From NCBI GenBank assembly GCA_012401045.1, contig GCA_012401045.1_4704.2: a DNA stretch of 64,000 bases. One strand, given 5' to 3'. Positions 1 through 64,000 of the stretch are shown one piece after another (positions within the stretch are counted from its first letter, which is position 1; the number at the start of each line of letters is the position of its first letter). Under the pieces are notes generated by a model. It did no database searches, was not told the origin of the DNA, and was given only the letters and a program-made list of their open reading frames with translations. This DNA is from a phage. The translations under genes were made by a program, and so were the position numbers.

Positions 1-70
1 TGTTGCGTGCTATCTTCTCGTTCATCTTCGGTGCAAGCCCAGCGACAGCTTTGCAGAATCTAGGATCCAT
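1..70 (-). CDS. partial CDS (N-terminal ~23 codons; gene continues beyond window start)
   Basis: Reverse-strand ATG at ~68-70 with AAGGAG about 6 nt upstream; frame open to window edge. Too short to appear in ORF track. Confidence 0.35.
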   Translation of the reverse strand, partial: MDPRFCKAVAGLAPKMNEKIARN

Positions 71-109
71 CACACACTCCTTTCAGAAAGTTGCTTAAGC
101 AGATTAAAG

Positions 110-1546
110 TTACTTTTTCGATGACGCTTTCTCAAGAATCTTGAAAAAGGTCATACCTATACCGACAACGGCCGCGGTTATGCTCGCAGCGGCTTTCCAA
201 ACATCGACGTTACGTTGACGTCGCGCTTCTTCCGCTTCACGTTGTCTTTTTGCCTCTTCATCACGTCGACGTATCTCAGCAGCAAACTCGTCGTGCTTAC
301 GTTTGGATTCTTCGTCTCGACGACGAAGTTCAGCGACGAATTCTTCATGTTTGCGTTTAGCCTCGTCGTCACGACGTTTTAAATCAGCTTGATAATCTTC
401 GTGTATTTGTCTACGTAGATCATCTTGACGCTTCATTTCGGCTTGGTGTTGTTCCATCCTACGTTTTTGTTCGTCTTTAAGCTGATCGAGTTCGGCTTTA
501 TGTTGTTCATCGCGCAGCTTTGCGTCGGCGCGATGCGCCTCATGCATCTGTGAGATAACTGCCTTGTGTTCATCCGCCATACGTCGCATTTCAGCCATCA
601 CCCCTTTAAGGGTTTCTTCTGATGCCTTACGTTCGTAGCTACGTTGGTCGAAATCATTTTTGTAGGCTTCTTTTTGGATGGGGTCGCGCCAATGCAATGC
701 CGATTCACGTGTCGGAAAAACATTGTACTTCCACATCTCTTTTTCCAAATCTTCGACCGGTACGAAGATGGAGTCATTATTCCCGAAGGTAACCAACATG
801 CCTGGCGCGCCTGCTCCATTCGTTGGTTTTATTTCGAACGCTTTCCCCAACACGTTAACCCATAAGCTATACGGATTATGAAAGTCGGGCGGCGTCCAAT
901 GGATAGTGAGTTGCGTTCCGAGAATCCGGAAACCCTCTGTTTTTCCCGTCAAGCTCCGCGCGCACGTTGCGATGTAGGGGTGATCAATCCCTTTCGTAAC
1001 GTGGTCTGCGCTTTTGTATTCTCCTTTAACTTTTACGATTGCCACGTTGATTTGCGCGACATAAGCGGGTTGATTAAAGTTCAACGTGTTGAGGTCAATT
1101 TGACATATTTCATCCAGCGTATCGTACCAGTCTTGCTGGTCTAATAGACGCGGCATTTTCTCTGTGTTAACAATACGACGGATATGCGGTTTCCTTATCG
1201 CGTAACCTGTACCGTTTTTAACACGGAGTATATCCCGACGTCTACCCGCGTAGACGAAGTTTCTGAATGCACCATTCGCATTAGATACGTCATGGCTGTC
1301 AACTATTACAGGACTACGAAATTTTGAACGTCGTACGATCCTGAATGTATTGCCGTCCTCAACCCTACCAGGAATGTACTGGAACATATTGTCGGAGGTG
1401 ATAACCAACACGGTATGGCCAGATTCATTAATACATGCCCATCCTAATTCCAGGTCATATAACGGTTCAGCATAACCGTCAATGCGATAAGCGTGCGTAC
1501 CATCCCACGGTTCGAACGCGGTATCACATATTGGCATGGAGGGCAT
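110..1546 (-). CDS. tail-anchored coiled-coil protein with C-terminal tandem basic/acidic repeats and one predicted C-terminal TM helix
   Basis: 480-aa track ORF (110..1552) begins at TTG; first ATG is codon 3 with GGAGG 6 nt upstream. Repeated RRRDEE-[AS]KRKH-[DE]EF-[AV]AE units, then hydrophobic AAASITAAVVGIGMTFF. Confidence 0.7.
   Translation of the reverse strand: MPSMPICDTAFEPWDGTHAYRIDGYAEPLYDLELGWACINESGHTVLVITSDNMFQYIPGRVEDGNTFRIVRRSKFRSPVIVDSHDVSNANGAFRNFVYAGRRRDILRVKNGTGYAIRKPHIRRIVNTEKMPRLLDQQDWYDTLDEICQIDLNTLNFNQPAYVAQINVAIVKVKGEYKSADHVTKGIDHPYIATCARSLTGKTEGFRILGTQLTIHWTPPDFHNPYSLWVNVLGKAFEIKPTNGAGAPGMLVTFGNNDSIFVPVEDLEKEMWKYNVFPTRESALHWRDPIQKEAYKNDFDQRSYERKASEETLKGVMAEMRRMADEHKAVISQMHEAHRADAKLRDEQHKAELDQLKDEQKRRMEQHQAEMKRQDDLRRQIHEDYQADLKRRDDEAKRKHEEFVAELRRRDEESKRKHDEFAAEIRRRDEEAKRQREAEEARRQRNVDVWKAAASITAAVVGIGMTFFKILEKASSKK
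200..400 (-). repeat. in-frame tandem DNA repeats encoding the RRRDEE-KRKH-EEF coiled-coil units of 110..1546
   Basis: Repeated cgacg/ttcttc-rich ~45-60-nt units visible on the plus strand. Confidence 0.5.
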
Positions 1547-1695
1547 CGTCAACCTCCATCAGATTGAAAACTATCACGCATAATACATTTCCCTTTTCTT
1601 GTTCTTATCGAGCCGACAGCCGACGGTTTCAGCATCGTTCCTAGCGCGAGAACGACCTTACGTGTTGTCTATGCCTTATTCATCGCAGGCGTCTG

Positions 1696-1715
1696 TCACC
1701 TAGGTAATGTAAGCG
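1696..1715 (-). promoter_or_regulatory. third, partial copy of promoter-like motif (TCACCTAGGTAATGTAAGCG)
   Basis: Shares the TCACCTAGGTAATGTA core; upstream of 110..1546. Confidence 0.3.
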
Positions 1716-1745
1716 TCAAATTTTTTCTATTCGCAACGATAAACG

Positions 1746-1794
1746 GCATAGAAACCTCCCCCAACCCTTGCGGGCTGAGGGAGGCTGACTTATG
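1746..1794 (-). terminator. palindromic GC-rich hairpin (GCATA-CCTCCC...GGGAGG-TATG family) downstream of capsid gene
   Basis: Inverted repeat with polypyrimidine/polypurine arms, extended by GCATA/TATG flanks. Confidence 0.55.
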
Positions 1795-1883
1795 TATCAC
1801 GGTGCCGGATGAATGTCCGGTGCAATGAAACCATCCGCAACGTTGTCATCAAGAATATCATCCAACGAAGCAGCTACGGTAGT

Positions 1884-4106
1884 TCAGTTAGTCTGAACCG
1901 GCAGCTTGATGTTTTCAGTGTAGACCTTACGCAGGTTCACAACGTTAATCAGACCCAGCAGCGGGCAGTTGTTAACGAAGCGGCAGCGCGGCTGAACCAT
2001 GGTTTCTTTAGAAACCTGACCGTTACGGGTAACCTGAGCAACAGATACCAGTTCCGGTACGTACAGGAACATACCGAAGGTCAGCGGATCCGGAGAACCC
2101 TGGATACCACGAGACAGGGTCACGAAGATCTTATCGCGCAGCATGACGTTCGGGTTATCTACAACCACGAAGTTGAAGCTTACACCGACGGTACGGAAAT
2201 CGCCATCGGTCTGCAGGAACTGCGGGATGTAGTTGTCAGTTGCTACTACGCAACGCGGTTTCTCATCGGCGTTGGAAGACAGCAGCTGCAGAGCTGGCTG
2301 ATAACCAGACTCGGAGTACATGCGGTATGCCATCTCACGAATCACGTTCATGATCGCAGCAGACACTTCAGCACGACGTTCTGCAGTGGTGGTACCCTGA
2401 ACAGATTTCTCCAGGTCCAGATTGATTTCTTCGAACCACGGACGGATCAGGTAACGACCGAAACCTTCGATCTGGATGTCACCGAACTGACGGAAGCGAG
2501 AGGTCGCAACCGCTTTCAGTGCGTCTTTGTAGCTGAACAGTTTCTCAACCATCAGGTTGTCGAAACGTGCGTTAGCAGCTTGGATCAGAACGTCCAGGTC
2601 AGCAGCGTTTTCTTCCCAATCCAGCGGACGAGGAATGGAGAACGGAGCCAGCAGGCCGATTGCGTAACGTTCTTGCTTCATGTTGAAGTCAAGGTGCTTA
2701 CCGCGTTCACGACGGTTGCTGTTGTTACGGCGGATACGCAGTTCGTAACCAACCAGTTTGAAGCTCAGGTCTTCAGCCAGTTGTTTGAACTCTTCGCTCT
2801 TACGCGGTTGTTCGATGTTGTCCTGATCAACCAGGCGATACAGTTCAGCGTTAGCGCCGTTAACACGCAGACCCGCTTTCTCTACGTTGGAAGAACCGTA
2901 AACTTCGATCGCCAGCTGAGCAGCAGATTTCGCATCGATGATGTCCTGCAGCGCTTCGGCTTTCGCACCTTTAACGTCTTTGGTGTTCTCATCAACGAAG
3001 ATGGAGTGGGTGTCGAACGCCAGGGTCATTTTGCGGAAGTCGCCTTCCAGGGATTTCTGGAAACCGTTGGTGATCAGACCAGATACGTCGAACGGTACGT
3101 AAGAGGTTTTGCTGTGCTTGGTAGATTTGATTTCCACCAGGATTTTGGTCAGCGTGATCTGGGCGTCCAGCGCGTCGGTGTTGTCGCTATAACCGTTAGC
3201 CAGGATGCTATCGTCTTCAGCGATACCGATCATGTCGATCAGTTTATCAACAGCCAGGTAAGACGTTTTATAAGTTACGCCTTTAATTTCGATGTCGCGC
3301 GGAGCAACGATAGCTTTGTCAACGAAGTACTGCGCGTTAGCATCGTCAGCACGATAGATCGGATGCAGATCGGTCACGTCGTTGGACAGAACGTCGTTGT
3401 ACATGAACGCATCCAGCAGCGGACGACGTACCCAATCAGCCGGAGTACCGTCGGCGTTACGACGCAGGTGGTTGAACACCAGCGGACGACGGAAAGATAC
3501 GTCGTAACCGATCTGGTTCGGAGCCAGAACGATGGTGTTGTACAGTTCGTTACCCATGCGGCTCAGACGAGAAGCCTTCACGTTGAACACAACGGAGTAC
3601 GGCATCATGTCACGCAGTTCTTTCTGGTCGTAGGACAGCTGAACCAGTTCTTCAGATTCGCAACCGCAGGAATCAGCAGCCATCATGACGAAGTTAGAGC
3701 TGTCAACTTCACGGCCAGACGGAGTGGTGCTGATGTTCATGGAACGTGCTTGTTTAGCATATTCCACCGGGTTACCATGAGCCAGCATGATCAGTGCTGC
3801 TGCACGAGCCTGCTGTGCGTTCATGGTGAACAGCTGTTCTTCAATACGCTGCTTCTCTTCCGGAGTGGTGGTTTCGAAGCCCAGCATGGACAGAACCGGT
3901 TCTTCTGCTTTACGGATGTCGCTGCTGAAGCTCTTAACATCCATTTCGTTAACCAGTTTGTCCATGGATTTGAAATCAACCTTAGAAGCAGATTCCATAG
4001 ACAGGAAGGTGTTCTCCAGACCTTTGTCTGCTGGTTTGCTACCATTAGCGGTCAGGAACTGGCGAGTGGCCGCGACCTGTTGGCTAAGAAGGGTTTTATC
4101 ATTCAT
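1884..4106 (-). CDS. putative major capsid protein (740 aa); tail sheath not excluded
   Basis: Long ORF with strongly host-optimal codon usage (cgt/ctg/ggt/aac/gaa), AAGGA RBS 8 nt before ATG, hairpin terminator downstream. Size matches major capsid proteins of phiKZ-like phages. No homology search run. Confidence 0.45.
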   Translation of the reverse strand: MNDKTLLSQQVAATRQFLTANGSKPADKGLENTFLSMESASKVDFKSMDKLVNEMDVKSFSSDIRKAEEPVLSMLGFETTTPEEKQRIEEQLFTMNAQQARAAALIMLAHGNPVEYAKQARSMNISTTPSGREVDSSNFVMMAADSCGCESEELVQLSYDQKELRDMMPYSVVFNVKASRLSRMGNELYNTIVLAPNQIGYDVSFRRPLVFNHLRRNADGTPADWVRRPLLDAFMYNDVLSNDVTDLHPIYRADDANAQYFVDKAIVAPRDIEIKGVTYKTSYLAVDKLIDMIGIAEDDSILANGYSDNTDALDAQITLTKILVEIKSTKHSKTSYVPFDVSGLITNGFQKSLEGDFRKMTLAFDTHSIFVDENTKDVKGAKAEALQDIIDAKSAAQLAIEVYGSSNVEKAGLRVNGANAELYRLVDQDNIEQPRKSEEFKQLAEDLSFKLVGYELRIRRNNSNRRERGKHLDFNMKQERYAIGLLAPFSIPRPLDWEENAADLDVLIQAANARFDNLMVEKLFSYKDALKAVATSRFRQFGDIQIEGFGRYLIRPWFEEINLDLEKSVQGTTTAERRAEVSAAIMNVIREMAYRMYSESGYQPALQLLSSNADEKPRCVVATDNYIPQFLQTDGDFRTVGVSFNFVVVDNPNVMLRDKIFVTLSRGIQGSPDPLTFGMFLYVPELVSVAQVTRNGQVSKETMVQPRCRFVNNCPLLGLINVVNLRKVYTENIKLPVQTN

Positions 4107-4255
4107 TGAAAGTATCCTTTACAGAATTAACTTATATAAGTCGGTCGATAGACCATAGCGTACACGCGTGCATGCGCCACTATAGTATCAGTAAACACTT
4201 ACCGTTATTGAGGTCGTGATACAACACTAAAAATGCCGCATAACTTTTCCCTACG

Positions 4256-4876
4256 TCATAAACGACGCAGGCGATAATGGATGGAACGATTGGTGCAATA
4301 TGAACGGAACAGCGGCAATTGCGCAACTTCCGCAAGACTCATATTAATTCGCAGGTGTTCAATAACGGCGCTGTAGTTATCAGCAATACGATCGCTCAAT
4401 AACTCTTCTGCCAATAAAGGAAGACAATCGACAACAATCGCGATCACATCCTCATTAACATAACGCACCCGAACACTCAACGGACGTTTGTCTGGGCTGT
4501 AAGTTGGATCCGCCAAACGACGTTCAATATCACGCGGATAGCTCGTCAGTAAATGGTAATAACCATTGTCATAACGATTGATGTACTCACACAGCACATC
4601 AACATTCTTCTCTGGCGGCAAACCTGTTTCGTCATAGTGATACGCAAACATACCACCAAGCAGGTTGTTAAGATGAACCGCAGGGTTCGCTTGTTCGTGT
4701 TCTTTCGTGATGAAGAAAGGCACATTTTGAGCTGCGAAATAAAAACCTACATCATTGGGCGATAGTATGCCGAAAAGACTTTTAGGGTCTAATAACACCT
4801 GTAAGTCATCACGCGCATTTCGAATAATCGCGTGTTCTACCCAATTCGGAACGACGAGATATCGGAGTTCCTTCAT
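4256..4876 (-). CDS. hypothetical protein (206 aa), immediately upstream of capsid gene
   Basis: ATG start with AGAGG RBS ~9 nt upstream; no recognisable motif. Confidence 0.7.
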   Translation of the reverse strand: MKELRYLVVPNWVEHAIIRNARDDLQVLLDPKSLFGILSPNDVGFYFAAQNVPFFITKEHEQANPAVHLNNLLGGMFAYHYDETGLPPEKNVDVLCEYINRYDNGYYHLLTSYPRDIERRLADPTYSPDKRPLSVRVRYVNEDVIAIVVDCLPLLAEELLSDRIADNYSAVIEHLRINMSLAEVAQLPLFRSYCTNRSIHYRLRRL

Positions 4877-4915
4877 TATGATTACCTCTTTGCAAGTATC
4901 GAAAGGATTGAGTCG

Positions 4916-6526
4916 ATGGACCCAAAACAGATAGCCATTAAGATTATTACGTTACTGTTTCGTAATGCACAATTGAACCATCCCGATCCCAGTACGATCG
5001 AACATGTTAAATCCGTCTTAGATAAAGTCGAACCCCCGAAAAACCATCTCGCTACAGACGTAGATAGAGAGGTTTTCAACAACCTGATGAATACCATTCA
5101 TTGGATGTTGGAACAACCATTATCGGAACCTTTCGATAAACAACAGTTGTTACAAAGGATACGTTTGGATTGCCTTGAACAAAGCAATCTTTACGAGATT
5201 CTTGCCGACGGACTGTACGATATCGAAGACGACGCTCATATCAGTAAGGTCTGTTCACTCTATTACAACGAATTACGTAATCTGATTACCCGTCGTCGTG
5301 TTTTCGAAACCTTTAGAAACACGTACATGGATATCAGTAACGGGCGACTTGGGGATAAAGAATTTTTCGATGCAATGGCGAATCTGAAATTATCGCTAGA
5401 CAGTATCGAAATGGATACCGAAAATCCCGAAGAGATGTCGTGTATGATTGACGGCTTTATCGCTGACAGCGAAGACGATATCGAGAAAGTCGAACGTATG
5501 TTCGTCAAAGCGATGGAACGTAACAGTCCTGAAGGTGGATTTGTAACCGGCTGGCAAGGCTTTAATAAAATGTTGGGGTCGGTCGGCGTTTTACGTCGCG
5601 GTACCTTAGGACTGATCGGTGCAATGCAGCACCGGAACAAGTCAGGCGTGTTGTTAAAACTGTTCACACATCTGGCATTGTACAACAAACCCCATTTCTT
5701 TTTCCCGGAGCGAGCAAAGAAAGCATTACTGATTCATTTGTCGACAGAAAACGAAGTGGAAGAAAACACGCTTCAGATATACAAGAACATGCGAGAACAG
5801 GAAACAGGCGAATATGTCGATATTCGTAAGATTGACCCTCGCGAGGCATCACGTTATGTGTTGAAGGTGTTCAACGATGCGGGTTTCTCTGTTTGTATGC
5901 GTCGTGTTGATGGGATGAGTTATAAACAACTCGCTAATCTCATCGACCATTTCGAACGCATGGGTTATGAAGTCATGGCGTTGTTCATTGACTATCTGAA
6001 AATGTTCTCATCGGAAGGGTTGGATAGAAATGGACCGACCGGCGCATGGCTCCAAGAACTCTTCAACAAAGTACGTAACCTCTGCAGCGTCAAACGTATT
6101 TTAGGTATGACTGTACACCAGCTGTCATCCGATGCGAAGATGCGTGCGCGTGATGGTAACGATGAAGAGTTTGTTGACCAGGTCGCAGGTTTAAGTTACT
6201 GGGATGGTTGTAAAGGGATCGACCGTGAGATTGACCTTGAAGTGATTGTTGATATCGTTAAGGAGCCGGGCAAACGTCAAAGCTGGCAGGTCTTTGCGTT
6301 AGGGAAAGACCGTCAACCGGATAACGGTTCAACGAAACCTGAAGACAAACATTTCGCGATGCCATTCCAAACCATCGGGATGCTTCCTGATGATTACGGT
6401 AAGAAAGCAGTATATTGCCGCAAGGTTGGCGGACAACCTGTCTCCGAGGGAGGTAAAGGTCCGTGGAACAAGTTCGATGAAAACGCAGCACCGAGTAATG
6501 AATTACAATTTGATTTAGAATTTTAA
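4916..6526 (+). CDS. hypothetical protein (536 aa)
   Basis: Track ORF 4832..6526 starts at GTG inside the divergent gene; first ATG at 4916 has GAAAGGA RBS 8 nt upstream. Ends at a bidirectional terminator. Confidence 0.7.
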   Translation: MDPKQIAIKIITLLFRNAQLNHPDPSTIEHVKSVLDKVEPPKNHLATDVDREVFNNLMNTIHWMLEQPLSEPFDKQQLLQRIRLDCLEQSNLYEILADGLYDIEDDAHISKVCSLYYNELRNLITRRRVFETFRNTYMDISNGRLGDKEFFDAMANLKLSLDSIEMDTENPEEMSCMIDGFIADSEDDIEKVERMFVKAMERNSPEGGFVTGWQGFNKMLGSVGVLRRGTLGLIGAMQHRNKSGVLLKLFTHLALYNKPHFFFPERAKKALLIHLSTENEVEENTLQIYKNMREQETGEYVDIRKIDPREASRYVLKVFNDAGFSVCMRRVDGMSYKQLANLIDHFERMGYEVMALFIDYLKMFSSEGLDRNGPTGAWLQELFNKVRNLCSVKRILGMTVHQLSSDAKMRARDGNDEEFVDQVAGLSYWDGCKGIDREIDLEVIVDIVKEPGKRQSWQVFALGKDRQPDNGSTKPEDKHFAMPFQTIGMLPDDYGKKAVYCRKVGGQPVSEGGKGPWNKFDENAAPSNELQFDLEF

Positions 6527-6530
6527 ACGC

Positions 6531-6590
6531 AAAAAAAAAAAAAGATTGTACGGTTCCCTCCTCCAACCCGTAAGGGAAGGAGGAAGGTTT
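6531..6590. terminator. bidirectional intrinsic terminator (A13 run plus CCCTCCTCC...GGAGGAAGG hairpin) between convergent genes
   Basis: Hairpin flanked by a 13-nt A run on plus strand (T run for minus-strand transcripts). Confidence 0.7.
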
Positions 6591-6603
6591 ATGACCGCTT
6601 TGA

Positions 6604-6930
6604 TTAACTTATTGTCATGAATTCATTAGGTGAAAATTTCCAGCCGTTCTCAGTGAGAAGCGTGTTGAGTTTTGCCGCAACGATAAGCCATGCATGCATG
6701 GCCGTTACATCGTATTGGCGATTCACTCGACGTTGGTTTTCGATATTGATTTGCTCCTGTTCAGTGATGTTTGGATAAAGTGCGATAGCGCTAGGTTTAC
6801 CCAGCGCGCTAGTCATCACCGCCGTACATTCACTGATAATGTTGTTTAAGTGGTAGTTATACACCGTTCCACGCATGACGCGATGACGGCATTCGATAAT
6901 AGCGTCGTAAATGATTTCTCGAGTAATCAT
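6604..6930 (-). CDS. hypothetical protein (108 aa)
   Basis: ATG-initiated ORF immediately upstream of the hairpin plus T-run terminator. Confidence 0.6.
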   Translation of the reverse strand: MITREIIYDAIIECRHRVMRGTVYNYHLNNIISECTAVMTSALGKPSAIALYPNITEQEQINIENQRRVNRQYDVTAMHAWLIVAAKLNTLLTENGWKFSPNEFMTIS

Positions 6931-6936
6931 GATAAT

Positions 6937-7338
6937 TTAAAACATACGGTCGTTTTTAGCACGGGCGTCCATTACCAGATCGTAGATGCCTGCGGTTCGT
7001 AAGCACTCTTCGTAGTAACGATGTGTGCCTTCCTCAGCCATCCACGATAACCCTCGGCTATCCGCAACGATAACCAGTTTGTTATTGTTGAACGCACACA
7101 CCACACGGTAGGTCGCGTTGTTATTCGGATCGCGAGTGATAAGTTCGTAAACGCCGTTAACAGGTTTACTGAATTCGCCGTTTAACGGAACGAGTTCGGT
7201 AGTACCTTCAGCAAACGTTACGTTGATCGGTGATGGGTCTTTAGCGATAACAGTATATTCCACATTGTGTTCTTTACTGGTCATAATACCGAAGTAAGAA
7301 CTCACAGGGGAACGCGGTACACTAAGAATATTAAACAT
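6937..7338 (-). CDS. hypothetical protein (133 aa)
   Basis: ATG start with AAGAGG RBS; tightly packed with neighbours. Confidence 0.65.
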   Translation of the reverse strand: MFNILSVPRSPVSSYFGIMTSKEHNVEYTVIAKDPSPINVTFAEGTTELVPLNGEFSKPVNGVYELITRDPNNNATYRVVCAFNNNKLVIVADSRGLSWMAEEGTHRYYEECLRTAGIYDLVMDARAKNDRMF

Positions 7339-7407
7339 AAATGTTGTCCTCTTAATTGGATTTAGATTGTTGGGTATGTGATTGGAAATGAAAACGTTGT
7401 TTCGGTT

Positions 7408-7977
7408 TTAGACGATGAGTGACCAGGTGGTAAGCACCCCACTTGCGAATTCGAGCTTAAGACGTTTACCGATAAGTTGTTGCTGGATCATCTTCTCGGT
7501 GATACGTCGATCATGCTGAACCGCTTTATCAAACGCTTCTTTCGCTTCAGCTTGGTAGAAGTTCGTTTCTTCGTTTTCGTCGATCTCTTCGAGAGCATCG
7601 TCGTCGATGTCAGCAAGTTTCACTCGACCGTTTTCATCAGGTTGTTCTGCAGGTTCATTGTCATACGGCGTGTCTTTTGTTGGTGCGACACGATGTTGCA
7701 ACTCGACCTGCGTTAACATGATCTCCATCTCACCATCGATAGGAATGATTTCATCGGCGCTGCCGTTTTCGGTCAGCTCGCGACTTTCCAGTAATGTCGT
7801 CGTAACAGAGAACACCTCTTCAACAGGAACCTCATCATCGTCGATGGTGTTAACCGTGTTGCTGGTAACTTCAGCAACAACCATCAAATCAAATGCGTGA
7901 GGGTCACCTGGCATTTTGATTCCTGGAAGTTTGTTGAGGTACCAAGGATCAAGAATCATGATTTCTGGATTAAACAT
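7408..7977 (-). CDS. hypothetical acidic protein (189 aa)
   Basis: ATG start with AAAGG RBS; D/E-rich central region. Confidence 0.65.
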   Translation of the reverse strand: MFNPEIMILDPWYLNKLPGIKMPGDPHAFDLMVVAEVTSNTVNTIDDDEVPVEEVFSVTTTLLESRELTENGSADEIIPIDGEMEIMLTQVELQHRVAPTKDTPYDNEPAEQPDENGRVKLADIDDDALEEIDENEETNFYQAEAKEAFDKAVQHDRRITEKMIQQQLIGKRLKLEFASGVLTTWSLIV

Positions 7978-8053
7978 CGTATTTTACCTTTCTATGTTAG
8001 GTGGATTTCGGATAGAAGAATCAATGCATAAACTAATTTAAGTTTGTTAAGGT

Positions 8054-8956
8054 TTACTTAGCCTTTGAGTTATACGGACTAACATGTTGTTGTACTCGTT
8101 GGATTGTATCGTAGTACGGGTTAAGTTGATTGAACATGTTGTTGTGTGGGTGATAGCCATATGGCGCATTTTGCCTTGTTGGTGAGAAACCTTGTTGAGA
8201 AGGACGGTTTGAATTAACCGCGAGTACGTAGTAAACCAAATTTTGGCGGTCGAACGTTCCTTCGTTTTTGAAGGTGTCGGCGTAGGCGCTTACCGCTGGA
8301 GCGAGCCTATCACCATCGGTTGTAATGATTGTGCCATCGGGATAAACTTCCCGAACGACGCACCATGTTCCGATGAGAACATCTTTGGGTGATGTATTAC
8401 CGTATCCGGTTGTAACGGTAAGGTAAGTATCGAACCCTTCAGAACAACAAGGATGACGATAGATGGGTCCTGTCATTTCCAGTCTATCGGTGTCACCGCA
8501 TTTCTCTATTGAGAGCGATGATGTGTCGGTTTTGAAATTGTCAAATTCTTTCTTTAAGTCGATTACGGGTTCTTTCGTATAGTACTTCTTGATTGCTTTG
8601 ACGTAAAGATCGGGAACGGTTGTCAGCAATCCGTTATACCTGATTCTCAGGTTTTCGAGTAATCCAAAGATGCTCGCGCATGCCTGTTCGCGAGGTTTTG
8701 TAAGATAAGAGATCCCCCCAGGAACGCTGGGATCTTTGAGAAAGAAGATTGCGTTATTGTCGTTGTGCGATGCGTTGAAGAAAACGATTGATTCGATATA
8801 TACGGAGCATAGGCTGTCGTTGGCGTCGTCAGATAACACCCAGATGCACTCATCGGTCGTCTTGTTTAAAAGTTCTGTTTTGTCGACCAAACGTTGTTTC
8901 ATTGCGAGGAAATGTGCCTGTTGTTCAGCGGATAATTCACGATAAATGGTGGTCAT
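8054..8956 (-). CDS. hypothetical protein (300 aa), paralog of 9042..9824
   Basis: AAGGAG RBS; shares [YF]D[RT]YLT[IV]T-G and RE[IV]YPDG-I[VI]T blocks with the adjacent gene. Confidence 0.7.
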   Translation of the reverse strand: MTTIYRELSAEQQAHFLAMKQRLVDKTELLNKTTDECIWVLSDDANDSLCSVYIESIVFFNASHNDNNAIFFLKDPSVPGGISYLTKPREQACASIFGLLENLRIRYNGLLTTVPDLYVKAIKKYYTKEPVIDLKKEFDNFKTDTSSLSIEKCGDTDRLEMTGPIYRHPCCSEGFDTYLTVTTGYGNTSPKDVLIGTWCVVREVYPDGTIITTDGDRLAPAVSAYADTFKNEGTFDRQNLVYYVLAVNSNRPSQQGFSPTRQNAPYGYHPHNNMFNQLNPYYDTIQRVQQHVSPYNSKAK

Positions 8957-9041
8957 GTTGAGCTCCTTGATTACGATAAGGATGATTGCGGTTTTGTGGT
9001 GTTGGTAGGGCCCTAAACAAATGAACCCTACTAATATTAGG

Positions 9042-9824
9042 TTAATCGGGATCGGCGTAGAAATGGTGAGGATAGCCGGAGTACGATCCCGCGTTACCGG
9101 TTATGGATTCTTTCTGGGAATCGACGACGAGTGCATAGAACTGTCGGGAATTTGTTAGCGTTGAGAAATAAGAGGAAAGGACTTTTTCATTCAACGCATC
9201 GCAAGGTAGACAGGTGCGACCGCAAAACGTCACGATACGGCCGTCAGGATAGATCTCACGAATCATTCTCCACTCGCCAATATCGACTGGTGATGGCGCT
9301 GCTACACCACCTGTTATCGTTAAGTAACGATCGTACGTGGTATGGCATTCAGGATGAACGTAAATCGGTTGGGCATCAATACTATCGTTTTCTGTTTGAT
9401 CTTTATTCACGTATACCTCAAGGTAGATTGTTGGTAACCCGGTTAGAACGCCAGTGTCACGACGTTTTTTGGTAATCCGGGGACGGATATTATCGAGCAC
9501 GCCTTCCAGTTTTTCTGCGACTTCGTCAGCCGGTAATATATACCCGTATGTTGGTTCTGGGTCATCACCGTGGCTAAATAAGATACGACAGTCGTTTTTA
9601 TTAAATTCTATATCTTCAGGTGGGAAGATGATGACGCGAACCGTATGGCGTTCTGCGATATAAAATCCTTCAGGCCCCTCAGTTTTGGTAAGTGTAAAGG
9701 ACCAGGATGAATGATCTTCAAGTGACGTGCCTGCCAGGAAAAAGTCCGCCCGAATTGGTGCGTTCCATTTCGCGATCATATTGGCGTGACCAATAACGCC
9801 TAATTTTTGATAAATATCTGTCAT
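9042..9824 (-). CDS. hypothetical protein (260 aa), paralog of 8054..8956
   Basis: ATG with GAGG RBS; conserved promoter-like motif lies upstream; paralogy as above. Confidence 0.7.
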   Translation of the reverse strand: MTDIYQKLGVIGHANMIAKWNAPIRADFFLAGTSLEDHSSWSFTLTKTEGPEGFYIAERHTVRVIIFPPEDIEFNKNDCRILFSHGDDPEPTYGYILPADEVAEKLEGVLDNIRPRITKKRRDTGVLTGLPTIYLEVYVNKDQTENDSIDAQPIYVHPECHTTYDRYLTITGGVAAPSPVDIGEWRMIREIYPDGRIVTFCGRTCLPCDALNEKVLSSYFSTLTNSRQFYALVVDSQKESITGNAGSYSGYPHHFYADPD

Positions 9825-9858
9825 GATTGTATCCTCGGTTATTAAGAGAATTTACAAC

Positions 9859-9910
9859 GATAACAGTAACCGCTGTTATCACCTAGGTAATGTAGTCGCG
9901 AAATAAACTG
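9859..9910 (-). promoter_or_regulatory. conserved ~30-nt promoter-like motif (ATCACCTAGGTAATGTAGTCGCGAAATAAACTG) with adjacent palindrome GATAACAG-N6-CTGTTATC
   Basis: Near-identical copy at ~47084-47135 and partial copy at ~1696-1715, each upstream of a minus-strand gene start and downstream of a family hairpin. Confidence 0.4.
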
Positions 9911-9930
9911 GAGTAATGCGAAATAAGACA

Positions 9931-9975
9931 GCATAAGCCCTCTCCCAACCCGTAAGGGAAGGGAGAGGGAATATT
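9931..9975 (-). terminator. hairpin of the GCATA-CCCTCTCCC...GGGAGAGGG family
   Basis: Abuts stop of 9974..11341. Confidence 0.55.
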
Positions 9976-11341
9976 AAACGGTTGGACGAACGGTGTTGTC
10001 TTTTTCTGGTGCAAGCCATAACGTGACCGTACCATGGCATGTCCACTGTGGTTCACGTACAGAAGAACCTGCCATTGTAACAGCGCAATCGGTACGCATG
10101 ATAACCCCGTATGCTTCGCAGAGATTGTTATCTTGCATCCACACAACTTTAGCAGGCATGCCGGGATACAACATATCCATGTTTGCGTATTCCCACACCA
10201 ACTGCATTGTTCTACCGCGTAATCCAGCAGTATTACTTAATTCACGCCATCGGTTATCGGTTACGCGTCCCATCCCTTTCGCCACCTTCACGTTATCGCT
10301 ACGTTCTTCAGTTACGTACTCGCTAACGTTTACGGTACGACTGATTATCGTATCACCCCCTTTTGATAACGTCATTCCCTGACTCATCTGACTTGCCGAA
10401 ACAAAACGCCCACCCGCATTACCTAACAACGAAGCCGCGTTATTGATGTCGCTTACCGACGCCCCTCTCGTACATGCAATTTCCACGTATTTGTCACGAT
10501 TGATCCAGGTCTTGTCCATGCCCGGAAACATGTCGGCAGGATAGTTGTAAAAGATAGCCGTGCGCCGACCGTCAGAGAAACGGGTTTCGTCGTAGAGAGG
10601 ATAAATATACAGATACGGAGATTGATAATAACAACCGACATCCGCTGAATAAATACCGACCTGGTTCTGGATTTTGTCTACGAGATCCATTGCGTTGGTG
10701 CCGTGCGGAAGAATAAGCAACTTGAACAGGTTGTCGTTATTCGGTGCAACAATATCCACGCCCTGCATTTTGAACCCGGTGTCGGCTTCAACCGCAGAAA
10801 GTATCTTGCTGAATTCGAGCCGTAACACATCCAGCACTTTCGACCCGGTATAGTTTTCACCGGTTTCTGATTGCATGAAGCTTTCAAGAACAGGATCGAA
10901 CAGTTGAAATTGAAGATCGACCATTTGTTCGTAGTCTTTCTTCGAAGAATCGGTTGCGGTACGTTCGTCGTTAGCAGACATACGACTGTCTACGGTTGTT
11001 AAACAAACCGCTCGGTAGACGTAAGCTTGTGCGGCATCGTCTACGGTTTGGCGTTGTCCGCGCATCAGGCTGTACGCCTGCACGATGATGCGCATTTTAA
11101 GTTGTTGTTGGTACGGTAGAATGTATTTTCCGTAACTGCCGGGCGGGAACTTTACAGAGATATAGAGTTCATCTCCAGCGTTACGTTCATAGTCTCGATA
11201 CGTGTGGACTTGAGTCACTAAAGGAACAGACACCGTCATTGACGGCGTGATTAATTCCGCGGTGACTTTATACGCAACAGCAACTGCTTCCTGCGCAAAT
11301 GTACCGATATACCGTCCTAACGGCGTCTGTTTGTAATCCAT
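9974..11341 (-). CDS. hypothetical protein (455 aa), likely virion-associated
   Basis: Long ORF, stop abuts hairpin terminator; translationally coupled to upstream gene. Confidence 0.7.
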   Translation of the reverse strand: MDYKQTPLGRYIGTFAQEAVAVAYKVTAELITPSMTVSVPLVTQVHTYRDYERNAGDELYISVKFPPGSYGKYILPYQQQLKMRIIVQAYSLMRGQRQTVDDAAQAYVYRAVCLTTVDSRMSANDERTATDSSKKDYEQMVDLQFQLFDPVLESFMQSETGENYTGSKVLDVLRLEFSKILSAVEADTGFKMQGVDIVAPNNDNLFKLLILPHGTNAMDLVDKIQNQVGIYSADVGCYYQSPYLYIYPLYDETRFSDGRRTAIFYNYPADMFPGMDKTWINRDKYVEIACTRGASVSDINNAASLLGNAGGRFVSASQMSQGMTLSKGGDTIISRTVNVSEYVTEERSDNVKVAKGMGRVTDNRWRELSNTAGLRGRTMQLVWEYANMDMLYPGMPAKVVWMQDNNLCEAYGVIMRTDCAVTMAGSSVREPQWTCHGTVTLWLAPEKDNTVRPTV

Positions 11342-11343
11342 GT

Positions 11344-11949
11344 TTAACGACCCCGTTGCTGTTGTTGAATGATGAATTCTTCGATCTTCGTACCACGGAA
11401 TTCGCTGTGACGAACCGCTTGCAGTTGCTCTTCAACGGTTGGGCCTGCATTGAGACCACCACGACGTGCGCGGTTGATGCCGATTTTACGGCGCTGACCG
11501 ATTTCACGTAAACGTGAAGATAATCCGCTCATTTCGGTTGGGTCTTTAATGCGACCGCGTGCAACGTTCCACAGACCACCCATGAACTCTTCGAGAATAC
11601 GACTGGCTTCGAGAGACGGTACGCGTGCGTTAGGATCGTTTTCGAGATTGTATTTAACGTATTCCGTGTGTTCCAGAAGAAGCATGAACATCTTCATGGC
11701 GTTCACGTCAGGATTTGCAATACGCATAGGAACACCACGAGAATGTTTTTCAGCAGCCTGCGGTACGGTAAGCTGTGCGGGCACCTCTTCGTTCATGGCC
11801 ATATCGTCGATTTCTGCAACCCCTGAAGAGTAGACGCCGCTGACCTCATTGGTGTAATTGTCCACCATGAATTTACGGGGAATCCAGAATTCGAATTTAC
11901 GTTCAAATAGACGTTTGGTTGGGGTATCTTTAACGTGTTGTAGACTCAT
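11344..11949 (-). CDS. hypothetical protein (201 aa)
   Basis: ATG start overlaps upstream stop (ATGA-type coupling). Confidence 0.7.
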   Translation of the reverse strand: MSLQHVKDTPTKRLFERKFEFWIPRKFMVDNYTNEVSGVYSSGVAEIDDMAMNEEVPAQLTVPQAAEKHSRGVPMRIANPDVNAMKMFMLLLEHTEYVKYNLENDPNARVPSLEASRILEEFMGGLWNVARGRIKDPTEMSGLSSRLREIGQRRKIGINRARRGGLNAGPTVEEQLQAVRHSEFRGTKIEEFIIQQQQRGR

Positions 11950-13262
11950 GGTTCAATAGCTCCTGCTCGTAACAGCATAATAACGAACGGTGTGAAATAA
12001 TAACGATCCAGCGGAGAAAGCAACGGTATTGCGTCAACCATCTGTTTCAGTGCCGGATGGCTGATCGCTTTCTCATCGACCATATCACGTACCATACTCT
12101 CAATAATCGTCATTGGGGCTTGGTTGCGGTAGAAAGCCTCTGTGAAAACATAGTACGGATCGTCTGCTACCGATGGAAACAACGGAACGCCGTCATACTC
12201 CATCGATGTAAGGTTGGTCACCAACGGATTTGTCGGTGGTGTGTTTTCAGGTACAGCCAACTCTTTACCGACGTCTTCACCGAGCGACGTGGTCGCAGGC
12301 CACATACAGAATCGCGCCCCGCTAAAACGAATCCCACCTGCAGCCGGGTACTGATAGAAACGCTTTGTTGACAACAGTGTGAATTTCACCGTCAACCGCG
12401 CCTCGTCTTCCCGACGTCCGTCCATTACCCATTCAAAGACAGAAATCGCATTCGCTTCCTGGCTGTCGTCTACGTTAAGACGTCCGAAGTTCCATGAAGG
12501 TTTTCCTTCAAGCGACGACCATAATTTCGTAAACGCGTTAACACACCAGGGATCGTAGGTTGCCGCATCCTGACCAGGAACAAGTAGTGTGTTTAATTCA
12601 CGGCTGTAAAATTCGTGGTAATACGCATGACAAAGTCCCAGCGCACGACGGAGATAATCATACTTACGATTGTATTTCTCCGTTGCCATTACGGGATGTT
12701 TTCCGTGCTTCAACTGGTCTTGGTCGTACAGTGTATCCTCAACGATTTTCGCTTCCAGTTCGATAAGCTGTTTTTCGTCAAGAATACGCTGGAAGGAAAT
12801 ATCGCATTCGTAAGCCGGTGCTAAGCTAATGTTCTTCGGCGTGATTCGGGTGATCGTGTACACCGCGATACGATGATCGAGACCGGAGATTAACAGCATG
12901 TTACCTAAAAGAGGAACCGATACCGCCGGAAGTATACACGTACCCTCGGATTGAAAACGTGCGGTCCCGTTGTCGTACGATGGCGTCAATGACGACATTA
13001 ACTTGATAGGGTAATGTCTGATGCGACGGTACTGCTGTTCAGCGATATCGCGGTTAGCTTGAAAACTGCTTTGTTCATCATCGCGACCGAGAATCTGTTC
13101 GTAATAATCACATTCTACGGAATAACCGGATGCGTAATTCACTAACCCGATTTGACTATTGTATTGCTCATCCACCACCGCAGAACGATAAACATCGTCG
13201 CGAGCCTTCGCGGGTTGTTGGGGGTTGATGATGGGTTTCGCGGGCTTCTTAGCGAGCGCCAT
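11946..13262 (-). CDS. hypothetical protein (438 aa)
   Basis: Long ORF, overlaps neighbours by a few nt (operon-like packing). Confidence 0.7.
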   Translation of the reverse strand: MALAKKPAKPIINPQQPAKARDDVYRSAVVDEQYNSQIGLVNYASGYSVECDYYEQILGRDDEQSSFQANRDIAEQQYRRIRHYPIKLMSSLTPSYDNGTARFQSEGTCILPAVSVPLLGNMLLISGLDHRIAVYTITRITPKNISLAPAYECDISFQRILDEKQLIELEAKIVEDTLYDQDQLKHGKHPVMATEKYNRKYDYLRRALGLCHAYYHEFYSRELNTLLVPGQDAATYDPWCVNAFTKLWSSLEGKPSWNFGRLNVDDSQEANAISVFEWVMDGRREDEARLTVKFTLLSTKRFYQYPAAGGIRFSGARFCMWPATTSLGEDVGKELAVPENTPPTNPLVTNLTSMEYDGVPLFPSVADDPYYVFTEAFYRNQAPMTIIESMVRDMVDEKAISHPALKQMVDAIPLLSPLDRYYFTPFVIMLLRAGAIEP

Positions 13263-14814
13263 AGCGTTTCACTCCTACGATGGTACCGACAAGAATTCTC
13301 GGTACGAATAAACTACGATGTTTGAACCATGAAGCGGTTGTTGGGATACGTTTGATGGCTTCGATAAGCCCGATTAGCGTATAGCATCCCCGACTGTTCT
13401 TCTTAGGCCAGTACTTTTTATCTAGACCTAATACTGCAAACAGCTCATCCACCAGATTGGGATAACAACACAATGCTTCAAGTGTTTCAACCTGTAACTG
13501 ACTTAAATCTAACAGTATCGCTAGACGAACGTGGTAATCACTCCGTAAGTCTAACGGATCTTTCGCTTCAAGATCACCAACGTCGGTTAATGTCCACGCG
13601 TCTCTTGCGTAGCGGTATTTACCCTTCCAAACCTCAAGGAAAAAAGGAGATTGGTAATGACATTTTGACCATTCTGGGTACTCACGGAACCACCGAACAA
13701 GATCGGGATGGAATTCACCTTCTTCGGCTAACGAGTCCAACGTCACCAACAGGTTAGGTTGTTCAGGATCGATGGCAAGCAGCGCGGTGAAAAGCGTGCT
13801 TGATGGAAGTTCGGTTTCCACACTTGATGGCGGTAGCCATTCATCCAGATCAGGATACCGATACGCTTGAATCGACTCACCCTGCTCGGGCAAGAACGAA
13901 TCACGAAGAATGTCCTGATACTGCACCACCATACCACCACGACGCGCACGGGATTTATCGCGCACCGAGAGGCTCGGTTTGTAAAGGTACTCTTCGGGGA
14001 GTATCTGTTGGTGTACTTGAACAGGATACCGTGCTACGATATGTGTTGGCGTGTCGTACGTGTAACGGTAAGAGAAGGTTGCGTTGTACGAAGAACTGTT
14101 CTCATTCTTCTCTGGCTTCGGAGCGTCGGTGAAATCAAATTGACCAGAGATCTCTTCTTGCATTTCCCTGATAACCAATTTAACGCTCTTACCGTCACCG
14201 GCAACTGTCGTCATGGTGGTTGCGCGGTTGTCGAACCCGTCTCTAAGGTATTCGCTGAACTTATCCCCGTAACCCGCTATTGCTTCCCGGTGTGTATGAA
14301 TAACTTTTAACAACATGAGAAACTGTGTTGGGATCGCATAGCTGTATTCGGCGCTAAGGAAGGCAGCGACATGCTGACTTGTGAGCAACCGTTTCATGTC
14401 GTACCACCAACGTTCGGCAGTGACCTGATCTTCGAACCGTTTGGTGATCTGCATGGTTGCAACCATCGTACTGTAAACAGGTACTAACGATACGCCAAGG
14501 TTACGGTCTTCAAATACGGGAAGACTGTTTCGTTTGTAAACGGTATCGTACATAGAGGCCTGTTCTTCAGGGACAATGTTAAGCTCAATTTGGATAAACC
14601 CGTCAGCAGGCCCCTTTACATCCTGATCAACAACTTGCGGCGGTTGCTCGTTCGCAGCACTCATTTTAGCGTGAAGAGCTTCCCCTCGAAAAAGAATGTT
14701 CTCCCGACTATAATCCCACCCGCAAAGCTCGCTGATCTGCCGTAACACCGCGATTGCAACCGGACGTGTTACCGTCGCGTATACGTCATTGATTTTTCGA
14801 TCAAGTTTAGGCAT
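13249..14814 (-). CDS. hypothetical protein (~521 aa)
   Basis: Track ORF starts at GTG (14841); first ATG is codon 10 with GAGGA RBS 8 nt upstream. Confidence 0.7.
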   Translation of the reverse strand: MPKLDRKINDVYATVTRPVAIAVLRQISELCGWDYSRENILFRGEALHAKMSAANEQPPQVVDQDVKGPADGFIQIELNIVPEEQASMYDTVYKRNSLPVFEDRNLGVSLVPVYSTMVATMQITKRFEDQVTAERWWYDMKRLLTSQHVAAFLSAEYSYAIPTQFLMLLKVIHTHREAIAGYGDKFSEYLRDGFDNRATTMTTVAGDGKSVKLVIREMQEEISGQFDFTDAPKPEKNENSSSYNATFSYRYTYDTPTHIVARYPVQVHQQILPEEYLYKPSLSVRDKSRARRGGMVVQYQDILRDSFLPEQGESIQAYRYPDLDEWLPPSSVETELPSSTLFTALLAIDPEQPNLLVTLDSLAEEGEFHPDLVRWFREYPEWSKCHYQSPFFLEVWKGKYRYARDAWTLTDVGDLEAKDPLDLRSDYHVRLAILLDLSQLQVETLEALCCYPNLVDELFAVLGLDKKYWPKKNSRGCYTLIGLIEAIKRIPTTASWFKHRSLFVPRILVGTIVGVKRYGAR

Positions 14815-15190
14815 CGATGTCGTCCTCGCTAATTTCCTCACCTCCTTGTTGTCGATATCCGGTATAATGAATCAGACTGCTCTGTAGAAGCTCTTTAACG
14901 AGCCCTAGACGCGTTTTATCTGTTTCATTGGACGTTTCCATTAATGTTTCTATTTCGTTGTTTAAAACAGCGTATAGCGCTTCTAACGGCAATCCTTGGA
15001 TGATTGGTTTGATGGTACCTTCCGGTAGTGCCGCAACAGGAATCTGCACGACGGTTTCGTGTGCGGTATGTGGGTTAATACGGCAAATATACATACCGGG
15101 TACTGAATGTCGCGGGCACGCCGCTACCAAGCATGTCTGTTGCTGCGCACCGTTAAGTGCGAGTGAAAGAAATTTTGCTTCACGTGTCAT
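14807..15190 (-). CDS. hypothetical protein (127 aa)
   Basis: ATG start, weak RBS; fits gap between larger genes. Confidence 0.55.
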   Translation of the reverse strand: MTREAKFLSLALNGAQQQTCLVAACPRHSVPGMYICRINPHTAHETVVQIPVAALPEGTIKPIIQGLPLEALYAVLNNEIETLMETSNETDKTRLGLVKELLQSSLIHYTGYRQQGGEEISEDDIDA

Positions 15191-15235
15191 CGCAGATTCC
15201 TGTTTGAAAGATAAGATATCACATGATGGTCGACA

Positions 15236-15271
15236 GCATAAAGCCCACCCCGAAGGGCGGGCTGTTTATGC
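15236..15271 (-). terminator. hairpin variant (GCATAA-AGCCCACCC cgaa GGGCGGGCT-GTTTATGC)
   Basis: Immediately downstream of 15279..18656 stop. Confidence 0.5.
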
Positions 15272-15278
15272 GTACGGA

Positions 15279-18200
15279 TTACTTGTAGGCACCGCAATGG
15301 GCTTTGATGAGGAAAAGCACCGCTTGCATCGGTTTATTGAACTGTTGCCATAACGTCAATGCCGGATGGAACAACCAATCTTCCAGGCCGAGAACAATAC
15401 CGTAGTTAACGACATTATTAACATCGTTCTCAACGTTGAGTTCGCTATCCAGGAATTTATCGATTGAACGCAGGGTCTGCATGGCGTTGTCAGCAATAAG
15501 CCAAGCTTCATGTGCTTCACGAGCCGCACGCAGCACTGCCTCCAGTTCGCTGATAGTAGCTACCGGTAATTCCTCACTGGTGAGGTCGTCAGAAACCGTA
15601 AACTGGCGATTGATACCGGTGTAGATCCACTGCATCAGTTTCGCTGCTTCCTCGTTCGGGTTGTTACGCGTTGTCGCATAAGTCGCGCTCACCTTCACGA
15701 TGTGCGTTTCACCAAGATACGCTTTGGACCCAACACCTTTACGATCGCTGTCTTTCCACGGTTGTACGGTAGCGACCATGAGCTTATCCCATTTCTGAAT
15801 AGGAATACGCTTCAGACCAACAACCGATCCAGCGGATGTTTCGGACTGGTTGCTCTTCCGCACGTCGCTGAGCTCACGATCGATCGCAACGATTAATTCA
15901 CGCGTCATGTTACCAAGCATTTTGATTTCACCCAACGCAGCGATGAGCTTCTTCACATCGGTAACAGGTTCACCACCGATGGTAAGATGACGGATGAAAC
16001 GTTTCAGAATAATCCGTTCTGCTGCTGGGTTACCGCGCCGCGCTTTGGCCAACGCTTGCTGTGTTTCGGCGAACAGCTTATCCCATGGAGCCGTAGCGGC
16101 GGTATAGTAACGATGGTTGGTTTCAATCCAGTTACCGATACGGTTGACCGCGGTCTTAACGGTATCCATGAATCCTTCCATCGCAATTTCGGTAGCTTCG
16201 ACGTTACCCTGGAAGTTATCAGGACCGATCTCGCGTGCCGCTACCAGAATACCTTCCACCGCGCTCACCGCGTGGCGACCGATAGCCAGATTTCGCTGCG
16301 CTTCTTCAGCACGCTCAACGAATTCCACCACCGCAGGATCGTCAACGATTTCCACCTCAGCAACAACACGAGTACCAGCATCGCCTTCCAGTGTTTCGAT
16401 GGTGACAACAGGATCGTTTTCACCAGCAACATCCTGGTATTCTTCCTGTTTGAGATCGCCGTTATCAGCCGCTGCGACAGCGGTGAGTATACGAATGGTA
16501 ACATCGCCGAGTTCTTTTGCAGCGAATCCGTAAACGGTGCATGCGGTCGTTGCAAAGTTCATCAGGGTACGTGTGCGCTGCGTGACGTAGCGTGCGCCCG
16601 ATTCGTTTTCCACTTTGTCTAGATCGCGGAGTAACTGCTCAGCCGTCTCCTGAAGTTGAGTAGCTGCTTTCAGGAGGTCTTCGTCAAACAGTTTTGTTGA
16701 TGCATCGATCAGCATTTCAACGCTAACGTTGGGCGGTACAGCATCATCCTGCTGTTTCATGGCGCTAAGTTCGTAACGGAACTCACGAATGCCGTTTAAC
16801 GCGTCGTCGATAGAATATCCGAACGCTTTCACGCCCGCCATTCCAAGAGCTGCTTTCATTTCAGCTGGATGCTGAACTTGCTCGCCTTCCTTGCTGTTCT
16901 TTAACTCATCGAAATATTTCTTCGACGCGTCCGCAATACGTTTACTGTCTTTAACCGCATTTACGATCTTATCGACAGATTTCGAGTCGTTTGCGAGCAG
17001 CGTATCCAGTTTATTCCACTCAACGTCAACCTTCTTGGTGTCGCTCGGCGGAGGAAGCAGTTTCATCACTGGTGCTGTGCGTTGTTCTTTGGTCAGCTTG
17101 TTGGCCTTCTCTTCGATTTTTTTCTTATTAACACCAAAGAGATTTTTCAAACGCGCCACGAGGGCTTTTAAGAACTTCGCGACCGCTTCGTAAACCGATT
17201 TCAGAATCTGTTTAAAGCGACCCGGCTGCTTTTCCCCGTCTTCCAGATTGAGATCGCTGTTCAGTGCGACATCAAGCTGTTTGTACGATTCCATGATGTA
17301 TTCGTCTTTGATTTCAGGACGAATCTCGAAGCTTTCCATCGGACCTTCAGCCGGACGGAATTCCATTTTCAGTTCGCCTTGCAGGGTAGGGTCGACAATG
17401 GCGATCGCTTCACCCTGACCATCAGCGTTAAAGCGTTCAGCGTAACGAGTACGGCGAACAATAACACTCTTACCCCCGTCAAGACGACGTACCACCATGG
17501 TGCCAGGAATGTACGGTTGTTCTGTTTCAATGACGGTTACATCTGTTTCACCCTCACCGAGAATAACAGATGCACGCTGTTCAACAACAGGAACATCTAA
17601 TACACCACGGGCTTCCAGCTCTTGATGAATTTCGAACGACTCTTGTTTCAGATCTTCATCTTCTTCGTTTTCGTCGTCTTCATCATCGCCACCTTTGGTG
17701 TTTTCATCACCCTTGGTGGTTGTGTCGTCGGTGGCACCAGCGTCAGCGTCGGTGTTAGCAGGTTCTTCGGACGCAGGTTCGGTGGTGTTGTCCTCCGTGG
17801 ACGACCCGTCAGTGTTATCGACATCAACATCACCTTGCAGTTCTGTTTCCTGAGCAACTGCTTCGGCTTTCTGCTCGCCGGTATTGCCGTCATTAGCGTC
17901 AACGACAGGTTGTTCGTCAGCGACGGTATCTTCAACCTTTTCTACTTTCTCCACGACACGTTTAATCACGGTGACTTTGATGGGTTCTTCCGTCGTTTTG
18001 GTTTCTGGCGTCGCCTCGGCTACCTCAGCTGCTGTTTCAGCAACAGGTTCTGCTTTTTCCGGTTCGACGACATTGCCTTTAACACCTTCGGTGGTTTCTG
18101 CAGGTTGCGTCGCCTGTTCGATTTGTGCCGGATTGGTTGGATCGATGGCGTTAGCCGCATCCTGAATCTTGTTCTTCAGGTTGTCGCGGTCAGCGTTAAC

Positions 18201-18656
18201 GGTCGGGTCGTTGGTCACTTTCGGTGCCGGTGTTTCGGTCGGTGCGTTTGCCGGATACGGGTTCTTCGGCTCTTCGCCAGGTGCGGTCGGTACCGCGATC
18301 AGAACGAACGGTTGAACATCGTTACCGTCTTCCATGGTTACGCCACCGTTGCTCGGTGTGAAACGAATTCGTAAACTACCATCAATAGGACGGGTCACAA
18401 TAACAGCACGTACGACATCCTCACCGTTCTCATCCGTGCTACGAATCACACGAACAGCGTCATCAACGGTAGCCCCTTCCTCGAGCGTATCTGATTCGAT
18501 CGTCGCTTCGATGCTGTCTGGCCGTGCCGCTGTAGGTAATGCGATCACTTGCTCTTCTTTATCAGTAGAAAGCGTTGCTTTGACTTCGATAGGTGTATCG
18601 CCGCTTTCCAGGTTAAGATGCGACTTACGCATCAGATCAGCTAACGATTTTTTCAT
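15279..18656 (-). CDS. large virion-type protein (1125 aa) with long acidic, Thr/Glu/Asp-rich low-complexity N-terminal region
   Basis: AAGAGGA RBS; hairpin terminator just downstream of stop; low-complexity acidic region of ~300 aa. Confidence 0.75.
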   Translation of the reverse strand: MKKSLADLMRKSHLNLESGDTPIEVKATLSTDKEEQVIALPTAARPDSIEATIESDTLEEGATVDDAVRVIRSTDENGEDVVRAVIVTRPIDGSLRIRFTPSNGGVTMEDGNDVQPFVLIAVPTAPGEEPKNPYPANAPTETPAPKVTNDPTVNADRDNLKNKIQDAANAIDPTNPAQIEQATQPAETTEGVKGNVVEPEKAEPVAETAAEVAEATPETKTTEEPIKVTVIKRVVEKVEKVEDTVADEQPVVDANDGNTGEQKAEAVAQETELQGDVDVDNTDGSSTEDNTTEPASEEPANTDADAGATDDTTTKGDENTKGGDDEDDENEEDEDLKQESFEIHQELEARGVLDVPVVEQRASVILGEGETDVTVIETEQPYIPGTMVVRRLDGGKSVIVRRTRYAERFNADGQGEAIAIVDPTLQGELKMEFRPAEGPMESFEIRPEIKDEYIMESYKQLDVALNSDLNLEDGEKQPGRFKQILKSVYEAVAKFLKALVARLKNLFGVNKKKIEEKANKLTKEQRTAPVMKLLPPPSDTKKVDVEWNKLDTLLANDSKSVDKIVNAVKDSKRIADASKKYFDELKNSKEGEQVQHPAEMKAALGMAGVKAFGYSIDDALNGIREFRYELSAMKQQDDAVPPNVSVEMLIDASTKLFDEDLLKAATQLQETAEQLLRDLDKVENESGARYVTQRTRTLMNFATTACTVYGFAAKELGDVTIRILTAVAAADNGDLKQEEYQDVAGENDPVVTIETLEGDAGTRVVAEVEIVDDPAVVEFVERAEEAQRNLAIGRHAVSAVEGILVAAREIGPDNFQGNVEATEIAMEGFMDTVKTAVNRIGNWIETNHRYYTAATAPWDKLFAETQQALAKARRGNPAAERIILKRFIRHLTIGGEPVTDVKKLIAALGEIKMLGNMTRELIVAIDRELSDVRKSNQSETSAGSVVGLKRIPIQKWDKLMVATVQPWKDSDRKGVGSKAYLGETHIVKVSATYATTRNNPNEEAAKLMQWIYTGINRQFTVSDDLTSEELPVATISELEAVLRAAREAHEAWLIADNAMQTLRSIDKFLDSELNVENDVNNVVNYGIVLGLEDWLFHPALTLWQQFNKPMQAVLFLIKAHCGAYK

Positions 18657-18671
18657 AAAGCGTTATTCCTC

Positions 18672-19778
18672 TTAAAAGTAATATTTCAGCGCCTCGCGAG
18701 AGACATCAAGCATAGCCGCTGTTGAATTCGTAAAGAACTCGGCATAGCCCACAAGCGGCACCTTGATCCACGCGGTATACGCTGTAAGGTATCGAGAAAG
18801 GGCTACCATAGCATCATCAGAAGCAGTAGTAACTGACAACTGACCTTGTTGACGATAAACGTCGTTAAGTTTTGCTTGTAGATTCCCTGCGATTTCGAGT
18901 AACTCGTTGGCGTACTTTTTACGATGGTAACTAACCAGTAAATCAACACCCGTATTTACCGACTCGAGTAGCACACCAACTTGTTCTAATGTTGGCATTG
19001 TAACCACCATATCCCGTTCAACGGACGGTACATCCTGGACTTCAAACCGTGCGGATTGAATAGCGAGGGACTGTTGAATTGAACCAGAACCTGAGGTGGT
19101 AACCTGATCGAGTCGTAGCGTACGGTTACCCAGTAACGTTACATTGACGAGTCTCGATTCGTTCAGCGTACTGTAGACTTTATGCAATAACGTATACGCG
19201 TCACGGTTAATCACATCGATTAATGCGGTATCCGTCTGTTTTAAGATAATGTCGAGCGCTCTATCTAACGTATTAGCGAACTGTTTGAAATCATCACGGA
19301 ACGACGAAGACAAGAGATATTCAGCGATTGCCAAATTCTGTTTGTATAACGTATTCCCAGTTGTGAAGTCGAATCCAAAACTGTTCCCATACCGTAGGTG
19401 CGGTGCCAGCGTTGACGAAGCTTCGAAGCTTTGCGCGATGGGTTTACGACCAACGGCTTTTGTGTAGTGACGGCGGATGTTGCTGAGTTCGAGCTGTAGT
19501 GCGCGACTACGATCGATAAACCGGGCGATAAACGCAGTGATGTTCCGCAACGTTGTCCAGATTGCATCGATGATGGCTTTGATGATTTTCATCGCAAGCT
19601 GATTGTACGATTCCATCGTGAGGAGATCAGCACTTTCCGTGGTATAACTGGTTGTCGGAATACCGCCCGCTTGCTGATAAATGAGCTGGTGAATTTGTCG
19701 TTGCGTTGCTGTCTCTGGCACAGGTAATTTTTTTAACAAGCTTAACGCTTGAATCTGTCCATCATAGGTCTGCAGCAT
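18672..19778 (-). CDS. hypothetical head-associated protein (~368 aa)
   Basis: Track ORF extends to 19820; internal ATG (codon 15) has GAGGA RBS. Amphipathic helix resembles the paralog family below. Confidence 0.65.
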   Translation of the reverse strand: MLQTYDGQIQALSLLKKLPVPETATQRQIHQLIYQQAGGIPTTSYTTESADLLTMESYNQLAMKIIKAIIDAIWTTLRNITAFIARFIDRSRALQLELSNIRRHYTKAVGRKPIAQSFEASSTLAPHLRYGNSFGFDFTTGNTLYKQNLAIAEYLLSSSFRDDFKQFANTLDRALDIILKQTDTALIDVINRDAYTLLHKVYSTLNESRLVNVTLLGNRTLRLDQVTTSGSGSIQQSLAIQSARFEVQDVPSVERDMVVTMPTLEQVGVLLESVNTGVDLLVSYHRKKYANELLEIAGNLQAKLNDVYRQQGQLSVTTASDDAMVALSRYLTAYTAWIKVPLVGYAEFFTNSTAAMLDVSREALKYYF

Positions 19779-21063
19779 TGCTGGTTTCCTCAAGTTCGAG
19801 ATGCGCGTCAAGATAATCATTAAGACCGTCGATGACGTCGCAGACAGTTAACAGGAATCGGGCAAAAGCAACCGCCTGGAAGCCGACGACGTTACGCGCG
19901 ATACCCACACGTTGAACGATAGCGGATGCGGCGGTATCGTTGTTGTCCATCTGTTGTAGCAGGCGCTCGTAAGGTTGAATCCATTCGTCCTGATCGGCAA
20001 GGCTTGCTTCAAGACAACGTTTAAATTCCAACTGTCGTAGCGTAGACCATAACGTACTTAATGCGTTGATGATCGCGTTGGTTCCGTCGATAACATCGTT
20101 TAACGGCAAGAAACGGAATCCGTCTTTTGCTGATTGGAAAGGTACGGCTTCCCACACAACGCTGAATTGCGTTCCTGTTGCGTCTTCGATGTTGTGTAAT
20201 TTAAGATAGGAAGCACCAACAGGTACGTCAACGACTAGATCGTCTGTTCCGGTAGGCGTTAACGGCTTCTCGCATAACGCATCGTTGATGACTTCAAGGA
20301 TATTCTCCCAACAGGCTTCGTTTTCTGCAGCGATACCTTCTTTGTTATCCGCTGATGGTGCTTTTAGTAGCCGCATTAATAACGGATCGAGTTGACGATG
20401 CCACGCTGCGAGGATTCCTGTGTTCGTTACGATGTTTTCTGCGGTTTGTCGTAAATCAGCAATACTGCTTACCGCACCGCCTTTCGGATGAAGATAACGC
20501 CAGTTGTAGGGAAAGTTCTCCCAGAACGCGTTATCTTCATCGACGTCGTATTCGGAAATATTTTTCAACGCAACCGCTTTCTTTAATAACGGCTTCACCT
20601 GACGAACGAATCGACGATAACAACGATTACAGATATCGATCGCGTAACGGTATAACTCGTTCATGTAAAGCCATAACGCTCGGGTTGCTTCTTTTGCGGT
20701 CTTGTCAAAACTTTCCATGTTCAAGCTCATCCCGCTGGAAGTTTCCTCTTCCAGACCCTCGATGATTTGGTTTGGGTCCATCCCCATCCCGGCTGCTGCG
20801 GTTGTTGCGATATGTTTGATGGTGTTAATATCGCGTTCTTCAACTTCAGCCATGTTTGGGACAATATCCAGCCTGAGTTTATTTAATGTTTGAAGGTGTT
20901 GTTCACCTTCTTTCATCACCGTGTTTGTTTCGTCGATTGAGTGAAACTGATTCTCAATATTACTGGCATCGAGAACGTTGCCAGCGATACCGAACGATTC
21001 TACAGGTTCATCATCAATCCCTTGAAATAACGATGTCATGGGTTGTTGTAACACGTTTTCCAT
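19762..21063 (-). CDS. paralogous acidic head-type protein (433 aa), candidate proteolytically processed internal head protein
   Basis: AGGAG RBS; acidic N-terminal region with I-I-E-G motif followed by amphipathic helix, shared with 21212..22501, 22511..23827, 23930..25252 and 35044..37839. Confidence 0.7.
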   Translation of the reverse strand: MENVLQQPMTSLFQGIDDEPVESFGIAGNVLDASNIENQFHSIDETNTVMKEGEQHLQTLNKLRLDIVPNMAEVEERDINTIKHIATTAAAGMGMDPNQIIEGLEEETSSGMSLNMESFDKTAKEATRALWLYMNELYRYAIDICNRCYRRFVRQVKPLLKKAVALKNISEYDVDEDNAFWENFPYNWRYLHPKGGAVSSIADLRQTAENIVTNTGILAAWHRQLDPLLMRLLKAPSADNKEGIAAENEACWENILEVINDALCEKPLTPTGTDDLVVDVPVGASYLKLHNIEDATGTQFSVVWEAVPFQSAKDGFRFLPLNDVIDGTNAIINALSTLWSTLRQLEFKRCLEASLADQDEWIQPYERLLQQMDNNDTAASAIVQRVGIARNVVGFQAVAFARFLLTVCDVIDGLNDYLDAHLELEETSNAADL

Positions 21064-21161
21064 TTGGGACTCCTACGTAGGAAAATCTTGGCGGGTGATC
21101 ATGTCCGCCATTTACCTTCTGAACCGTTGATTCAGAAGTCAAAAGATAACCGGATACCAAC

Positions 21162-21209
21162 GCCATAAACCTTCCTCCAACCCAACAGGGAAGGAGGAAG
21201 GGATATGGT
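21162..21209 (-). terminator. hairpin of the CCTTCCTCC...GGAGGAAGG family
   Basis: Downstream of 21212..22501; two further short palindromes at ~21089-21110 and ~21117-21138 in the same spacer. Confidence 0.55.
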
Positions 21210-21211
21210 GA

Positions 21212-22501
21212 TTATGCTTTTTCGGTCGCTGCGTTGAAGTATTTCGCAGCAGCAAATACAGCATCCGCATATTGACGTATCGAAGCGCGAAGAATCTTGG
21301 TTGACAATACTGTACTTAAACGTGCCATTTCAGAAACCGCGCTTACATAAGGACGGATGGTTTCACGATCGGCTTCAGGCAGCTTGTCAAGCATATCACC
21401 CCACTTCGTTTTGATTTTCATGCCGTTGAGTTTAGCGGTACGCTCCACAGAACCAGCCAAAGCTTCAACCATGTGGAAATAAGAGGAGTCTATCGTACGG
21501 AACACGTTAAGATAGGAAGTCAATGCACCTTTCAGTTCGTTATCGTCTTTGAAAATGTTTGCGTTCTCTATCTCACCGGTCGCCGTCGTCTCGGTTTCAA
21601 CCCGAATATTTTTCACCAACGTGTAGGCTTTAATCGCATCACGTTCGTTTTCAACAGCATCGAGACCTTGAATAACGAAACGTTTCCCACCGCTCTCTGG
21701 AAAAACAACTTTATTCAGAGCCGATTTGATCGCAAGCAGGTATTTGTCTAAGATAGACGGAAGCAGTGTGAGGTCAGTGAGGTCTGCGACCTTTTTATTG
21801 ATATCAGCCACTTGCTTAAACAATGAATCCACCCCGCTTGCGCTTGCAGCGAGTTGTTCGATATGCTTGCTTGCAAACACGGCATTCGCTGATTTCGCAT
21901 TAGGGAACATATTGACCATATTTCCAGTGGGCTTATCCAACTGTTTGATATGGCGCTCACCTTTATTCACAGCGGTTGCGATGTTGACAATTTTGTTGTA
22001 TGCGACAACCAGGTTCTTGAACAACATCTGGAACAGTTTGAACAGCTGCTCAGCGATATTCGCAATGATTACCCAGACCGCATATAACGCTTGTGCTGCG
22101 CGTTCTTTAAAACCTTCCAGTACAATAGCTTGCCCTTCCACCAAACGATCGTCGGCTTGGAACATGTCTTCATCGGACATCCCCAGGTTAGCTGCTGACG
22201 TCGAAGCAATCTGACGGATAAGTGCGATGTCGCTGGCGCGAGCTTCAGGGATCGTAGGTGCGATCATGTACGCGGTATCTTCCAGCGTTGCTGAGGTACG
22301 CACCGCAATTTCAGCCAGTTCGCTGGATTCATCGATCGTCTCGTCGGTACGTCGAATCACCAACTCAACTTCGTCCTCTTCGATTTCTGCGTTAGGATCG
22401 TGTTGCTCCGCTGGAATTGCTGCAAGAAGATCTTCGGCGCTGAGCAATGCGAGTTCGAATGCGTTTTTATTGACGTTATCAAAAAGAGAAATACGTGCCA
22501 T
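21212..22501 (-). CDS. paralogous acidic head-type protein (429 aa)
   Basis: AAGGA RBS; N-terminal acidic region and IVLEGFKERA motif then amphipathic helix; hairpin terminator after stop. Confidence 0.7.
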   Translation of the reverse strand: MARISLFDNVNKNAFELALLSAEDLLAAIPAEQHDPNAEIEEDEVELVIRRTDETIDESSELAEIAVRTSATLEDTAYMIAPTIPEARASDIALIRQIASTSAANLGMSDEDMFQADDRLVEGQAIVLEGFKERAAQALYAVWVIIANIAEQLFKLFQMLFKNLVVAYNKIVNIATAVNKGERHIKQLDKPTGNMVNMFPNAKSANAVFASKHIEQLAASASGVDSLFKQVADINKKVADLTDLTLLPSILDKYLLAIKSALNKVVFPESGGKRFVIQGLDAVENERDAIKAYTLVKNIRVETETTATGEIENANIFKDDNELKGALTSYLNVFRTIDSSYFHMVEALAGSVERTAKLNGMKIKTKWGDMLDKLPEADRETIRPYVSAVSEMARLSTVLSTKILRASIRQYADAVFAAAKYFNAATEKA

Positions 22502-22510
22502 GTTAGTTCC

Positions 22511-23827
22511 TTAACCTTTGGTATAAGCTTTAACGAGAGTGTTGATAAATGAAGTCAGTGCGCGAAGATATTGGTAAGCGAACTGGTTTTCAATACGGTT
22601 CTCTTTACCGCAAAGCAGAATCGCACGCTTAACGAGCTTAGGGTAGATCTCAACGTACGGTTGGTAGCTTGCATCAAAATTCTGCTCGTTGAAGCGTTTC
22701 ATGGTGATTTCCTGGATGCGCTCCATGGTGCGAATTTTATTGCGAGAGAACATCTCAGAGAAAGCGCGTCCGCGTTTTGTTACCATCAACAGATCTTTCG
22801 CGAACGTCAGTTGTCGAACGTTACGCAAATCGTCCGGTGTCGGCAGGACGTACGTTTCCGGGTCACTATCCCATTCAACATCTTCAACGACAATATCCAA
22901 GTCGAGGTAACGTTTAACCGCATCGATGATATTGTCTTTTGACGCATCGAATTCTTTCAAGAAGACCGCGCCGTTGATGTAGCGGATGCGTTTTCCGGAA
23001 ACCGTTGGGGTGATAACGTCAGTACCTTCCACGGAACCGCGATTTTCCAGCGTCGATTTGACAGCGTTCAAGAAAGTCAGATAATCAACGGGAAGTTTTT
23101 CAACCTTATCTAAATGGAAGTCGACGATGCTTAATCCTAACCCATCAATAACTGAATAGCCGTCTGATTTAAGGAACATCTGATTGAAGGTATCGATGTT
23201 GCTTTTCAGCGCGTCTACGCCACCAACGTTGTTACGGTTAGGGAAAAGTGTCCGCCACTCCGCTTTAAACGCAACTTCTTTATTTTCCTCGTATTTGCCT
23301 TTAGGCATTTGTTCGAGGTCTGCAACGGCTTTCTGAAAATTGCGCGTCTCGTCGTAAACAAGACGGGTAAGCTTCTCGAAGGCTGCTGCCAAGGTCAGGG
23401 CAATATCAACGATGATATCCCAGATCTTTTTCATGGCTTTTACAACGGTGTCCTTAAACCCTTCAATAACCAAAGCTTCTCCAACCTCAACACGATCGGT
23501 TGGCGTCAGCAATGCTTCGGAGGGTAGACCCAGAGCAATCGATGCGGATTCTTGCACGTTACGAACTAATGCAACGTCACTGTAGTTAGCCGATTCGATA
23601 GTCGGAGCAACATCAAAACTGATTTCCCGCAGTGCAGCAACAGCAGGGAAAGCACGATCAAGTGCGTCTTCATGTTCGTCGATTGTCGCCAAACGCAATT
23701 CAACACCATCGGCATCGATGACATCGGCTGTAGGCTCCACGGCAAGCGCCTCAGCAACAATAGGATCTTTTTCAAACGCCTCAAGGCTGATATCGCCTTG
23801 GGTCGCAAATAGCGGTATGTGTACCAT
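22511..23827 (-). CDS. paralogous acidic head-type protein (~438 aa)
   Basis: Track ORF starts at TTG (23851); first ATG is codon 9 with GGAGA RBS; LVIEGFKD motif. Confidence 0.7.
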   Translation of the reverse strand: MVHIPLFATQGDISLEAFEKDPIVAEALAVEPTADVIDADGVELRLATIDEHEDALDRAFPAVAALREISFDVAPTIESANYSDVALVRNVQESASIALGLPSEALLTPTDRVEVGEALVIEGFKDTVVKAMKKIWDIIVDIALTLAAAFEKLTRLVYDETRNFQKAVADLEQMPKGKYEENKEVAFKAEWRTLFPNRNNVGGVDALKSNIDTFNQMFLKSDGYSVIDGLGLSIVDFHLDKVEKLPVDYLTFLNAVKSTLENRGSVEGTDVITPTVSGKRIRYINGAVFLKEFDASKDNIIDAVKRYLDLDIVVEDVEWDSDPETYVLPTPDDLRNVRQLTFAKDLLMVTKRGRAFSEMFSRNKIRTMERIQEITMKRFNEQNFDASYQPYVEIYPKLVKRAILLCGKENRIENQFAYQYLRALTSFINTLVKAYTKG

Positions 23828-23867
23828 GTGTTGTCTCCAGTAATGATTCAAAAGATAAACCTGAGCG

Positions 23868-23913
23868 GCATAGAACCCTCTCCCAACCCGTCAGGGAAGG
23901 GAGAGGGGATATG
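23868..23913 (-). terminator. hairpin of the CCCTCTCCC...GGGAGAGGG family
   Basis: Downstream of the highly expressed gene 23930..25252. Confidence 0.55.
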
Positions 23914-23929
23914 TCAGTTTATTAACTGA

Positions 23930-25252
23930 TTACTGCTGTGCTGCGTCAGCCGGTTTCTCAGCCGCCTGGCCGCCGTACTCTTTCAGCATTTTAGCAACGC
24001 CATCCAGGACAGCGTTACCTGCCTGAACACCGTATTTCATCAGACCAGTCTGCGGGTTCACGTAGCAGGAACGTGCGTCTTTCAGTGCAGACAGTACAGC
24101 TTGAACACGCTGTTTTTCCTGAGCGGAAACTTCGCCTTTCTTAGACAGATCGGCTTCCATATCGTCACCGAATTTAACAGCGTCTTTGAAGCCCTGGGAT
24201 TTCTTACCGATGTTGCCTTTCAGCGCCAGCAGTTTGTCAGCCAGTACTTCAACACCGCTAACCGCAGCAGCCAGCTGATTCAGGGACAGGACGGTAGCTT
24301 CAACTTCTTTTGCTTCGCCAGAGCGTTCCCAGGTTACTTTACCATCGTTGGCTTTGAAACCCCAGCCCGCAGGACCAGCAACGTCGGCAATCGCCGGAGC
24401 GTTCAGTTTATCAGCGTACTCGGTGTGAGATTTAGCGACAACGGTACCAACGAATTTATCAGCACGATCGTCAGCAGCCTTCATTGCTTTCTCGAAGGTG
24501 TCAGCGATTTTGGTCGCGCCGGTAACCAGATCATCACCACCGATGTAACCAGAAACGCCGCTACCCAGCTTAACTTTGGTATTTTTAGCAACGCCTTTAC
24601 GCTTGCCGATCATTTCTTTCAGTTTAGCAGCACGTGCTTTCAGTTTGGTCGCGCCGTCGAAGATGCGATCCATGAACTTCACGAAGGTTTCCCAGGAAGT
24701 TTTCAGGAAGTTCTTGATGGTTGCCCACAGTTTCTGCCACCATTTTTGTTCTTCCAGGAAGATCATGTTGGTTGCATCGTAGCGGGAAGCGGAACCACCG
24801 AAGCTTTCGAAGGACGGCATGGTTTCCGGCAGTTTGAAACCGATAGTACCACACAGACGTTTCAGATTACGCATGTGTTCCTGAGCGGTCTGTGCAGACA
24901 TACCGCCGTCTTTCAGGTAGCTTTCGGTTGCAACAACGGTTTCCGTCAGTTCATCCATGGCTTCGTCCATGGCTTCTGCGGTTTCGTCGTCTTTTGCAAT
25001 TTCGATAACAACAGCATCAACCTGCTCGATATCACCACGAACTTCGATAGCCAGTTCGGTTTCAGCTGCGGTATCTTCAGCGATTTCAGCACGTTCGGTC
25101 AGTTCAGCCACAACGGTTTCATCCGCTGGTGCAGCATCAGCTGCCGGTTCTGCTTCAACGGTTGCCGCTGCATCCGGGTCGATCTCAGCAGCCAGTTGAA
25201 CCAGCTGTGCGTTAGATGGATTTGCGACAAGACGATCAAAAATAGAAGGCAT
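23930..25252 (-). CDS. abundant Ala-rich acidic head-type protein (440 aa), member of paralog family
   Basis: Strongly host-optimal codon usage, AAGGA RBS, hairpin terminator after stop; acidic N-terminus then amphipathic helix. Confidence 0.7.
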   Translation of the reverse strand: MPSIFDRLVANPSNAQLVQLAAEIDPDAAATVEAEPAADAAPADETVVAELTERAEIAEDTAAETELAIEVRGDIEQVDAVVIEIAKDDETAEAMDEAMDELTETVVATESYLKDGGMSAQTAQEHMRNLKRLCGTIGFKLPETMPSFESFGGSASRYDATNMIFLEEQKWWQKLWATIKNFLKTSWETFVKFMDRIFDGATKLKARAAKLKEMIGKRKGVAKNTKVKLGSGVSGYIGGDDLVTGATKIADTFEKAMKAADDRADKFVGTVVAKSHTEYADKLNAPAIADVAGPAGWGFKANDGKVTWERSGEAKEVEATVLSLNQLAAAVSGVEVLADKLLALKGNIGKKSQGFKDAVKFGDDMEADLSKKGEVSAQEKQRVQAVLSALKDARSCYVNPQTGLMKYGVQAGNAVLDGVAKMLKEYGGQAAEKPADAAQQ

Positions 25253-25316
25253 AATTTGTTTCCTTTACAATAAATTGCACATTAGCTAATGCGGCTTAAG
25301 TGAACCGTCAGCTCAC

Positions 25317-25847
25317 TTAAAAGCCCTTAAAACCCGGTGCCATAGGTTGCCCAAACACCGCATTCAAAGTACATATGATGTCCTGGATGCCATTGTCCCA
25401 ATGGAGCCAAGTACGCACCATCTCTTCGTCTGACAACGTGATATAACTCATAAGTTTACCGCTGCTTTCCAGACGTTGGTGTGAACTTAACGACTGACGA
25501 TCTGACCAGTTATCAATCAATTGACCAGCAATCTGAACGTTCGTGTCTCGTCTACCCGTGTGAATGAACCGTAGTGTATCACGGATAAACTCCAGACTGG
25601 TGAAGTTCAGATTTGGGTTATGGCTGTTCATTTCCACCCAATCGGTGATGGGGTACATCAAACGATAAAGGGTAGAAAGAACCTGACGTTCATATTTCCA
25701 GTCATCGAGAGGAGTACCGTCGACCAGACGCTGATACAAACTAACAACGTCACGATCGTAGTTCTCCTGACGTTTTACACCGTTAACCGGAAATCCAAAG
25801 AACCCGGTACCGTATAACGTTAAAGGGACGTCACGAAGTGCATTCAT
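25317..25847 (-). CDS. hypothetical protein (176 aa)
   Basis: ATG start overlapping upstream stop; hairpin overlapping its own stop. Confidence 0.65.
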   Translation of the reverse strand: MNALRDVPLTLYGTGFFGFPVNGVKRQENYDRDVVSLYQRLVDGTPLDDWKYERQVLSTLYRLMYPITDWVEMNSHNPNLNFTSLEFIRDTLRFIHTGRRDTNVQIAGQLIDNWSDRQSLSSHQRLESSGKLMSYITLSDEEMVRTWLHWDNGIQDIICTLNAVFGQPMAPGFKGF

Positions 25848-26746
25848 ACAGCCGCCTCTTCTTTTCGTTTAATATCGTAACGAAGTTTCTTCAGTCGCTC
25901 TTCGTGATATTCGATCTGCTGCTGGATTTTTGGATCGTTGCCTGCATTCTGCTGTTTTTGCTTCAGTGACAAAATCCAATACTCCAACGCTTGGGCTTCT
26001 TCTTTGGCCGCTTGTAATGATGCTTCTTCACGTTCGCTGCGCCAGATACGGAAACGGTAAACAAGCGTGTCGGTTACATCACCGTTAGCCCACGAACCCA
26101 TGCGCATCGGGTCAGTATTACCCGCGTTGTACAATCCGTTACCAACACCGTCTTCATCAGAAACCACAACATCCGGGATTTTATCCAACCCAGCAAGGAT
26201 CTGTTGTTTCTGTCCACACAGCACCTCGGTGGCGATGGCGAAGCCGTACATGTTGGCGGTCAGGTAAGCAATCTCGTTTTTGGTGAAGAACTCACCAAGT
26301 GCTTTATCACCACCCGGCATGCTTTCGCAGATGACCGTTGCACGAAGCAGCGTACGGGCGTAGCTAACGTAGAAGCCCAGGGATTCAACAAGACGTACCA
26401 GAGCGGCTTCTTTGAAACTTAGACCGTCAGCAGCAACATCGATTTCCAGGTTTTTGTTAACGCGTTTAACAATTTCTGGAATCAGGTCAACAGCATTGCG
26501 TAGCGCTAAGTGAACGTTTTCTACCCAGCTTCCAGAGCGAACGCGGGTTAAACGCTGGTGAAGATCCTTGTCAGCAAGTTTCCATAAGGCGCTTTCACCC
26601 TTTTGGAGAAGCGAAGCGGATGTCTCGTAGTAAGGAATCGCGGTGTTGTTGATTTCGTCACGGATTGATTCGAGTGCGTCAGCAACACCGGTGCGTTTAA
26701 AAAGCGGCTTCAAACCGCGAATGAATTCTTTAAAATCGATTGCCAT
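25844..26746 (-). CDS. hypothetical protein (300 aa) with C-terminal coiled-coil
   Basis: ATG-initiated ORF in same operon-like block. Confidence 0.7.
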   Translation of the reverse strand: MAIDFKEFIRGLKPLFKRTGVADALESIRDEINNTAIPYYETSASLLQKGESALWKLADKDLHQRLTRVRSGSWVENVHLALRNAVDLIPEIVKRVNKNLEIDVAADGLSFKEAALVRLVESLGFYVSYARTLLRATVICESMPGGDKALGEFFTKNEIAYLTANMYGFAIATEVLCGQKQQILAGLDKIPDVVVSDEDGVGNGLYNAGNTDPMRMGSWANGDVTDTLVYRFRIWRSEREEASLQAAKEEAQALEYWILSLKQKQQNAGNDPKIQQQIEYHEERLKKLRYDIKRKEEAAV

Positions 26747-26785
26747 GAGTGAGCACCTATGCTATTTCGAAACAGGTTACGTGTA

Positions 26786-27892
26786 TTAACGAATCTGTGG
26801 GACGTTTCCGGTACGGAGCGCCTGGAGGATCGTCAGAAGATCGGAACCCGAGGTTGACGAACTGTTGGATTTTTCCAGTTGCTTGAAGCTTACGGTGGTC
26901 CCTTGATCCAAGCTGTGGAAATAGAAGGTCACCATCTCTTCAGCTTCGTCGATGATGATCAACTGCATTGCGAGGGCTTCAGCCATGACTTTCTGACGTG
27001 TGGTATAGTCAGATAAACGACGTCCGATCTTACGCTCGATGGCTTCCTGGTTAGCCTTAGAGATGATATAGGTGGAGGCGATGGCTCCAGAAGAAGGGAT
27101 CTTTGTGCTCGCTGCAGCTTTTGCGGCATTGATGCGTGCAGCATTAACAGCCTTGCGGATACCCTCTTTATCCATACGTGAGATTCGTTTATGTTCACGA
27201 ACCAGATCGCTAAGCAGGATCATATCGCTCCAGAAAGACAGCTCACCTGCCATCATGCGATGCCAACGTGCTCGCCAGGTGTTCTGTGGGCCACCGATCG
27301 CTAAAATCGATGCAAGCACTTCCGCTGGAGAGCTTGCAATACGCATGCTGATGTTCAACGGCATTTTCATCGTTGCTTGACCATCGGTCAGCGTCACGGT
27401 TAAGAACTTGCCGGTAACCGCGTTCGCATCTTTGTTCAGCAATTCGATCGCAGCGTCGCTGGCTCCAACATCGAGGCTATTTTTTTGTTTCCCCTGCAGG
27501 TTGAATCCTTTGTCATCAAGGAAAACAAGGCTTTTGCTATCCGCACTTTCCAGCGCTAATTTAACAGCCTTATCCATCAGGTTAGCGTTACGATTTGGGT
27601 TCACACGACCCAGCGTTTTGTCTACACTGATATTACCCACCTGCATGATGGTATTCAACGCCAGTAAATAGAACCCGGTATACATGTTTTCAGCGGTGCG
27701 CATGCAGTTGCCTAACGCATTGCGTGCGTCGCTATAATACAACTCACGTTCAAAGATCAACGGCGCGATAACGCGTGAAGGTTGTGAGAGTTCAACCAGC
27801 GAACCTGGCTGGATAAGTTTATTAACTTCGTAGACTTTAGCGATACCGGACGCAACAACGTTAACAGCGTCGGCAATTTCTGATGCTACCAT
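26786..27892 (-). CDS. hypothetical protein (368 aa)
   Basis: ATG-initiated ORF; first gene of the minus-strand block, diverging from plus-strand gene 27927..29132. Confidence 0.7.
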   Translation of the reverse strand: MVASEIADAVNVVASGIAKVYEVNKLIQPGSLVELSQPSRVIAPLIFERELYYSDARNALGNCMRTAENMYTGFYLLALNTIMQVGNISVDKTLGRVNPNRNANLMDKAVKLALESADSKSLVFLDDKGFNLQGKQKNSLDVGASDAAIELLNKDANAVTGKFLTVTLTDGQATMKMPLNISMRIASSPAEVLASILAIGGPQNTWRARWHRMMAGELSFWSDMILLSDLVREHKRISRMDKEGIRKAVNAARINAAKAAASTKIPSSGAIASTYIISKANQEAIERKIGRRLSDYTTRQKVMAEALAMQLIIIDEAEEMVTFYFHSLDQGTTVSFKQLEKSNSSSTSGSDLLTILQALRTGNVPQIR

Positions 27893-27926
27893 ATTGAAAT
27901 CCTTATTTACAAATAAAGGAAAGAAA

Positions 27927-29132
27927 ATGTCTAATTACTACGACCAAGCTATTCAAACCATTCAGGAGAATAATGCGTCGTTAACACCCGAAGCTGTGGA
28001 GGCAGCGGGCAATGCGGTGTTATTCACTGATTCGGATTGGGCAATAGCGCGGAAGAATATTCGTACCAGTGTCGGTCAAGGGACATACGAGGACAGTATC
28101 GCCAGACGGTATCGGAATGTGTCACCTATTCCGGGTAACAGCCCGATCCCGATTAACCGCGATCATGCCGGTATTACCTTCTTCACACGACCTAATTTAC
28201 ATCTTACCGACGCGAACTTAAAACGAGATCGACGTTTGTGGTCGTTACGTACGGATAACCCTAACAGTATTCAGGCTGTTGTCCGTGATTACTTGGACCC
28301 TGTGGGTGCCAGAAAGCGGAACCATCGAGGACGTGCCATCGTCGATGAGCGCAATCCATTCATAAGTATACTGACGGACAACCTAACGGATATCAGTGGC
28401 TTCAACGACATGGAAATGCAGGTTTACCAGGGTAAACCGGGATTACGTCAAGAAACCGTTGTGATGGCTGACGGTTCGGTGGATATGTTCCAGCCCTATA
28501 ACCTGAACGCGACGTTCAAGAACATCATGGGTAACCCCATCATGTTCCTTCATTATATTTGGTTGATTTACATCGCAGGTGTGCATAATGGCGAACTGAC
28601 GCCAAGCCCTCAGGCCATCATTGATAATGAAATGGATTACTGGACAAGATGTTATCGTATCATCTTGGATCCGACTGGGATGTATGTTCGTTATATCTTC
28701 GCACCGACCGCGATGTTTCCTGTCGGGTTACCGATTGGTAATATGGCTAACTACAGCATCGATAAACCCTTCACGCAAGATAACGAACGTATCACTATCC
28801 CATACCAAGCGGTTGGTAACAACGCATTCGATGAAATTCTGAAGGATGAATTCAATCGCCTTGTCCTGATGTTCTATTACGGTGAGAACGATACCCGTAC
28901 GTTCCTTGAAGATGAGGAGCTGGTACCTATCTCACCCTACGAGCGTCGAATCATGTCGTATCGTGTCGATATGTATCCATTTATTCATCCGTTGACCTCA
29001 GAGCTTCTTTGGTTCGTACCCGCTGATGATTACAACGAATTCTATCTGGATCTTGAGCCGTCGGCGTTACCACCGGATACGTTCAGTCGCGATCTTGTCC
29101 GTACCACCATTCCGCAAAATTACGAGGGATAA
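27927..29132 (+). CDS. hypothetical protein (~401 aa)
   Basis: Track ORF starts at TTG (27894); first ATG is codon 12, preceded by AAAGGAAAG. Confidence 0.7.
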   Translation: MSNYYDQAIQTIQENNASLTPEAVEAAGNAVLFTDSDWAIARKNIRTSVGQGTYEDSIARRYRNVSPIPGNSPIPINRDHAGITFFTRPNLHLTDANLKRDRRLWSLRTDNPNSIQAVVRDYLDPVGARKRNHRGRAIVDERNPFISILTDNLTDISGFNDMEMQVYQGKPGLRQETVVMADGSVDMFQPYNLNATFKNIMGNPIMFLHYIWLIYIAGVHNGELTPSPQAIIDNEMDYWTRCYRIILDPTGMYVRYIFAPTAMFPVGLPIGNMANYSIDKPFTQDNERITIPYQAVGNNAFDEILKDEFNRLVLMFYYGENDTRTFLEDEELVPISPYERRIMSYRVDMYPFIHPLTSELLWFVPADDYNEFYLDLEPSALPPDTFSRDLVRTTIPQNYEG

Positions 29133-29135
29133 TAA

Positions 29136-32129
29136 ATGAGCGTAACCAACAAAGATCTTGCTGAACAGCTCAATCGCTATATGCTTTCACCTATTGAAAT
29201 GCAGGCTGTTGCAAGCGATATGATCCGTTTGGCTTCTGATGGTGAATTAACCCTGGTTGACCCCAGCTGTCCGTTTGTTTATCTGCTGGAGGTTGCAACG
29301 GCGACGGCTGCGAACCAGAACGCACGAGATGAGTCCCGTGTTCGCGAACTGTATCCAAAACTTGCAACCAACTGGAGCCAGCTCTATCGTTGGATGTACG
29401 ACGAGTCGTACGTCGGACGTTTCGCAATGCCGGGTAAAACGGAAATCATTTATTCGTTAGGGTATCAGGAAATCCTCGATCGTGCGGTAGAAATTCCAAA
29501 CAATGCCACCTCCGATGATTTAAGCCGTTCTTACAGCCGTAAGTTAGTGATACCACGTACGACGGCGTTTACGGTAGCCGGAATGGATTTCGGGTTGCAT
29601 TATCCCATCGAAATCCAAGTGCAAGCGCACGACCAGATCCGCGTCGTTTATAACACCGATAACATCAGCCCATTGCAAACCTTGGAGAGTAACCAAGTTG
29701 AGTATGGGGTTGTTCGTGTAAAAGCGGGTAAAGTGTTGGTGATGCGTATCCCGCTGTTCCAGTTTAAAACACTGGTAAAAGATGTGCCGTTTAACAGCGT
29801 TCACGGAATGAACAGCAGTATTACCTTCGAAGATCAGTTTTACCATTGTCGTGCGTACATGTCGTCGGATAACGATACCTGGACGGAGATAGCGACAACG
29901 CACAGTCAACAGATCTACGATCCGTTAACACCAACCATCGCGTTACAAGTAGAAGGGAACAAACTTAACTGGCGTGTTCCTGAAATTTATTTGTCTCAAG
30001 GTACGATGGATAAAAGCACCATTCGACTTGAGGTGTTGACGACGAAAGGGAAAATCAGCGTCGACCCGTCTGATTACGATGTGACCGACTGGAAAGATAA
30101 CTACATCGATTTGTCGCCAAAAGCTGAACAGAAATACAGTGCACCGCTAAGTGCATTCAACATTAAAGGGATTTATAGCGAAGGGGCATTGTCGGGTGGG
30201 CGATCCGCGTTAACGTTCGAGGAACAACGTGAACGTGTTATGGCGGGTGTGAACAAAACCAAGGTGCCGATCACAGGAACGCAGGTAGAGCTGGTGCTTC
30301 AAGATGCGGGTTACGGGATGGTGACCACCATCGACAACGTAACCAATCGTTCGTTCCTGGCAACCCGAGATTTACCGCAATTGAGCGACAGCGTACCGCA
30401 AGCCGGTTCGTTGATGGGGTCTTTCTATACTTCAGCCGCAGCATTGGTGAAAAGTAAGTTTGTCGCCGATAACGGCGATCGTATTACGATTAAACCCGAT
30501 TGCTTGTATCGTGACAGTAACGGAAGTATCGCGCTGTTGTCAGACGATGAAATTGACCGTATTAATGCAGGCAACTCTGATGCAAAGTTGAACGCGGTAA
30601 ACAACGCCATGTTGTTTTACAGTCCGTTTCATTACGTATTAGACGCGACAAGCGATTTCGATATCCATGCTTATTACCTGGACGCCCCTAAGATCGGCAC
30701 ACAAGCATTCCTCGACGCGAACGAGACAATCCCGTTAACCGCTATGGTGACCGGATACCGTCTGGATCGTATCGCTGAAGGATATCGTCTAAGCCTCATT
30801 GTAGAAGGTAACGACGCATGGAAGGCGCTCGACGATAAAAACGTGCATATCCAGCTGGGATTCAATCCGCGGGGTGAGGGTGATTATGCGACGATGTTGG
30901 CGTCACCGACAACCGATGAACAAGGTCGTCGTTTGTTCACCTTCGATATCACCACGAATTATGATTTTACACGAATCCTGGCTGATGATTCCACGGCGTA
31001 TGAACCGTATATCGCATTGACCTCTTTCTCGATGTATGAATCAACACCGCGGGATTATTGGGCATCACTGCAGCAGTATTTGGAAATCTTCCATGTGGTG
31101 ACGGATTACGCGCCGGAAGATGTCGACGGTATCTTACACAGTGCTTCCGATAATTACCTGGTTAAGAAACTCACGCTTCAAAATGGGTATTGTTTCTACC
31201 GTGAACGTCTCACCGCAACCTTTGGTTATGATCTGGATGGCCTTTGGATGCGCTCACGTACGGTGGCCTCGGAGATTACGTATAAACGTTACACCGAGAA
31301 CATTCCGTGGGTGTATGATGAAGATATCCCAGCGACGGATGAGACCGGCTCGGTTATCATTGAACAAGGTGACGATGGTACGCTGTCGGTTAAATACCTG
31401 CATCGTAAAGGTGACCCGAAATTAAACAGTGATGGAAGCCAAGCCTATCGTTATCTGAAAGGCGACATCATGAAAGATAATTACGGTAATCCGATCCCTG
31501 TCGATGAACGTGAGGTTCTGCGTAACCTGGACATGTTCTTTATTGATGCGTCGTATCTGTTAGCGAACGATACAGACGTGATTGAGTATCGTAATGCGAT
31601 TCCTACGCAGCTTATCGAATGGATCCAGAACGATATCGACACGTTCAGGAATTTCTGTTATGAAGAAACAGAGATTTCATTGTATCCTAAGCAATCGCTG
31701 GGGTATGTGGATGTTATTGTGGAAAACGGATTGGAAACAACGCTTCCTGCTGCCCTCTCGTTCAACGTGACACTGTACTTACCGGCTAAGCAATACGCTG
31801 ACCTGGATTTACGTCAAGTCCTTCAAGCGATGGTATCGAAAGTCATCAATGAATGCTTGACATCCCGTACAGTAGCTAAAGCAGAAATGATCGCGATGAT
31901 TCGTGAGGAGGGCGGTGACGACATCCTTAACGTTGAAATCGATGATTTTGGACCAGGTAAGAACCTCAGTGTTTATACCGCGAAGAACGACGGTGTTCGC
32001 TGCGCGGTGAAGAAAGAGCTTTATGTGAAAGCGGATGGTATCTTGTCCGTACGTGAAGCGATCGATGTGAGTTTTGTGAAACACGCACAAAGCAACAGTT
32101 CAGCGCTAGCGCAAGGCCTTCGTGTCTAA
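29136..32129 (+). CDS. large hypothetical structural-type protein (997 aa)
   Basis: GAGGG RBS 7 nt before ATG; ends at bidirectional hairpin terminator. No catalytic motif recognised. Confidence 0.75.
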   Translation: MSVTNKDLAEQLNRYMLSPIEMQAVASDMIRLASDGELTLVDPSCPFVYLLEVATATAANQNARDESRVRELYPKLATNWSQLYRWMYDESYVGRFAMPGKTEIIYSLGYQEILDRAVEIPNNATSDDLSRSYSRKLVIPRTTAFTVAGMDFGLHYPIEIQVQAHDQIRVVYNTDNISPLQTLESNQVEYGVVRVKAGKVLVMRIPLFQFKTLVKDVPFNSVHGMNSSITFEDQFYHCRAYMSSDNDTWTEIATTHSQQIYDPLTPTIALQVEGNKLNWRVPEIYLSQGTMDKSTIRLEVLTTKGKISVDPSDYDVTDWKDNYIDLSPKAEQKYSAPLSAFNIKGIYSEGALSGGRSALTFEEQRERVMAGVNKTKVPITGTQVELVLQDAGYGMVTTIDNVTNRSFLATRDLPQLSDSVPQAGSLMGSFYTSAAALVKSKFVADNGDRITIKPDCLYRDSNGSIALLSDDEIDRINAGNSDAKLNAVNNAMLFYSPFHYVLDATSDFDIHAYYLDAPKIGTQAFLDANETIPLTAMVTGYRLDRIAEGYRLSLIVEGNDAWKALDDKNVHIQLGFNPRGEGDYATMLASPTTDEQGRRLFTFDITTNYDFTRILADDSTAYEPYIALTSFSMYESTPRDYWASLQQYLEIFHVVTDYAPEDVDGILHSASDNYLVKKLTLQNGYCFYRERLTATFGYDLDGLWMRSRTVASEITYKRYTENIPWVYDEDIPATDETGSVIIEQGDDGTLSVKYLHRKGDPKLNSDGSQAYRYLKGDIMKDNYGNPIPVDEREVLRNLDMFFIDASYLLANDTDVIEYRNAIPTQLIEWIQNDIDTFRNFCYEETEISLYPKQSLGYVDVIVENGLETTLPAALSFNVTLYLPAKQYADLDLRQVLQAMVSKVINECLTSRTVAKAEMIAMIREEGGDDILNVEIDDFGPGKNLSVYTAKNDGVRCAVKKELYVKADGILSVREAIDVSFVKHAQSNSSALAQGLRV

Positions 32130-32144
32130 AACAAAATAGCATGA

Positions 32145-32189
32145 GCATAACCCTCCTCCAACCCAACAGGGAAGGAGGAGGGAATATGC
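32145..32189. terminator. bidirectional hairpin terminator (CCCTCCTCC...GGAGGAGGG) between convergent genes
   Basis: Located between stop of 29136..32129 (+) and stop of 32192..34984 (-). Confidence 0.6.
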
Positions 32190-32191
32190 TG

Positions 32192-34984
32192 TTATCTTAC
32201 GTTATTGCTGTTCTGCTGTTCGCTGAACCAACTGTACACCTTGAGATCGGTACCGTATTTCAATGCGATATACGCATTCAGCGCAGCACAGAACAAAGAC
32301 GCGAATGCCCATATCAGCGAAGGATCAACATCTTCCGTTACCACCTGGAGAGTATTATCCGGTTCCCATGATGGAGAACTGTCCATGAACGTCGTGTACC
32401 ATTCCCGCCGTTGTTCTTCGGTGGTAAAGTCGCTATGAGGTTCCAACGCTTCTTTTGCCAGACGTCGATATTCGAACATATGCGTTGCTAAAGCCGACGA
32501 GTTACCAGATTCGCCTTCATAGTTCGGATCCACCGCATAACAGAGTTCTGTTGAATCCAACAAAGCAATCGCTTGTGTGATGCTGTCGGCAGTGCCTGCA
32601 CCATAAAGCTCGATAGACCGCGAAAGCTTTTCACAGAACGCATTTAACGCGGAAGGATTGGACACCTGAAGGTCAAGGCCTAATGTCCACGGATAGTTAC
32701 TGAATACGCCCGTAAACCGCGGCATAACACCCAACAGATGTTGTCCGATTACAGCACGGTTATAAACAGCCCGGTTATAGACTTGAAACGCAGCCTCCAA
32801 AGCTTGGTTATAATGACGACGAAGTTCGTCACGCGAGTTGCGGAATCTGTTTGCCGCAAGACTTGTGGCTGCGACGCTACAAACATCGTAATTGGTGGAC
32901 GAGAGCACAGTTTCGTTAAGATCGAACGATTCCTGTTTCAACGATCCGCTAACCGCTGCTGCTTCGCTGTTTGCTTTATCGACAACAGTACTCAAAGCGT
33001 TGATGTAACGTTTAGCTCGGACTTCCAGCCATTGTGCGATACCGAGAATATCCACCGCGGCTTTAGCAAGATCGCGTGCATTCACGATTTCGTTCTTCAA
33101 CGCCCCTAAACCTTTATTTTCAGGCAATGAGGCTTGTTGACGAATCATGCTGTTCAACATGGTAAGCAGATTATCCAACTCATGTCCACTGACCTTGTTA
33201 CGTGCATCGGTAATAGGACCTTGCAGGAATTTACGGCAACCATCGTTGTATCGAATCAGTTTATCCACATCGATAGATTCGTTCGTGGATTCCTTGAACT
33301 GATTCTTCAATTCTTCACGGTAGTCATGGATTTCACTTGCGAGATTATCGATAGTGATACCATCATATCCAAGAAGAACTTTATTGAAGTTACCTTTCTC
33401 GAATGCAAGAGCAAGACCTTCACGAATCTTAGCGAGTTTGTCCTGATCAAGTTCACGACCGTTCGATAGCTCTTTCACTTCCGAGCTGATTAATGCCGAA
33501 ACGTTACCCAGATTGTCGGTAACTCCTTTGAACGCTCCCGACCAGATCGTTCCTGCTTCAGCGTATTTCGCAATGGTCTGAATACCGACGGTATGCAACG
33601 ACGCTAAACGTTTCTTCGTGCCTTCGGTAAGCAGTGCGTCTTTAGCTCGCGTAAGTTGACTGTTATTAGCTTCCGCTTGCTGGATTGCTGCTTTCGCACT
33701 TCCATTACGCCAGCTCTTAACTAACCAATCAACCAAACGTTTTAGGATGTTGACGGTGTATTCCATTGTCCGCCGTAACGTTTCCCACGCGCTTTCTGCG
33801 GTATAAATGCCGTACCCTTCCATCTTCGTTGGGTCAAAGAAACCTTCCTGCACGAGATCAGTACGTGTGTAGCCATCAGCAGCTTCTACTTCCGCCTGGG
33901 TTTTATCCCAGAAGTCGTCGCTCTTTGCAGCAATCGCTGTATCTTTAACGTCCAGGATGATCTGACCAACCGTTTGTGCAAACAGCAAGGCCGCACGTAC
34001 CGATTGTGCGAACATCCGCTGATATTTGATTCGAACGCATTGCATCTGGGTTAGCAGATTCAGTTGTGCGATCCCATCCAAGGTGCTATCCTGAGCAAGC
34101 CCTTCGGCTTTAGTGATAACCTGTTTTACACGTTCAGCGACATCACCGTACTGCTGGCAAACATCTCGCAGAATACGTGCCGCGAAGACCCCGGTACCGA
34201 TATAGTTCAATAGGTCTTTTAACGACCATTCGGTCGGACAATCGGTCGGCGCAATAGGGAGTAAGCAACCATCACCGTCCATGAATCTCTCTAATGCGCT
34301 AATATCCTGATTTTCTACGCTCATGGGGATATCGACATCAGCCGCTTGCAGATCCAGCATCTGTTGTAGGATGTTGGTATCGGCTTGTACAAGCGTCACA
34401 AGCGCTTGGCTGTGTGCGATTATTGGTAACGCAGGTGACCATACTGCAGCAAGCTTGTCGGCGTGACGTTGAATGGCATACCCCATATCCTCGATCACAT
34501 CGGGATGCTCGATAACCCCCTGAAGCGTTTGATGTAGCTCACCGAGTTGCTGAGACAGATCGACCATCATGGTGTTGAAGGTTTCACCATCCTCTTTGTG
34601 GTTGTCCAGACGCTCGAGTTCATGTCGAAGCAATGTAACGAGCTGTCCGTTGCCTTCTTGCTTCAGCTTGCTTTCCATTAACGTAATGGCTTTATCGACG
34701 ATCTGACACGCTTCACGAAAACCGGTTGTGGAAGGAAGCTCTGTCCATAACGCCAACGGTTTACCGTCAAGGGCTTCCGGCATCGATAAAGAAAGCATAG
34801 ACAGTTGTTGACGTGATACTTGCTGTTCACGGTGTAATGTTTCTTTTAACGCCAGGAGATCGTCAAGAAACGCGCCGTTAAGGGTGGTCGTACGCGGTGT
34901 TGAATTAATACCGTCAGTTAACGATTCAAGCACCAGGAGACCGTTATCAGCTGAAGAGAGTCCCGCGGCAAGATATTTGTTCAT
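32192..34984 (-). CDS. large hypothetical protein (~930 aa)
   Basis: Track ORF extends to GTG at 35041 through a perfect 12-bp-stem hairpin; first ATG is codon 20 with GGAG RBS. Confidence 0.7.
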   Translation of the reverse strand: MNKYLAAGLSSADNGLLVLESLTDGINSTPRTTTLNGAFLDDLLALKETLHREQQVSRQQLSMLSLSMPEALDGKPLALWTELPSTTGFREACQIVDKAITLMESKLKQEGNGQLVTLLRHELERLDNHKEDGETFNTMMVDLSQQLGELHQTLQGVIEHPDVIEDMGYAIQRHADKLAAVWSPALPIIAHSQALVTLVQADTNILQQMLDLQAADVDIPMSVENQDISALERFMDGDGCLLPIAPTDCPTEWSLKDLLNYIGTGVFAARILRDVCQQYGDVAERVKQVITKAEGLAQDSTLDGIAQLNLLTQMQCVRIKYQRMFAQSVRAALLFAQTVGQIILDVKDTAIAAKSDDFWDKTQAEVEAADGYTRTDLVQEGFFDPTKMEGYGIYTAESAWETLRRTMEYTVNILKRLVDWLVKSWRNGSAKAAIQQAEANNSQLTRAKDALLTEGTKKRLASLHTVGIQTIAKYAEAGTIWSGAFKGVTDNLGNVSALISSEVKELSNGRELDQDKLAKIREGLALAFEKGNFNKVLLGYDGITIDNLASEIHDYREELKNQFKESTNESIDVDKLIRYNDGCRKFLQGPITDARNKVSGHELDNLLTMLNSMIRQQASLPENKGLGALKNEIVNARDLAKAAVDILGIAQWLEVRAKRYINALSTVVDKANSEAAAVSGSLKQESFDLNETVLSSTNYDVCSVAATSLAANRFRNSRDELRRHYNQALEAAFQVYNRAVYNRAVIGQHLLGVMPRFTGVFSNYPWTLGLDLQVSNPSALNAFCEKLSRSIELYGAGTADSITQAIALLDSTELCYAVDPNYEGESGNSSALATHMFEYRRLAKEALEPHSDFTTEEQRREWYTTFMDSSPSWEPDNTLQVVTEDVDPSLIWAFASLFCAALNAYIALKYGTDLKVYSWFSEQQNSNNVR

Positions 34985-34999
34985 AAAACACTCCGTTGG

Positions 35000-35030
35000 C
35001 CTAGGGGAAGGCTGAAAACCTTCCCCTAGG
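35000..35030 (-). terminator. perfect palindrome CCTAGGGGAAGG-ctgaaaa-CCTTCCCCTAGG (12-bp stems)
   Basis: Sits between stop of 35044..37839 and ATG 34984 of the next gene. Confidence 0.45.
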
Positions 35031-35043
35031 GTTATAAACACAA

Positions 35044-37839
35044 TTAAGCTAATTTACCGAAACCGGCTTTCTGCAGTTTCTCGTTGATGATTTTCGCTTC
35101 AGCGAAGACGTAATCACGATACGCAGTGACTAATCCGTCCACCCGTGAACGCAAGGCTTCTTCGAAGCTATACCACGCAGCGATTTCACGAATCTGTGCG
35201 TTGATATAATCAACGGTTGAGCGAAGCTCGGTTGCGTTTTCTTGCGGAATGGCTTTCACCTGGCGAGCAACGTCATTTAAACGACGGAACTGTGTTTCGA
35301 TTTCTTTAAACTTACTGTCGGCAAGTTTGCTGAATTCGTCACCAGAACGGGTAAATAACAGATAGCTGTTGCCGTCAAGTGCGGTCGCTAACTGCTGAAG
35401 TACGTTGGTGTCCGGATACACAGGAGTACCGCTTTGCAGTACTTTCTCACCGAATTCCGCGAAGTCCTTCGGTGGTAAGTGTGCAGACGTTGTCAATTCG
35501 TTGAAACGGAAAGTCAGCGAATTATCATACAGCATCCGGTACGCTTCCATACCCTGTTTCATGGTACCGGCCAGGTTAGCCAGACGCGGAGCAATCTCGC
35601 CTTCTTTAGCGCGTTTCTGGTCTTCTAACGCCCCTTCGAGTTCTTTACACTGGTCGTTCAGATACACGATACGATCAGGACGTAGACGACGCATCTCACG
35701 AAGAATAGTATCCAGCTTACCTTCCTGGAAATAACCCAACGTTAAAGACGTACACGCTTGCTGAAGACGATCGAACACCGGTAAGGTTACCATCTCCTTA
35801 CGGATACCATCAACAATCGCAGAAACAGCCGAAAGTTTCTGTTCTGTAGTCAATGGAACATCAGAGGCCGACTTGCTGGGTGCACCAACAACGTTACGCA
35901 TTGCGTCGGTATCCTCGGTTTTATCAACCTCTTTACGAACATGCTCATCAGGAACATAAACGTTCGCGTTACGTTTCGCCTGCTTGATGGCGTCGTTGGC
36001 CGCTTTTTCGGTGGCTGCTACGCTATCAGCACGTTTCTTCAAGAGTTCAATAATCCAGAGCAACAGACGACGAATCGCAGTATAGGCCGTCGTGATGATG
36101 ACACCGATAACAGCCATCTTCATGATACCGAACGATTCCATGGTCGGCTCTAACGCTTGGTCTGGCATATACCGTTCACGCAGCTCCAGATAGATCTGCT
36201 CATCTGGTTTGCTGACCTCACCACGATGCGAAGTACGATAGATGGCTTCGTCAATCTCAACAAGATCTTTGCGGGCCTGGCGATCGGATTCTGTTAAGTA
36301 AGCACAACCGGATACGTCGTCTTCGAAGCTTAAGAATTTGAAAAAGTCACTGACGTCGATCTTGATCTTCTTCGCTTCATTATCGACATCGATAACATCT
36401 TTTTTCTGTGCCTGATATTCCGCTTTGATGTCGTTCACCGGCTTCAACGCACGTTCTTTTAATGCCTGCACGATCTGTTTCCAGTCGGCGTCACGCTCAA
36501 GAACAAGGAAGTAATTCTTGAGTTCAAAAGCACGGTAACGCGCAACGAGTTGTTCTACCTGAATATGAGCGAGTTGCACATCCATCAGCCAACGCGACAT
36601 TGCTGAGATCAAACGGCTATAAGCAAGCAATGTCTGATATGTTAGCTTCATGTGCTTTTCGTACAGCTCAATATCGCCGTCTTGAATATCAGCCGTTGGG
36701 TTCATTTCCTTCGTTGCTTTGAAGATCTGTTCGGCCTCATTTAACGTTTGTTCGAATTTGACTTCATTAAACGTGTCAAACGGTTCAGCCAACTCCATCA
36801 TTCGATCGTGAAGCTCACGAACCCAGGCTTCCTTATTGTTGCGAATAGCTGCGTCATCGTGAAGTTCAGTTTGATGTTTCTGTACCCATTCTTCGACGAT
36901 ATCAGCGGCGGCAACAATTCCTGTACCATCGGAAACTAACGGAACAACTCCAGCAAGTACGCCTACACACGCCGGGGTTTTCCAATAATCGTTCAAAGCG
37001 TTTCTGAATTCAACGATGGATTGTACGTTTGGTACCGTATCCAAAAACGTACTGCCGTTACGGCTCATTGTCGTTACGATATCAGCGAATTCCTTCTGCT
37101 TAGCGGTAACAAAAGGAACCAGGACCATAAGCCATTCAGCAACCGACTTCGCTTTCTCTTTCAGATTTTTGTCAGCGATTTCCTTAAGGTTTATCGCACC
37201 ACCGTAACCTGCAAGCTCTTTATATACGTCGCTAAGGGTCATCTGTTTATCCAACATTTCTTTGAAACGTGGGTAATCAGCACCTAACGCATCGACAATA
37301 TCGTTGATTACGTCATCAGTTGTTGCGATAAACTTCTTCGTATCAACGTTTGAATATTTCCAGACGTATCGTACTGCTTTCTTGATTCCTGCAAAGATAA
37401 ACGCCCAGATACGCTTGATGAGTTCCCAGACTTTCTTCGCGCCATCGACAAACAGTTTAGAGACCTTGGCAACGAATCCTTCCTGCACCAATTCAACGCC
37501 GTTACGTGATGGGATTTCCGTGAAGAAAGCATCCGGCAGTTGTTTCGGGAATGCGTCACCAAGACGCATACGCAGTTCCGGTACATCAGCACGAGAAATA
37601 CCGCGTGTTACTAATTGTTCGTGAAGACGAACGTTTTCTTCACCAGAGGTCACGAATTCGTCAACATCGAAGGAGACCATTGTTTCCTGATCTTCGGTGG
37701 TAACGACGCTTGAACCATCACTGGTTTGGATGTCTTCGTCAGGGAATGCCATGAGCATACCGTGACGCATTTCAACCACCCCGTAATCGGTTGCTAAACC
37801 GAATTCGTTGTGGTCTGGGGTAATAACTGGGATACTCAT
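35044..37839 (-). CDS. large acidic head-type protein (931 aa), distant member of the paralog family, with one internal hydrophobic helix
   Basis: AAGGAGA RBS; N-terminal acidic region plus LVQEGF motif and amphipathic helix (WELIKRIWAFIFAGIKK) as in the 19762-25252 family. Confidence 0.7.
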   Translation of the reverse strand: MSIPVITPDHNEFGLATDYGVVEMRHGMLMAFPDEDIQTSDGSSVVTTEDQETMVSFDVDEFVTSGEENVRLHEQLVTRGISRADVPELRMRLGDAFPKQLPDAFFTEIPSRNGVELVQEGFVAKVSKLFVDGAKKVWELIKRIWAFIFAGIKKAVRYVWKYSNVDTKKFIATTDDVINDIVDALGADYPRFKEMLDKQMTLSDVYKELAGYGGAINLKEIADKNLKEKAKSVAEWLMVLVPFVTAKQKEFADIVTTMSRNGSTFLDTVPNVQSIVEFRNALNDYWKTPACVGVLAGVVPLVSDGTGIVAAADIVEEWVQKHQTELHDDAAIRNNKEAWVRELHDRMMELAEPFDTFNEVKFEQTLNEAEQIFKATKEMNPTADIQDGDIELYEKHMKLTYQTLLAYSRLISAMSRWLMDVQLAHIQVEQLVARYRAFELKNYFLVLERDADWKQIVQALKERALKPVNDIKAEYQAQKKDVIDVDNEAKKIKIDVSDFFKFLSFEDDVSGCAYLTESDRQARKDLVEIDEAIYRTSHRGEVSKPDEQIYLELRERYMPDQALEPTMESFGIMKMAVIGVIITTAYTAIRRLLLWIIELLKKRADSVAATEKAANDAIKQAKRNANVYVPDEHVRKEVDKTEDTDAMRNVVGAPSKSASDVPLTTEQKLSAVSAIVDGIRKEMVTLPVFDRLQQACTSLTLGYFQEGKLDTILREMRRLRPDRIVYLNDQCKELEGALEDQKRAKEGEIAPRLANLAGTMKQGMEAYRMLYDNSLTFRFNELTTSAHLPPKDFAEFGEKVLQSGTPVYPDTNVLQQLATALDGNSYLLFTRSGDEFSKLADSKFKEIETQFRRLNDVARQVKAIPQENATELRSTVDYINAQIREIAAWYSFEEALRSRVDGLVTAYRDYVFAEAKIINEKLQKAGFGKLA

Positions 37840-38276
37840 GCATTCTCTCCTTGCAGTGCGTTAGCGAAAGCCGTTGCGAGTTGCGCAACCAGCTTAGGAT
37901 CAACACCTTCGATAACGTCGGGCAGCCCTGCGGTTTCTTGGTCACGAACGGCGGAGGCTAATAACAGCATGGTTTCAGGTGCGGTCGGCTCATGCACCAT
38001 GCGGTAACGCAGGCACCAGAAGTAGCGGGCAACGTCTAACGCATCGGCCAGCCCAATAACCAGTACCTTGTTCAGCTTATCCAGCCCTTCACGGATTTTA
38101 GGGAGATGTTCGCGAACGAAAATGCTATCTGCGGTCAGATCTTCTTTTTCAGCGAATACGGGCATGCTGTAACCAGCGATATAACCTGCGGCAATACTTA
38201 GCGCACGGGTCTGTTGTTCGGCTGGGAAATCACGTACCAGGTCTTTCAGCTGAACGGCGAAATCAGAAATATTCAT
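37836..38276 (-). CDS. hypothetical protein (146 aa)
   Basis: AAAGGA RBS; overlaps downstream start by 4 nt. Confidence 0.65.
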   Translation of the reverse strand: MNISDFAVQLKDLVRDFPAEQQTRALSIAAGYIAGYSMPVFAEKEDLTADSIFVREHLPKIREGLDKLNKVLVIGLADALDVARYFWCLRYRMVHEPTAPETMLLLASAVRDQETAGLPDVIEGVDPKLVAQLATAFANALQGENA

Positions 38277-38308
38277 GTTAAATTCCTTTATAGTAAAAAT
38301 AGAAGAGA

Positions 38309-39619
38309 TTAGGCGATAATGGAGTCAAGAGTCGCTGCGGTTTTGAACAGATCGTTGTTCATTGTAGAAGAAAGGACTTGCTGAATTTCTTCCTGTTTAA
38401 CCGCTTTACGAACCCCAGGACGAAGGATAAGCGTAACCATCTGTGAAAAGGTACGATTATTGTTCATCGCACTCAGCGTTTCATCGATTGTTTTGATGGC
38501 ATCCAGCGTCATGGAACGAACATCGCTTGGGATATCACGATCTTTCAAGCGTATAATTAAATCTTGTTTGATTTTACGGAATCGTTCCATGTCGTTATCG
38601 TAAATGCTGTATGTCGGATCTAACCAAACAGAAAGCGCGGTTACAGCGACAACAACCAACACGCCGATAGCACCAACAGAAGCTAAACCTATCGCCATCA
38701 TAGAAGCTATAGTAGCATCCATGATGAAGGAGAGCCAGAACATCGTTTTGGACTTCACGGAGTCTTTGCTATAAAGCCGATACATTTTAGCAAGCCCGCT
38801 AACGAGATACTCCCCACCGCCATGACGCGTAGCGAACTGATCAGCCATGAATTCGGAAGCAACGTCGGTATATCGTCCAGCGTTGTTTACGTTTCTTAAC
38901 TGCATCGCTCTGTTAGACACGTAAACCGTGTACCAGACACTACCGTCGTCTGAATCACTGATTTTGTCTACGTCGACGTTGGTATCCAACGTTTTGTTTA
39001 ACGCTTTCGCCAGTTCGATACGTTTTACCTTATCGGTTGTCCCCAACAGTTCACGCTGTACGGTCATGATTGAGGCTTCGACACGAACCGTTTCCGACAA
39101 TGTTTCAAGGAAGGTAAATGCGTGCCCGATTTCATGCAGCATTATGGCTGCTTTTTCTTCCGGAAGAAAGGGTTCTGTCGCCGTTAGCAGTTCATACGTG
39201 ATGGCAGAACGAATCTTCAATTCTTCAAAAATACCGTAAACACGACCTTTTTCTAAATCGACGTAACCGACAGGTGTATCTTTAATCTTCTTAAGGAGCG
39301 TAACACCATCAGCACCGCGCATCCATAACCGATGATAGTCTGCCAGGATTGTGTTGTTTGTCGAAATATCCGGCGGGTACACGTAGGCATTCATCCGGCC
39401 CATTTTCACGTCGACCGAGAATTCGATGTTCAACCCCGTATAGCGTTTAACCATCTCGGTTAAACGACCGTCCTTGAAAACGTTTAAAACCTCTTTTTTA
39501 TCCAGTCCCTGTTTGCTTCTGAAGAACTCGGTCATTTCCTTGAACAAGGAACCATCTTGAAACTTGATGGCCTCCATCGTTAATTCGTCATGACCATACA
39601 CGCGTTGTAGTAATGACAT
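38309..39619 (-). CDS. putative membrane-anchored zinc metallopeptidase (HExxH; 436 aa)
   Basis: Motif AIMLHEIGHAF (HExxH) mid-protein; two hydrophobic helices near C-terminus; GAGAG RBS; perfect 18-bp palindrome just upstream of RBS. Confidence 0.5.
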   Translation of the reverse strand: MSLLQRVYGHDELTMEAIKFQDGSLFKEMTEFFRSKQGLDKKEVLNVFKDGRLTEMVKRYTGLNIEFSVDVKMGRMNAYVYPPDISTNNTILADYHRLWMRGADGVTLLKKIKDTPVGYVDLEKGRVYGIFEELKIRSAITYELLTATEPFLPEEKAAIMLHEIGHAFTFLETLSETVRVEASIMTVQRELLGTTDKVKRIELAKALNKTLDTNVDVDKISDSDDGSVWYTVYVSNRAMQLRNVNNAGRYTDVASEFMADQFATRHGGGEYLVSGLAKMYRLYSKDSVKSKTMFWLSFIMDATIASMMAIGLASVGAIGVLVVVAVTALSVWLDPTYSIYDNDMERFRKIKQDLIIRLKDRDIPSDVRSMTLDAIKTIDETLSAMNNNRTFSQMVTLILRPGVRKAVKQEEIQQVLSSTMNNDLFKTAATLDSIIA

Positions 39620-39630
39620 TGTACACTCTC

Positions 39631-39648
39631 TAAATTTACGTAAATTTA
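39631..39648. promoter_or_regulatory. perfect 18-bp palindrome TAAATTTACGTAAATTTA upstream of the HExxH protease gene
   Basis: Located ~12-30 nt upstream of the start codon, in the divergent region with the DNA polymerase fragment gene. Confidence 0.35.
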
Positions 39649-39840
39649 AGGGCTAATGGATCGGCTGGCCGCACCAATCACAATGTGTCCGCTGCTATGC
39701 AACGGCATTCATAGAAATACCTTTTGACGGTAACATCACCGTTCATACCCCAAGCAATAAGAGTGGTCGGTTAAAAACAACAGAACGTGGGGATGATATA
39801 GAAAATCACCTTTTAACACTTATTACGAGTTTATCAAGCC

Positions 39841-41592
39841 ATGAGCGAACAAGAACGAAAACCTAAGAAGAAACTGCTCGGTATTCAATGTCGACACATC
39901 AGCTATAACGAAGCGAACGATGGCAGCAAGAACGACCTCATGATCGCAAAAGAGATCATGTTCTTTGATGACAATACGCAAGCGACGAACCTTCGCTTCT
40001 TTGAGAATTACAAACGTCCGTTTTGGGTGACGGTAGAGAGTAAACGTAAGAACAAATATAAAAAGGAAAGCGAGAAGCTCTCGCATGTGCGTCGCTACGA
40101 TGTCCGCCAAAGCGAACTGGTTGAAAAGATCAGCTCGGTACTTTATAAAAGACGTGCTGACGATAACACCCGTTTACAGCAGCTTGCACGGAGTCCATAC
40201 CTCTATGGAACGGACGTTAGCGCCAGCTGTTATTTAAAAACCCAGTACAACACAAAATGGCCGGAATACGTCGATAAATTACCCGCTTCCATTGCCTGTT
40301 TCGATATCGAAACCGACGTTGTCCACGGACACGGTAAGATCGTTTGTATGTCTATTACAATGGGATACAATGCGATACTTTGCTATACCAAGGACTTCGT
40401 TGGTCATATTCCGAATGCCATTGAGAAAACCCATGAGAAGATTCGATATTACCTGGCCGAACGTCTGAATACCAAAGAAGATCCCCACGCATTCGAAAAA
40501 TATCAGTACGATGTTCGAATCGTAGAAAGCCCGGCACAAGCGGTCATCCAATGCATGCAGAAGGTTCACGAATGGCAGCCGGATTATCTCCTTGGCTGGA
40601 ATATCGCGTTCGATATTCCGCGCATGCTCCAGGCACTGAACGAGGAAGGGTATCGTCCCGAGGATGTTTTCTCCGATCCCCGTATACCACCTAAATATCG
40701 TATTGCTCGCTGGGTACCACCGAAGACCGACAAGGTATCTGCTTCAGGTCGTAAAACCAACCTTACCCTTGAGCAAACCTGGCCGATGTTTTATACGATG
40801 GCTACGTATCAGGTTATGGATGCGATGTGTGGCTATAAGTTCGTTCGTTTAGGAAGACCGGATGAAGGACGCTATTCACTCGATGCGGTGTTAGAGCGAA
40901 ATAAATGCCATACGAAATTAAAAGCTATTCCTGGTACAGAGGGGTTCACGGAGCTTGCCTGGCACGAAGAGATGCAAACGAACCATCAAATCGACTACGG
41001 CGTATATAACCTTTGGGATAACCAGGGTATTGAGGCGTTGGACCAGAAAACAAAAGACTATTCGATGACCATCCCTATCCGTTTAGCGGCGTCGGATTTG
41101 AAAGATTTCAGTTCTAACCCTAAACGTATCTGCGATAAACTTTTCTTCGTTTATCTTAACCGTGGGGAAGTCATGGGATGTACCGCTGACGACATGACCC
41201 AGGAAGAAGATAAGTGGGTTATCTCACGAGCTGGACATATCGTCACATTACCATGCGATCTCATGGCTGACAACGGCATTCATCTCTTCTGGGATATGCC
41301 GAACCTGAGAAGTTATATCCGTCTATTCGTTGCAGACCTTGACATTAGCAGTTCATACCCGAATGGGCAGATCCTGTTGAATCTATCCAGAGCGTGTGTT
41401 TTTCGCGAGCTCTCACGCATTGAGGGCGTCTCTGACTATCAATTCAGGAAGTTAGGTATCAACTTTATTACCGGAGGTAAAACGAACGCTGTAGACTTCT
41501 GTAGAATCGTTTATAAAGCACCATCGATGTTTGAACTTTTAGAACATTTCGATGCAACGCGTCCAAAAGAGGAAGCGCGGACCATCGAATGA
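39841..41592 (+). CDS. family-B DNA polymerase N-terminal fragment: 3'-5' exonuclease domain plus polymerase motif A
   Basis: Exo I FDIETD, Exo II WNIAFD, Exo III YNLWD, then DISSSYP matching motif A (DxxSLYPS); ORF ends ~80 aa later with no motif B or C. Confidence 0.6.
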   Translation: MSEQERKPKKKLLGIQCRHISYNEANDGSKNDLMIAKEIMFFDDNTQATNLRFFENYKRPFWVTVESKRKNKYKKESEKLSHVRRYDVRQSELVEKISSVLYKRRADDNTRLQQLARSPYLYGTDVSASCYLKTQYNTKWPEYVDKLPASIACFDIETDVVHGHGKIVCMSITMGYNAILCYTKDFVGHIPNAIEKTHEKIRYYLAERLNTKEDPHAFEKYQYDVRIVESPAQAVIQCMQKVHEWQPDYLLGWNIAFDIPRMLQALNEEGYRPEDVFSDPRIPPKYRIARWVPPKTDKVSASGRKTNLTLEQTWPMFYTMATYQVMDAMCGYKFVRLGRPDEGRYSLDAVLERNKCHTKLKAIPGTEGFTELAWHEEMQTNHQIDYGVYNLWDNQGIEALDQKTKDYSMTIPIRLAASDLKDFSSNPKRICDKLFFVYLNRGEVMGCTADDMTQEEDKWVISRAGHIVTLPCDLMADNGIHLFWDMPNLRSYIRLFVADLDISSSYPNGQILLNLSRACVFRELSRIEGVSDYQFRKLGINFITGGKTNAVDFCRIVYKAPSMFELLEHFDATRPKEEARTIE

Positions 41593-41635
41593 TTCAAGTA
41601 GGTTGATCCTCGCTTAACAAAAAAGAAAACACATG

Positions 41636-41685
41636 CGAAGCCCCTCCCCCTGGCGGAAGCCGGAGGGAGGGGTGAGGTTTATGCG
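41636..41685. terminator. bidirectional hairpin (CCCCTCCC...GGGAGGGG) between convergent genes
   Basis: Between stop of DNA polymerase fragment gene (+) and stop of 41679..42164 (-). Confidence 0.55.
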
Positions 41686-42164
41686 CGTTCGTTACCAACC
41701 GTTACTTTGTAGTCAGCGTCGGTTAAGAAAATAGACAGGAATCCATGTTCTTTGCAAATCTTACTAAGGATGTCAGCAATGATTTCGTTGATCATCGGCT
41801 TGTTTGCAAGGGCATAGATGTACCCGGGTGTAAAAGAAAGTGCGTGATTGATCATAGGCTCATGAGAAGCCAAGATAAGGATCACGTGATGCTTCCCATC
41901 GTCGGTAACGACCGCTTGCGTAGACACGAAGAAATCAGTGAAGCAGCAGCGATCACAGGCTTTAGGTATATACAAGTCACCCAGAGCTTCGTCACGTGCT
42001 TTTACGTGTGTTTCAGGGGTGATGCTGCTAAGTTGATCTTCAGCGAGATCCAAGACATCCTCAATCGTTTTAAGAATAGCGTTGCGGAAATCCTCACGGT
42101 AGAATGGGATGATATCACGATCGTTCATGTAATCGCCGGATTCGATAGTAAAGTTGATGTTCAT
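41679..42164 (-). CDS. hypothetical protein (161 aa)
   Basis: AGGAG RBS 6 nt before ATG; convergent with DNA polymerase gene across a hairpin terminator. Confidence 0.65.
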   Translation of the reverse strand: MNINFTIESGDYMNDRDIIPFYREDFRNAILKTIEDVLDLAEDQLSSITPETHVKARDEALGDLYIPKACDRCCFTDFFVSTQAVVTDDGKHHVILILASHEPMINHALSFTPGYIYALANKPMINEIIADILSKICKEHGFLSIFLTDADYKVTVGNERA

Positions 42165-42234
42165 TGAATGCTCCTAGTGGTTATGTCGATTGATCGATGT
42201 ATTGATTTATGTTTGAAGGTGTTGTTCACCTTCG

Positions 42235-42699
42235 TTAGATATCGTCATCCGTGGTGCCGTAGGACATATGCTGAATTAATTTTCTCGGCTCGATGAAAAT
42301 ACGACATGTGATAAACACATCGGGATCGTATTGCTCCACGCAACGTCCGAAGGTTTGTTTTGCGGCTTGGCGCATCGATGTTATTTCCTGATCGTTCATC
42401 GCATTATCGAATTCGATGTTGATCGTGATTTTATCGGGAAATAAATAGATAAAGTAATCGCCGCTGATACCACCATCATCAAAGTGACGTTCATTGTAGC
42501 ACTGGACGAGCTTACCTTCACGTTCTTTCTGATACCATCCAAGGATACTATTAAGACCTCTGTCCACGCATTCGAATGCTTGAGTAATAACATCCTCAAC
42601 GACGGATGCAGGCGTGGGACCATTGAATAGACGATCTAAGCGCTTTTTCATCGATTTGGTTTTCTCGTTCATGATTTCTTTTCCTGTTATAATCGGCAT
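42235..42699 (-). CDS. hypothetical small protein (154 aa; alternative start at 42672)
   Basis: First ATG lies inside a hairpin element; internal ATG (codon 10) has AGGA RBS. C-terminal QYDPD resembles the EYDPD paralog family. Confidence 0.6.
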   Translation of the reverse strand: MPIITGKEIMNEKTKSMKKRLDRLFNGPTPASVVEDVITQAFECVDRGLNSILGWYQKEREGKLVQCYNERHFDDGGISGDYFIYLFPDKITINIEFDNAMNDQEITSMRQAAKQTFGRCVEQYDPDVFITCRIFIEPRKLIQHMSYGTTDDDI

Positions 42700-42740
42700 A
42701 CAACCCTTCCCCGGCCTGATGGCTAGGGAAGGGGCTATGC
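42696..42740 (-). terminator. hairpin variant (GCATA-CCCTTCCCC...GGGAAGGGG-CTATGC)
   Basis: Downstream of 42748..43146. Confidence 0.5.
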
Positions 42741-42747
42741 TACGTTG

Positions 42748-43146
42748 TTATGCTTCGCAATCAGCTGAAGGCGTCGCGCCTTTCTTACCAGCGATACACC
42801 AAATCCGACACGCTGGGTAATGGTTAACCTCTAGAGAGCAAGGAATGTTATATTTCTCTTCCAGCGCATAAAGACATTTCGTTAGCTGCTCCAGCGCGTT
42901 CTCGTCGTGTCGTAACGCGTGGTGGCCTAATCGATGTTGGTCGTTCTTTATATACGCCTCGAAGAGAACATGTTGGCGATGTACGCTGACGTTTACAGCC
43001 TCGAGTATAGCTTGGTCGAGCATACGACTAAAGCACATCAACGAGTCAGATACGTTTTCTCGCTTAACCAGATCAATCATGGCGGGAATATACGAATGGT
43101 CGATGTTATCGATGACCGCTTTAGCGACGGAATCAGCAACGTTCAT
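42748..43146 (-). CDS. small protein (~132 aa), paralog of 43183..43578
   Basis: Track ORF starts at GTG (43176); first ATG (codon 11) aligns with the paralog N-terminus; shared EEKYNIP[CF]SLEVN block. Confidence 0.65.
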   Translation of the reverse strand: MNVADSVAKAVIDNIDHSYIPAMIDLVKRENVSDSLMCFSRMLDQAILEAVNVSVHRQHVLFEAYIKNDQHRLGHHALRHDENALEQLTKCLYALEEKYNIPCSLEVNHYPACRIWCIAGKKGATPSADCEA

Positions 43147-43182
43147 CTTTTTAATCCCTAGTTTGTTATTGATCACGTATAT

Positions 43183-43578
43183 TTACTCTTTGACGTCAGT
43201 TGTCGTTTCGACATGCTTCTCACTACTGACGTACCAGAGCAGGTACGCTGGGAAAAGATTGACCTCTAAGCTAAATGGAATATTGTATTTCTCTTCCATT
43301 TTACAGAGATGTTCTTTAAGTAAATTTCTCGCGTCTCTGTCACCACGAACAGAGTGCCAGTCTAGTTCTTTGTTCTCCTTTACCAGGACCTCTACGATGA
43401 TACGTTGCTCGTGAACCTCGGTTTTCACAGTGAAAAGTAAATCGCTGCTATCAAAACGGGTAAAACGAATGTATGAACCAGGTGTTTTTTCTTGTTTAAT
43501 AATATCGATCATGGTAGAAATGCGCGGATGATCGATGTTGTCGTTAACAGCTTTAACGATGGATTCTACAATGCTCAT
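43183..43578 (-). CDS. small protein (131 aa), paralog of 42748..43146
   Basis: AAGGA RBS; paralogy as above. Confidence 0.65.
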   Translation of the reverse strand: MSIVESIVKAVNDNIDHPRISTMIDIIKQEKTPGSYIRFTRFDSSDLLFTVKTEVHEQRIIVEVLVKENKELDWHSVRGDRDARNLLKEHLCKMEEKYNIPFSLEVNLFPAYLLWYVSSEKHVETTTDVKE

Positions 43579-43610
43579 TTTTTATCCTTAATGTTATCGA
43601 TTTGGAAATA

Positions 43611-44378
43611 TTACTTATTTTTGCTTTCTTTATAGACAGTTGTTACCCACGATGGGAAAGCCGGATGGAAACAGAGCGTGAACGTAACTGTCGTATCGTA
43701 TTTAAACGCACAGTTCACTAACCGGGTATCTAACGTTTTCCTTAATCCGTCATCATCGTTATCGATGATGGTCATATCTCTTAATATCCCAAGCACGTTA
43801 ACGCCATCGGGTGTCTGGGTTACGACAAGTCGTCGTAATGGCCCGCATGTATAGTCACGTACAAATCCTTTCTTCGGGTCCGATACCCTGTTTAACGCAT
43901 CGTGATTTTTGATGAATTCATCGGCGATACAATAGGTTTGTTCCCTTGCTTTATCGGGATCGTATTCTGCTAATAGTTCCTTCGTGTCGAACGTTATCAT
44001 GTTATTATCATTCGATTCAGAAGGGAAGCATAAAACTAAACGAACAGGGTACTCGTATTGATCTGTTCTCGTTTCGAAAGCATTAGCTAAACACGGCTTG
44101 TATGCCTTTGCGTCGACATTGTCCAAACATGGATGCAATAATGCATGAATAACGGCACCATCGTCAGTTAAACCGAATTCCAGAAATTGTACCCTATCAG
44201 TATCCGCTACGGTTTTCTGAAGGTACGCTTTACCGTTAACAATATCGGTATCCCACATATCGTCGTTTAACGATTCTTCAAACTTATCGAATATATGGTT
44301 TACGAGATTGACGAGTTCATCAATACGGCACTGTTGGTTGAATTCGATTAATCGTTGAACTTTATCTTTGATAGACAT
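43611..44378 (-). CDS. hypothetical protein (255 aa) related to the EYDPD small-protein family
   Basis: Contains LAEYDPD block shared with 44381..44839, 44839..45300 and 45372..45866. Confidence 0.65.
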   Translation of the reverse strand: MSIKDKVQRLIEFNQQCRIDELVNLVNHIFDKFEESLNDDMWDTDIVNGKAYLQKTVADTDRVQFLEFGLTDDGAVIHALLHPCLDNVDAKAYKPCLANAFETRTDQYEYPVRLVLCFPSESNDNNMITFDTKELLAEYDPDKAREQTYCIADEFIKNHDALNRVSDPKKGFVRDYTCGPLRRLVVTQTPDGVNVLGILRDMTIIDNDDDGLRKTLDTRLVNCAFKYDTTVTFTLCFHPAFPSWVTTVYKESKNK

Positions 44379-44380
44379 GA

Positions 44381-44839
44381 TTACCCATTAGCTCCTTCTT
44401 CGTCTGGAGAGTATTCCATCGTGTAGAATTCATAACCATCGGAAAACTTGAGTGTTAATGTAATAGGGAAATCGCACGGCATAGCTGATTTCGTAAATGC
44501 GTTATTAGCAACATCAGCCAACCGACGTATAGCATCAGTCCCGCTGACGCTGAACGGTAGTTGTATGTTGATAAGGATGCGGTGCTTGTAAACATGGAAA
44601 ACAACGGTACTGTCAAGATAAACGCTATGGAACGGTATTGTTGGGATGCGTTCCACAATGGAAAAATACGTCCCGTCATTATCGCTATGCCCCATCGACC
44701 AAATATCGGATTTGCGTAGATTTTGTTTGAGGGATTCGATACTTCGAGTGACGGTCTCATCAACAGGCGTGACGTAAGTGTCTTTATGCGAGTCGAAAAG
44801 TTCGTTGACGTTAGATTCGAATGAATACATTGTTGCCAT
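44381..44839 (-). CDS. small paralogous protein (152 aa), EYDPD family
   Basis: QLPFSVSG and EYSPDEE blocks shared with the downstream paralog; 1-nt overlap coupling. Confidence 0.65.
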   Translation of the reverse strand: MATMYSFESNVNELFDSHKDTYVTPVDETVTRSIESLKQNLRKSDIWSMGHSDNDGTYFSIVERIPTIPFHSVYLDSTVVFHVYKHRILINIQLPFSVSGTDAIRRLADVANNAFTKSAMPCDFPITLTLKFSDGYEFYTMEYSPDEEGANG

Positions 44840-45300
44840 TATTCTACCTCTTTCTTCATCTTCATCGGAACAGAGAGTGCTGTTATCTCTGTTCCATTAT
44901 CCGGTTCATACTCCAATGTAACGAGATTGCAGCCATCCGATAATTCATAATCGATCGCTAGGGGGAACGAGATACCGTGCGACTTTATGCATTTACCAAA
45001 TGTCTCGTTGGCTGTATACATTAGAAGTTGCTTTGCGGCAAGCCCGTTTACGCTGAAAGGTAATTGTGCTGTCGCAGCGATACGATTATTGTAAACTCTG
45101 ATATCGGTGATATCTACAATCGTAGCATTGCCGTGTTGTGTTGTTGGAACGGATAGGTTGTAGAAGTAAGGTTCGGAGTCGGAATCGGGCTCGTTAAATA
45201 ATTCCCAGCACCCGTCCTCCTGCAATCTTACTTCGAGTATTTCAAAGCTTTTAATTATCGATTCTACCAGCTGCTCACCGTAAGAATCCCATGTCGTCAT
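44839..45300 (-). CDS. small paralogous protein (153 aa), EYDPD family
   Basis: QLPFSVNG and EYEPDNG blocks. Confidence 0.65.
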   Translation of the reverse strand: MTTWDSYGEQLVESIIKSFEILEVRLQEDGCWELFNEPDSDSEPYFYNLSVPTTQHGNATIVDITDIRVYNNRIAATAQLPFSVNGLAAKQLLMYTANETFGKCIKSHGISFPLAIDYELSDGCNLVTLEYEPDNGTEITALSVPMKMKKEVE

Positions 45301-45371
45301 TTTTTAACACCTTCGACACCTTTTAACCGATACGTGTCCCATCTAACAAGGGACACGATATCGTTGATTAA

Positions 45372-45866
45372 TTACTCTTCTGTGTTTTCATTGTCAGGAT
45401 CGTAGTGGAATTCGAACAGCCCTGAACCGTCGTGTCCGTTGATTGTTAGTATAACGGGCATATCGAATCCTCGGACACGCGAATGAAAACATTGTGCTAA
45501 TTTTAGTTTGGCGTATGCCGCTACTTCATTGACAGCAATACACGATTCACCTGTTATACTCAGTATAACGTCGATACTAACAACGTTGTCGTGCAACGCA
45601 AAACGCCAGCGATCGATACGATTATTATCTTTATCGGTTGTCTCGTTTACGAGATAGACTTTATCGTCAACCGACAAAGCGGGACTCCAGCAACGATCGT
45701 TTATTAAATTCGCCTGGAGTTTTAGTATCGTCTGATCGATAATATCCCAACACGTAACCAGCGTGGTGTCAGGCACTGAGTAGAGAAGGGCGTGCACTTT
45801 ATCCTTTATTTTAAGTGCTTCCGCAGGACGTCCGCAAATACCATGCATTTCAACTTTCTTATTCAT
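45372..45866 (-). CDS. small paralogous protein (~164 aa), EYDPD family
   Basis: Track ORF starts at GTG (45872); ATG is codon 3; C-terminal FEFHYDPDNEN block. Confidence 0.6.
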   Translation of the reverse strand: MNKKVEMHGICGRPAEALKIKDKVHALLYSVPDTTLVTCWDIIDQTILKLQANLINDRCWSPALSVDDKVYLVNETTDKDNNRIDRWRFALHDNVVSIDVILSITGESCIAVNEVAAYAKLKLAQCFHSRVRGFDMPVILTINGHDGSGLFEFHYDPDNENTEE

Positions 45867-45909
45867 ATTCACTTCTTTCTTAATCTAAATGTTAGTTGGG
45901 GTGGGATGT

Positions 45910-46512
45910 TTACATGCTTTCTAGCATATTGACGATCATGGAACCCATACCGAAACTCGGTCTTTCACCGATGTACTCAGCAAGCTGGCGATGGACGTCT
46001 TTTGGATTTCCTTCTTCACCATCGGCATCGATGTAAACCGAAAAAGAAACCGAATCGGAATCCACGCTGATAACCAGACGACGTTCATTGCGTTCCTTGA
46101 GCGTGTCGACGATAGATGCTTTCAGTACCGGGATCGCATTCATCGCGTGCAAGATATCTCCATCGGGTTTCGGCAGATCGATCTTTTCTTTCAGGTCGAT
46201 ATTGATGTTGGTTACAATTGGATTGAGGTCGACCTTGACATAATCGTTAGGATACATGCGAATAATCGCACGATCGATATCTGAGCCGTAAAAGTCAACA
46301 CGCGGCTTTAACACTTCTTTGTTTGGATCCATGTTTTCATCCATCCCAGCCTGCAAGAAACGTTCTACGTTATCCAGTTCACGATAAACTGACGCTTCGA
46401 TTTCTTTCAGATAGTTGGCTGCGGTTTCATGTTCTTTACGCAGCTCGTCTTTAAGGAGCTGTACGGTGGTTTCACTGGAACGGATGCTGTTCGCGAATTG
46501 TGTAATTGACAT
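45910..46512 (-). CDS. hypothetical protein (~200 aa)
   Basis: Track ORF starts at TTG (46542); first ATG (codon 11) has AAGGA RBS 7 nt upstream. Confidence 0.65.
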   Translation of the reverse strand: MSITQFANSIRSSETTVQLLKDELRKEHETAANYLKEIEASVYRELDNVERFLQAGMDENMDPNKEVLKPRVDFYGSDIDRAIIRMYPNDYVKVDLNPIVTNINIDLKEKIDLPKPDGDILHAMNAIPVLKASIVDTLKERNERRLVISVDSDSVSFSVYIDADGEEGNPKDVHRQLAEYIGERPSFGMGSMIVNMLESM

Positions 46513-46610
46513 ATCGAATTCCTTAAATTCTCTTGAGTTCAATTAATGATGAAAAGCTGTAAAAAAAGGTGGGGCGAACCCCACCAAAACGTCAGACACA
46601 CGCAGGAAAA

Positions 46611-47036
46611 TTAATTCAGTGATGCATATAAGGCATAACGACTGTAGATCTCAACCGCCGGTCCGTTATGTGTTAACAGACCATCCTGGTTGTAATACTG
46701 GAAAAATGAATAACGTTTGTCGAAGTGATAAACAAAAGCGATGTCTTTGCCGTCAAAACCTGTGATGCGTGGTCTGTTTTTATCTAGCAATGCTTTGACT
46801 TTTAACAGTGTTGCCGCACGTGCTTTAACGTTAGGGATCAAGCCATCACAATCGATATAAACGGTGTAACCTGTTTCAGATGTTGCGACGGTTGTATTGC
46901 GATTGACGCGGAAGATTTTTGTTTCGTATGTACTATCTTCAAGAATTGGGTTTTGTTTTTCGTATTTTCGTTTACGTAGAAATTCTACAACGGTGATATA
47001 GTTAGCGGTAATATGCCCGGTTATTGCTTGTAACAT
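46611..47036 (-). CDS. hypothetical protein (141 aa)
   Basis: AAGGA RBS; conserved promoter-like motif ~70-100 nt upstream. Confidence 0.65.
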   Translation of the reverse strand: MLQAITGHITANYITVVEFLRKRKYEKQNPILEDSTYETKIFRVNRNTTVATSETGYTVYIDCDGLIPNVKARAATLLKVKALLDKNRPRITGFDGKDIAFVYHFDKRYSFFQYYNQDGLLTHNGPAVEIYSRYALYASLN

Positions 47037-47083
47037 CTCGACATCCTTTTATATTGGATTGATTGCAATTGTCTTAAATAGAT

Positions 47084-47135
47084 GATAAGATATTTTGCTC
47101 TTATCACTAAGGTAATGTAGTCGCGAAATAAACTG
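47084..47135 (-). promoter_or_regulatory. second copy of conserved promoter-like motif with adjacent palindrome GATAAGA-N8-TCTTATC
   Basis: ATCACTAAGGTAATGTAGTCGCGAAATAAACTG; ~70-100 nt upstream of ATG of 46611..47036. Confidence 0.4.
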
Positions 47136-47156
47136 CGTTAACACGAAATAAAAACA

Positions 47157-47212
47157 GCATAGAACCCTCCTCCCCCATCCTTCAAGAGGACGGTGGGAAG
47201 AGGGAGAGATTA
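47157..47212 (-). terminator. hairpin of the CCCTCCTCCC...GGGAAGAGGG family
   Basis: Overlaps stop of 47210..47611; followed on minus strand by the conserved promoter-like motif. Confidence 0.5.
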
Positions 47213-47611
47213 AATGTCGTGGACGGCAATGCCGTTTAACCAGCAATACAGCTTAACGCGACACGGATACCGCTTCGTTGCGGCAACCATTTCATCGCGT
47301 AAACGCTGGTAGATTTCATCCTGGTGTTCACGTTCAATGGGGTAATCAGCCCAACATTCGATCATGACATCACCATTCGTCAGAATCGTCGTACGCATCC
47401 TGTCCTGGATACGGCGGTCTTTCCCGGCATTAGGGAAATACATTCCTTCAGTACGAATAAGGTCGCCGCAGGGCATGACTAACCATTCGTTCGTTTTGCC
47501 GGTATTCTTATAATCCATTACGGCTTGCATTGCGGTGTCAACGCTAAAAGAAACATAATTCCAAACGGATGTCCAACGATAGATTGCGGGTTGTTCGAGT
47601 GTTTCGTTCAT
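47210..47611 (-). CDS. hypothetical protein (133 aa)
   Basis: ATG-initiated ORF followed by hairpin element at stop. Confidence 0.6.
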   Translation of the reverse strand: MNETLEQPAIYRWTSVWNYVSFSVDTAMQAVMDYKNTGKTNEWLVMPCGDLIRTEGMYFPNAGKDRRIQDRMRTTILTNGDVMIECWADYPIEREHQDEIYQRLRDEMVAATKRYPCRVKLYCWLNGIAVHDI

Positions 47612-47657
47612 GGAGTGCTTGTCCTATTTTTATTTTCTGCACAGGATAAATTCAACG

Positions 47658-47707
47658 GCATAAAGCCCTTCCCTGCCCTTATATGGGGCGGGAAGAGTTT
47701 ATGACCG
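47658..47707 (-). terminator. hairpin variant (GCATAA-AGCCCTTCCC...GGGCGGGAAG-TTTATG)
   Basis: In the ~210-nt spacer downstream of 47825..48451. Confidence 0.45.
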
Positions 47708-47824
47708 CAATGAGAATCTCTCACGACAAGCTCACGACGATTATCGCATCACCCCGCGAGTGAGGGAGATCAGGATCACCTCCTACGTCGTAACGACAGC
47801 AATCCCGTTACGTCGCTTTAGACG

Positions 47825-48451
47825 TTATGCGAAGCGACGCATGTAACCCGCCAGATAGTTACGCGTATCGAAGTAAGCAATTTCAGGAATTGCGATATTA
47901 AGGTCGATAGCGCGGATTTCAACTTGGCGACGGCTTTCATCATAGATCGCATCCATCAGACGCAGTACTGTCAGGAAAGCCATGCGGGTATGGTAGTCCA
48001 GCGGCATGTTATCGATACCGCGATACAGATAACGGTTTGCATTAAATGCCCCTTCGCTGTTATCTTTCCAGATCTTCAGAATATCAGCAAAGGCGGTGCG
48101 GAAAACTTCAGGATTATCCACATCCAGTAACGCACGGAAAGCAGACATTAAAGACCGCTGATGACGGATCAACGACTGCGGCGTTTGCGGCATGGTCGGA
48201 CCCATTTCTTCCGCATATTTCTGGAACGGAGCAACCAGGGTTGCGGCACGAGAAGCCACGATAGAAACAGCAGGCGATTCTTTCACCGCCGGTTTCGCAG
48301 GCTTTTCTTCAACAACGGTTTCCTTCTTCTCAACAGCGACCGTTTCCGGCTGTGCTACAACATCACTAACCGGAGCATCTGCAACGGTGGTTTCTACCGC
48401 AGTAATCTCCTCGTCCATTTTTGCAGAACGTTGGTCTTTATTCTTGCTCAT
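47825..48451 (-). CDS. hypothetical protein (208 aa) downstream of RNA polymerase fragment gene
   Basis: AAGGA RBS; Ala/Val/Glu-rich N-terminal region. Confidence 0.65.
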   Translation of the reverse strand: MSKNKDQRSAKMDEEITAVETTVADAPVSDVVAQPETVAVEKKETVVEEKPAKPAVKESPAVSIVASRAATLVAPFQKYAEEMGPTMPQTPQSLIRHQRSLMSAFRALLDVDNPEVFRTAFADILKIWKDNSEGAFNANRYLYRGIDNMPLDYHTRMAFLTVLRLMDAIYDESRRQVEIRAIDLNIAIPEIAYFDTRNYLAGYMRRFA

Positions 48452-48476
48452 GTTTATTTCCTTTCATTTAACAAGG

Positions 48477-49778
48477 TTAACTAATATAAAGTTCAGGATC
48501 GTAAGGCGCTAACGATACACTGGCGTTATGCATTGCTTTCATCATAGTGTTCATGAAAACGTTGTTTACACCGGTGATCTCTGCCCCGATCGCGTCTGGG
48601 GTTGGAGCCATCGCGTTACCGCAACAGGTAGCACAGTATTCCAATGGGCCTGCTTTACAACGTTGAGGATCGCGTAACTTGATGGTTTGTCCTTCCAAGG
48701 AAGCAAGTAATTCAGCATCAATAAGTTTAAGCGCCGCACCGTCGATCATGTAACGGCCGACAAGCAGCTTATCTTTGATATGATCGCGGTTTACCGTGAA
48801 CAGAATATGTTCGTGGGTACCGCAGTCGTCCATCGTGATTTTAAGGTTCTGTGTCGCACGTTGTGATTCTTTCGCCGTCTGTCCCGCTAAAGCGGTCAGT
48901 GCGCCACGTGAGAACGAACCTGCACGTGCACTGTTGTTGTACTCCGCCCAATGGTCGACACGCATCCCTTCAGCCAGGCTGTGTGTGATAACGTTACGTT
49001 TACCAGGGTCAACGAAGTCGGCTTCAACCCCCATCATGATGTGTGTTTTCTTTCGAGTATTACCGAAACTCTTGCCTGGGTTAATATAGAACCCTTCCGA
49101 TTCGTCGCCCTTAAAGGATTCTTTATCCATTTTGGTTAGCGTGGCTTCGAGTTTGATCAGTTCTTCAGGCGTGAACTTACCTTCCTCTTGTAAGCGTGCT
49201 AACTCTTTATCGCGATAGGCAATAATATCATCATCGACCGTTAACGCTTTATCACTCATTGATGGAACAATTAAACGGTTGATAGCGGTTAATGCGCTGA
49301 TATTGTTGGTGAATTTCTTCACTTCGCTTGCGTACAACGGACCAATTGGACGTTCGTTAGGATCGGGTATTCCCTCTTCAGGATCGTCCGCTACGCGTGG
49401 CGCAATCAGTGACTCCAGTGTACCGCTGGTCAACCGTCCTGCCTGGTATTCAATCTGAATACCGAAAGCATCATAAAGGACGTACATATTGAACAACGCT
49501 TCACCGAAGGTTGTGGTGGTTGTATTCTTAACCGACGGTAGATCACCAGGTGCAAGCTCCAATGACTCCCAGAAACTCAACAAGGGTTTTGTTGGCTCGG
49601 TTTCCCATTGGTGTTCTTCACCGTCGATGGTAACCGTAACGACGTTACCTTGACGACGTAATTTAGGCTGATACTTCTCAGCGCCGCCTTCCGTAAAAGC
49701 AAATGCGTCGTTAATCCATTCAAGATAACGGTAGTGCCCTTCACGCATCGCGTAAAGGAAATATTCACGAGGTGTCAT
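48477..49778 (-). CDS. multisubunit RNA polymerase beta-prime-like fragment (bridge helix region; 433 aa)
   Basis: AAGGAG RBS. EGMRVDHWAEYNNSARAGSFSRGALTALAGQTA resembles the beta-prime bridge helix ([27 protein letters not shown]); TMDDCGTHEH matches the DDCGTHEG segment that follows it in bacterial RpoC. No NADFDGD, so it is a fragment. Confidence 0.55.
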   Translation of the reverse strand: MTPREYFLYAMREGHYRYLEWINDAFAFTEGGAEKYQPKLRRQGNVVTVTIDGEEHQWETEPTKPLLSFWESLELAPGDLPSVKNTTTTTFGEALFNMYVLYDAFGIQIEYQAGRLTSGTLESLIAPRVADDPEEGIPDPNERPIGPLYASEVKKFTNNISALTAINRLIVPSMSDKALTVDDDIIAYRDKELARLQEEGKFTPEELIKLEATLTKMDKESFKGDESEGFYINPGKSFGNTRKKTHIMMGVEADFVDPGKRNVITHSLAEGMRVDHWAEYNNSARAGSFSRGALTALAGQTAKESQRATQNLKITMDDCGTHEHILFTVNRDHIKDKLLVGRYMIDGAALKLIDAELLASLEGQTIKLRDPQRCKAGPLEYCATCCGNAMAPTPDAIGAEITGVNNVFMNTMMKAMHNASVSLAPYDPELYIS

Positions 49779-49791
49779 GTAACAACTCCTT

Positions 49792-50664
49792 TTAAACCCG
49801 GGTCAGGTCACCGTGACGTGAAACGAACTCTGATAACGCTCGGGTTGCTTCTTTGGATTCTTCAGCCATCGGGAAGTTTGCGGTAATAAGTTCTCGTAAG
49901 ACAGGGACGAGTTCATTATCTTCGAGATCGGAAGCTAAGGCGAATGCAATCAGTTCTTGGGTGTATGCATACGGTTGCTGACGTAATGCAGTAAGCTGAT
50001 CCCGACACTGCGACATTAGCAGGTCCAGTGGAACCGCTATCGTACCCCCTTCATCAATATACTGGCTGAACACCGGTGGGAACGCATCGCTGATGACACG
50101 AATACGTCGACGAATATGATCCGGAATCTGGACGTTTTCTTCGTCGGCGACGTTTTCGCTATCTTTCTCCAGCTTCTTGGTCAGTACCTGCTGGATACGT
50201 GGGAGCAGGCTTGAATGCACAAAACTGATTAATGATGCTACGTCCACAGCATCGACACCGTAAATATAATGCGCGCATTCCGCTAGCGCTTCAGCTGCGG
50301 TGTAGTCTTCATCTTCAACGATAGCGAGTAGAAAAGCGGTATCGTCGTGTGTTTCCAGGTCTAATAACGTAGACGCTAGCGCATGAAGATATTTCAGGCT
50401 ATCCAGAGTTAGCTGCCCTTCGTTAATTCGGATCCCGAAGGCAAGCAATTGTTGTTTATAAAGTTCGATACATCCGTTTGTTAAAATGATGTCTAATTCG
50501 TTTAAATCGTATTGTTCCCCAGCACCTGACAACATCGTACTGCAGAACGTTTCCAGTTGTTCACATTTAAAATCTTGGTATAAACGATGCATGCAGTGCT
50601 GTAACAGCGTACGCCTTGTTTCAGGGATCTTACCTTCTAACAAAGCCAAGACGGAATCAATCAT
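49792..50664 (-). CDS. hypothetical protein (~290 aa)
   Basis: Track ORF starts at GTG (50670); ATG is codon 3 with GGAG RBS. Confidence 0.65.
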   Translation of the reverse strand: MIDSVLALLEGKIPETRRTLLQHCMHRLYQDFKCEQLETFCSTMLSGAGEQYDLNELDIILTNGCIELYKQQLLAFGIRINEGQLTLDSLKYLHALASTLLDLETHDDTAFLLAIVEDEDYTAAEALAECAHYIYGVDAVDVASLISFVHSSLLPRIQQVLTKKLEKDSENVADEENVQIPDHIRRRIRVISDAFPPVFSQYIDEGGTIAVPLDLLMSQCRDQLTALRQQPYAYTQELIAFALASDLEDNELVPVLRELITANFPMAEESKEATRALSEFVSRHGDLTRV

Positions 50665-50760
50665 ATCCACTCCGATGCGGTAAATGTCTACTAGCTCTCA
50701 TAATCTATTGAAGAAACTACCAGCTTACGCCAACTTAGATTAATCAGGAGTAACCATCCC

Positions 50761-51234
50761 ATGCCAGTTTCATCCAAACCAAGAAAAAAATCCGTAGGAA
50801 ACCCTAAAGCTCAGGAAACAACAGCAATTCGTTGGGACGAGTTACGTGAACCTATCGAAAACTGCGAATTGTTATTGGGTACCCTGGGTGCGGCTATTTA
50901 CCAAGCGACGCAACCCTGTCGTTTACGATTAACCCAAAACAAACGTGATGAGTTCGTTGCGTTATCAACAAGCACGAATAAAGATCTGACCGAACTTCAA
51001 ACCGAGTTGACGACGATCAAGAACTCCATTACGCCGATGTACGGTAAAGAAGTTGATGAACAAAGTATTCTGTTACAGTACAACTACGGGATGTCGTTAA
51101 TGAACATCCTGGAACGCGCATCCGATATTCTGCGTCCTGACGTTGCACGTCTAAGCCAACTGCGTGTCGAAGGGATGGAGAACCAGATCCGATTCGCTAA
51201 CAGTGTTAAATCTCAAGGAGCCACCGAAGCATGA
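50761..51234 (+). CDS. hypothetical protein (157 aa)
   Basis: AGGAG RBS; stop overlaps next start (ATGA). Confidence 0.65.
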   Translation: MPVSSKPRKKSVGNPKAQETTAIRWDELREPIENCELLLGTLGAAIYQATQPCRLRLTQNKRDEFVALSTSTNKDLTELQTELTTIKNSITPMYGKEVDEQSILLQYNYGMSLMNILERASDILRPDVARLSQLRVEGMENQIRFANSVKSQGATEA

Positions 51235-52916
51235 GCGAACAAGAAAAAGAAGTCGTGACGAATCAGGAAGCCGTTGAGCGTTCAGAGTCGTCCGTTGAAA
51301 CTACGATTCCGGCAAGTTCCGAGCCGGTTGGTTCCGCACAGCAGGAAAGTAAAGACGAAGTCAGCACGACTAAAGAAGATGTAGTGGCTCCAGAAGCAAC
51401 CCGTGAAGAAGAACCATCACATCCACCACTAATCGATTTCTCGAAGGCGACGATACGTTTCCAATGCGAAGACATTCGTCCTAAGAGCCCGAAGAAAACA
51501 AAACGCCAGCCGTTGGTGTTACCGCTGTATTCTCCACGTGTGCAGACAACGTATTACCGGGAATACATCAACGAAGCAATGGATACCGTGCAAGCCATTG
51601 TCGCTCAACGCGGTAAACCGACAGACGAACAATTTGATAAATTCAGTAAAGCGGTGGTGCAATCGGTTGCTGATGGACAATATCATCCGCGTGGCCCAGC
51701 TCACGATCGCGCCTTGGAACGTAAGGGCAGTCAGTGGACTAACGTACCCGTAGACTCATCGGGTGTTGGTCGCGTTATTCCTGGCATTCCACAACCGAAC
51801 CATATCCCTGATGATGTCGAAGCGCCGCTGACAGGAACCGATGCGATCTATTTTGCAATCCGCAATACGAAATCAGGTGCGCCTGCGGTAATGCCGTTAT
51901 GGCATAGCGGTATTAAGCTGCAGTTCAATCCGCCGTCAAATGAACGTGTTGCAATTATGCACGAACGTATTGCACGCGATAAAATCCTGGGTGGACGTGA
52001 TAGCACCGGTTTCCTGTTTTCGGCAACCTCGATTATCACCATGAAGCACGCAATCGAATTAGCGTTAGAATGCTGTTACATGGCCAACGTACCGAACCTG
52101 GATATCCAGCGTTTGAAAGACATTATCCCGGTTACCGATGTTCCGGCATTGTTGTTGAACGTGCTGGTAACCATGTATCCGTACGGATATCCTTACGTAC
52201 AGACCTGCTATCAGAATCCAGAAACCTGCGACTATCGTGTTGAAGATACCGTAAGCTTTGCGAAACTCTATCAAGTTGACAACAGCGCAATAACCAAACG
52301 TATGCGACAGATCATGACCGAAGGTCCGGTCATGACGGATGAACTTTTGCGTGAGTATGCAAACGAACTGGGTGAAACAAACTCCCGTACGCTGGATCTG
52401 TCCGACAACGGTTCTGTTATCATTGAACTTGAAGTACCGAAGATCTCACGACAAATAGCCATGGGCGAACGCTGGTTAAGCGATACCCTGGAAGATCTGC
52501 GTGATATTCTATCGCGTCCGTCAATGACCGAAGAAGAGCGTGATCGTGTTATTCGTGAACGTCAGTTTTATAGCTGGATGCGTCAGTATGATGCGTGGAT
52601 CAAATCGATGCACGTGTCAGTAAACGGTACCATGCGTCGTGTAAGCGATGCAGATACGGCAACGGTATTAGCACAGCTGTCACGAGACAGCGACCTTCGT
52701 GAACGTTATATTGACGGGTTGATGCAATTCATCGGTGATTCGACGATTGCGCTCGCAGCGATGCCTGCCTGGAAATGTCCGAAATGTAATGCCGATATTG
52801 CTGACAATCTGCGTGACCAGAAATACTACGATCTGATTGCTTTGGATGTACCCCAGCTTTTTTTTACCCTAAACTCCGTCCAATCTCTTCAGGAGGGGAT
52901 GGACGCGGTATTCTAA
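51231..52916 (+). CDS. hypothetical protein (561 aa); possible -1 frameshift extension into the next ORF
   Basis: AAGGAG RBS. A T8 run at ~52858-52865 sits near the 3' end; the downstream ORF frame is open from 52817. Confidence 0.7.
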   Translation: MSEQEKEVVTNQEAVERSESSVETTIPASSEPVGSAQQESKDEVSTTKEDVVAPEATREEEPSHPPLIDFSKATIRFQCEDIRPKSPKKTKRQPLVLPLYSPRVQTTYYREYINEAMDTVQAIVAQRGKPTDEQFDKFSKAVVQSVADGQYHPRGPAHDRALERKGSQWTNVPVDSSGVGRVIPGIPQPNHIPDDVEAPLTGTDAIYFAIRNTKSGAPAVMPLWHSGIKLQFNPPSNERVAIMHERIARDKILGGRDSTGFLFSATSIITMKHAIELALECCYMANVPNLDIQRLKDIIPVTDVPALLLNVLVTMYPYGYPYVQTCYQNPETCDYRVEDTVSFAKLYQVDNSAITKRMRQIMTEGPVMTDELLREYANELGETNSRTLDLSDNGSVIIELEVPKISRQIAMGERWLSDTLEDLRDILSRPSMTEEERDRVIRERQFYSWMRQYDAWIKSMHVSVNGTMRRVSDADTATVLAQLSRDSDLRERYIDGLMQFIGDSTIALAAMPAWKCPKCNADIADNLRDQKYYDLIALDVPQLFFTLNSVQSLQEGMDAVF

Positions 52917-53008
52917 TCGATCCGCGATACGGGTTACATGACGGACAACTTGTTCGTAATGATGAAAAAATCTGGGAACTGCTGTTAGCGCGTAAAGGCG
53001 ACGGCGGC

Positions 53009-53338
53009 ATGAAGCTGAACATCGAAATGGGTATTGCGTACGATACCATGTTTGGCTTGTACGATCGTGTTAACGAATGGACGCCGTTGAAATGGGTTGC
53101 TCAGCATCCCGCTGAAGATCCCTGGGACAGATTGGGGATTAAACCCTTAATCGAAGATTATGTCCGATTCGGTATTAAAGAGTTCATGACGCTGGATGCG
53201 TTTTTAAAAGCACCGTATCCTTACGCGCAAACGGTACTCAAAATCGCACAAGACGAACTGCGGAAACGTAGTGCGGTACTGGACGACGATGAGGACAAGT
53301 TACGACGAGAAGAAGAACGTTTACGAAACGGAAAATAA
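53009..53338 (+). CDS. hypothetical protein (109 aa) or 3' portion of a frameshift product
   Basis: ATG at 53009 has a weak RBS; its frame is open for ~190 nt upstream, overlapping the end of the 561-aa ORF. Confidence 0.5.
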   Translation: MKLNIEMGIAYDTMFGLYDRVNEWTPLKWVAQHPAEDPWDRLGIKPLIEDYVRFGIKEFMTLDAFLKAPYPYAQTVLKIAQDELRKRSAVLDDDEDKLRREEERLRNGK

Positions 53339-53339
53339 A

Positions 53340-53849
53340 ATGGCAAGATTTACCAGTTTGATTGGATTGGATATTTGGGAAACACCGGCTGACGTTCGGG
53401 TTATTCCTGTTAACACCGTCGGTGTGATGGGACGTGGTCTTGCCAAACAGGCAGCCGATCGTGTGCCCGGTCTTCTTGAAGCGTACCGTAAGCAATGTCA
53501 AGATGGGTTTAAGGTGGGCGAAGTCGTATCGTATCAGCAAGGCGAGAACGATCAGCTCACTTACGTGTTGTTTCCATCAAAATCGGATTGGCGTGAAAGA
53601 ACACGACGCGAGTATATCGTTAACGGTTTACTGGCGTTAAAAGCATGGTTACTGGAGCTTCAGTTCGAAAGAGACGGCTTCTCATATCGGCGTCCGGCTG
53701 AACCGCTGATCGTTGCAATTCCTCCGGTCGGTTCTGGTTGCGGTAATATCGGTTACGGACAATCCGAAACAATCCAGCCTCAATGGGTACGCGCACAAAT
53801 CAAACAGTATCTTGCCACCGTACCAAACGTTCATTTCTACTTGTTCTAA
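53340..53849 (+). CDS. macro-domain-like protein (ADP-ribose binding/processing; ~169 aa)
   Basis: Track ORF 53271..53849; ATG at 53340 directly follows upstream stop. VIPVNTVGVMGRGLAKQAA resembles the macro-domain glycine-rich loop; IPPVGSGCGNIGY resembles its second loop. Confidence 0.5.
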   Translation: MARFTSLIGLDIWETPADVRVIPVNTVGVMGRGLAKQAADRVPGLLEAYRKQCQDGFKVGEVVSYQQGENDQLTYVLFPSKSDWRERTRREYIVNGLLALKAWLLELQFERDGFSYRRPAEPLIVAIPPVGSGCGNIGYGQSETIQPQWVRAQIKQYLATVPNVHFYLF

Positions 53850-53859
53850 TGCAAAGGTA

Positions 53860-53905
53860 ACATAACCCTCCTCCAACCCGTAAGGGAAGGAGGAGGGCTT
53901 ATGCT
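53860..53905. terminator. bidirectional hairpin (CCCTCCTCC aacccgtaaggg AAGGAGGAGGG) between convergent genes
   Basis: Between stop of macro-domain gene (+) and stop of 53907..54281 (-). Confidence 0.6.
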
Positions 53906-53906
53906 G

Positions 53907-54281
53907 TTAATGTTCGTTCCAGATGGCATCTTCCGGTGGAACAATAGGATCTTTCTTCGGCATTGACGGTACTTCATGACGATGCTTACGGAATTGCCTA
54001 TCGATAACCTCACGAAGCCGGTACGCATCAACCCATGTTGATTTATTGAACAGCTCCAATGTCACAGTTAATCGTGTTCTTGACATTGAATAGCTTTTCT
54101 TTGCAATCAAATTGGGATAATTCAGTTGAGCGAACCACGCACGTATTTGTGCTTCGGTAAAAGCGATGCTGTAATAACTAAGTTTACCGTCATTAAAATC
54201 GTGCGCGTGGGTGTAACGTCCAGCGTAACGCCAGACAAGATGCACATTCAGATCGATCCATGGTGGGGTGGTATCAGCCAT
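53907..54281 (-). CDS. hypothetical protein (124 aa)
   Basis: GAGGG RBS; hairpin terminator after stop. Confidence 0.6.
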   Translation of the reverse strand: MADTTPPWIDLNVHLVWRYAGRYTHAHDFNDGKLSYYSIAFTEAQIRAWFAQLNYPNLIAKKSYSMSRTRLTVTLELFNKSTWVDAYRLREVIDRQFRKHRHEVPSMPKKDPIVPPEDAIWNEH

Positions 54282-54290
54282 GTGTTACCC

Positions 54291-54860
54291 TCAACGATTC
54301 TTCATCACTTTACCCAGGCTTTCGATATTATCCCAAAAGCGATTTTTACTTGGCGCATCGCCGACGATAACCGACATCAAATCACGACGTTCGCGACTGA
54401 TGATGCCTTGTGATTTCCAGATCACCATCGTCCAGCAAGCGGCCAGAACGAACAGATGGTTAATGCTCGGTTTGGTTTGCGCGATGAACGCAAGCCATGC
54501 CCAGATACCGGTGTATACTAGCGTCACTAAAAAGAGCGAGATTGTTGCAACGACAACAACGAAGTTTTGGACAGCGGGTTGATTAGCGTTATCATGAATA
54601 GCGGTAAGATCAGGAAGATTACCTTCAACTGAACTCGTTTCATCGATTTCCAATTCTTCGATTTCTTTTCGTGTGTCAGGAGCTAATCCAGCATCATCGA
54701 GATGCTTTTTTAACCGCTGTATGCTTAATCGTTGACCGACAGGAATGTTGATGTTGTCGTAACTATTAAGCGCATCAACCAGGGAGCGTCCATCAACGAG
54801 AACCAAGCTCGCGGTACCCATCGTTTGCGGTTTTATTTTGTAAAGGTCTTTTACTTTCAT
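54291..54860 (-). CDS. predicted integral membrane protein (189 aa; two TM helices)
   Basis: Hydrophobic segments VVVVATISLFLVTLVYTGIWAWLAFIA and LFVLAACWTMVIW; immediately downstream of tailspike gene. Confidence 0.6.
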   Translation of the reverse strand: MKVKDLYKIKPQTMGTASLVLVDGRSLVDALNSYDNINIPVGQRLSIQRLKKHLDDAGLAPDTRKEIEELEIDETSSVEGNLPDLTAIHDNANQPAVQNFVVVVATISLFLVTLVYTGIWAWLAFIAQTKPSINHLFVLAACWTMVIWKSQGIISRERRDLMSVIVGDAPSKNRFWDNIESLGKVMKNR

Positions 54861-54881
54861 GTAGACACCACCTCCAACGTG

Positions 54882-57494
54882 TTAAGCGTCCGGCGTAAAA
54901 TCAAAAGGAATGTCCGTACGAATGATACCATAACGTTTTCCGAGGAAATAAAACTCTTCGGGAACCTGACCGGGAATAATGCTATCACCGATGAACTGCG
55001 GATACGCCCAGATGTACTGAGTGAGTCCTTCGAACATATCCAGGTTATTTGCGTGGTTACCCATGATACGTTTCCAGAGTTCGCGTTTATACGGCGTTTT
55101 AACATCGAAACCATAAAGCGGTGCAAGATCTTCACCAGGAACAAATCCCAGGTAATAGTGAATCTGACTAACCGGGAAACCAAGCGTATCTCGCGGAATG
55201 GTGATCGCTTGCTCAGCTTTGGTGACATGCGTTTCAATAATCCAGTCGTAACACTCTGAATAGAACCGATCGAATTTCTCTGGATTATACCATGCTTTGG
55301 GAAGATTCAGTTTCTCCGTGAACGCATTCGACATGATCGTCGGTAAGAACGGAAGAACACCGGTTTTGATCTGCGTGTATTTCGATTTTACCCGGTTAAC
55401 CAAATTCCAGCAACTGTATCCTAACTGTTCGTTACAAAACTCAACGTAGAGATCGTAATCACCGCCGGATAATGGGTTGTTGATATCACCAATGTCTGCA
55501 GCGTATTTGTTGGGATATCGGTTATTGAAAGCCAGTTTGGTTTGGTAATCGTAGATACACGGTTTGTTGTTCGCTGTATTGATCCACCACCAGGGTTCAC
55601 CCACCTGTACACAAATGTCCTGGACATGAGGGTAAATAATATCGGCAAACGCGGTTAACACATCCCCTAACCACGCCATCGCCTGTTGGTTACATGGAGA
55701 CAGCAACCAGGACGGTGGTGTATATCCGGTTGCTGCGATGTTTCCTTCCCAATCCTGCTGCGCCCACTCGAACGGGCAGGCTGTACTCATCAATTCGTAA
55801 CTTAAACTGATGGTGACAGAGAAATGGTGTTTTGCAGCATATGCGGCGAAAGCTTCATGCCACGCGATACAGGGTGGATTTAATACATCCGTGGTGTTCA
55901 CCAGTAACTTACCCGCACTTGGCGTCCAGACAGTATCGTAGAAATGCGACATTCCAACATAATGCACTAATTCATCTTGATACCCCGCATAAACCAGGTT
56001 CTCAAATACACGCTCTGGCGTGATGTTGTAATGGTCATCGTAAGCGGTTATCGCACGAAGTTCGTGTGGTGTACAGTGGTGACGATTAACCGTCATTTCC
56101 TGATACACCCCATCGATAGGAAGAATCTCGAGGGTTAAACCGAGGTCGATTGGCGTTTCCAGATAGGTCGTTTCAGTCGCACCTTCCTTATAATGTCGAG
56201 AACTCATGCTGAACATCAACGATGCTACCGATTCGAGTTCGATAGGTTCGTCAGCATAGAACCCCGCCATTGCGTCATTGAAATCGATCGTTACGATTGC
56301 GCTTCTACCGTCTTCAGAGACATCGGTGGCGTATCGGGTTAATGAGATATACTGACGGCTATCGTCTTTGTGTACGACGGTTAAAACCGGCGGGTTTTCG
56401 GTATCTGCAAAGTTACGCTGATCGCCAGTAAACGTGATCTTCGCTTTAAAGATCAAACCGAATAACGACGTCATGGGATCATACGCAATACAACCGTGAT
56501 CCAGCGTATCCGTTGTCCGCCATTCTATCCCGACCAACCCGTTAGCGGTATGGCATCGCATATACGCATTAAGGACCATGTCTTCACTGACAACCGCGAA
56601 GTTCTCTGTTGACTGACCGTTGATAATCCAATACATCGGTTGCCAGAGGTTACGCGTACCTTTTGCGTAGCGGTAGGTTGGTGCGCCTTTAGGGTTGCCG
56701 TTATTGAGATGGAATACGGCAGTACCTTGATAATGGTCGTTCGTATTAATCGGAACACTGTAAGCGTCACCGAGGTCCGTACGTTCCACCTTCGTGACCG
56801 TTGCGTTTTCAAATAACCCACGCAACGCTGGTAAACCGATATCTTCAGGCGCGTTTTCTCGACGAATCGCATCCGCGATGCGATGGGCTAAGGCGGGGTA
56901 AATAGCTTCACCCTGTTGTAGGTTTGCAAGACCTACAAAGCGATCAGGGTCGATACCAGCAATCAATAACTCAACATCACCCTTCGTTCTATCGTCGTTA
57001 AGATATTTCAGTCCGGTAAGGTCAAGATGCTGAATAAGCGACAACAGGTTGTATTTACGGTTTTCAACAGTTAGTACAAGATCGCCTGCCCAAACCAAAC
57101 TTCCCTCATCCGCTGTTACTTTAACGGATTGTCGGCCTGTGGTAGACGTTGTTGTCGTTTTATTTAATTGTCCTTGTAGGAAGTCGGTTGCGAGGTCAAA
57201 GGCAATACCGTAACGGTCAGCGACCGCTTGCATGATTTCACGTAACTGGGTATCTTCTTCAATGATAATCTTGACAGGTATTCCCAAGAACGCTTTAGCA
57301 AGGTCTCGTTTAACCAACGAGACGAATACGGATTTGTAGTATCGGCTTCCATCTTTCCCTTTAAAAAGAATGGAGGTTGTTTCGGGTGCCGATAGAACAC
57401 GTGCAAATACAACATCGTCGGAAGTAAGAGAAAGTCCGTTTTTCTCGTTGACCAATCTTAGTATTTCATTTTGCGCGGTTTCATGTAACTTCAT
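54882..57494 (-). CDS. putative tailspike/receptor-binding protein (870 aa) with N-terminal anchor domain
   Basis: N-terminal ~170 aa homologous to 63370..63897 (RDLAKAFLGIPVKII block); Trp-rich C-terminal region (GEPWWW); lies in tail fibre module. Confidence 0.55.
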   Translation of the reverse strand: MKLHETAQNEILRLVNEKNGLSLTSDDVVFARVLSAPETTSILFKGKDGSRYYKSVFVSLVKRDLAKAFLGIPVKIIIEEDTQLREIMQAVADRYGIAFDLATDFLQGQLNKTTTTSTTGRQSVKVTADEGSLVWAGDLVLTVENRKYNLLSLIQHLDLTGLKYLNDDRTKGDVELLIAGIDPDRFVGLANLQQGEAIYPALAHRIADAIRRENAPEDIGLPALRGLFENATVTKVERTDLGDAYSVPINTNDHYQGTAVFHLNNGNPKGAPTYRYAKGTRNLWQPMYWIINGQSTENFAVVSEDMVLNAYMRCHTANGLVGIEWRTTDTLDHGCIAYDPMTSLFGLIFKAKITFTGDQRNFADTENPPVLTVVHKDDSRQYISLTRYATDVSEDGRSAIVTIDFNDAMAGFYADEPIELESVASLMFSMSSRHYKEGATETTYLETPIDLGLTLEILPIDGVYQEMTVNRHHCTPHELRAITAYDDHYNITPERVFENLVYAGYQDELVHYVGMSHFYDTVWTPSAGKLLVNTTDVLNPPCIAWHEAFAAYAAKHHFSVTISLSYELMSTACPFEWAQQDWEGNIAATGYTPPSWLLSPCNQQAMAWLGDVLTAFADIIYPHVQDICVQVGEPWWWINTANNKPCIYDYQTKLAFNNRYPNKYAADIGDINNPLSGGDYDLYVEFCNEQLGYSCWNLVNRVKSKYTQIKTGVLPFLPTIMSNAFTEKLNLPKAWYNPEKFDRFYSECYDWIIETHVTKAEQAITIPRDTLGFPVSQIHYYLGFVPGEDLAPLYGFDVKTPYKRELWKRIMGNHANNLDMFEGLTQYIWAYPQFIGDSIIPGQVPEEFYFLGKRYGIIRTDIPFDFTPDA

Positions 57495-57516
57495 TAAAAA
57501 CCTCAGCCCTTTAGAA

Positions 57517-58158
57517 TTAAATGTACTGCTTACCGCCCACGAAGGAAGTTAACCAGTTCCCGCTGACGAGTTGTGATACCCAGCCTGGAACGGCTCTACC
57601 ATTCTGGCTCATGATGTTACCACACCAACCAGGGAATCCGGGACGGATGTAATAGAAAGTTAAATTGTAGAGATGGCAATTCCATACCGCAACGTTATGT
57701 TTACCAGAAACCGCTTTAAAGACAAACGCGACAGGTAACGGAGACGATAACAATTCGGTCACAGGGACGGCTGACCAGTTCGCATTCGCGTTCCATGGTT
57801 GCCAGGTATGGCTGCGCGAGTCGCAATATACGTTACCGTTGTTACCGCGCCCACCCGCATTCCACCACAGCGACGGACTCATGTTCTTAAGTGAGGTAAA
57901 TTGCTGCGGTGGAATATTCGGAATGATAACAGGGTTGGTGCCTTGTCCATGTTTCTTTTCTTTTGCGTTCACATAGCCGTTTATCGATTCGAGGTATTTG
58001 GTACCAGGATAATTGTTCTGGACTTGTGTCGCAATATCACGAACGTCGAACGTCCAGCAGATCATGGTGTTGTAGTAAGCATCGGTGTTGTCGTACCATG
58101 CGTTACCATCTTGTAAACGTGCACCACTATTCGGTGTTTTATCTGTGCTTATAGCCAT
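57517..58158 (-). CDS. hypothetical protein (213 aa), paralog of 58261..58917; fibre-module accessory protein
   Basis: Shares PGFPGW[AC]GN[IV]MSQNGRAVPGW[AV]SQLVSGNWLTSFVGGK C-terminus and HGQ...VPNIP block with neighbour. Confidence 0.65.
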   Translation of the reverse strand: MAISTDKTPNSGARLQDGNAWYDNTDAYYNTMICWTFDVRDIATQVQNNYPGTKYLESINGYVNAKEKKHGQGTNPVIIPNIPPQQFTSLKNMSPSLWWNAGGRGNNGNVYCDSRSHTWQPWNANANWSAVPVTELLSSPLPVAFVFKAVSGKHNVAVWNCHLYNLTFYYIRPGFPGWCGNIMSQNGRAVPGWVSQLVSGNWLTSFVGGKQYI

Positions 58159-58260
58159 GGTGTTGTCCTATACGTTGGTGGTTGAGGTGGCGGATATCGG
58201 ATGCGTGTTGTCGTCAGGTAATACATACAGAAACGCCCACTGATAAAACAGCAGCTTCTT

Positions 58261-58917
58261 TTAAATTGAATTTAGATATCGCTTACCACCAACAAACGAC
58301 GTCAACCAGTTCCCTGAAACAAGCTGCGAAGCCCAGCCAGGCACTGCCCTACCGTTCTGACTCATCACGTTACCTGCCCATCCCGGAAAACCTGGTACCA
58401 TTTCGTATATATTGAACGATTCTATCTGGAACGAACCAAGCTTAACGTAGTGCGTTGTTGATCGGTACTTAAATTCAATAATAACAAAGAACGGATGTGA
58501 TTGTAAGTCGGACATTCTAATAGGTGCCGAGAGATTACCCGCCGACCATGGTTTCCACGTATGCTTACGGCTATCACAGTCAATATTACCCATTGAACCG
58601 TTAGCTGACGCGTTCCAGAATAGCTTATAGTCATACGCGGCGACATCGCCACTCCATCCTTGGAGAGGTATATTTGGTACATATACCCCGTTATTCCATT
58701 GTCCGTGTTGAATTTCTTCAGCATCGCCATGCCCAGAGACATATTCTAAGTACGCGTTTGGGTGTCTAGCGACGACTTCTCGCGCAAAAGAACGCAAGTC
58801 AAAAAGATGGGCGACAATGCTGTTATTATAAGCCACTCTCCAGCCGGGATCACGCCACCCTAATTTGCCGTCAGCGTGCCTTCTAGACGTGAACCCTATA
58901 GTTCGCGCTATTGCCAT
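58261..58917 (-). CDS. hypothetical protein (~218 aa), paralog of 57517..58158
   Basis: Track ORF extends to 58968 inside a hairpin; internal ATG (codon 18) has GAGG RBS and aligns with the paralog N-terminus (MAI...). Confidence 0.6.
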   Translation of the reverse strand: MAIARTIGFTSRRHADGKLGWRDPGWRVAYNNSIVAHLFDLRSFAREVVARHPNAYLEYVSGHGDAEEIQHGQWNNGVYVPNIPLQGWSGDVAAYDYKLFWNASANGSMGNIDCDSRKHTWKPWSAGNLSAPIRMSDLQSHPFFVIIEFKYRSTTHYVKLGSFQIESFNIYEMVPGFPGWAGNVMSQNGRAVPGWASQLVSGNWLTSFVGGKRYLNSI

Positions 58918-58963
58918 TTTATACCTCGTTCCTATTCTCAAAAAGGAAATTTCATACGATGAC

Positions 58964-59006
58964 GCCATAGCAGCTCCTCCAACCCGTCAGGGAAGGAGGA
59001 GCATAC
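58964..59006 (-). terminator. hairpin (GCTCCTCC aacccgtcaggg AAGGAGGAGC) downstream of lipoprotein gene
   Basis: Loop sequence identical or near-identical to other family members. Confidence 0.55.
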
Positions 59007-59010
59007 TTAA

Positions 59011-59517
59011 TTACTTACTGATAACCTCAACGGAGTTGGGATCAGCGATCAATGCACGGTCGGTAGAACAATTGAAGAAGACCATCCCAACACCATCGCC
59101 GTTCGAGTTCAGGGTTGAACTTGCGTAAGACAATGTTGGTTTATTCATGCGGTAGAAGCGTTCGCTGGTTGCGGTATTGAACCCCAGGTCAACGTAGTCT
59201 TTCACCGTGGTATACAACTGGGTGGACTCGAAAACGGTTACCGGAGAGTCAACGGTAAATTGACTACCTTCGTCCACAACCAGAACTTTATCGTTCCAGA
59301 TTTCAGTGGTTGAGAACTTCGGTTTCCAATGTTCGAATTCCTGGGTTGCACCCCAGCAAGAATACACAGCGAGATTGCTGTTCTTCTCGACTGGTTTCAA
59401 ACCCACCAGTTGCGTCAGGTCTTTATCCAGGTTCGGTAAACCTTCCAGCGTAGCACACCCACCCAGAGAAAGCACCATCAACATACCAAGAACGATCGCA
59501 CAAAGTTTCTTCATCAT
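59011..59517 (-). CDS. predicted outer-membrane lipoprotein (168 aa)
   Basis: N-terminal MMKKLCAIVLGMLMVLSLGGC: signal peptide with lipobox-like LGGC, Ala at +2. AAGGA RBS. Sits between tail fibre gene and fibre-module paralogs. Confidence 0.6.
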   Translation of the reverse strand: MMKKLCAIVLGMLMVLSLGGCATLEGLPNLDKDLTQLVGLKPVEKNSNLAVYSCWGATQEFEHWKPKFSTTEIWNDKVLVVDEGSQFTVDSPVTVFESTQLYTTVKDYVDLGFNTATSERFYRMNKPTLSYASSTLNSNGDGVGMVFFNCSTDRALIADPNSVEVISK

Positions 59518-59565
59518 TAGATTTCCTTATGTGTTAACGGAAGTGACTTCCATAAGGATTGATGA

Positions 59566-62500
59566 TTACTTTTTGAGCGCTTTAAGTTCTTCTTCCATCG
59601 CTTCCACTTTTGCCGTAAGCTTCTGTACTTGTTTGATTAATGGAACCACCAAACGTTCGTACATAACACCTTCGGCGACGAGTCCGTTAGAAGAAACGAT
59701 AGCGGGGTCATCTTCTTCGGTTGCATCACGCCAATGCACGTATTGTGGTGCGATCTCACCAACCTCTTCGGCAATCAACCCATACCAACCCCAATCCTTG
59801 TTGTCGGCTTCGCAGGTAGAACGATACCAGACAGGACGCATCTCCAATACTTTATCCGCTTGTTCATCCGTGATATTCTCGATATCTTTCTTATAGCGCC
59901 GCGACGACGTTGAACGAAACACATTGTTGATCCCAGCAGTAGGACTGATATACATATTAGCCCCGCTGGTTGTAGTGCTAATGTCCCATACCGCAAATCC
60001 GCCGTTACTCCCATTTCTCACGACCAACGTATTGGCAATAATATCCAGGTTATTGTTGTAACCGGTTAACTGGTTTTCGGTGACAAAATCGGATAAGTTA
60101 ACGGAGTAGTTCTTGCTGTTATAACAACGACGCCATCCTGGGCTGTTGGTGCTGCCATTATAGTTGTCGTAGCTATAAATGAACTCGGAGTTGGTTTTCG
60201 CACCACTGACGGAAGACGTGGTTGCGGTGGTAACACGGATAGTGTAGTTCGTCATCCCGAAGCTAACGACCTCGATAACCGCACCAGCCAGAGGAATAAT
60301 ACCACATTTGGTTTCACTGTCTGGGATGTATGCGCTATCGGCAGCAGCGAAGGAGCAACGTGCGACCCAGGCACGGGTATTGAATGCACCTTGGTTCTGT
60401 AATAACGTAATAAACGATGAGGTCGTAATCGAGCTGTTATTATCACCTGTGATCAACCAGCCGGTTGGACATGCGGTAGCACCAACGTTTTTCGCTGTTA
60501 GCGTGATGTTCTTCGATCCGTCGAAGGCTACGCCGCTGATGGTACGTGCAGTCTGTAGCTTCGTCGCCGTTGCCGCGTTCCCTGATGTGTTCTGGTTCCC
60601 TGCCGCATTAACACCAGGCAGATTGATGTTCGCACTACCGTCGAAAGACACCCCGCCAATGGTGCGGGCTGTTTTCAGTTTTGTCGCCGTGGCGGCATTA
60701 CCGGTTGTGTCTTGGTTACCGGTGGTGTTTACCCCAGGTAGATTGATATTTGCCGTTCCGTTAAATGAAACGCCGCCAATCGTCCTTGCCGTTTGCAACT
60801 TCGTTGCAGATGCCGCATTCCCCGTGGTGTTTTGGTTGCCTGTTGTATTCACACCCGGGATACTATCCTTAGATGTGTAGATCTGTGCCCATTCCGACCA
60901 TTTCGCATCGGTTGAATCACGACGTGAACGTAGGTAAGCTGGAGCGTGTGCACCCGAGGTACCTGACCATCCAATGAGGATTTCACCTTCGCCGACCGAT
61001 GAAGCGCCTTTAAGATGAACAACGTTACCGTAGGCTGTAGGGTATCCGTTATTGTACGCTTCATACATCTGGATACCCGTATTGCTGCCCTGGGTCGCAT
61101 TAGCTAAAGCGGTGACCCGTCCCTTGGAAGCGAGCACGTTAATGCTAAAGCTAATATCGGTTGTACCGTCAAAGGCGACCCCATTAATCCTCCGCGCTGT
61201 TTGGAGTTTCGTGGCAGTAGCCGCATTACCAGAGGTACTCTGATTGCCTGCTTTGTTCACACCTGGTAAATCAATGTTGGCGGTTCCATCAAAGGACACG
61301 CCCCCTATGGTTCTCGCCGTCTGAAGTTTTGTTGCTGAACCAGCGTTTCCGGAAGTGCTTTGATTACCCGCCGCGTTGACACCTGGTAGGTTAATGCTAG
61401 CAGAACCATCAAAAGAAACTCCACCGATCGTAATAGCTGTTCGCAACTTCGTGGCTGTCGCAGCGTTACCCGTCGTATTCTGATTACCAGCTGCATTGAC
61501 GCCAGGTAATGCGATATCAGCTGTGCCATCGAACGCGACACCTCCGATTTTACGGGCGGTTTGTAGCTTGGTTGCTGTAGCAGCATTACCGCTGGTATTT
61601 TGCGTACCGGCTTTATTTACACCAGGAAGATCGATGTTAGCAGAACCATCGAAGCTGACGCCACCTATCGTTCTTGCAGTAGCAAGTTTAGCGGCTGTAG
61701 CAGCGACGTTACCGACTTTTAACCATTCTCCCCATGGACCATCCACACCGTTCCATGATGCCGTTAAACTGCGCACGTATATGTTTCCTGTACGTACTGT
61801 GTAACGTTGTGTTCCACCGAATTGACCGGCTGGGAGCACTTCGATGTAACCTACAGCATTTGCTTCAGGGAAATTGTGGGCAGCATCGGCATTCGTTGAT
61901 GTTTGTTTGGACCAAATACCCACAGACGCTTCAACCGGACCGTAGGTATCCAGATTTGCATCGGTGGGGAGCTGTCCTCGAAAACGTCGGAATAATGAAG
62001 CCGATAACCCCAACGTTGTTTGCATCCCTTCAATGCTTGACTGCGATAGAAGCGCCCGAGCTGTCGACGTGATGGCCGCTAAAGCAACCTTATCCGTACC
62101 GGTAAAAAACGGGAATTTGTTTGCTGATGTTGCTAAACCTGAAAGGGCGGTCAGTAATGCGTTAAGGGGTTGTTTCCCGGCTAGCGCGTTAGTCACAGTC
62201 GTTGCAAAGTTTGGATCATTACCTAACGCTTGAGCTAACTCGTTAAGCGTATTTAGCGCTTCTGGAGACGAGTCGATCAGCGACGCGATAGCACGCATCA
62301 CAAATTCCGTGTTGGCGATCTGTTGACTGCTATCGTTCTCTGCAGCCGTAGGTGCTGCTGGGATACCGGTGAACACAGGGTTATTAAGATCCGCCTTAAG
62401 GGCGATGAGACGTCTAAGTGCTTCAACATCGACTTTCAGGTTTTCCCATCCGACGAGATAACCATCACCGGTTGTGTGATAACGGTTGTACCAAAAATCG

Positions 62501-63363
62501 CCATTAACGCCAAAATAAAATATTCCCTTCTCTTCGTATTGTGGGCCAGAACTGTTCCGTGATGAGCTAATGTATTTTATTTCGATAAGGCCGTTGAATA
62601 CCACTCCTGGGATTATTTTGTTGTCTCCAGCTGACTGTGATACCTGGTAAATCCCCGGGGTTGCGGCTTTAACCCACGTTAAGAATTCTGTTACTCCAGC
62701 GGTACCGCTGAAATTCTTAACGTCGGTAAGTATTGCCCCATAACCGAACATACCGGGTAGAGCCACTCGTCCGCTGGTACGGTCACGAATATCTGTTGCA
62801 ACAACAGGTAATTGTTTACGAACGGCATTAACCGCTTTAGGTGTGGCCGATTTTGTCTCGTCGTCGCTATCGGTTTCATTACTTAGAATAGTTAAACCGC
62901 GTGTAGCAGTAGTTGCATCAGGAAGAAATGCGTTATCCAACACCTTAAGCTGTACTGCACTCGTATTACTAACAACGACATGCACTTGACAGTTAAGAAC
63001 GCTGGTTGCGCCTTCGGTAGGCGTAGGCTTATATCTTTCTGGTGCACTGCAGACGGCAATCAGAACACCTTGGTCATCGTACAGACCGATCTCACGTACC
63101 CAGAACCCACCTTGACCAGCAGGAATAATACCCTCAACGATAATCCTGGTTGTGCTATCACCATCCGCATGGATATTAGAAACTTCCCCACGATAAACTT
63201 CGTGAACAAGCGCTGTTTGGCTGGCGGTCGGGGTTGGGATCGAGCCGTTACCATCACCAACGGCAAAGTGTGTGATTTTTAGTTTCTCACCGTCGGGAAG
63301 TAACGCGGCGGTGATACGTTCTGCTCCTTTATCGGTAACTACCGTTATATATGCTGTACTCAT
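59566..63363 (-). CDS. tail fibre protein (1265 aa) with tandem ~40-aa fibre repeats and C-terminal S74-type intramolecular chaperone domain
   Basis: N-terminus resembles tail-fibre N-terminal domains (ITHFAVGDGNG...WVREIGLYD). At least eight repeats of NAATATKLQTARTIGGVSFDGSANINLPGVN. C-terminal SSRRYKKDIENI...WYGLIAEEV matches the S74 chaperone domain pattern. Confidence 0.8.
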   Translation of the reverse strand: MSTAYITVVTDKGAERITAALLPDGEKLKITHFAVGDGNGSIPTPTASQTALVHEVYRGEVSNIHADGDSTTRIIVEGIIPAGQGGFWVREIGLYDDQGVLIAVCSAPERYKPTPTEGATSVLNCQVHVVVSNTSAVQLKVLDNAFLPDATTATRGLTILSNETDSDDETKSATPKAVNAVRKQLPVVATDIRDRTSGRVALPGMFGYGAILTDVKNFSGTAGVTEFLTWVKAATPGIYQVSQSAGDNKIIPGVVFNGLIEIKYISSSRNSSGPQYEEKGIFYFGVNGDFWYNRYHTTGDGYLVGWENLKVDVEALRRLIALKADLNNPVFTGIPAAPTAAENDSSQQIANTEFVMRAIASLIDSSPEALNTLNELAQALGNDPNFATTVTNALAGKQPLNALLTALSGLATSANKFPFFTGTDKVALAAITSTARALLSQSSIEGMQTTLGLSASLFRRFRGQLPTDANLDTYGPVEASVGIWSKQTSTNADAAHNFPEANAVGYIEVLPAGQFGGTQRYTVRTGNIYVRSLTASWNGVDGPWGEWLKVGNVAATAAKLATARTIGGVSFDGSANIDLPGVNKAGTQNTSGNAATATKLQTARKIGGVAFDGTADIALPGVNAAGNQNTTGNAATATKLRTAITIGGVSFDGSASINLPGVNAAGNQSTSGNAGSATKLQTARTIGGVSFDGTANIDLPGVNKAGNQSTSGNAATATKLQTARRINGVAFDGTTDISFSINVLASKGRVTALANATQGSNTGIQMYEAYNNGYPTAYGNVVHLKGASSVGEGEILIGWSGTSGAHAPAYLRSRRDSTDAKWSEWAQIYTSKDSIPGVNTTGNQNTTGNAASATKLQTARTIGGVSFNGTANINLPGVNTTGNQDTTGNAATATKLKTARTIGGVSFDGSANINLPGVNAAGNQNTSGNAATATKLQTARTISGVAFDGSKNITLTAKNVGATACPTGWLITGDNNSSITTSSFITLLQNQGAFNTRAWVARCSFAAADSAYIPDSETKCGIIPLAGAVIEVVSFGMTNYTIRVTTATTSSVSGAKTNSEFIYSYDNYNGSTNSPGWRRCYNSKNYSVNLSDFVTENQLTGYNNNLDIIANTLVVRNGSNGGFAVWDISTTTSGANMYISPTAGINNVFRSTSSRRYKKDIENITDEQADKVLEMRPVWYRSTCEADNKDWGWYGLIAEEVGEIAPQYVHWRDATEEDDPAIVSSNGLVAEGVMYERLVVPLIKQVQKLTAKVEAMEEELKALKK
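60470..61700 (-). repeat. tandem ~120-bp repeats encoding the 40-aa tail-fibre repeats, in two blocks split by a non-repeat insert
   Basis: Antisense track ORFs 60308..60880, 61052..61243 and 61496..61804 show the mirrored periodic peptide pattern. Confidence 0.7.
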
Positions 63364-63369
63364 GGTGTT

Positions 63370-63897
63370 TTATCCTGGATAAATAGTGATGATATCACCA
63401 ATGACAGTTGTGGCACCGGCGTAAAGATGAGCCGGAGATACATCGTGTTGGTTTGTCACAGTAAGATCCAATCGACCACGCCAAACCATGGAGGTATTTG
63501 CGATGGGGATAGAAATCTTTTTGGATATATCGTCACGAAAATCAATAACAGTGGCAAGGGTAACCGCATCAAAGTCAACGTCGGGGTCAAAGACGAACCC
63601 GTATTGATCTGAAATCGCCCGAATAATCGCATGTATAGTTGTTGTCTCAACGGACTCTAAAACGATTTTTACCGGTATTCCTAAAAATGCCTTCGCGATA
63701 TCGCGTCGAGCGTAAACGATAAAACTTTCACCACACCACTTTGTTCCTTCATTTGCTGTGACGATCACTTTTGCCCTGTTAGCACCAGAACTCCCATCCA
63801 AGGTTAATGTAAGATCGGAGTTGCTGAACACGCTACTGTTACGTCTGTTTATCAACGACGTCAGTTCGTCTTTCCATGGCGGGTAAAGTGAACGCAT
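63370..63897 (-). CDS. fibre-anchor-domain protein (~175 aa), homolog of N-terminus of 54882..57494
   Basis: Track ORF starts at TTG (63918); ATG is codon 8 with GGAGGAGGG 11 nt upstream. RRDIAKAFLGIPVKIV block. Same frame as the downstream fibre gene, separated by TAA plus two codons. Confidence 0.6.
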   Translation of the reverse strand: MRSLYPPWKDELTSLINRRNSSVFSNSDLTLTLDGSSGANRAKVIVTANEGTKWCGESFIVYARRDIAKAFLGIPVKIVLESVETTTIHAIIRAISDQYGFVFDPDVDFDAVTLATVIDFRDDISKKISIPIANTSMVWRGRLDLTVTNQHDVSPAHLYAGATTVIGDIITIYPG

Positions 63898-64000
63898 AAG
63901 CGCACCCTCCTCCAACAATCAAATTAAATTGTAAAACGCCTCGAGACCAAAGTGTGATTCGAGGTAAACGTAAACAGTCTTAACGACCGCATAAAATTCC

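Follow-up and report, generated by a model that had tools for sequence, protein, structure and literature searches.

How nucleus-forming jumbo phages recognise their hosts is little understood, and the recent cryo-EM structure of the jumbo E. coli phage Goslar leaves its peripheral baseplate and fibres unresolved (bioRxiv 10.64898/2026.04.21.720040). Here we asked what role might be played by two adjacent, similar genes in the host-recognition block of a Goslar-like phage, sampled as a 64,000-nucleotide stretch of DNA (GenBank assembly GCA_012401045.1, contig GCA_012401045.1_4704.2; hereafter the window) that in this block is 94–96% identical to Goslar. A sequence-only reading of the window had taken the pair for fibre-associated factors, either assembly chaperones or accessory adhesins, one per receptor-binding protein.

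Both genes lie on the minus strand. The first, p1 (57517–58158), encodes 213 aa and the second, p2 (58261–58917), 218 aa; the 102-nt spacer between them (58159–58260, same strand) holds the p1 ribosome-binding site, and in the L002/P0004 allele, where the stop codon is missing, its translation lengthens the C-terminus. That these adjacent ~215-aa proteins are paralogs, as first proposed from the letters of the DNA, was borne out by BLASTP (E 4e-59, 88/188 identical residues, 47%), and the near-identity reported for their C-terminal ~40 residues was also correct, with matches at 36 of the last 41 positions (PGFPGW.GN.MSQNGRAVPGW.SQLVSGNWLTSFVGGK). The divergence ascribed to the N-terminus is real but not limited to it, spanning the entire first ~170 residues at ~35% identity. 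The ortholog of p1 is gp087 of Escherichia phage vB_EcoM_Goslar (Goslar_00087, QBO63880.1 / YP_009820772.1), which is 96% identical, equal in length, flanked by the same neighbours (gp86 and gp88) and annotated as ‘hypothetical protein’, with no function assigned in the literature searched; p2 has no counterpart in Goslar. We defined the gp087 family from alignments A1–A3 as proteins with full-length homology to Goslar_00087 that include the motif FPG(W)...NG.A.PG.(A)SQL..GNWL..F.GG..YL, and both p1 (through its identity to Goslar_00087) and p2 (through its BLASTP match to p1) belong to it. The two are ancient duplicates within one so far undescribed protein family. This family is a jumbo-phage-restricted orphan, with gp087 as its founding annotated member: a profile search of 1.8 billion proteins returned 11 representatives, each with the motif, and an IMG/VR scan recovered Goslar-like contigs only. 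Zero matches were obtained when p1 and p2 were scanned against Pfam, PHROGs, NCBIfam and PADLOC, or when the PDB was searched by sequence with the family profile.

The shared C-terminal motif comprises residues 173–213 of p1 (57520–57642, minus strand; PGFPGWCGNIMSQNGRAVPGWVSQLVSGNWLTSFVGGKQYI) and the corresponding part of p2 (58273–58395, minus strand; PGFPGWAGNVMSQNGRAVPGWASQLVSGNWLTSFVGGKRYL), and its columns are invariant or near-invariant across the family; F175, P176, P191, G192, G200 and L203 are among the invariant positions. Trp, Gly, Pro and Asn abound in these ~40 residues, which form the best-conserved part of the protein even in homologs at 21–30% identity; six-frame translation of the window gave no copies outside p1 and p2, and the 42-residue motif, searched by itself against PDB sequences, gave one match at chance level (E 0.086). 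Recent gene conversion, a candidate source of the identical C-termini, was rejected in the window, where synonymous sites between the two motifs are saturated and pN is 0.09. Of the 32 identical residues encoded by degenerate codons, only 9 use the same codon in both copies, as counted from the sequences; this is the random expectation, and the Nei–Gojobori pS of 0.95 is hence not special. Because synonymous sites between p1 and p2 are saturated, the motif is under purifying selection. Conversion tracts do occur inside the motif in Goslar and in L012, and in Goslar gp087 the tract comprises ~45 nt of p2-type sequence.

Structure prediction, which had been proposed as a check, gave a result that fits the accessory adhesin option. 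Each protein is modelled as a single beta-sandwich domain of ~170 residues with a carbohydrate-binding-module (CBM)-like fold, followed by the motif, which is predicted to loop out of the sandwich and to come back as its last strand. In the p1 model, pLDDT is <50 over residues 175–205 and the last strand (209–212) rejoins the sandwich; in both models the motif stays below 50–60 although it is conserved, and such a combination of low model confidence and conservation is typical of partner-dependent elements. The predicted sandwich superimposes on CBM96/DNRLRE modules, for which TM6-N4 of alginate lyase Dp0100 (PDB 7VBO) and a chondroitin-sulfate-binding CBM (PDB 8WAB) served as reference structures. 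This is a fold-level match only, at just 6–9% identity, and neither the DNRLRE NCBIfam model NF033679 nor any Pfam CBM matched p1 or p2 at E up to 0.1. Moreover, CBM96/DNRLRE modules reside inside multidomain enzymes, whereas p1 and p2 are free-standing phage proteins with an extra invariant C-terminal loop. Beta-sandwiches match CBMs routinely. When ortholog substitutions were mapped on loops versus strands, the loops were not enriched.

Comparison with relatives showed that either of the two copies can be lost. Goslar carries a single copy (p1 only) whereas the window carries two: a 666-bp deletion, equivalent to window positions 58211–58876, removed p2 from Goslar and kept the p2 start (ATGGCGATAGCGCGAACTATAGGGTTCACGTCC) and first ~11 codons. 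Conversely, L011 has an intact p2 (97% identical to that of the window) and a p1 with a GTG start, the nonsense mutation W98* and the substitution G200R. The copies have thus been reciprocally lost in relatives, and either is dispensable or redundant. The single-copy genomes all inherit one deletion and are therefore not independent observations. Where both slots are occupied, the sequences betray exchange. Between the window and L002, flanking genes are 97–99% identical (dS 0.08–0.45) and the last 41 codons of p1 have a dS of 0.04, whereas codons 1–172 reach a dS of 1.8 with a dN of 0.21; p1 as a whole is 76% identical and the gene in the p2 slot 39%. The beta-sandwich has been exchanged between phages as a cassette, with the breakpoint at the motif. 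Furthermore, which p1/p2 alleles a phage carries is independent of its fibre tip: the tips of the window and L002 are 94.7% identical over 431 aa, the window and L011 have p2 in common and differ in tip (S74 versus Tfa-type), and p1 is 96–98% identical across three tip types. A tie between p2 presence and S74-type fibres, suggested by the window and L002, was broken by L011, whose fibre is of the Tfa type and whose p2 is intact.

The pair lies inside the gene run from gp92 to gp84, in the same orientation as this run, which includes the fibre and DUF7941 host-recognition proteins. A gp86-like gene (54882–57494, minus strand, 870 aa) starts 22 nt past the p1 stop and encodes DUF7941, NCTSP_N and TIM-barrel_NCTSP (N4 gp65-like) domains according to Pfam. 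On the other side lie a gp88-like lipoprotein gene (59011–59517, minus strand) with a signal peptide, the lipobox LSLGGC and a match to phrog_9559, then the tail fibre gene (59566–63363, minus strand, 1265 aa) and a small gp91-like DUF7941 gene (63370–63897, minus strand; 175 aa from ATG 63897, the extended start in the ORF finder being TTG 63918). Pfam and PHROG assign to the fibre a Phage_tail_fib N-terminus, ~44-aa repeats and a C-terminal Peptidase_S74 intramolecular chaperone; its tip differs from that of Goslar gp90, which is Gly-rich and accompanied by a separate Caudo_TAP gene. The initial placement of the pair between tailspike-like, lipoprotein and fibre genes therefore stands as to position, but with DUF7941 and an N4-gp65-like TIM-barrel the 870-aa neighbour is not a classical tailspike. 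The matches of this neighbour to N4 gp65 ‘non-contractile tail sheath’ models also raised an N4-like podovirus, which the identity of the DNA to Goslar rules out.

Throughout the Goslar clade, the gene upstream of the family member is always the gp88-like one, which is 90–99% identical across every Goslar-like locus. This holds also for L022, which has one family copy, no gp86 and no adjacent fibre. Beyond this clade, in the SPLA10-like clade (L015, L017–L021), L023 and L024, the homolog directly follows an orthologous fibre-like gene of 575–681 aa. This upstream gene gave a Peptidase_S74 match in every locus looked up or scanned; in L023, where it is cut by the contig end, it was classed as a fibre via BLASTP alone (47–51% identity over ~470 residues to the 575-aa fibres). 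Fibres of the Goslar and SPLA10 types have no similarity detectable by BLAST, and no common partner protein was found across the lineages; gp88 or DUF7941 proteins were rejected as universal partners of the motif, being missing from SPLA10-like loci.

Virion proteomics, another check proposed with the first reading, has been published for Goslar. LC-MS/MS of purified virions detected gp087 with 4 peptides and 28.6% coverage, and its copy number was estimated at 13–30 per virion (median 19), alongside ~43 copies of the fibre gp090, ~52 of the Tfa gp089 and ~4.5 of gp086 (Table S4, bioRxiv 10.64898/2026.04.21.720040); gp088 was estimated at ~737 copies in the same study. This level of gp087 equals that of thymidylate synthase, an obvious contaminant with ~20 copies, and according to the authors the preparation also contained nucleus-shell and PhuZ material (10.64898/2026.04.21.720040). 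In that paper, gp087 is absent from the cryo-EM atomic model and undiscussed, and gp86 is assigned to the DUF7941 host-recognition filament proteins.

The explanation that we consider most likely, though we hold it tentatively, is that p1 and p2 act in the host-recognition apparatus as accessory glycan-binding proteins (adhesins), associated with the virion in low copy number. It retains from the earlier idea of fibre-associated factors an adsorption-related virion accessory, to which the CBM-like fold, the fibre linkage, the hypervariability and the MS detection of gp087 all point, and drops the chaperone and one-per-receptor-binding-protein components. For both proteins we infer glycan binding, docking through the motif, a position in the virion and a role in adsorption. 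Their place would be at the peripheral baseplate or the fibres, where the invariant motif would serve as a constant interface, either docking the protein on a conserved phage partner or oligomerising, and the beta-sandwich would be an exchangeable specificity domain touching surface polysaccharide. The tandem of p2 and p1 would then provide two specificities, with loss of either copy compatible with viability. Several points weigh against adhesins: sugar binding would come without a sequence signature, the CBM resemblance of the models being at fold level only; the MS level of gp087 is that of the contaminant, and the protein is missing from the cryo-EM atomic model; the constant part is at the C-terminal end, opposite to its place in most receptor-binding proteins; the L016 homolog follows thymidylate synthase among small genes, ~5 kb from tail genes; and no common partner was found across the lineages. 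As for docking, the conserved loop could equally be a ligand site.

Two known systems help to frame the adhesin proposal. The gp38-type fibre-tip adhesins of T2/T6/S16-like phages are small proteins, encoded downstream of the fibre, that determine host range and combine a conserved attachment part and conserved Gly-rich elements with hypervariable parts. They are the closest functional analogy to the mechanism proposed for p1 and p2. Pfam and PHROG revealed no sequence relationship between the two, and the polarity is reversed, the constant part of p1/p2 being C-terminal; furthermore, gp38-type proteins place a PGII sandwich at the fibre tip, whereas p1/p2 have a predicted CBM-like sandwich and alleles that do not co-vary with the tip. 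The DUF7941 filament proteins of chimalliviruses (gp22/gp23/gp86/gp91–93 in Goslar) have been proposed to be host-recognition elements with carbohydrate-binding domains, which assemble by docking a disordered segment on a partner domain (bioRxiv 10.64898/2026.04.21.720040), and their genes share the block with p1/p2. The Pfam model DUF7941 (PF25613) matches the gp86-like and gp91-like proteins and neither p1 nor p2, comparison by eye relates the p1/p2 motif to neither the gp86 nor the gp91 sequence, and the family also occurs in loci without annotated DUF7941 genes. A bolder form of the adhesin proposal, possible but in our view doubtful, is that the motif is a new docking module of reversed polarity that plugs exchangeable glycan-binding cassettes on the jumbo-phage fibre or peripheral baseplate; p2 and p1 would form a swappable adhesin array tuning host range independently of the fibre tip, and the motif DNA would double as a recombination handle.

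Among the alternatives, the one that fares best, unlikely as we judge it, makes p1 and p2 non-structural, fast-evolving accessory proteins with an anti-defence, host-takeover or superinfection-related role and attributes the virion signal to contamination. An orphan family that is hypervariable, dispensable, duplicated and reciprocally lost would suit such a role, as would an MS level equal to that of contaminating thymidylate synthase, the small, non-structural-looking genes around the L016 homolog and the fact that gp087 is unmodelled in the cryo-EM map. It is harder to reconcile with three diverged lineages in which an orthologous fibre gene directly precedes the homolog, with the co-orientation of the pair inside the structural block of the window, or with a CBM-like fold, which is of extracellular type; PADLOC gave no match either, though its models cover defence, not anti-defence.

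Less probable still is a structural connector lacking receptor function, which would join or stabilise the fibre, the DUF7941 filaments or gp88 at the peripheral baseplate, with the sandwich as scaffold or decoration and the motif as the oligomerising element. The cassette exchange of the main domain, diverged to 39–76% identity while the partner proteins remain 97–99% identical, would be unexpected for such a part, and so would the free loss of copies; consistent with it are a virion MS stoichiometry similar to that of fibre chains, the conserved position beside fibre genes, the invariant motif with its low confidence in the monomer models and the unvarying position next to gp88 throughout the Goslar clade, L022 included.

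Least probable is that p1 and p2 act in trans as tail-fibre assembly chaperones, each serving one fibre or receptor-binding protein, and may stay on the mature fibre like Mu/P2-type Tfa: the genes are downstream of fibre genes, and virion presence is compatible with this role because the bona fide Tfa gp089 is found in Goslar virions, but the proteins lack similarity to Caudo_TAP, gp38 or other chaperone families, their partner fibres here and in other lineages bear an S74 intramolecular chaperone of their own, Goslar-type phages carry a separate Tfa besides gp087, alleles and tips do not co-vary (L002 matches the window in tip but not in alleles, and L011 matches it in p2 but not in tip) and the L022 member has no fibre or gp86 beside it. 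Caudo_TAP proteins (PF02413) such as Goslar gp089 do resemble p1/p2 in size class, fibre-gene adjacency and presence in virion preparations. They are not homologous, however: p1 and p2 have no Pfam or PHROG match to PF02413 or T4 gp38 (PF05268), the real Caudo_TAP proteins of relatives are encoded by separate genes, and family members occur alongside Tfa in Goslar and alongside S74 fibres in the window. Nor does the pairing of one protein with each receptor-binding protein hold, since Goslar has the fibre and gp86 but p1 only, L011 has an intact p2 and a nonsense p1, L022 has its single copy but no gp86 and no fibre beside it, and the window and L002 have 95% identical tips but p2-slot genes at 39%.

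What is new at this locus is a small orphan family, Goslar gp087 and its relatives, that has a constant-plus-variable architecture, shows cassette exchange and folds in a way that could plausibly bind glycans. Should its members be adhesins, they would constitute an extra, easily swapped host-range determinant that could be engineered in jumbo-phage therapy candidates, and the invariant motif would offer a handle toward the docking partner. Should they turn out not to belong to the virion, what remains is only a hypothetical gene in two copies whose tail is conserved to an unusual degree.

Chimalliviruses have their own RNA polymerases, and a sigma-70 promoter/terminator scan of the locus found fewer promoter-like sites than in shuffled sequence. 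An alternative p2 start, the upstream ATG 58968, would give 235 aa; we preferred 58917 because of the family alignment and because the upstream ATG is directly after a hairpin, in DNA corresponding to Goslar intergenic sequence. This 30-bp hairpin (58973–59002), between the lipoprotein gene and p2, has an 8-bp GC-rich stem and a 14-nt loop, and the loop is inverted relative to Goslar, matching it at 100% in reverse orientation.

In the window, positions 40000-64000 are mostly ~94-96% identical in nucleotide sequence to Escherichia phage vB_EcoM_Goslar, a 237-kb nucleus-forming jumbo phage of the genus Goslarvirus, and all genes of the block of interest lie on the minus strand. In transcription order, the block opens with a gp91-like small DUF7941 protein (63897-63370), followed by a tail fibre of 1265 aa (63363-59566; Phage_tail_fib at the N-terminus, ~44-aa repeats, and a Peptidase_S74 intramolecular chaperone at the C-terminus), a lipoprotein-like gene (168 aa; 59517-59011), paralog 2 (58917-58261), paralog 1 (58158-57517), an 870-aa protein combining DUF7941, NCTSP_N and an N4-gp65-like TIM barrel (57494-54882), and the equivalents of gp85 and gp84. 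DUF7941 proteins, including gp86 and gp91-93, have been proposed to build a filament cloud, anchored to the baseplate and equipped with carbohydrate-binding and hydrolase domains, that serves host recognition (bioRxiv 10.64898/2026.04.21.720040), which would place both paralogs in a block devoted to that task. For the gp91-like gene, the ORF finder starts at TTG 63918 (63370-63918, minus strand, 182 aa); orthologs in relatives have 175 aa, matching the ATG at 63897. The lipoprotein gene codes for a precursor of the classical type, lipobox included (MMKKLCAIVLGMLMVLSLGGC...), and, adjoining the fibre gene, may be compared with receptor-blocking lipoproteins such as T5 Llp.

The two ORFs that the sequence-only reading had described as a duplicated pair were both recovered, and their paralogy is clear (BLASTP E 4e-59, 88/188 residues identical). 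Their C-termini are indeed nearly identical, with 36 of the final 41 residues shared, and this motif occurs nowhere else in the six-frame translation of the window. Divergence had been placed at the N-terminus; it is present there, but the ~147 preceding aligned residues are only ~35% identical, so that it covers the entire protein body. For paralog 2 we prefer the start at ATG 58917 (MAIARTIG..., GAGG six nt upstream), since it lines up with the MAI... start of paralog 1 and other family members. A 235-aa form may instead begin at ATG 58968, directly after a hairpin and in sequence that is intergenic in Goslar. This 30-bp hairpin (58973-59002; stem GCTCCTCC/GGAGGAGC, 14-nt loop) separates the lipoprotein gene from paralog 2; in Goslar and L011, a related Logan contig, the loop is oppositely oriented (100% match on the other strand), a hairpin-loop flip between close relatives.

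The family is small. A word-seeded search of 5.8 billion clusters returned 4 member clusters, an exhaustive profile search of 1.84 billion representatives 11, and a profile search seeded with distant members 13, with no match in Pfam, PHROG, NCBIfam, PADLOC or PDB sequences. All member-bearing contigs longer than ~10 kb resemble large phage (49-237 kb). Some members are longer (316-369 aa) and carry a second beta-sandwich domain C-terminal to the motif, which is thus internal there (L015 10001-11107, L018 8001-9110, L024 8001-8951); short and long members alike sit downstream of orthologous S74 fibres, in an identical position. In Salmonella phage SPLA10, its metagenomic relatives (L015, L017-L021), L023 and L024 (a 237-kb DUF7941-bearing contig), an orthologous fibre-like gene (575-681 aa) is followed directly, after 30-170 nt, by the homolog. 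These fibre-like genes share 32-65% mutual identity, and all of their products that were looked up or scanned match Peptidase_S74; the L023 copy is truncated and was grouped with the others by BLASTP only. The fibres of this whole group and the genes around them have no BLAST similarity to the window, so the linkage between homolog and fibre has survived extensive divergence. One exception is L016: thymidylate synthase precedes the homolog there, and a tail protein and a weak DUF7941-like gene lie ~5 kb upstream of it.

Within the Goslar clade, paralog 1 is the ortholog of Goslar_00087 (96% identity), and paralog 2 is absent from Goslar (237,307 bp) and from ten other Goslar-like loci (L003-L010, L012, L013). 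These genomes miss window positions 58211-58876 (666 bp), while the remaining 177-bp gap retains the paralog 2 ribosome-binding site, ATG and first ~11 codons, which argues that the two-copy state is ancestral and that paralog 2 was removed by one inherited deletion. Between genes 00087 and 00088 of Goslar, the intergenic sequence (L001 9760-9936) holds a 24-codon remnant ORF (MAIARTIGFTSSTHPISATSTTNI*), in which these first ~11 codons are fused to the spacer preceding paralog 1; the junction has a short ambiguous overlap of up to 9 bp. In two single-copy genomes, Goslar (L001 9121-9243) and L012 (8516-8638), the paralog 1 motif contains gene-conversion tracts of paralog 2-type nucleotides, a central one of ~45 nt in Goslar and a 5' one in L012, which are independent traces of recombination with a paralog 2 copy. 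L003-L010 carry the same deletion without such tracts, which suggests either ongoing recombination with two-copy phages or spread of the deletion allele by recombination.

Conversely, L011 (Logan SRR14509708) has an intact paralog 2, 97% identical to that of the window, and a paralog 1 (2441-3085) that starts with GTG, is interrupted by an in-frame stop (W98*, from TGG) and carries G200R at an invariant motif residue; on this single short-read contig, it is probably a pseudogene. Set against Goslar, this one assembly points to reciprocal loss, with neither copy individually essential. In L022 the sole family member (P0005 allele) is flanked by gp85 and by a gp88-like lipoprotein of 90% identity; gp86 and an adjacent fibre are absent. 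The earlier proposal of one copy per receptor-binding protein is therefore contradicted by Goslar, L011 and L022. In L002 (9224-9991; cluster P0004), the slot-2 allele has no stop codon and reads through the full spacer between the two genes, which extends the product by a hydrophobic tail of 35 residues (KLLFYLWVFLYVPP...), ending 9 nt upstream of the paralog 1 start; as P0004 represents 135 member sequences, the extension appears stable.

We then compared selection between the window and L002 (Logan DRR595539). The flanking proteins gp88, gp86, gp85 and gp84 are 97-99% identical (dS 0.08-0.45), whereas paralog 1 is just 76% identical, and the L002 gene in the paralog 2 slot just 39% identical to either window paralog. 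Codons 1-172 of paralog 1 had dS 1.8 and dN 0.21, compared to dS 0.04 in the last 41 codons. This indicates that the part coding for the beta-sandwich was acquired from a far more diverged lineage, the breakpoint lying at the motif start. Between the window paralogs, the motif had pN 0.09 with saturated synonymous sites, and the same codon was used at 9 of the 32 identical residues having codon choice, about the random expectation, indicating an old duplication and strong purifying selection that maintains the motif at the protein level.

An AlphaFold2 model of paralog 1 (6-sequence alignment; pLDDT 76, pTM 0.73) shows a confident beta-sandwich at residues 1-172, motif residues 175-205 below pLDDT 50, and a last strand (209-212, pLDDT ~86) that rejoins the sandwich. 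The long homolog P0013 (18 sequences; pLDDT 77) is similarly graded (N-domain ~90, motif 45-60, C-domain 70-80). The sandwich resembles CBM96/DNRLRE carbohydrate-binding modules (PDB 7VBO, 8WAB), a fold-class assignment rather than family membership given 6-9% identity and no sequence-model match. Foldseek against BFVD recovered gp087 of Goslar, a single 370-aa homolog and, as weak matches, beta-sandwich domains of phage tail proteins.

Our leading, still tentative reading is that the paralogs are free-standing accessory proteins that bind glycans as part of the adsorption apparatus. The CBM-like domain would be the exchangeable specificity part, and the invariant element would dock the protein to a conserved partner or drive oligomerisation; alternatively, the ligand may bind at the conserved Trp/Asn/Gln-rich loop. 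Gp38-type fibre adhesins offer a functional analogy, although polarity is reversed and there is no homology. The family itself is undescribed, but its kind is likely familiar: an accessory carbohydrate-binding host-recognition protein with a conserved anchor and a variable domain. It represents a solid, testable lead on jumbo-phage host recognition.

Published virion data bear on this reading. The text of the 2026 Goslar virion preprint (bioRxiv 10.64898/2026.04.21.720040) leaves gp87 unmentioned, but its Table S4 lists HOV27_gp087 (YP_009820772.1, 23.6 kDa) with 4 peptides and 28.6% coverage, and estimates 12.7/19.1/30.0 copies per virion (low/median/high), the order expected of a fibre- or baseplate-associated protein. 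Median copy estimates in that table are 737 for gp088, 52 for gp089 (the tail-fibre assembly protein, Tfa), 43 for gp090 (fibre), 4.5 for gp086, 4.9 for gp092 and 1.2 for gp091. Thymidylate synthase, too, is put at ~20 there, and non-virion assemblies co-purified according to the authors, so that virion association of gp087 is suggestive only. That the paralogs are non-structural, fast-evolving accessory proteins whose MS signal is contamination is a reading we consider unlikely but keep in view; a non-receptor structural connector seems to us improbable. Gp088 ranks with the 12 most abundant unmodelled virion-MS proteins and is listed by the authors as of unknown function; membrane vesicles that co-purified, and not incorporation into virions, could account for its abundance.

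Alleles of both paralogs assort independently of the tip that the fibre carries: an S74 tip (94.7% over 431 aa) is common to the window and L002, whose alleles differ, the window and L011 share paralog 2 with S74 versus Caudo_TAP-dependent tips, and paralog 1 is 96-98% identical across three tip types. A trans-acting fibre chaperone, as the sequence-only reading had entertained, is very doubtful, since the fibres are self-chaperoned, a family member coexists with a true Tfa in Goslar, and there is no co-variation with fibre tips. The tips themselves are swapped among relatives (window 59566-63363, minus strand, versus L001 10901-14875 and 10485-10901): the window fibre ends in the self-cleaving Peptidase_S74 chaperone without a Tfa gene, that of Goslar has a Gly-rich tip, with Caudo_TAP encoded separately by the next gene (gp089), and that of L007 has a third type. 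Relatives also differ in how many ~44-aa repeats the fibre has, so that its length ranges from 1009 to 1324 aa.

Follow-up and report, generated by a model that had tools for sequence, protein, structure and literature searches.

A short DUF7941 gene separate from, and in frame with, a tail fibre gene in a Goslar-like jumbo phage

Genes at the receptor-binding locus

The window analyzed here is a 64,000-nucleotide stretch of phage DNA (contig GCA_012401045.1_4704.2 of assembly GCA_012401045.1). Its source is a Goslar-like chimallivirus, a giant E. coli phage: the window is 97.4% identical to the jumbo phage Goslar, which was also the only match in a tblastn search of a phage collection. The locus of interest is a receptor-binding gene cluster that carries orthologues of Goslar gp091, gp090, and gp086 (Table 1). 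Gene order and the TAA-AACACC-ATG junction are identical in the two phages, while the window has an additional ORF of 235 aa that is missing from Goslar.

The smaller gene begins with an ATG at 63897, preceded by GGAGGA, and runs for 175 codons before its TAA. After two sense codons (AACACC), the fibre ATG at 63363 follows in the same frame, with a Shine-Dalgarno–like AGGA 9 nt upstream. An earlier note on this sequence had described the same layout, and all of its coordinates are confirmed on the minus strand. Around the junction, scans for promoters (7 found versus 6.7 expected) and terminators (7 found versus 5.3 expected) were at background. We conclude that these are two separate genes, which are probably translationally coupled.

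The fibre is a complete protein of the P2 gpH/P1 gpS type, with its own N-terminal attachment domain. Its match to PF12571 covers profile positions 1-140 of 150, and the fibre Met1 coincides with profile position 1. The fibre also matches PF03406 (E=3.3e-8), and the annotation of Goslar gp090 notes a similarity to P1 gpS. The fibre domain probably forms a trimer, to judge from other phage tail fibres. The distal ends differ, however: the Goslar fibre has a P1 gpS-like tip and a separate assembly gene, gp089 (Caudo_TAP), whereas the window fibre ends in Peptidase_S74, with no assembly gene after it.

Table 1. Positions of the genes, domains, and junction elements at the locus.
Feature	Position in window	Strand	Description
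Short-form DUF7941 protein, 175 aa	63370..63897	minus	Goslar gp091 orthologue, 97% identical; PF25613 57.4 bits
Globular N-terminal domain, aa 1-150	63448..63897	minus	AF2 pLDDT 80-93; fold of phiKZ gp127 N-terminal domain
Conserved block RRDIAKAFLGIPVKIV, aa 64-79	63661..63708	minus	Common to 870-aa paralogue; crossover site in relatives
C-terminal tail, aa 151-175, ...LYAGATTVIGDIITIYPG	63373..63447	minus	Disordered in AF2 monomer model, pLDDT 44-52
Junction	63364..63376	minus	AGGA 63376..63373, TAA 63372..63370, spacer AACACC 63369..63364
Tail fibre, 1265 aa	59566..63363	minus	Goslar gp090 orthologue over ~960 aa; distal tip different
Fibre N-terminal domain PF12571 (phage tail-collar fibre N-terminal), aa 1-141	62941..63363	minus	E=1.4e-41
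Peptidase_S74 intramolecular chaperone domain, aa 1153-1209	59737..59907	minus	E=3.4e-8
Additional ORF, 235 aa	58261..58968		Missing from Goslar
Long-form DUF7941 protein, 870 aa	54882..57494	minus	Goslar gp086 orthologue

The short protein, its fold, and its paralogues

The 175-aa protein belongs to the Pfam family DUF7941 (PF25613), scoring well above the cut-off of 27 bits. The match spans profile positions 7-154 of 276, and the C-terminal globular domain is missing. The protein is thus a DUF7941 short form, comprising an N-terminal domain and a linker. This is a common format: 45 of the best 150 DUF7941 family representatives are no longer than 200 aa. One distant short-form representative, P0048, sits on a 913-bp contig without usable context. 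The small gene product has 35 homologues (60-99% identity). Each stands alone rather than as part of a longer fusion protein, and those that are full-length measure 175-176 aa. Family architectures were taken from an exhaustive HMM search, as a word-indexed profile search gave close relatives only and no architectures.

Querying the PDB with the 175-aa sequence returned no meaningful match, and a 13-sequence profile search gave only a weak match, to phiKZ gp127 (PHIKZ127; E=0.21). A fold comparison was therefore needed to confirm this relationship. Searching the PDB with the AF2 model using Foldseek produced a single significant match, which was the N-terminal domain of phiKZ gp127 (9xqd_0; E=2e-7; TM 0.58/0.66). 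The tail that follows the globular domain can be aligned to the linker motif seen in the Goslar long forms gp22, gp31, gp33, and gp34, although the aligned segments are short and divergent. Its IYPG terminus is kept in all relatives compared.

It had been proposed from the sequence that the 175-aa protein is homologous to the N-terminal ~170 aa of the 870-aa protein, where this anchor is fused to a distal domain. Pairwise alignment of the two anchor regions does show significant similarity (BLASTP, 30% identity over 142 aa, E=1e-20), pairing the short product with residues 8-146 of the long one and including RRDIAKAFLGIPVKIV versus KRDLAKAFLGIPVKII. The homologous stretch is shorter than proposed, at ~146 residues, and the last 25 residues of the short protein are its tail. 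The fusion within the 870-aa protein is likewise borne out. It has a full DUF7941 at aa 2-277 (PF25613, 153.4 bits versus the cut-off of 27), beyond which lie NCTSP_N and TIM-barrel_NCTSP domains resembling N4 gp65/gp64 (PF23845, E=3.4e-85; PF23844, E=1.3e-10). In the PDB, it matches Gp64 (9lc0, E=4.5e-30).

Distal partners of DUF7941 seen in the family include N4 sheath-like TIM barrels, DUF285, LRR, GP38 adhesin, and propellers. This agrees with the earlier suggestion that receptor-binding domains are swapped on a common attachment domain, although that idea is already published, and the shared DUF7941 module has been described in the literature. We also find direct evidence in relatives of recombination between paralogous DUF7941 domains, with the crossover in the conserved RRDIAKAF..GIP block, the same shared block that the note had flagged. 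This recombination, a new but minor finding, deletes or re-pairs genes.

The junction among relatives

We compared the junction at 17 relatives' loci drawn from public records and metagenome assemblies. The stop codon is TAA in the window and at all 17 loci, and sequencing error at the stop is thus ruled out. The spacer, in contrast, varies in length: 6 nt (frame 0), 8 nt (frame +2) in L002-L004, where the fibre is present, and 7 nt (frame +1) in L008 and L013. This 7-nt junction is also found in L017, where a mutation has turned the start codon into ACG. All three frames are therefore found among relatives, and the in-frame relation seen in the window is not conserved. Given this, and a prior expectation of one in three, the shared frame is no better than chance; it is a coincidence of the 6-nt spacer.

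The small gene is under purifying selection (dN/dS 0.06-0.44), with dS saturated relative to the most distant (L002) clade. It remains intact in three lineages that have lost the fibre gene from the locus (L008, L013, and L017). Wherever the fibre gene occurs in a relative, the small gene lies directly 5' of it, with a gap of 6-8 nt. Every relative shows the split arrangement, even those of a clade with 64% protein identity and saturated dS.

Role of the short protein and comparison with known systems

Goslar gp091 is one of ten DUF7941 proteins, a family specific to Chimalliviridae (Basu et al. 2026, bioRxiv 10.64898/2026.04.21.720040). Filaments of gp22 have been seen by negative stain, and head-to-tail contacts come from AlphaFold predictions; oligomerisation has been demonstrated for gp22 only (10.64898/2026.04.21.720040). 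In Goslar virions, mass spectrometry detected gp091 by 2 peptides, corresponding to ~1.2 copies, a label-free estimate that is imprecise (10.64898/2026.04.21.720040).

The explanation that we favor, and consider likely, is that the 175-aa protein is a short DUF7941 module whose gene is separate from that of the complete fibre, that their in-frame arrangement is coincidental, and that the protein is a minor subunit or connector of the DUF7941 network. The upstream gene supplies a DUF7941 N-terminal domain and a linker tail, in the same format as Goslar gp23. DUF7941 proteins in Goslar are proposed to form head-to-tail chains in which each linker docks on the N-terminal domain of the following protein, giving baseplate-anchored filaments that bear receptor-binding domains. 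The 175-aa protein would most likely take a minor or connecting place among them, while the product of the downstream gene, a P1/P2-type fibre, would attach by its own N-terminal domain. A docking role for the tail is suggested by the short, divergent linker alignment together with the published AlphaFold predictions.

The numbers of the two products in Goslar virions, ~1.2 (0.8-1.9) copies of gp091 versus ~43 (29-68) of gp090, argue against a stoichiometric fibre-coupling role, and we infer that the 175-aa protein is not a stoichiometric anchor of the fibre. The label of “fibre anchor” used in the earlier note is also unproven. The tail looks less like an element for binding a fibre than like the linker by which DUF7941 proteins are predicted to bind one another, and the protein is ~36 times rarer than the fibre in Goslar virions.

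An alternative, which we regard as unlikely, is that the short protein is a dedicated adaptor. Its DUF7941 N-terminal domain would dock on the peripheral baseplate, or else on a chain of DUF7941 proteins, and its tail or surface would hold the horizontally acquired P1/P2-type fibre in trans by the N-terminal domain of the fibre. The close adjacency of the small gene to the fibre, kept across the clade, fits such an adaptor and hints at a functional link, one that is incidental in our favored explanation. The order of small DUF7941 gene followed by large tail protein gene also recurs, in Goslar gp093-gp092, Serratia phage PCH45, and Salmonella phage SPLA10 (PCH45 and SPLA10 were reached through more distant short-form representatives). 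Furthermore, phiKZ gp127 is proposed to bind gp126 (10.64898/2026.04.21.720040), with which it is numbered consecutively, and the attachment of gp090 to the baseplate is not resolved in Goslar cryoEM maps. However, an adaptor sits poorly with the rarity of gp091 and with the retention of the small gene where the fibre has been lost. The fibre, moreover, already has a complete N-terminal domain of its own, and the proposed partner of a DUF7941 linker, which the tail resembles, is another DUF7941 N-terminal domain. It is more doubtful still that short DUF7941 proteins are dedicated trans adaptors plugging captured P1/P2-type fibre cassettes into the chimallivirus docking network, with the RRDIAKAF..GIP block as a built-in recombination site that re-pairs anchors with new distal genes.

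The arrangement had also been read as a recent fission or fusion. In a recent fission, a nonsense mutation would have cut an ancestral DUF7941-fibre fusion into two ORFs that are still in frame. The two-codon, in-frame gap is what suggests this, and a true case of this kind exists nearby: in L017, a 584-aa DUF7941+DUF285 gene has an AAA to TAA change at codon 278, the exact end of DUF7941. For the gene pair studied here, however, a recent split is very improbable. All relatives are split, including the saturated-dS clade, and both spacer length and frame vary between clades. The fibre starts precisely where the PF12571 profile does, a scan of 16 long DUF7941 proteins revealed no DUF7941+PF12571 fusion, and the short form is a common and abundant format, as exemplified by gp23.

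Programmed readthrough, also raised in the earlier note, would give, as a minor product, a ~1442-aa gp091-gp090 fusion with a junction reading ...TIYPG-X-NTMSTAYITVVTDK; the window, Goslar, and most close relatives have both ORFs in the same frame, and gp091 peptides occur at a low level in virions, but we consider it extremely unlikely, as the stop is always UAA, the least leaky E. coli stop codon and one read by both RF1 and RF2, the L002-L004 clade keeps both genes in frame +2, no stable RNA structure lies 3' of the stop (fold z=-0.46), the fibre has initiation signals of its own, and there is no tRNA gene in the window. Goslar also encodes no tRNAs (PMC6563267).

The locus thus presents neither a recoding signal nor a fresh gene split. 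Rather, it exemplifies host-recognition variation in Goslar-group jumbo phages, where one DUF7941 docking module is combined with many distal domains. The reuse and recombination of this previously described module provide background for predicting or engineering chimallivirus host range.

Among known systems, Goslar itself has counterparts of both DUF7941 proteins discussed here: gp091, and gp086, the first 280 residues of which are ~99% identical to the 870-aa protein. Goslar gp23 (180 aa) has the same format as the 175-aa protein, with an N-terminal domain and linker but no C-terminal domain, and is still counted as a DUF7941 member (10.64898/2026.04.21.720040). Both gp23 and gp091 are virion-associated, although they are only 14% identical and differ greatly in abundance (~2140 versus ~1 copies per virion). 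The outer peripheral baseplate of phiKZ contains a gp139 band that “terminates at gp127” (PMC13250141). The gp127 protein (PDB 9XQD chain 0), at the end (tip) of this gp139 spoke, has the same N-terminal fold as the 175-aa protein but differs in being a 290-aa long form with a linker and C-terminal domain, at 13% identity.

Adaptor-based branched systems, such as those of G7C (gp66/gp63.1), CBA120 (TSP1-4), and K1-5, similarly have conserved N-terminal modules that let distal receptor-binding domains be exchanged. Their modules are unrelated in sequence and build a fixed branched hub, whereas DUF7941 modules are proposed to form head-to-tail polymers.

Two adjacent genes and a docking domain

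The locus consists of two neighbouring genes from a phage group that is already known, and a recently described docking module is encoded by one of them. The upstream gene and the tail fibre gene correspond to gp091 (175 aa) and gp090 of Escherichia phage vB_EcoM_Goslar, and a nearby 870-aa protein corresponds to gp086. As the earlier note stated, the first two share a reading frame, two sense codons apart. An AGGA 9 nt ahead of the fibre ATG falls within the 3' end of the 175-codon ORF. The homology also claimed between the small protein and the 870-aa protein is real (30% identity to residues 8-146 of the latter, E=1e-20, including an RD(I/L)AKAFLGIPVKI(V/I) block), although it extends over ~146 residues and not ~170.

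Coordinates of the features discussed, in the window and at relatives' loci (L numbers)
Feature	Coordinates	Strand	Remark
175-codon ORF, upstream gene	ATG 63897, TAA 63372..63370	minus	GGAGGA before ATG
1265-codon ORF, fibre	ATG 63363 to 59566	minus	opens after 6-base spacer AACACC
Fibre C-terminus	59566..60480	minus	tip
235-aa ORF	58261..58968	minus	between gp088 and gp087 homologues
870-aa protein	57494..54882	minus	gp086 orthologue
Chimeric gp091 gene	L005:5426-5956		orthologue of window 63370..63897
Chimeric gp091 gene	L008:3889-4419		orthologue of window 63370..63897
Chimeric gp091 gene	L013:2024-2554		orthologue of window 63370..63897
584-aa DUF7941+DUF285 gene	L017:1797-3548		TAA at codon 278

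The fibre has a complete PF12571 domain from residue 1 (E=1.4e-41), the N-terminal domain of P2 gpH / P1 gpS-type fibres. In the 870-aa protein, NCTSP_N and TIM-barrel_NCTSP come after a full DUF7941; these two are the domains of gp65/gp64, sheath and receptor-binding proteins of phage N4, and the 870-aa protein matches Gp64 in PDB 9lc0 (E=4.5e-30). That a jumbo myovirus protein joins DUF7941 to TIM-barrel and N-terminal domains as in podovirus N4 gp65/gp64 suggests that a host-recognition domain is shared across morphotypes.

The 175-aa protein matches DUF7941 (PF25613) at profile positions 7-154 of 276. Its AlphaFold2 model, built from an alignment of 22 sequences, is confident for residues 1-150 (pLDDT 80-93) and disordered for residues 151-175 (pLDDT 44-52). 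The sole significant Foldseek match of the model in the PDB is 9xqd_0, the phiKZ gp127 N-terminal domain (E=2e-7, probability 1.00, TM 0.58/0.66), which is located at the gp139 spoke end in the outer baseplate (PMC13250141). By this fold match, the modelled domain is a genuine module for docking at the baseplate. A bioRxiv preprint from April 2026 (10.64898/2026.04.21.720040) gives 9QXD as the entry for the phiKZ outer baseplate; in the copy of the PDB used for the search, PHIKZ127 is actually in 9XQD. The same preprint defines DUF7941 as a Chimalliviridae-specific family with ten Goslar members (gp22, 23, 31, 33, 34, 86, 91, 92, 93, and 161), predicts head-to-tail oligomers, reports gp22 filaments by negative stain, and proposes that DUF7941 filaments are anchored at the baseplate and bear carbohydrate-binding domains.

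The short form and the shared frame

Searched exhaustively with a profile (E<=0.001), 1.84 billion representatives yielded 351 DUF7941 family members. Among the best 150 of these, 45 representatives have <=200 aa, 37 have 201-330 aa, 49 have 331-700 aa, and 19 have >700 aa. DUF7941 is present in 15 of the 16 long members scanned and is N-terminal in each of these except P0165, in which residue 442 is its first; P0116 has a Spiralin domain only. Distal domains in these 16 include LRR_5, GP38 adhesin, DUF285, and BNR/propeller, and PF12571 is absent from all of them. With the short form this common, with the most abundant DUF7941 protein of Goslar, gp23 (10.64898/2026.04.21.720040), having 180 aa, and with the gp091 tail (...LYAGATTVIGDIITIYPG) aligning to the linker motif found in four long forms (gp22, gp31, gp33, and gp34), the 175-aa protein is of the standard format, an N-terminal domain with a linker, and is not the remnant of a split.

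All 35 homologues found (60-99% identity; full-length ones 175-176 aa) stand alone, none being fused to a longer protein. At the loci of 17 relatives, drawn from public records and metagenome assemblies, the small protein always ends in IYPG and its stop is always TAA. The spacer is 6 nt (frame 0) in the window, Goslar (L001, L006), L005, L007, L009-L012, and L014-L016; 8 nt (AATAAATT, frame +2) in L002-L004, which retain a 1268-aa fibre; and 7 nt (frame +1) in L008 and L013, a junction shared by L017, where the next start codon is mutated to ACG. The dN/dS of the small gene is 0.06-0.44, and dS is saturated relative to the L002 clade. No tRNA genes are encoded in the window or in Goslar (PMC6563267), and RNA folding downstream of the stop is no better than in shuffled sequence (z=-0.46). 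Stand-alone homologues, varying spacers, and saturated dS thus speak against the recent fission raised in the earlier note, and the invariant TAA, the spacer-dependent frame, and the lack of a tRNA or RNA fold speak against its alternative of stop-codon readthrough; neither is supported. There is no recoding at the junction, and the shared frame is a 1-in-3 outcome of a 6-nt spacer: an accurate observation with an ordinary meaning.

Exchange among paralogues and the link to the fibre

The more general suggestion of modular swapping stands. In L005, L008, and L013, the first ~200 nt of the gp091 gene come from the adjacent 584-aa or 277-aa paralogue (93-100% nucleotide identity to the closest paralogue over the first 180 nt) and the remainder from gp091 (90-100% identity). 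The switch point is the RRDIAKAF..GIP block, and the gene that lay between is lost. These chimeras are products of homologous recombination involving paralogous N-terminal domains. In L017, AAA to TAA at codon 278 of the 584-aa gene, exactly at the DUF7941 end, cuts the product down to a 277-aa DUF7941 protein, with the DUF285 part following in frame. This split, in another gene and in one metagenome assembly, may be a genuine fission, or it may mark a pseudogene or an error.

We consider it unlikely that gp091 is a dedicated adaptor anchoring the fibre. The small gene does lie immediately upstream of the fibre gene wherever the latter is present, and in Serratia phage PCH45 and Salmonella phage SPLA10, too, a small DUF7941 gene precedes the gene of a large tail protein. 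However, the fibre already has an N-terminal domain of its own, and the small gene is intact in three lineages (L008, L013, and L017) whose fibre gene is gone from the locus, its first codons (MSTSY) being joined straight to a Caudo_TAP assembly-protein gene. The ATG of that junction is ACG in L017, which suggests that its orphaned assembly gene is decaying. Furthermore, gp091 is ~36-fold rarer than gp090 in Goslar virions, at an estimated ~1.2 (0.8-1.9; 2 peptides) against ~43 (29-68; 35 peptides) copies per virion; estimates for gp092, gp093, and gp086 are ~4.9, ~4.8, and ~4.5 (Table S4, 10.64898/2026.04.21.720040). The attachment mode of the Goslar fibre is resolved in neither that preprint nor PMC13250141.

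Comparison with Goslar

Over the junction region, identity to Goslar, a nucleus-forming jumbo phage of 237 kb, is 97.4%, and the TAA-AACACC-ATG junction is the same. A third Goslar DUF7941 paralogue, gp093 (276 aa), immediately precedes gp092, a tail protein of 1198 aa, with a 13-nt gap and differing frames; this pair is located past the window's end. For the 235-aa ORF of the window, neither Pfam nor PHROG gives a match, and Goslar lacks a counterpart. Relatives have a 218- or 255-aa ORF in its slot, which is thus a variable position.

Fibres of the relatives have 1009, 1174, 1265, 1268, or 1324 aa. The window fibre matches gp090 across ~960 residues, but the tip is exchanged: the window has a self-chaperoning Peptidase_S74 intramolecular chaperone domain, whereas in Goslar the tip is P1 gpS-like and a separate gene, the Caudo_TAP gene gp089, comes after it.

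Follow-up and report, generated by a model that had tools for sequence, protein, structure and literature searches.

Identity of the fibre gene and its place in the virion

The 64-kb stretch of phage DNA analysed here (the window) contains a long gene for a protein with tandem 40-aa repeats. We asked whether these repeats make the gene change its length, and with it the host range of the phage, or whether its variability lies elsewhere. An earlier sequence-only reading had proposed a fibre with an N-terminal fibre domain, two repeat blocks split by an insert, a cysteine-containing tip and a C-terminal S74-type chaperone. This domain order was borne out, with profile, sequence and fold evidence in agreement. 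The gene and its proximal parts are located as follows.

59566..63363, minus strand: tail-fibre gene, a single ORF of 1265 aa, orthologue of Goslar gp090 (HOV27_gp090)
62941..63363, minus strand: Phage_tail_fib N-terminal domain, aa 1-141 (PF12571, E=1.4e-41, profile positions 1-140 of 150)
62818..62913, minus strand: Phage_fiber_2 repeat, aa 151-182 (PF03406, E=3.3e-8)
61711..62817, minus strand: proximal shaft, aa 183-551, with three features: a lineage-specific domain, a segment reading 'LDTLNELAxALGNDPNF' and a knob that ends in WGEW

The protein belongs to the gp090 orthologue group, the tail fibre of Goslar-like chimalliviruses. Position and flanking genes are orthologous to those of Goslar gp090 (YP_009820775.1), the gene order is conserved and the N-terminal domain is identical. 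The flanks are 94-96% identical to Goslar DNA and the 5' 1.9 kb of the gene is collinear at 93.6%; over the 5' 62% of the fibre gene the DNA identity was 89.4%. The Goslar-like arrangement of the locus was also found in 6 metagenome contigs of ~209-249 kb (L005, L083, L085, L086, L087 and L089). The exact 1265-aa protein recurs in public assemblies on ~238-kb contigs, and public records name the gene "hypothetical protein" or "phage tail protein". Its PHROG matches comprised 54 families, annotated mostly as tail fibre, and aa 355-413 of the proximal shaft matched PDB 9d93, 'tail collar fibers gp4' (E=8e-9). The phage is very probably a Goslar-like jumbo phage (Chimalliviridae) of enterobacteria, with 59566..63363 as its tail-fibre gene, carrying a modular tip and a self-cleaving chaperone. 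The Goslar-like phages are the only known group of nucleus-forming jumbo phages of E. coli.

Goslar gp90 was found by mass spectrometry in purified virions (bioRxiv 10.64898/2026.04.21.720040). Since cryoEM did not resolve the Goslar tail fibres in the same study, we infer the baseplate attachment of gp090-type fibres from the N-terminal family. By analogy, the Phage_tail_fib domain would anchor the fibre to the baseplate periphery, and as in other members of the family the fibre would be a homotrimer. The protein could instead form another filament of the virion, for instance at the collar or as a whisker, or belong to the DUF7941 fibre cloud that has been proposed for Goslar. DUF7941 genes flank the fibre gene at 63370..63918 and 54882..57494, the Pfam family name mentions 'tail-collar' and the Goslar fibres are unassigned in the cryoEM density (bioRxiv 10.64898/2026.04.21.720040). 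However, the collar filaments of Goslar were assigned to gp126 dimers and not to gp90 (bioRxiv 10.64898/2026.04.21.720040), and a Pfam profile search showed that the DUF7941 domain is absent from the fibre protein. In addition, the N-terminal domain, the shaft repeats and the tip are of the type found in P1 S, Mu S and prophage side tail fibres. We regard a location away from the baseplate as very unlikely and treat the protein as a long tail fibre.

The gene is damaged in two public assemblies: L002 has a 2.7-kb in-frame deletion and a frameshift, and P0124 is truncated before the S74 domain. Because of this damage, the fibre may be dispensable under some conditions, or the two records may contain sequencing errors. 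A promoter and terminator scan found no enrichment over shuffles.

The repeats are diverged in their DNA

The repeat region of the shaft consists of three parts.

61144..61710, minus strand: repeat block 1, aa 552-740, with 4 complete 40-aa units and the first 29 aa of unit 5
60877..61143, minus strand: knob inside unit 5 (knob B), aa 741-829, with one half of the unit on either side
60475..60876, minus strand: repeat block 2, aa 830-963, with the last 18 aa of unit 5, 2 complete units and a final partial unit

The sequence-only reading had described five plus three near-identical repeats separated by a non-repeat insert of ~90 aa. Eight 40-aa units are indeed arranged in 2 blocks (5+3), at aa 552-751 and aa 848-967, with 96 aa between them. 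The insert is present as well, but a unit HMM placed it within unit 5, which is composed of aa 712-740, the 89-aa knob (741-829) and the last 18 aa (830-847). In block 1, the complete units scored 83-88 bits and the partial unit 5 scored 42 bits. The distal half of the long shaft is an array of these 40-aa units (eight in the unit count, nine in the overall model), one of them interrupted by a knob. Near-identity did not hold, since the six complete units are 68-90% identical as protein and the two terminal units only 42-62% identical to the others. Goslar gp090 has the same kind of 40-aa units with the same knob inserted within a unit; it differs in having 7+4 units instead of 5+3 and a proximal shaft that is ~34 aa longer.

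Knob B is 77-92% identical in E. coli prophage fibres. Neither a Pfam match nor a PDB sequence match was found for it; the repeat-plus-knob region as a whole had 0 hits among PDB sequences at E<=10. An AF2 model of the knob from a shallow 9-sequence alignment had a mean pLDDT of 42.5 and was discarded as unusable. When the proximal shaft, the repeat block, knob B and the tip were each scanned alone against Pfam (E<=10), no meaningful family was found.

The ~120-bp DNA repeats had been thought identical enough to recombine. Between units, the DNA identity ranged from 46 to 68% and averaged 60%, and no exact word common to two units exceeded 13 nt. A repeat search at the DNA level showed only 65-70% identity, and Tandem Repeats Finder detected no array even at a minimum score of 30. 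At the conserved residues of the units, identical codons occurred with a frequency of 0.29, compared to 0.311 +/- 0.014 in shuffled controls. Since this is the shuffled expectation, the synonymous sites of the units are saturated, and recent duplication or gene conversion of the units is excluded. Because the DNA units are diverged, no array is detectable and the codon choice is at the random level, the idea of units identical enough to recombine fails. Near-identical head-to-tail DNA units with long exact matches, which would mark a recombination-prone tandem array, were not found in the gene. A repetitive protein sequence, tempting as this reading is, need not mean unstable DNA.

Further readings were considered and set aside. 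Misassembly as the origin of the repeat structure was rejected, since units this diverged would not be collapsed by an assembler and independent contigs encode the exact protein as well. Codon scrambling as a selected design against recombination is unsupported, because simple saturation accounts for the pattern; the fraction of shuffles that did not exceed the observed value was 0.065 for the window, 0.69 for Goslar and 0.37 for L085. Some ORFs run antisense to the repeats, for example 60308..60880 on the plus strand (190 aa), and were taken as by-products of the Ala/Thr/Gly-rich repeat coding.

The number of units probably changes rarely

The array could nevertheless be prone to recombination, with repeat-number variants within populations and with a fibre length and host range that vary accordingly. 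Among the Goslar-like phages the number of units does differ: block 1 has 4, 5, 7 or 8 of them and block 2 has 3 or 4. Hybrid units were also found. In unit 2 of the window, an in-register hybrid, the 5' end corresponds to Goslar unit 2 and the 3' end to Goslar unit 4. In L005, unit 4 corresponds to window unit 4 at the 5' end and to window unit 5 at the 3' end, and the low-coverage contig L088 contains a unit 1/unit 6 hybrid. These sequences support the view that in-register hybrid units mark past unequal exchanges. Against a rate visible in populations stand the divergence of the DNA units and their random codon choice described above. Even in the 8-unit variant L085 only an old triplet duplication was seen, with 73-78% identity. 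Moreover, all five full-length sequences read from the 90%-identity cluster of the fibre have 5+3 units, 10 of the 15 members listed for this cluster are 1265 aa long, and one 5+3 shaft bears two different tips. We consider a recombination-prone array improbable. The claim that gain or loss of units leads to length variation applies on the evolutionary timescale only; the DNA similarity of the units is too low for homologous recombination or slippage to be frequent enough to be seen in a population. The preferred reading is that the repeats are old and kept by selection on the protein, and that their number would change rarely, through in-register exchange.

A Mu S'-type knob is followed by a distal stalk

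The C-terminal part of the protein comprises three modules.

60103..60474, minus strand: Mu S/S'-type knob, putative receptor-binding domain, aa 964-1087, with sequence and fold match to PDB 8ju3
59908..60102, minus strand: distal stalk/tip, aa 1088-1152, directly before the predicted cleavage site, travelling with S74 in homologues
59566..59907, minus strand: Peptidase_S74 intramolecular chaperone, aa 1153-1265 and stop (PF13884), with Ser1153 at 59905-59907 and Lys1158 at 59890-59892

The divergent distal region contains the expected cysteines, at positions 965, 1003, 1020 and 1080. A phmmer comparison of the knob with PDB 8ju3 gave E=1.7e-20, with a homologous stretch of aa 956-1087. Structure prediction of the tip, which had been suggested as a check, led to the same knob: Foldseek aligned the AF2 tip model with 8ju3 at E=6.5e-9 and 44% identity. 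The AF2 monomer model is of mediocre quality, with a mean pLDDT of 64; in it the stalk has a low pLDDT and is unmodelled. The host-recognition module at the C-terminus would consist of the knob together with the short distal stalk.

The fibres of phage Mu (S/S') and P1 (S), represented by PDB 8ju3, share with the fibre studied here the N-terminal family, the kind of 40-aa shaft units and the homologous knob. By analogy to Mu, the receptor is probably a surface saccharide. In contrast to the Mu and P1 fibres, the knob is followed here by a stalk and an S74 domain. Proteins of E. coli and E. albertii prophages and of ~110-kb plasmids, annotated as 'tail fiber domain-containing proteins', are 60-62% identical to the knob-stalk-S74 part over its full length (P0003, P0004). 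The stalk and S74 also occur together in homologues without the Mu-type knob (e.g. P0010, P0015), and in such prophage or plasmid proteins (e.g. P0010) the stalk-S74 part is 66-69% identical. The prophage and plasmid proteins (P0003, P0004, P0010) differ in having other N-terminal parts and belonging to other phage types.

The S74 chaperone has a predicted cleavage site

The C-terminal S74-type domain was confirmed by profile search. PF13884 matched aa 1153-1209 at E=3.4e-8 and 34.1 bits, above the curated cut-off (22 bits), and the match spans positions 1-57 of the 58 in the profile. When the protein is aligned with 8hqz_d, a solved L-shaped tail fibre (E=5.9e-5), its TS|SRRYK falls on TS|GIEYK. 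Across 12 homologues of 44-97% identity, the residues S1153, R1155, R1156 and K1158 do not vary. The sequence thus predicts Thr1152-Ser1153 as a conserved scissile bond with Lys1158 at +5. In phage T5 pb1, the Thr1263-Ser1264 bond is cut and Lys1269 is the base (PMC4690869). The AF2 model shows a long C-terminal helix (model residues 307-336, pLDDT 92-94). Foldseek matched the model to the MyRF ICA domain 7dc3 (E=7.7e-4), whereas 3gw6, the chaperone of endosialidase, was matched only weakly (E=0.33).

The S74 fibres and spikes, such as the CIMCD of K1F endosialidase, T5 pb1 and the DT57C-type LtfA, likewise have a C-terminal PF13884 domain directly after the receptor-binding end, a Thr-Ser bond with a Lys at +5 and a long C-terminal helix. 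They differ in that the receptor-binding region here is unrelated to the 'bullet' of pb1 or to a sialidase, and cleavage of the fibre is predicted from its sequence. By analogy to K1F endosialidase and T5 pb1, the last 113 residues would act as an intramolecular chaperone that trimerises first and templates the folding of the distal fibre. The domain would then remove itself by a cut between Thr1152 and Ser1153, catalysed by Ser1153 and Lys1158. The mature fibre would have 1152 aa, with the distal stalk as its C-terminus and the tip exposed.

Alternatively, the domain might serve trimerisation at the C-terminus without cleaving itself off, or be no more than a decayed remnant, and in both cases be kept in the mature fibre. 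The modest Pfam score and the weak match to 3gw6 would fit this, whereas the end-to-end coverage of the profile and the invariant serine and lysine, placed as a Thr-Ser pair with a Lys five residues downstream, argue against it. Furthermore, a fragment of T5 pb1 with the uncleaved chaperone fails to inhibit phage adsorption, from which the authors infer a masked receptor site (PMC4690869). Retention of the domain is quite improbable, and self-cleavage is the preferred reading. The annotation of the gene can now be tested with a named cleavage site and a predicted mature length of 1152 aa.

The fibre ends in an exchangeable cassette

Comparison with Goslar showed that the homology of the DNA ends within the fibre gene.

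59555..60494, minus strand: exchangeable tip-plus-chaperone cassette of ~940 bp with the Mu S'-like knob, distal stalk and S74, without DNA homology to Goslar

The cassette replaces the Goslar segment L001 11205-12396, and the flanks are 87-94% identical. Where Goslar has a glycine-rich tip (Gly_rich_2, PF21722) and a separate Caudo_TAP protein, gp089, that folds it, the window has the Mu S'-type knob and an S74 domain in cis. The left breakpoint lies in the final repeat unit at about 60493-60495 and the right joint just 3' of the stop codon; comparison with L005 gave identical breakpoints. A third tip type occupies the same position in L005, L087 and L089; P0127 and P0135 have it too, on a 5+3 shaft that is near-identical. 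A recent donor is not identifiable, because the search of E. coli genomes and phages showed only ~70% DNA identity over parts of the cassette.

In Mu and P1, the fibres are folded with the help of separate U/U' (Caudo_TAP) chaperones, and site-specific inversion switches their tips. The fibre shares the PF12571 N-terminus of the P2 gpH/Mu S/P1 S type, but a separate downstream Caudo_TAP gene was not found: tblastn of Goslar gp089 against the 64-kb window gave a best E=1.6, and the next gene downstream encodes a 168-aa protein with no Pfam family. Overall, this is an ordinary modular fibre, whose modules are all known and whose end is a swappable tip-plus-chaperone cassette. Our results leave the understanding of tail fibres in general unchanged.

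Host-range variation had been attributed to the repeat number. Since two different tips occur on one and the same 5+3 shaft, specificity follows the cassette rather than the shaft length. Replacement of the whole tip/chaperone cassette of ~0.94 kb is a far more plausible cause of host-range change than the length of the shaft. A wider proposal, which we make tentatively, is that Goslar-like chimalliviruses may keep a fixed-joint cassette with three alleles at the end of the fibre gene. An exchange would swap the tip together with the chaperoning mode (S74 in cis, Caudo_TAP in trans, or no adjacent chaperone). By homologous exchange, the cassette would thus do for these phages what the invertible G/C segments do for Mu and P1. 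If this is true, one shaft would be a natural test bed for three chaperone strategies that fold one fibre. Independently of this proposal, the host-recognition diversity of the Goslar-like group lies in a cassette that is compact (~0.5-1.2 kb) and has conserved joints, useful for engineering the host range of Goslar. An identical S74-type fibre is present in assemblies labelled E. coli and Salmonella, and these labels hint at a cross-genus host range.

Domain organisation and identity of the fibre

The fibre gene, 59566..63363 (-), is a single uninterrupted open reading frame encoding 1265 aa with the N-terminus MSTAYITVV. The protein matched 54 PHROG families, the majority annotated as tail fibre, and has the following parts.

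aa 1-141: Phage_tail_fib (Pfam, E=1.4e-41, above the curated cut-off)
aa 151-182: Phage_fiber_2 (Pfam, above the curated cut-off)
aa 552-751 and 848-967: eight 40-aa units
aa 712-740: first portion of unit 5 (unit HMM)
aa 741-829: 89-aa knob interrupting unit 5 (unit HMM)
aa 830-847: last 18 residues of unit 5 (unit HMM)
aa 956-1087: distal knob, a homologue of 8ju3, the structure of Mu tail fibre S/S' (E=1.7e-20 by phmmer)
aa 1088-1152: stalk, accompanying S74 in the knob-less homologues P0010 and P0015
aa 1153-1209: Peptidase_S74 (Pfam, 34.1 bits; curated cut-off 22)

The sequence-only reading had described an N-terminal fibre domain, two blocks of 40-aa units, a Cys-containing distal part and an S74 domain. 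Pfam, unit and residue evidence recovered this anatomy, with the distal cysteines at 965, 1003, 1020 and 1080. The "insert" of that reading was located by the unit HMM within one unit, not between two arrays. We consider it highly probable that the gene encodes a modular, presumably trimeric tail fibre with an in-cis S74 chaperone, a replaceable cassette and a slowly drifting shaft length. The S74 chaperone would fold the distal fibre end in cis and then cut itself off. Specificity would evolve by replacement of the cassette, and rare in-register exchange of units would lead to the slow drift of the shaft.

Escherichia phage vB_EcoM_Goslar is a nucleus-forming jumbo phage of 237 kb. The first 62% of the window fibre gene showed 89.4% DNA identity to its tail-fibre gene gp090, the neighbouring genes are collinear and the flanks are 94-96% identical. 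Goslar gp90 was detected by mass spectrometry of purified virions, and the tail fibres were not resolvable in the cryoEM maps (bioRxiv 10.64898/2026.04.21.720040). A filament other than a baseplate fibre is a rival reading that we hold to be very improbable. Public assemblies bearing the labels E. coli and Salmonella enterica (serovar Bovismorbificans) contain the exact 1265-aa protein under the name "hypothetical protein", and its clustered relatives are located on ~238-244 kb contigs. S. Enteritidis was a source of close relatives on ~238-kb contigs. It seems that these jumbo phages accompany isolates of E. coli and Salmonella alike, whether in a carrier state or as contaminants.

Tip and chaperone form an exchangeable cassette

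The DNA homology to Goslar ends near window 60495, within the final repeat unit, and restarts at 59554, 12 nt beyond the fibre stop codon. The window cassette in this interval (0.94 kb) encodes aa ~956-1265, and the Goslar cassette (1.19 kb) encodes a glycine-rich tip (PF21722) and the separate Caudo_TAP assembly protein gp089. No TAP homologue was found anywhere within the 64-kb window, where the gene after the fibre encodes a conserved 168-aa protein without a Pfam family. A third cassette, with a short knob and no S74, occupies the same interval in the ~238-kb Goslar-like contigs L005, L087 and L089; in L005, the one checked downstream, no chaperone gene follows the tip. The third tip is also present in the related proteins P0127 and P0135 (1107 aa, 5+3 units), whose shaft is almost identical to that of the window. 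Three cassettes at the same interval, one of them on a near-identical shaft, argue that the tip is probably exchanged together with its chaperoning mode as a single block at conserved joints.

For aa 929-1265, AF2 produced a model (mean pLDDT 64; around 75 in the knob) that had 8ju3 as its best Foldseek match (E=6.5e-9, 44% identity) and ended in a long, confident C-terminal helix. In T5 pb1, the Thr1263-Ser1264 bond is cleaved, with the serine activated by Lys1269 (PMC4690869). These residues correspond to Thr1152-Ser1153 and Lys1158 of the window fibre, and the S74 domain aligned to the solved L-shaped tail fibre 8hqz_d with TS/SRRYKKDI on TS/GIEYKKDV. S1153, R1155, R1156 and K1158 were invariant in 12 of 12 homologues of 44-97% identity. 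By analogy with pb1 we infer cleavage, with a 1152-aa mature fibre and a released 113-aa fragment as the predicted products. The S74 fold matched the MyRF ICA domain (E=7.7e-4) and, weakly, the endosialidase chaperone 3gw6. This weak match might suit an S74 domain retained as a non-cleaving remnant, which the invariant residues make quite improbable.

All modules of the fibre have known relatives: P1 S, Mu S and the prophage side tail-fibre family, the S74 intramolecular chaperones for the C-terminal module and Goslar gp090 for the backbone. The prophage fibres P0003 and P0004 (E. coli and E. albertii) share the complete knob-stalk-S74 module at 60-62% identity; no recent donor could be named, the closest DNA being ~70% identical. 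Swapping of tips and chaperones is a familiar theme in phage fibres. Particular to this chimallivirus case are three alternative cassettes between fixed joints, and chaperoning that changes between in trans and in cis while the shaft stays the same.

The repeat units are old

The units have the form GNAATATKLQTARTIGGVSFDGxANIxLPGVNxAGNQxTx. Protein identity was 68-90% among the six complete units and 42-62% for the two terminal ones. The DNA repeats had been taken as near-identical, which did not hold: pairwise DNA identity was 46-68% with a mean of 60%, no two units shared an exact word of more than 13 nt, and Tandem Repeats Finder reported no array in the repeat DNA with the minimum score lowered to 30. 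A repeat search picked up the 120-nt period at only 65-70% identity. The synonymous sites are saturated, since an amino acid shared by two units was encoded by an identical codon 29% of the time, against 31.1 +/- 1.4% after synonymous shuffling within the repeats and 36% expected from background codon usage. The units are old, and their likeness is maintained by protein-level selection; neither gene conversion nor recent duplication accounts for it.

Selection for differing codons against recombination was also considered and was unsupported (the share of shuffles no higher than the observed value was 0.065 for the window, 0.69 for Goslar and 0.37 for L085). Opposite the repeat region run two long antisense ORFs, 60308..60880 (+) of 190 aa and 61496..61804 (+) of 102 aa. 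The Ala/Thr/Gly-rich coding of the repeats most likely accounts for them, and neither is likely to be a gene.

Unit number varies between phages

The 90%-identity cluster of the fibre has 63 members. Ten of the 15 listed were 1265 aa long, and the remaining lengths were 1107 aa (exchanged tip), 1119 aa (truncation) and 1055 aa (partial sequence). The five full-length sequences that were read all had 5+3 units; unit number appears constant among close relatives. In the wider Goslar-like group it differs between phages and does not follow the tip type.

Unit number and tip type in Goslar-like phages
Window, L084, L086: 5+3 units, S74 tip
L083: 4+3 units, S74 tip
Goslar: 7+4 units, Gly-rich tip with Caudo_TAP
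L085: 8+3 units, Gly-rich tip
L087: 5+3 units, third tip type
L005, L089: 4+3 units, third tip type

With L085 as the reference (units 1-8/9-11), the window units correspond to 1,5,6,7,8/9,10,11'. L085 itself carries an old triplet duplication, (2,3,4)~(5,6,7), of 73-78% DNA identity. Window unit 2 is a hybrid whose 5' end corresponds to Goslar unit 2 and whose 3' end corresponds to Goslar unit 4, and L005 unit 4 is a hybrid of window units 4 (5') and 5 (3'). Because of these hybrid units, the changes in unit number are explained as in-register exchanges. The sequence-only reading had proposed recombination-prone repeats; S74 was matched and unit number does vary, but this heterogeneity is evolutionary and not an instability within populations. 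An actively unstable array would fit the differences between phages, but is unlikely beside the apparently constant number in close relatives.

The proximal shaft contains a short, poorly conserved segment (window 61965-62093; Goslar L001 9270-9495) in which Goslar is ~100 bp (about 34 aa) longer. This segment is a second, non-repeat source of the length difference between orthologues.

Damaged alleles and neighbouring genes

The Goslar-like contig L002 (74 kb; Logan SRR6504847) has a fibre gene of only 362 aa, at 6001-7089. A 2.7-kb in-frame deletion has fused aa ~165 with aa ~1064, with a 10/11-nt microhomology at the junction, and an additional A in an A-run shifts the frame of the last 12 codons. 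Because the microhomology is very short, we regard a real deletion as more likely than an assembly join. If real, it would suggest that fibre loss is possible in some settings. P0124 (1119 aa, 238-kb contig) has a frameshift shortly before the S74 domain. In the 4-kb low-coverage contig L088, units 1 and 6 are fused into a hybrid, with the knob and intervening units lost, and a frameshift follows. Both could be sequencing errors or genuine defective alleles.

The 168-aa ORF, 59011..59517 (-), lies directly downstream of the fibre and is 94-97% conserved in DNA irrespective of the adjacent cassette. Its start, MMKKLCAIVLGMLMVLSLGGC, by eye resembles the signal peptide of a lipoprotein, lipobox included. 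From its position, we speculate that it might act in the manner of T5 Llp, as a lipoprotein for superinfection exclusion or receptor masking. Two further proteins without a Pfam family, 58261..58968 (-) of 235 aa and 57517..58158 (-) of 213 aa, are paralogues of 47% identity whose C-terminal ~50 aa are near-identical. An insertion of ~670 bp (58210-58877) contains the 235-aa paralogue; it is missing in Goslar, L002 and L005, where the 213-aa paralogue stands alone. DUF7941 proteins are encoded on both sides of the fibre gene, at 63370..63918 (-) and 54882..57494 (-), the latter (870 aa) additionally with NCTSP_N and TIM-barrel_NCTSP domains. Proteins of this family are reportedly the proposed constituents of a 'fibre cloud' surrounding the Goslar virion.
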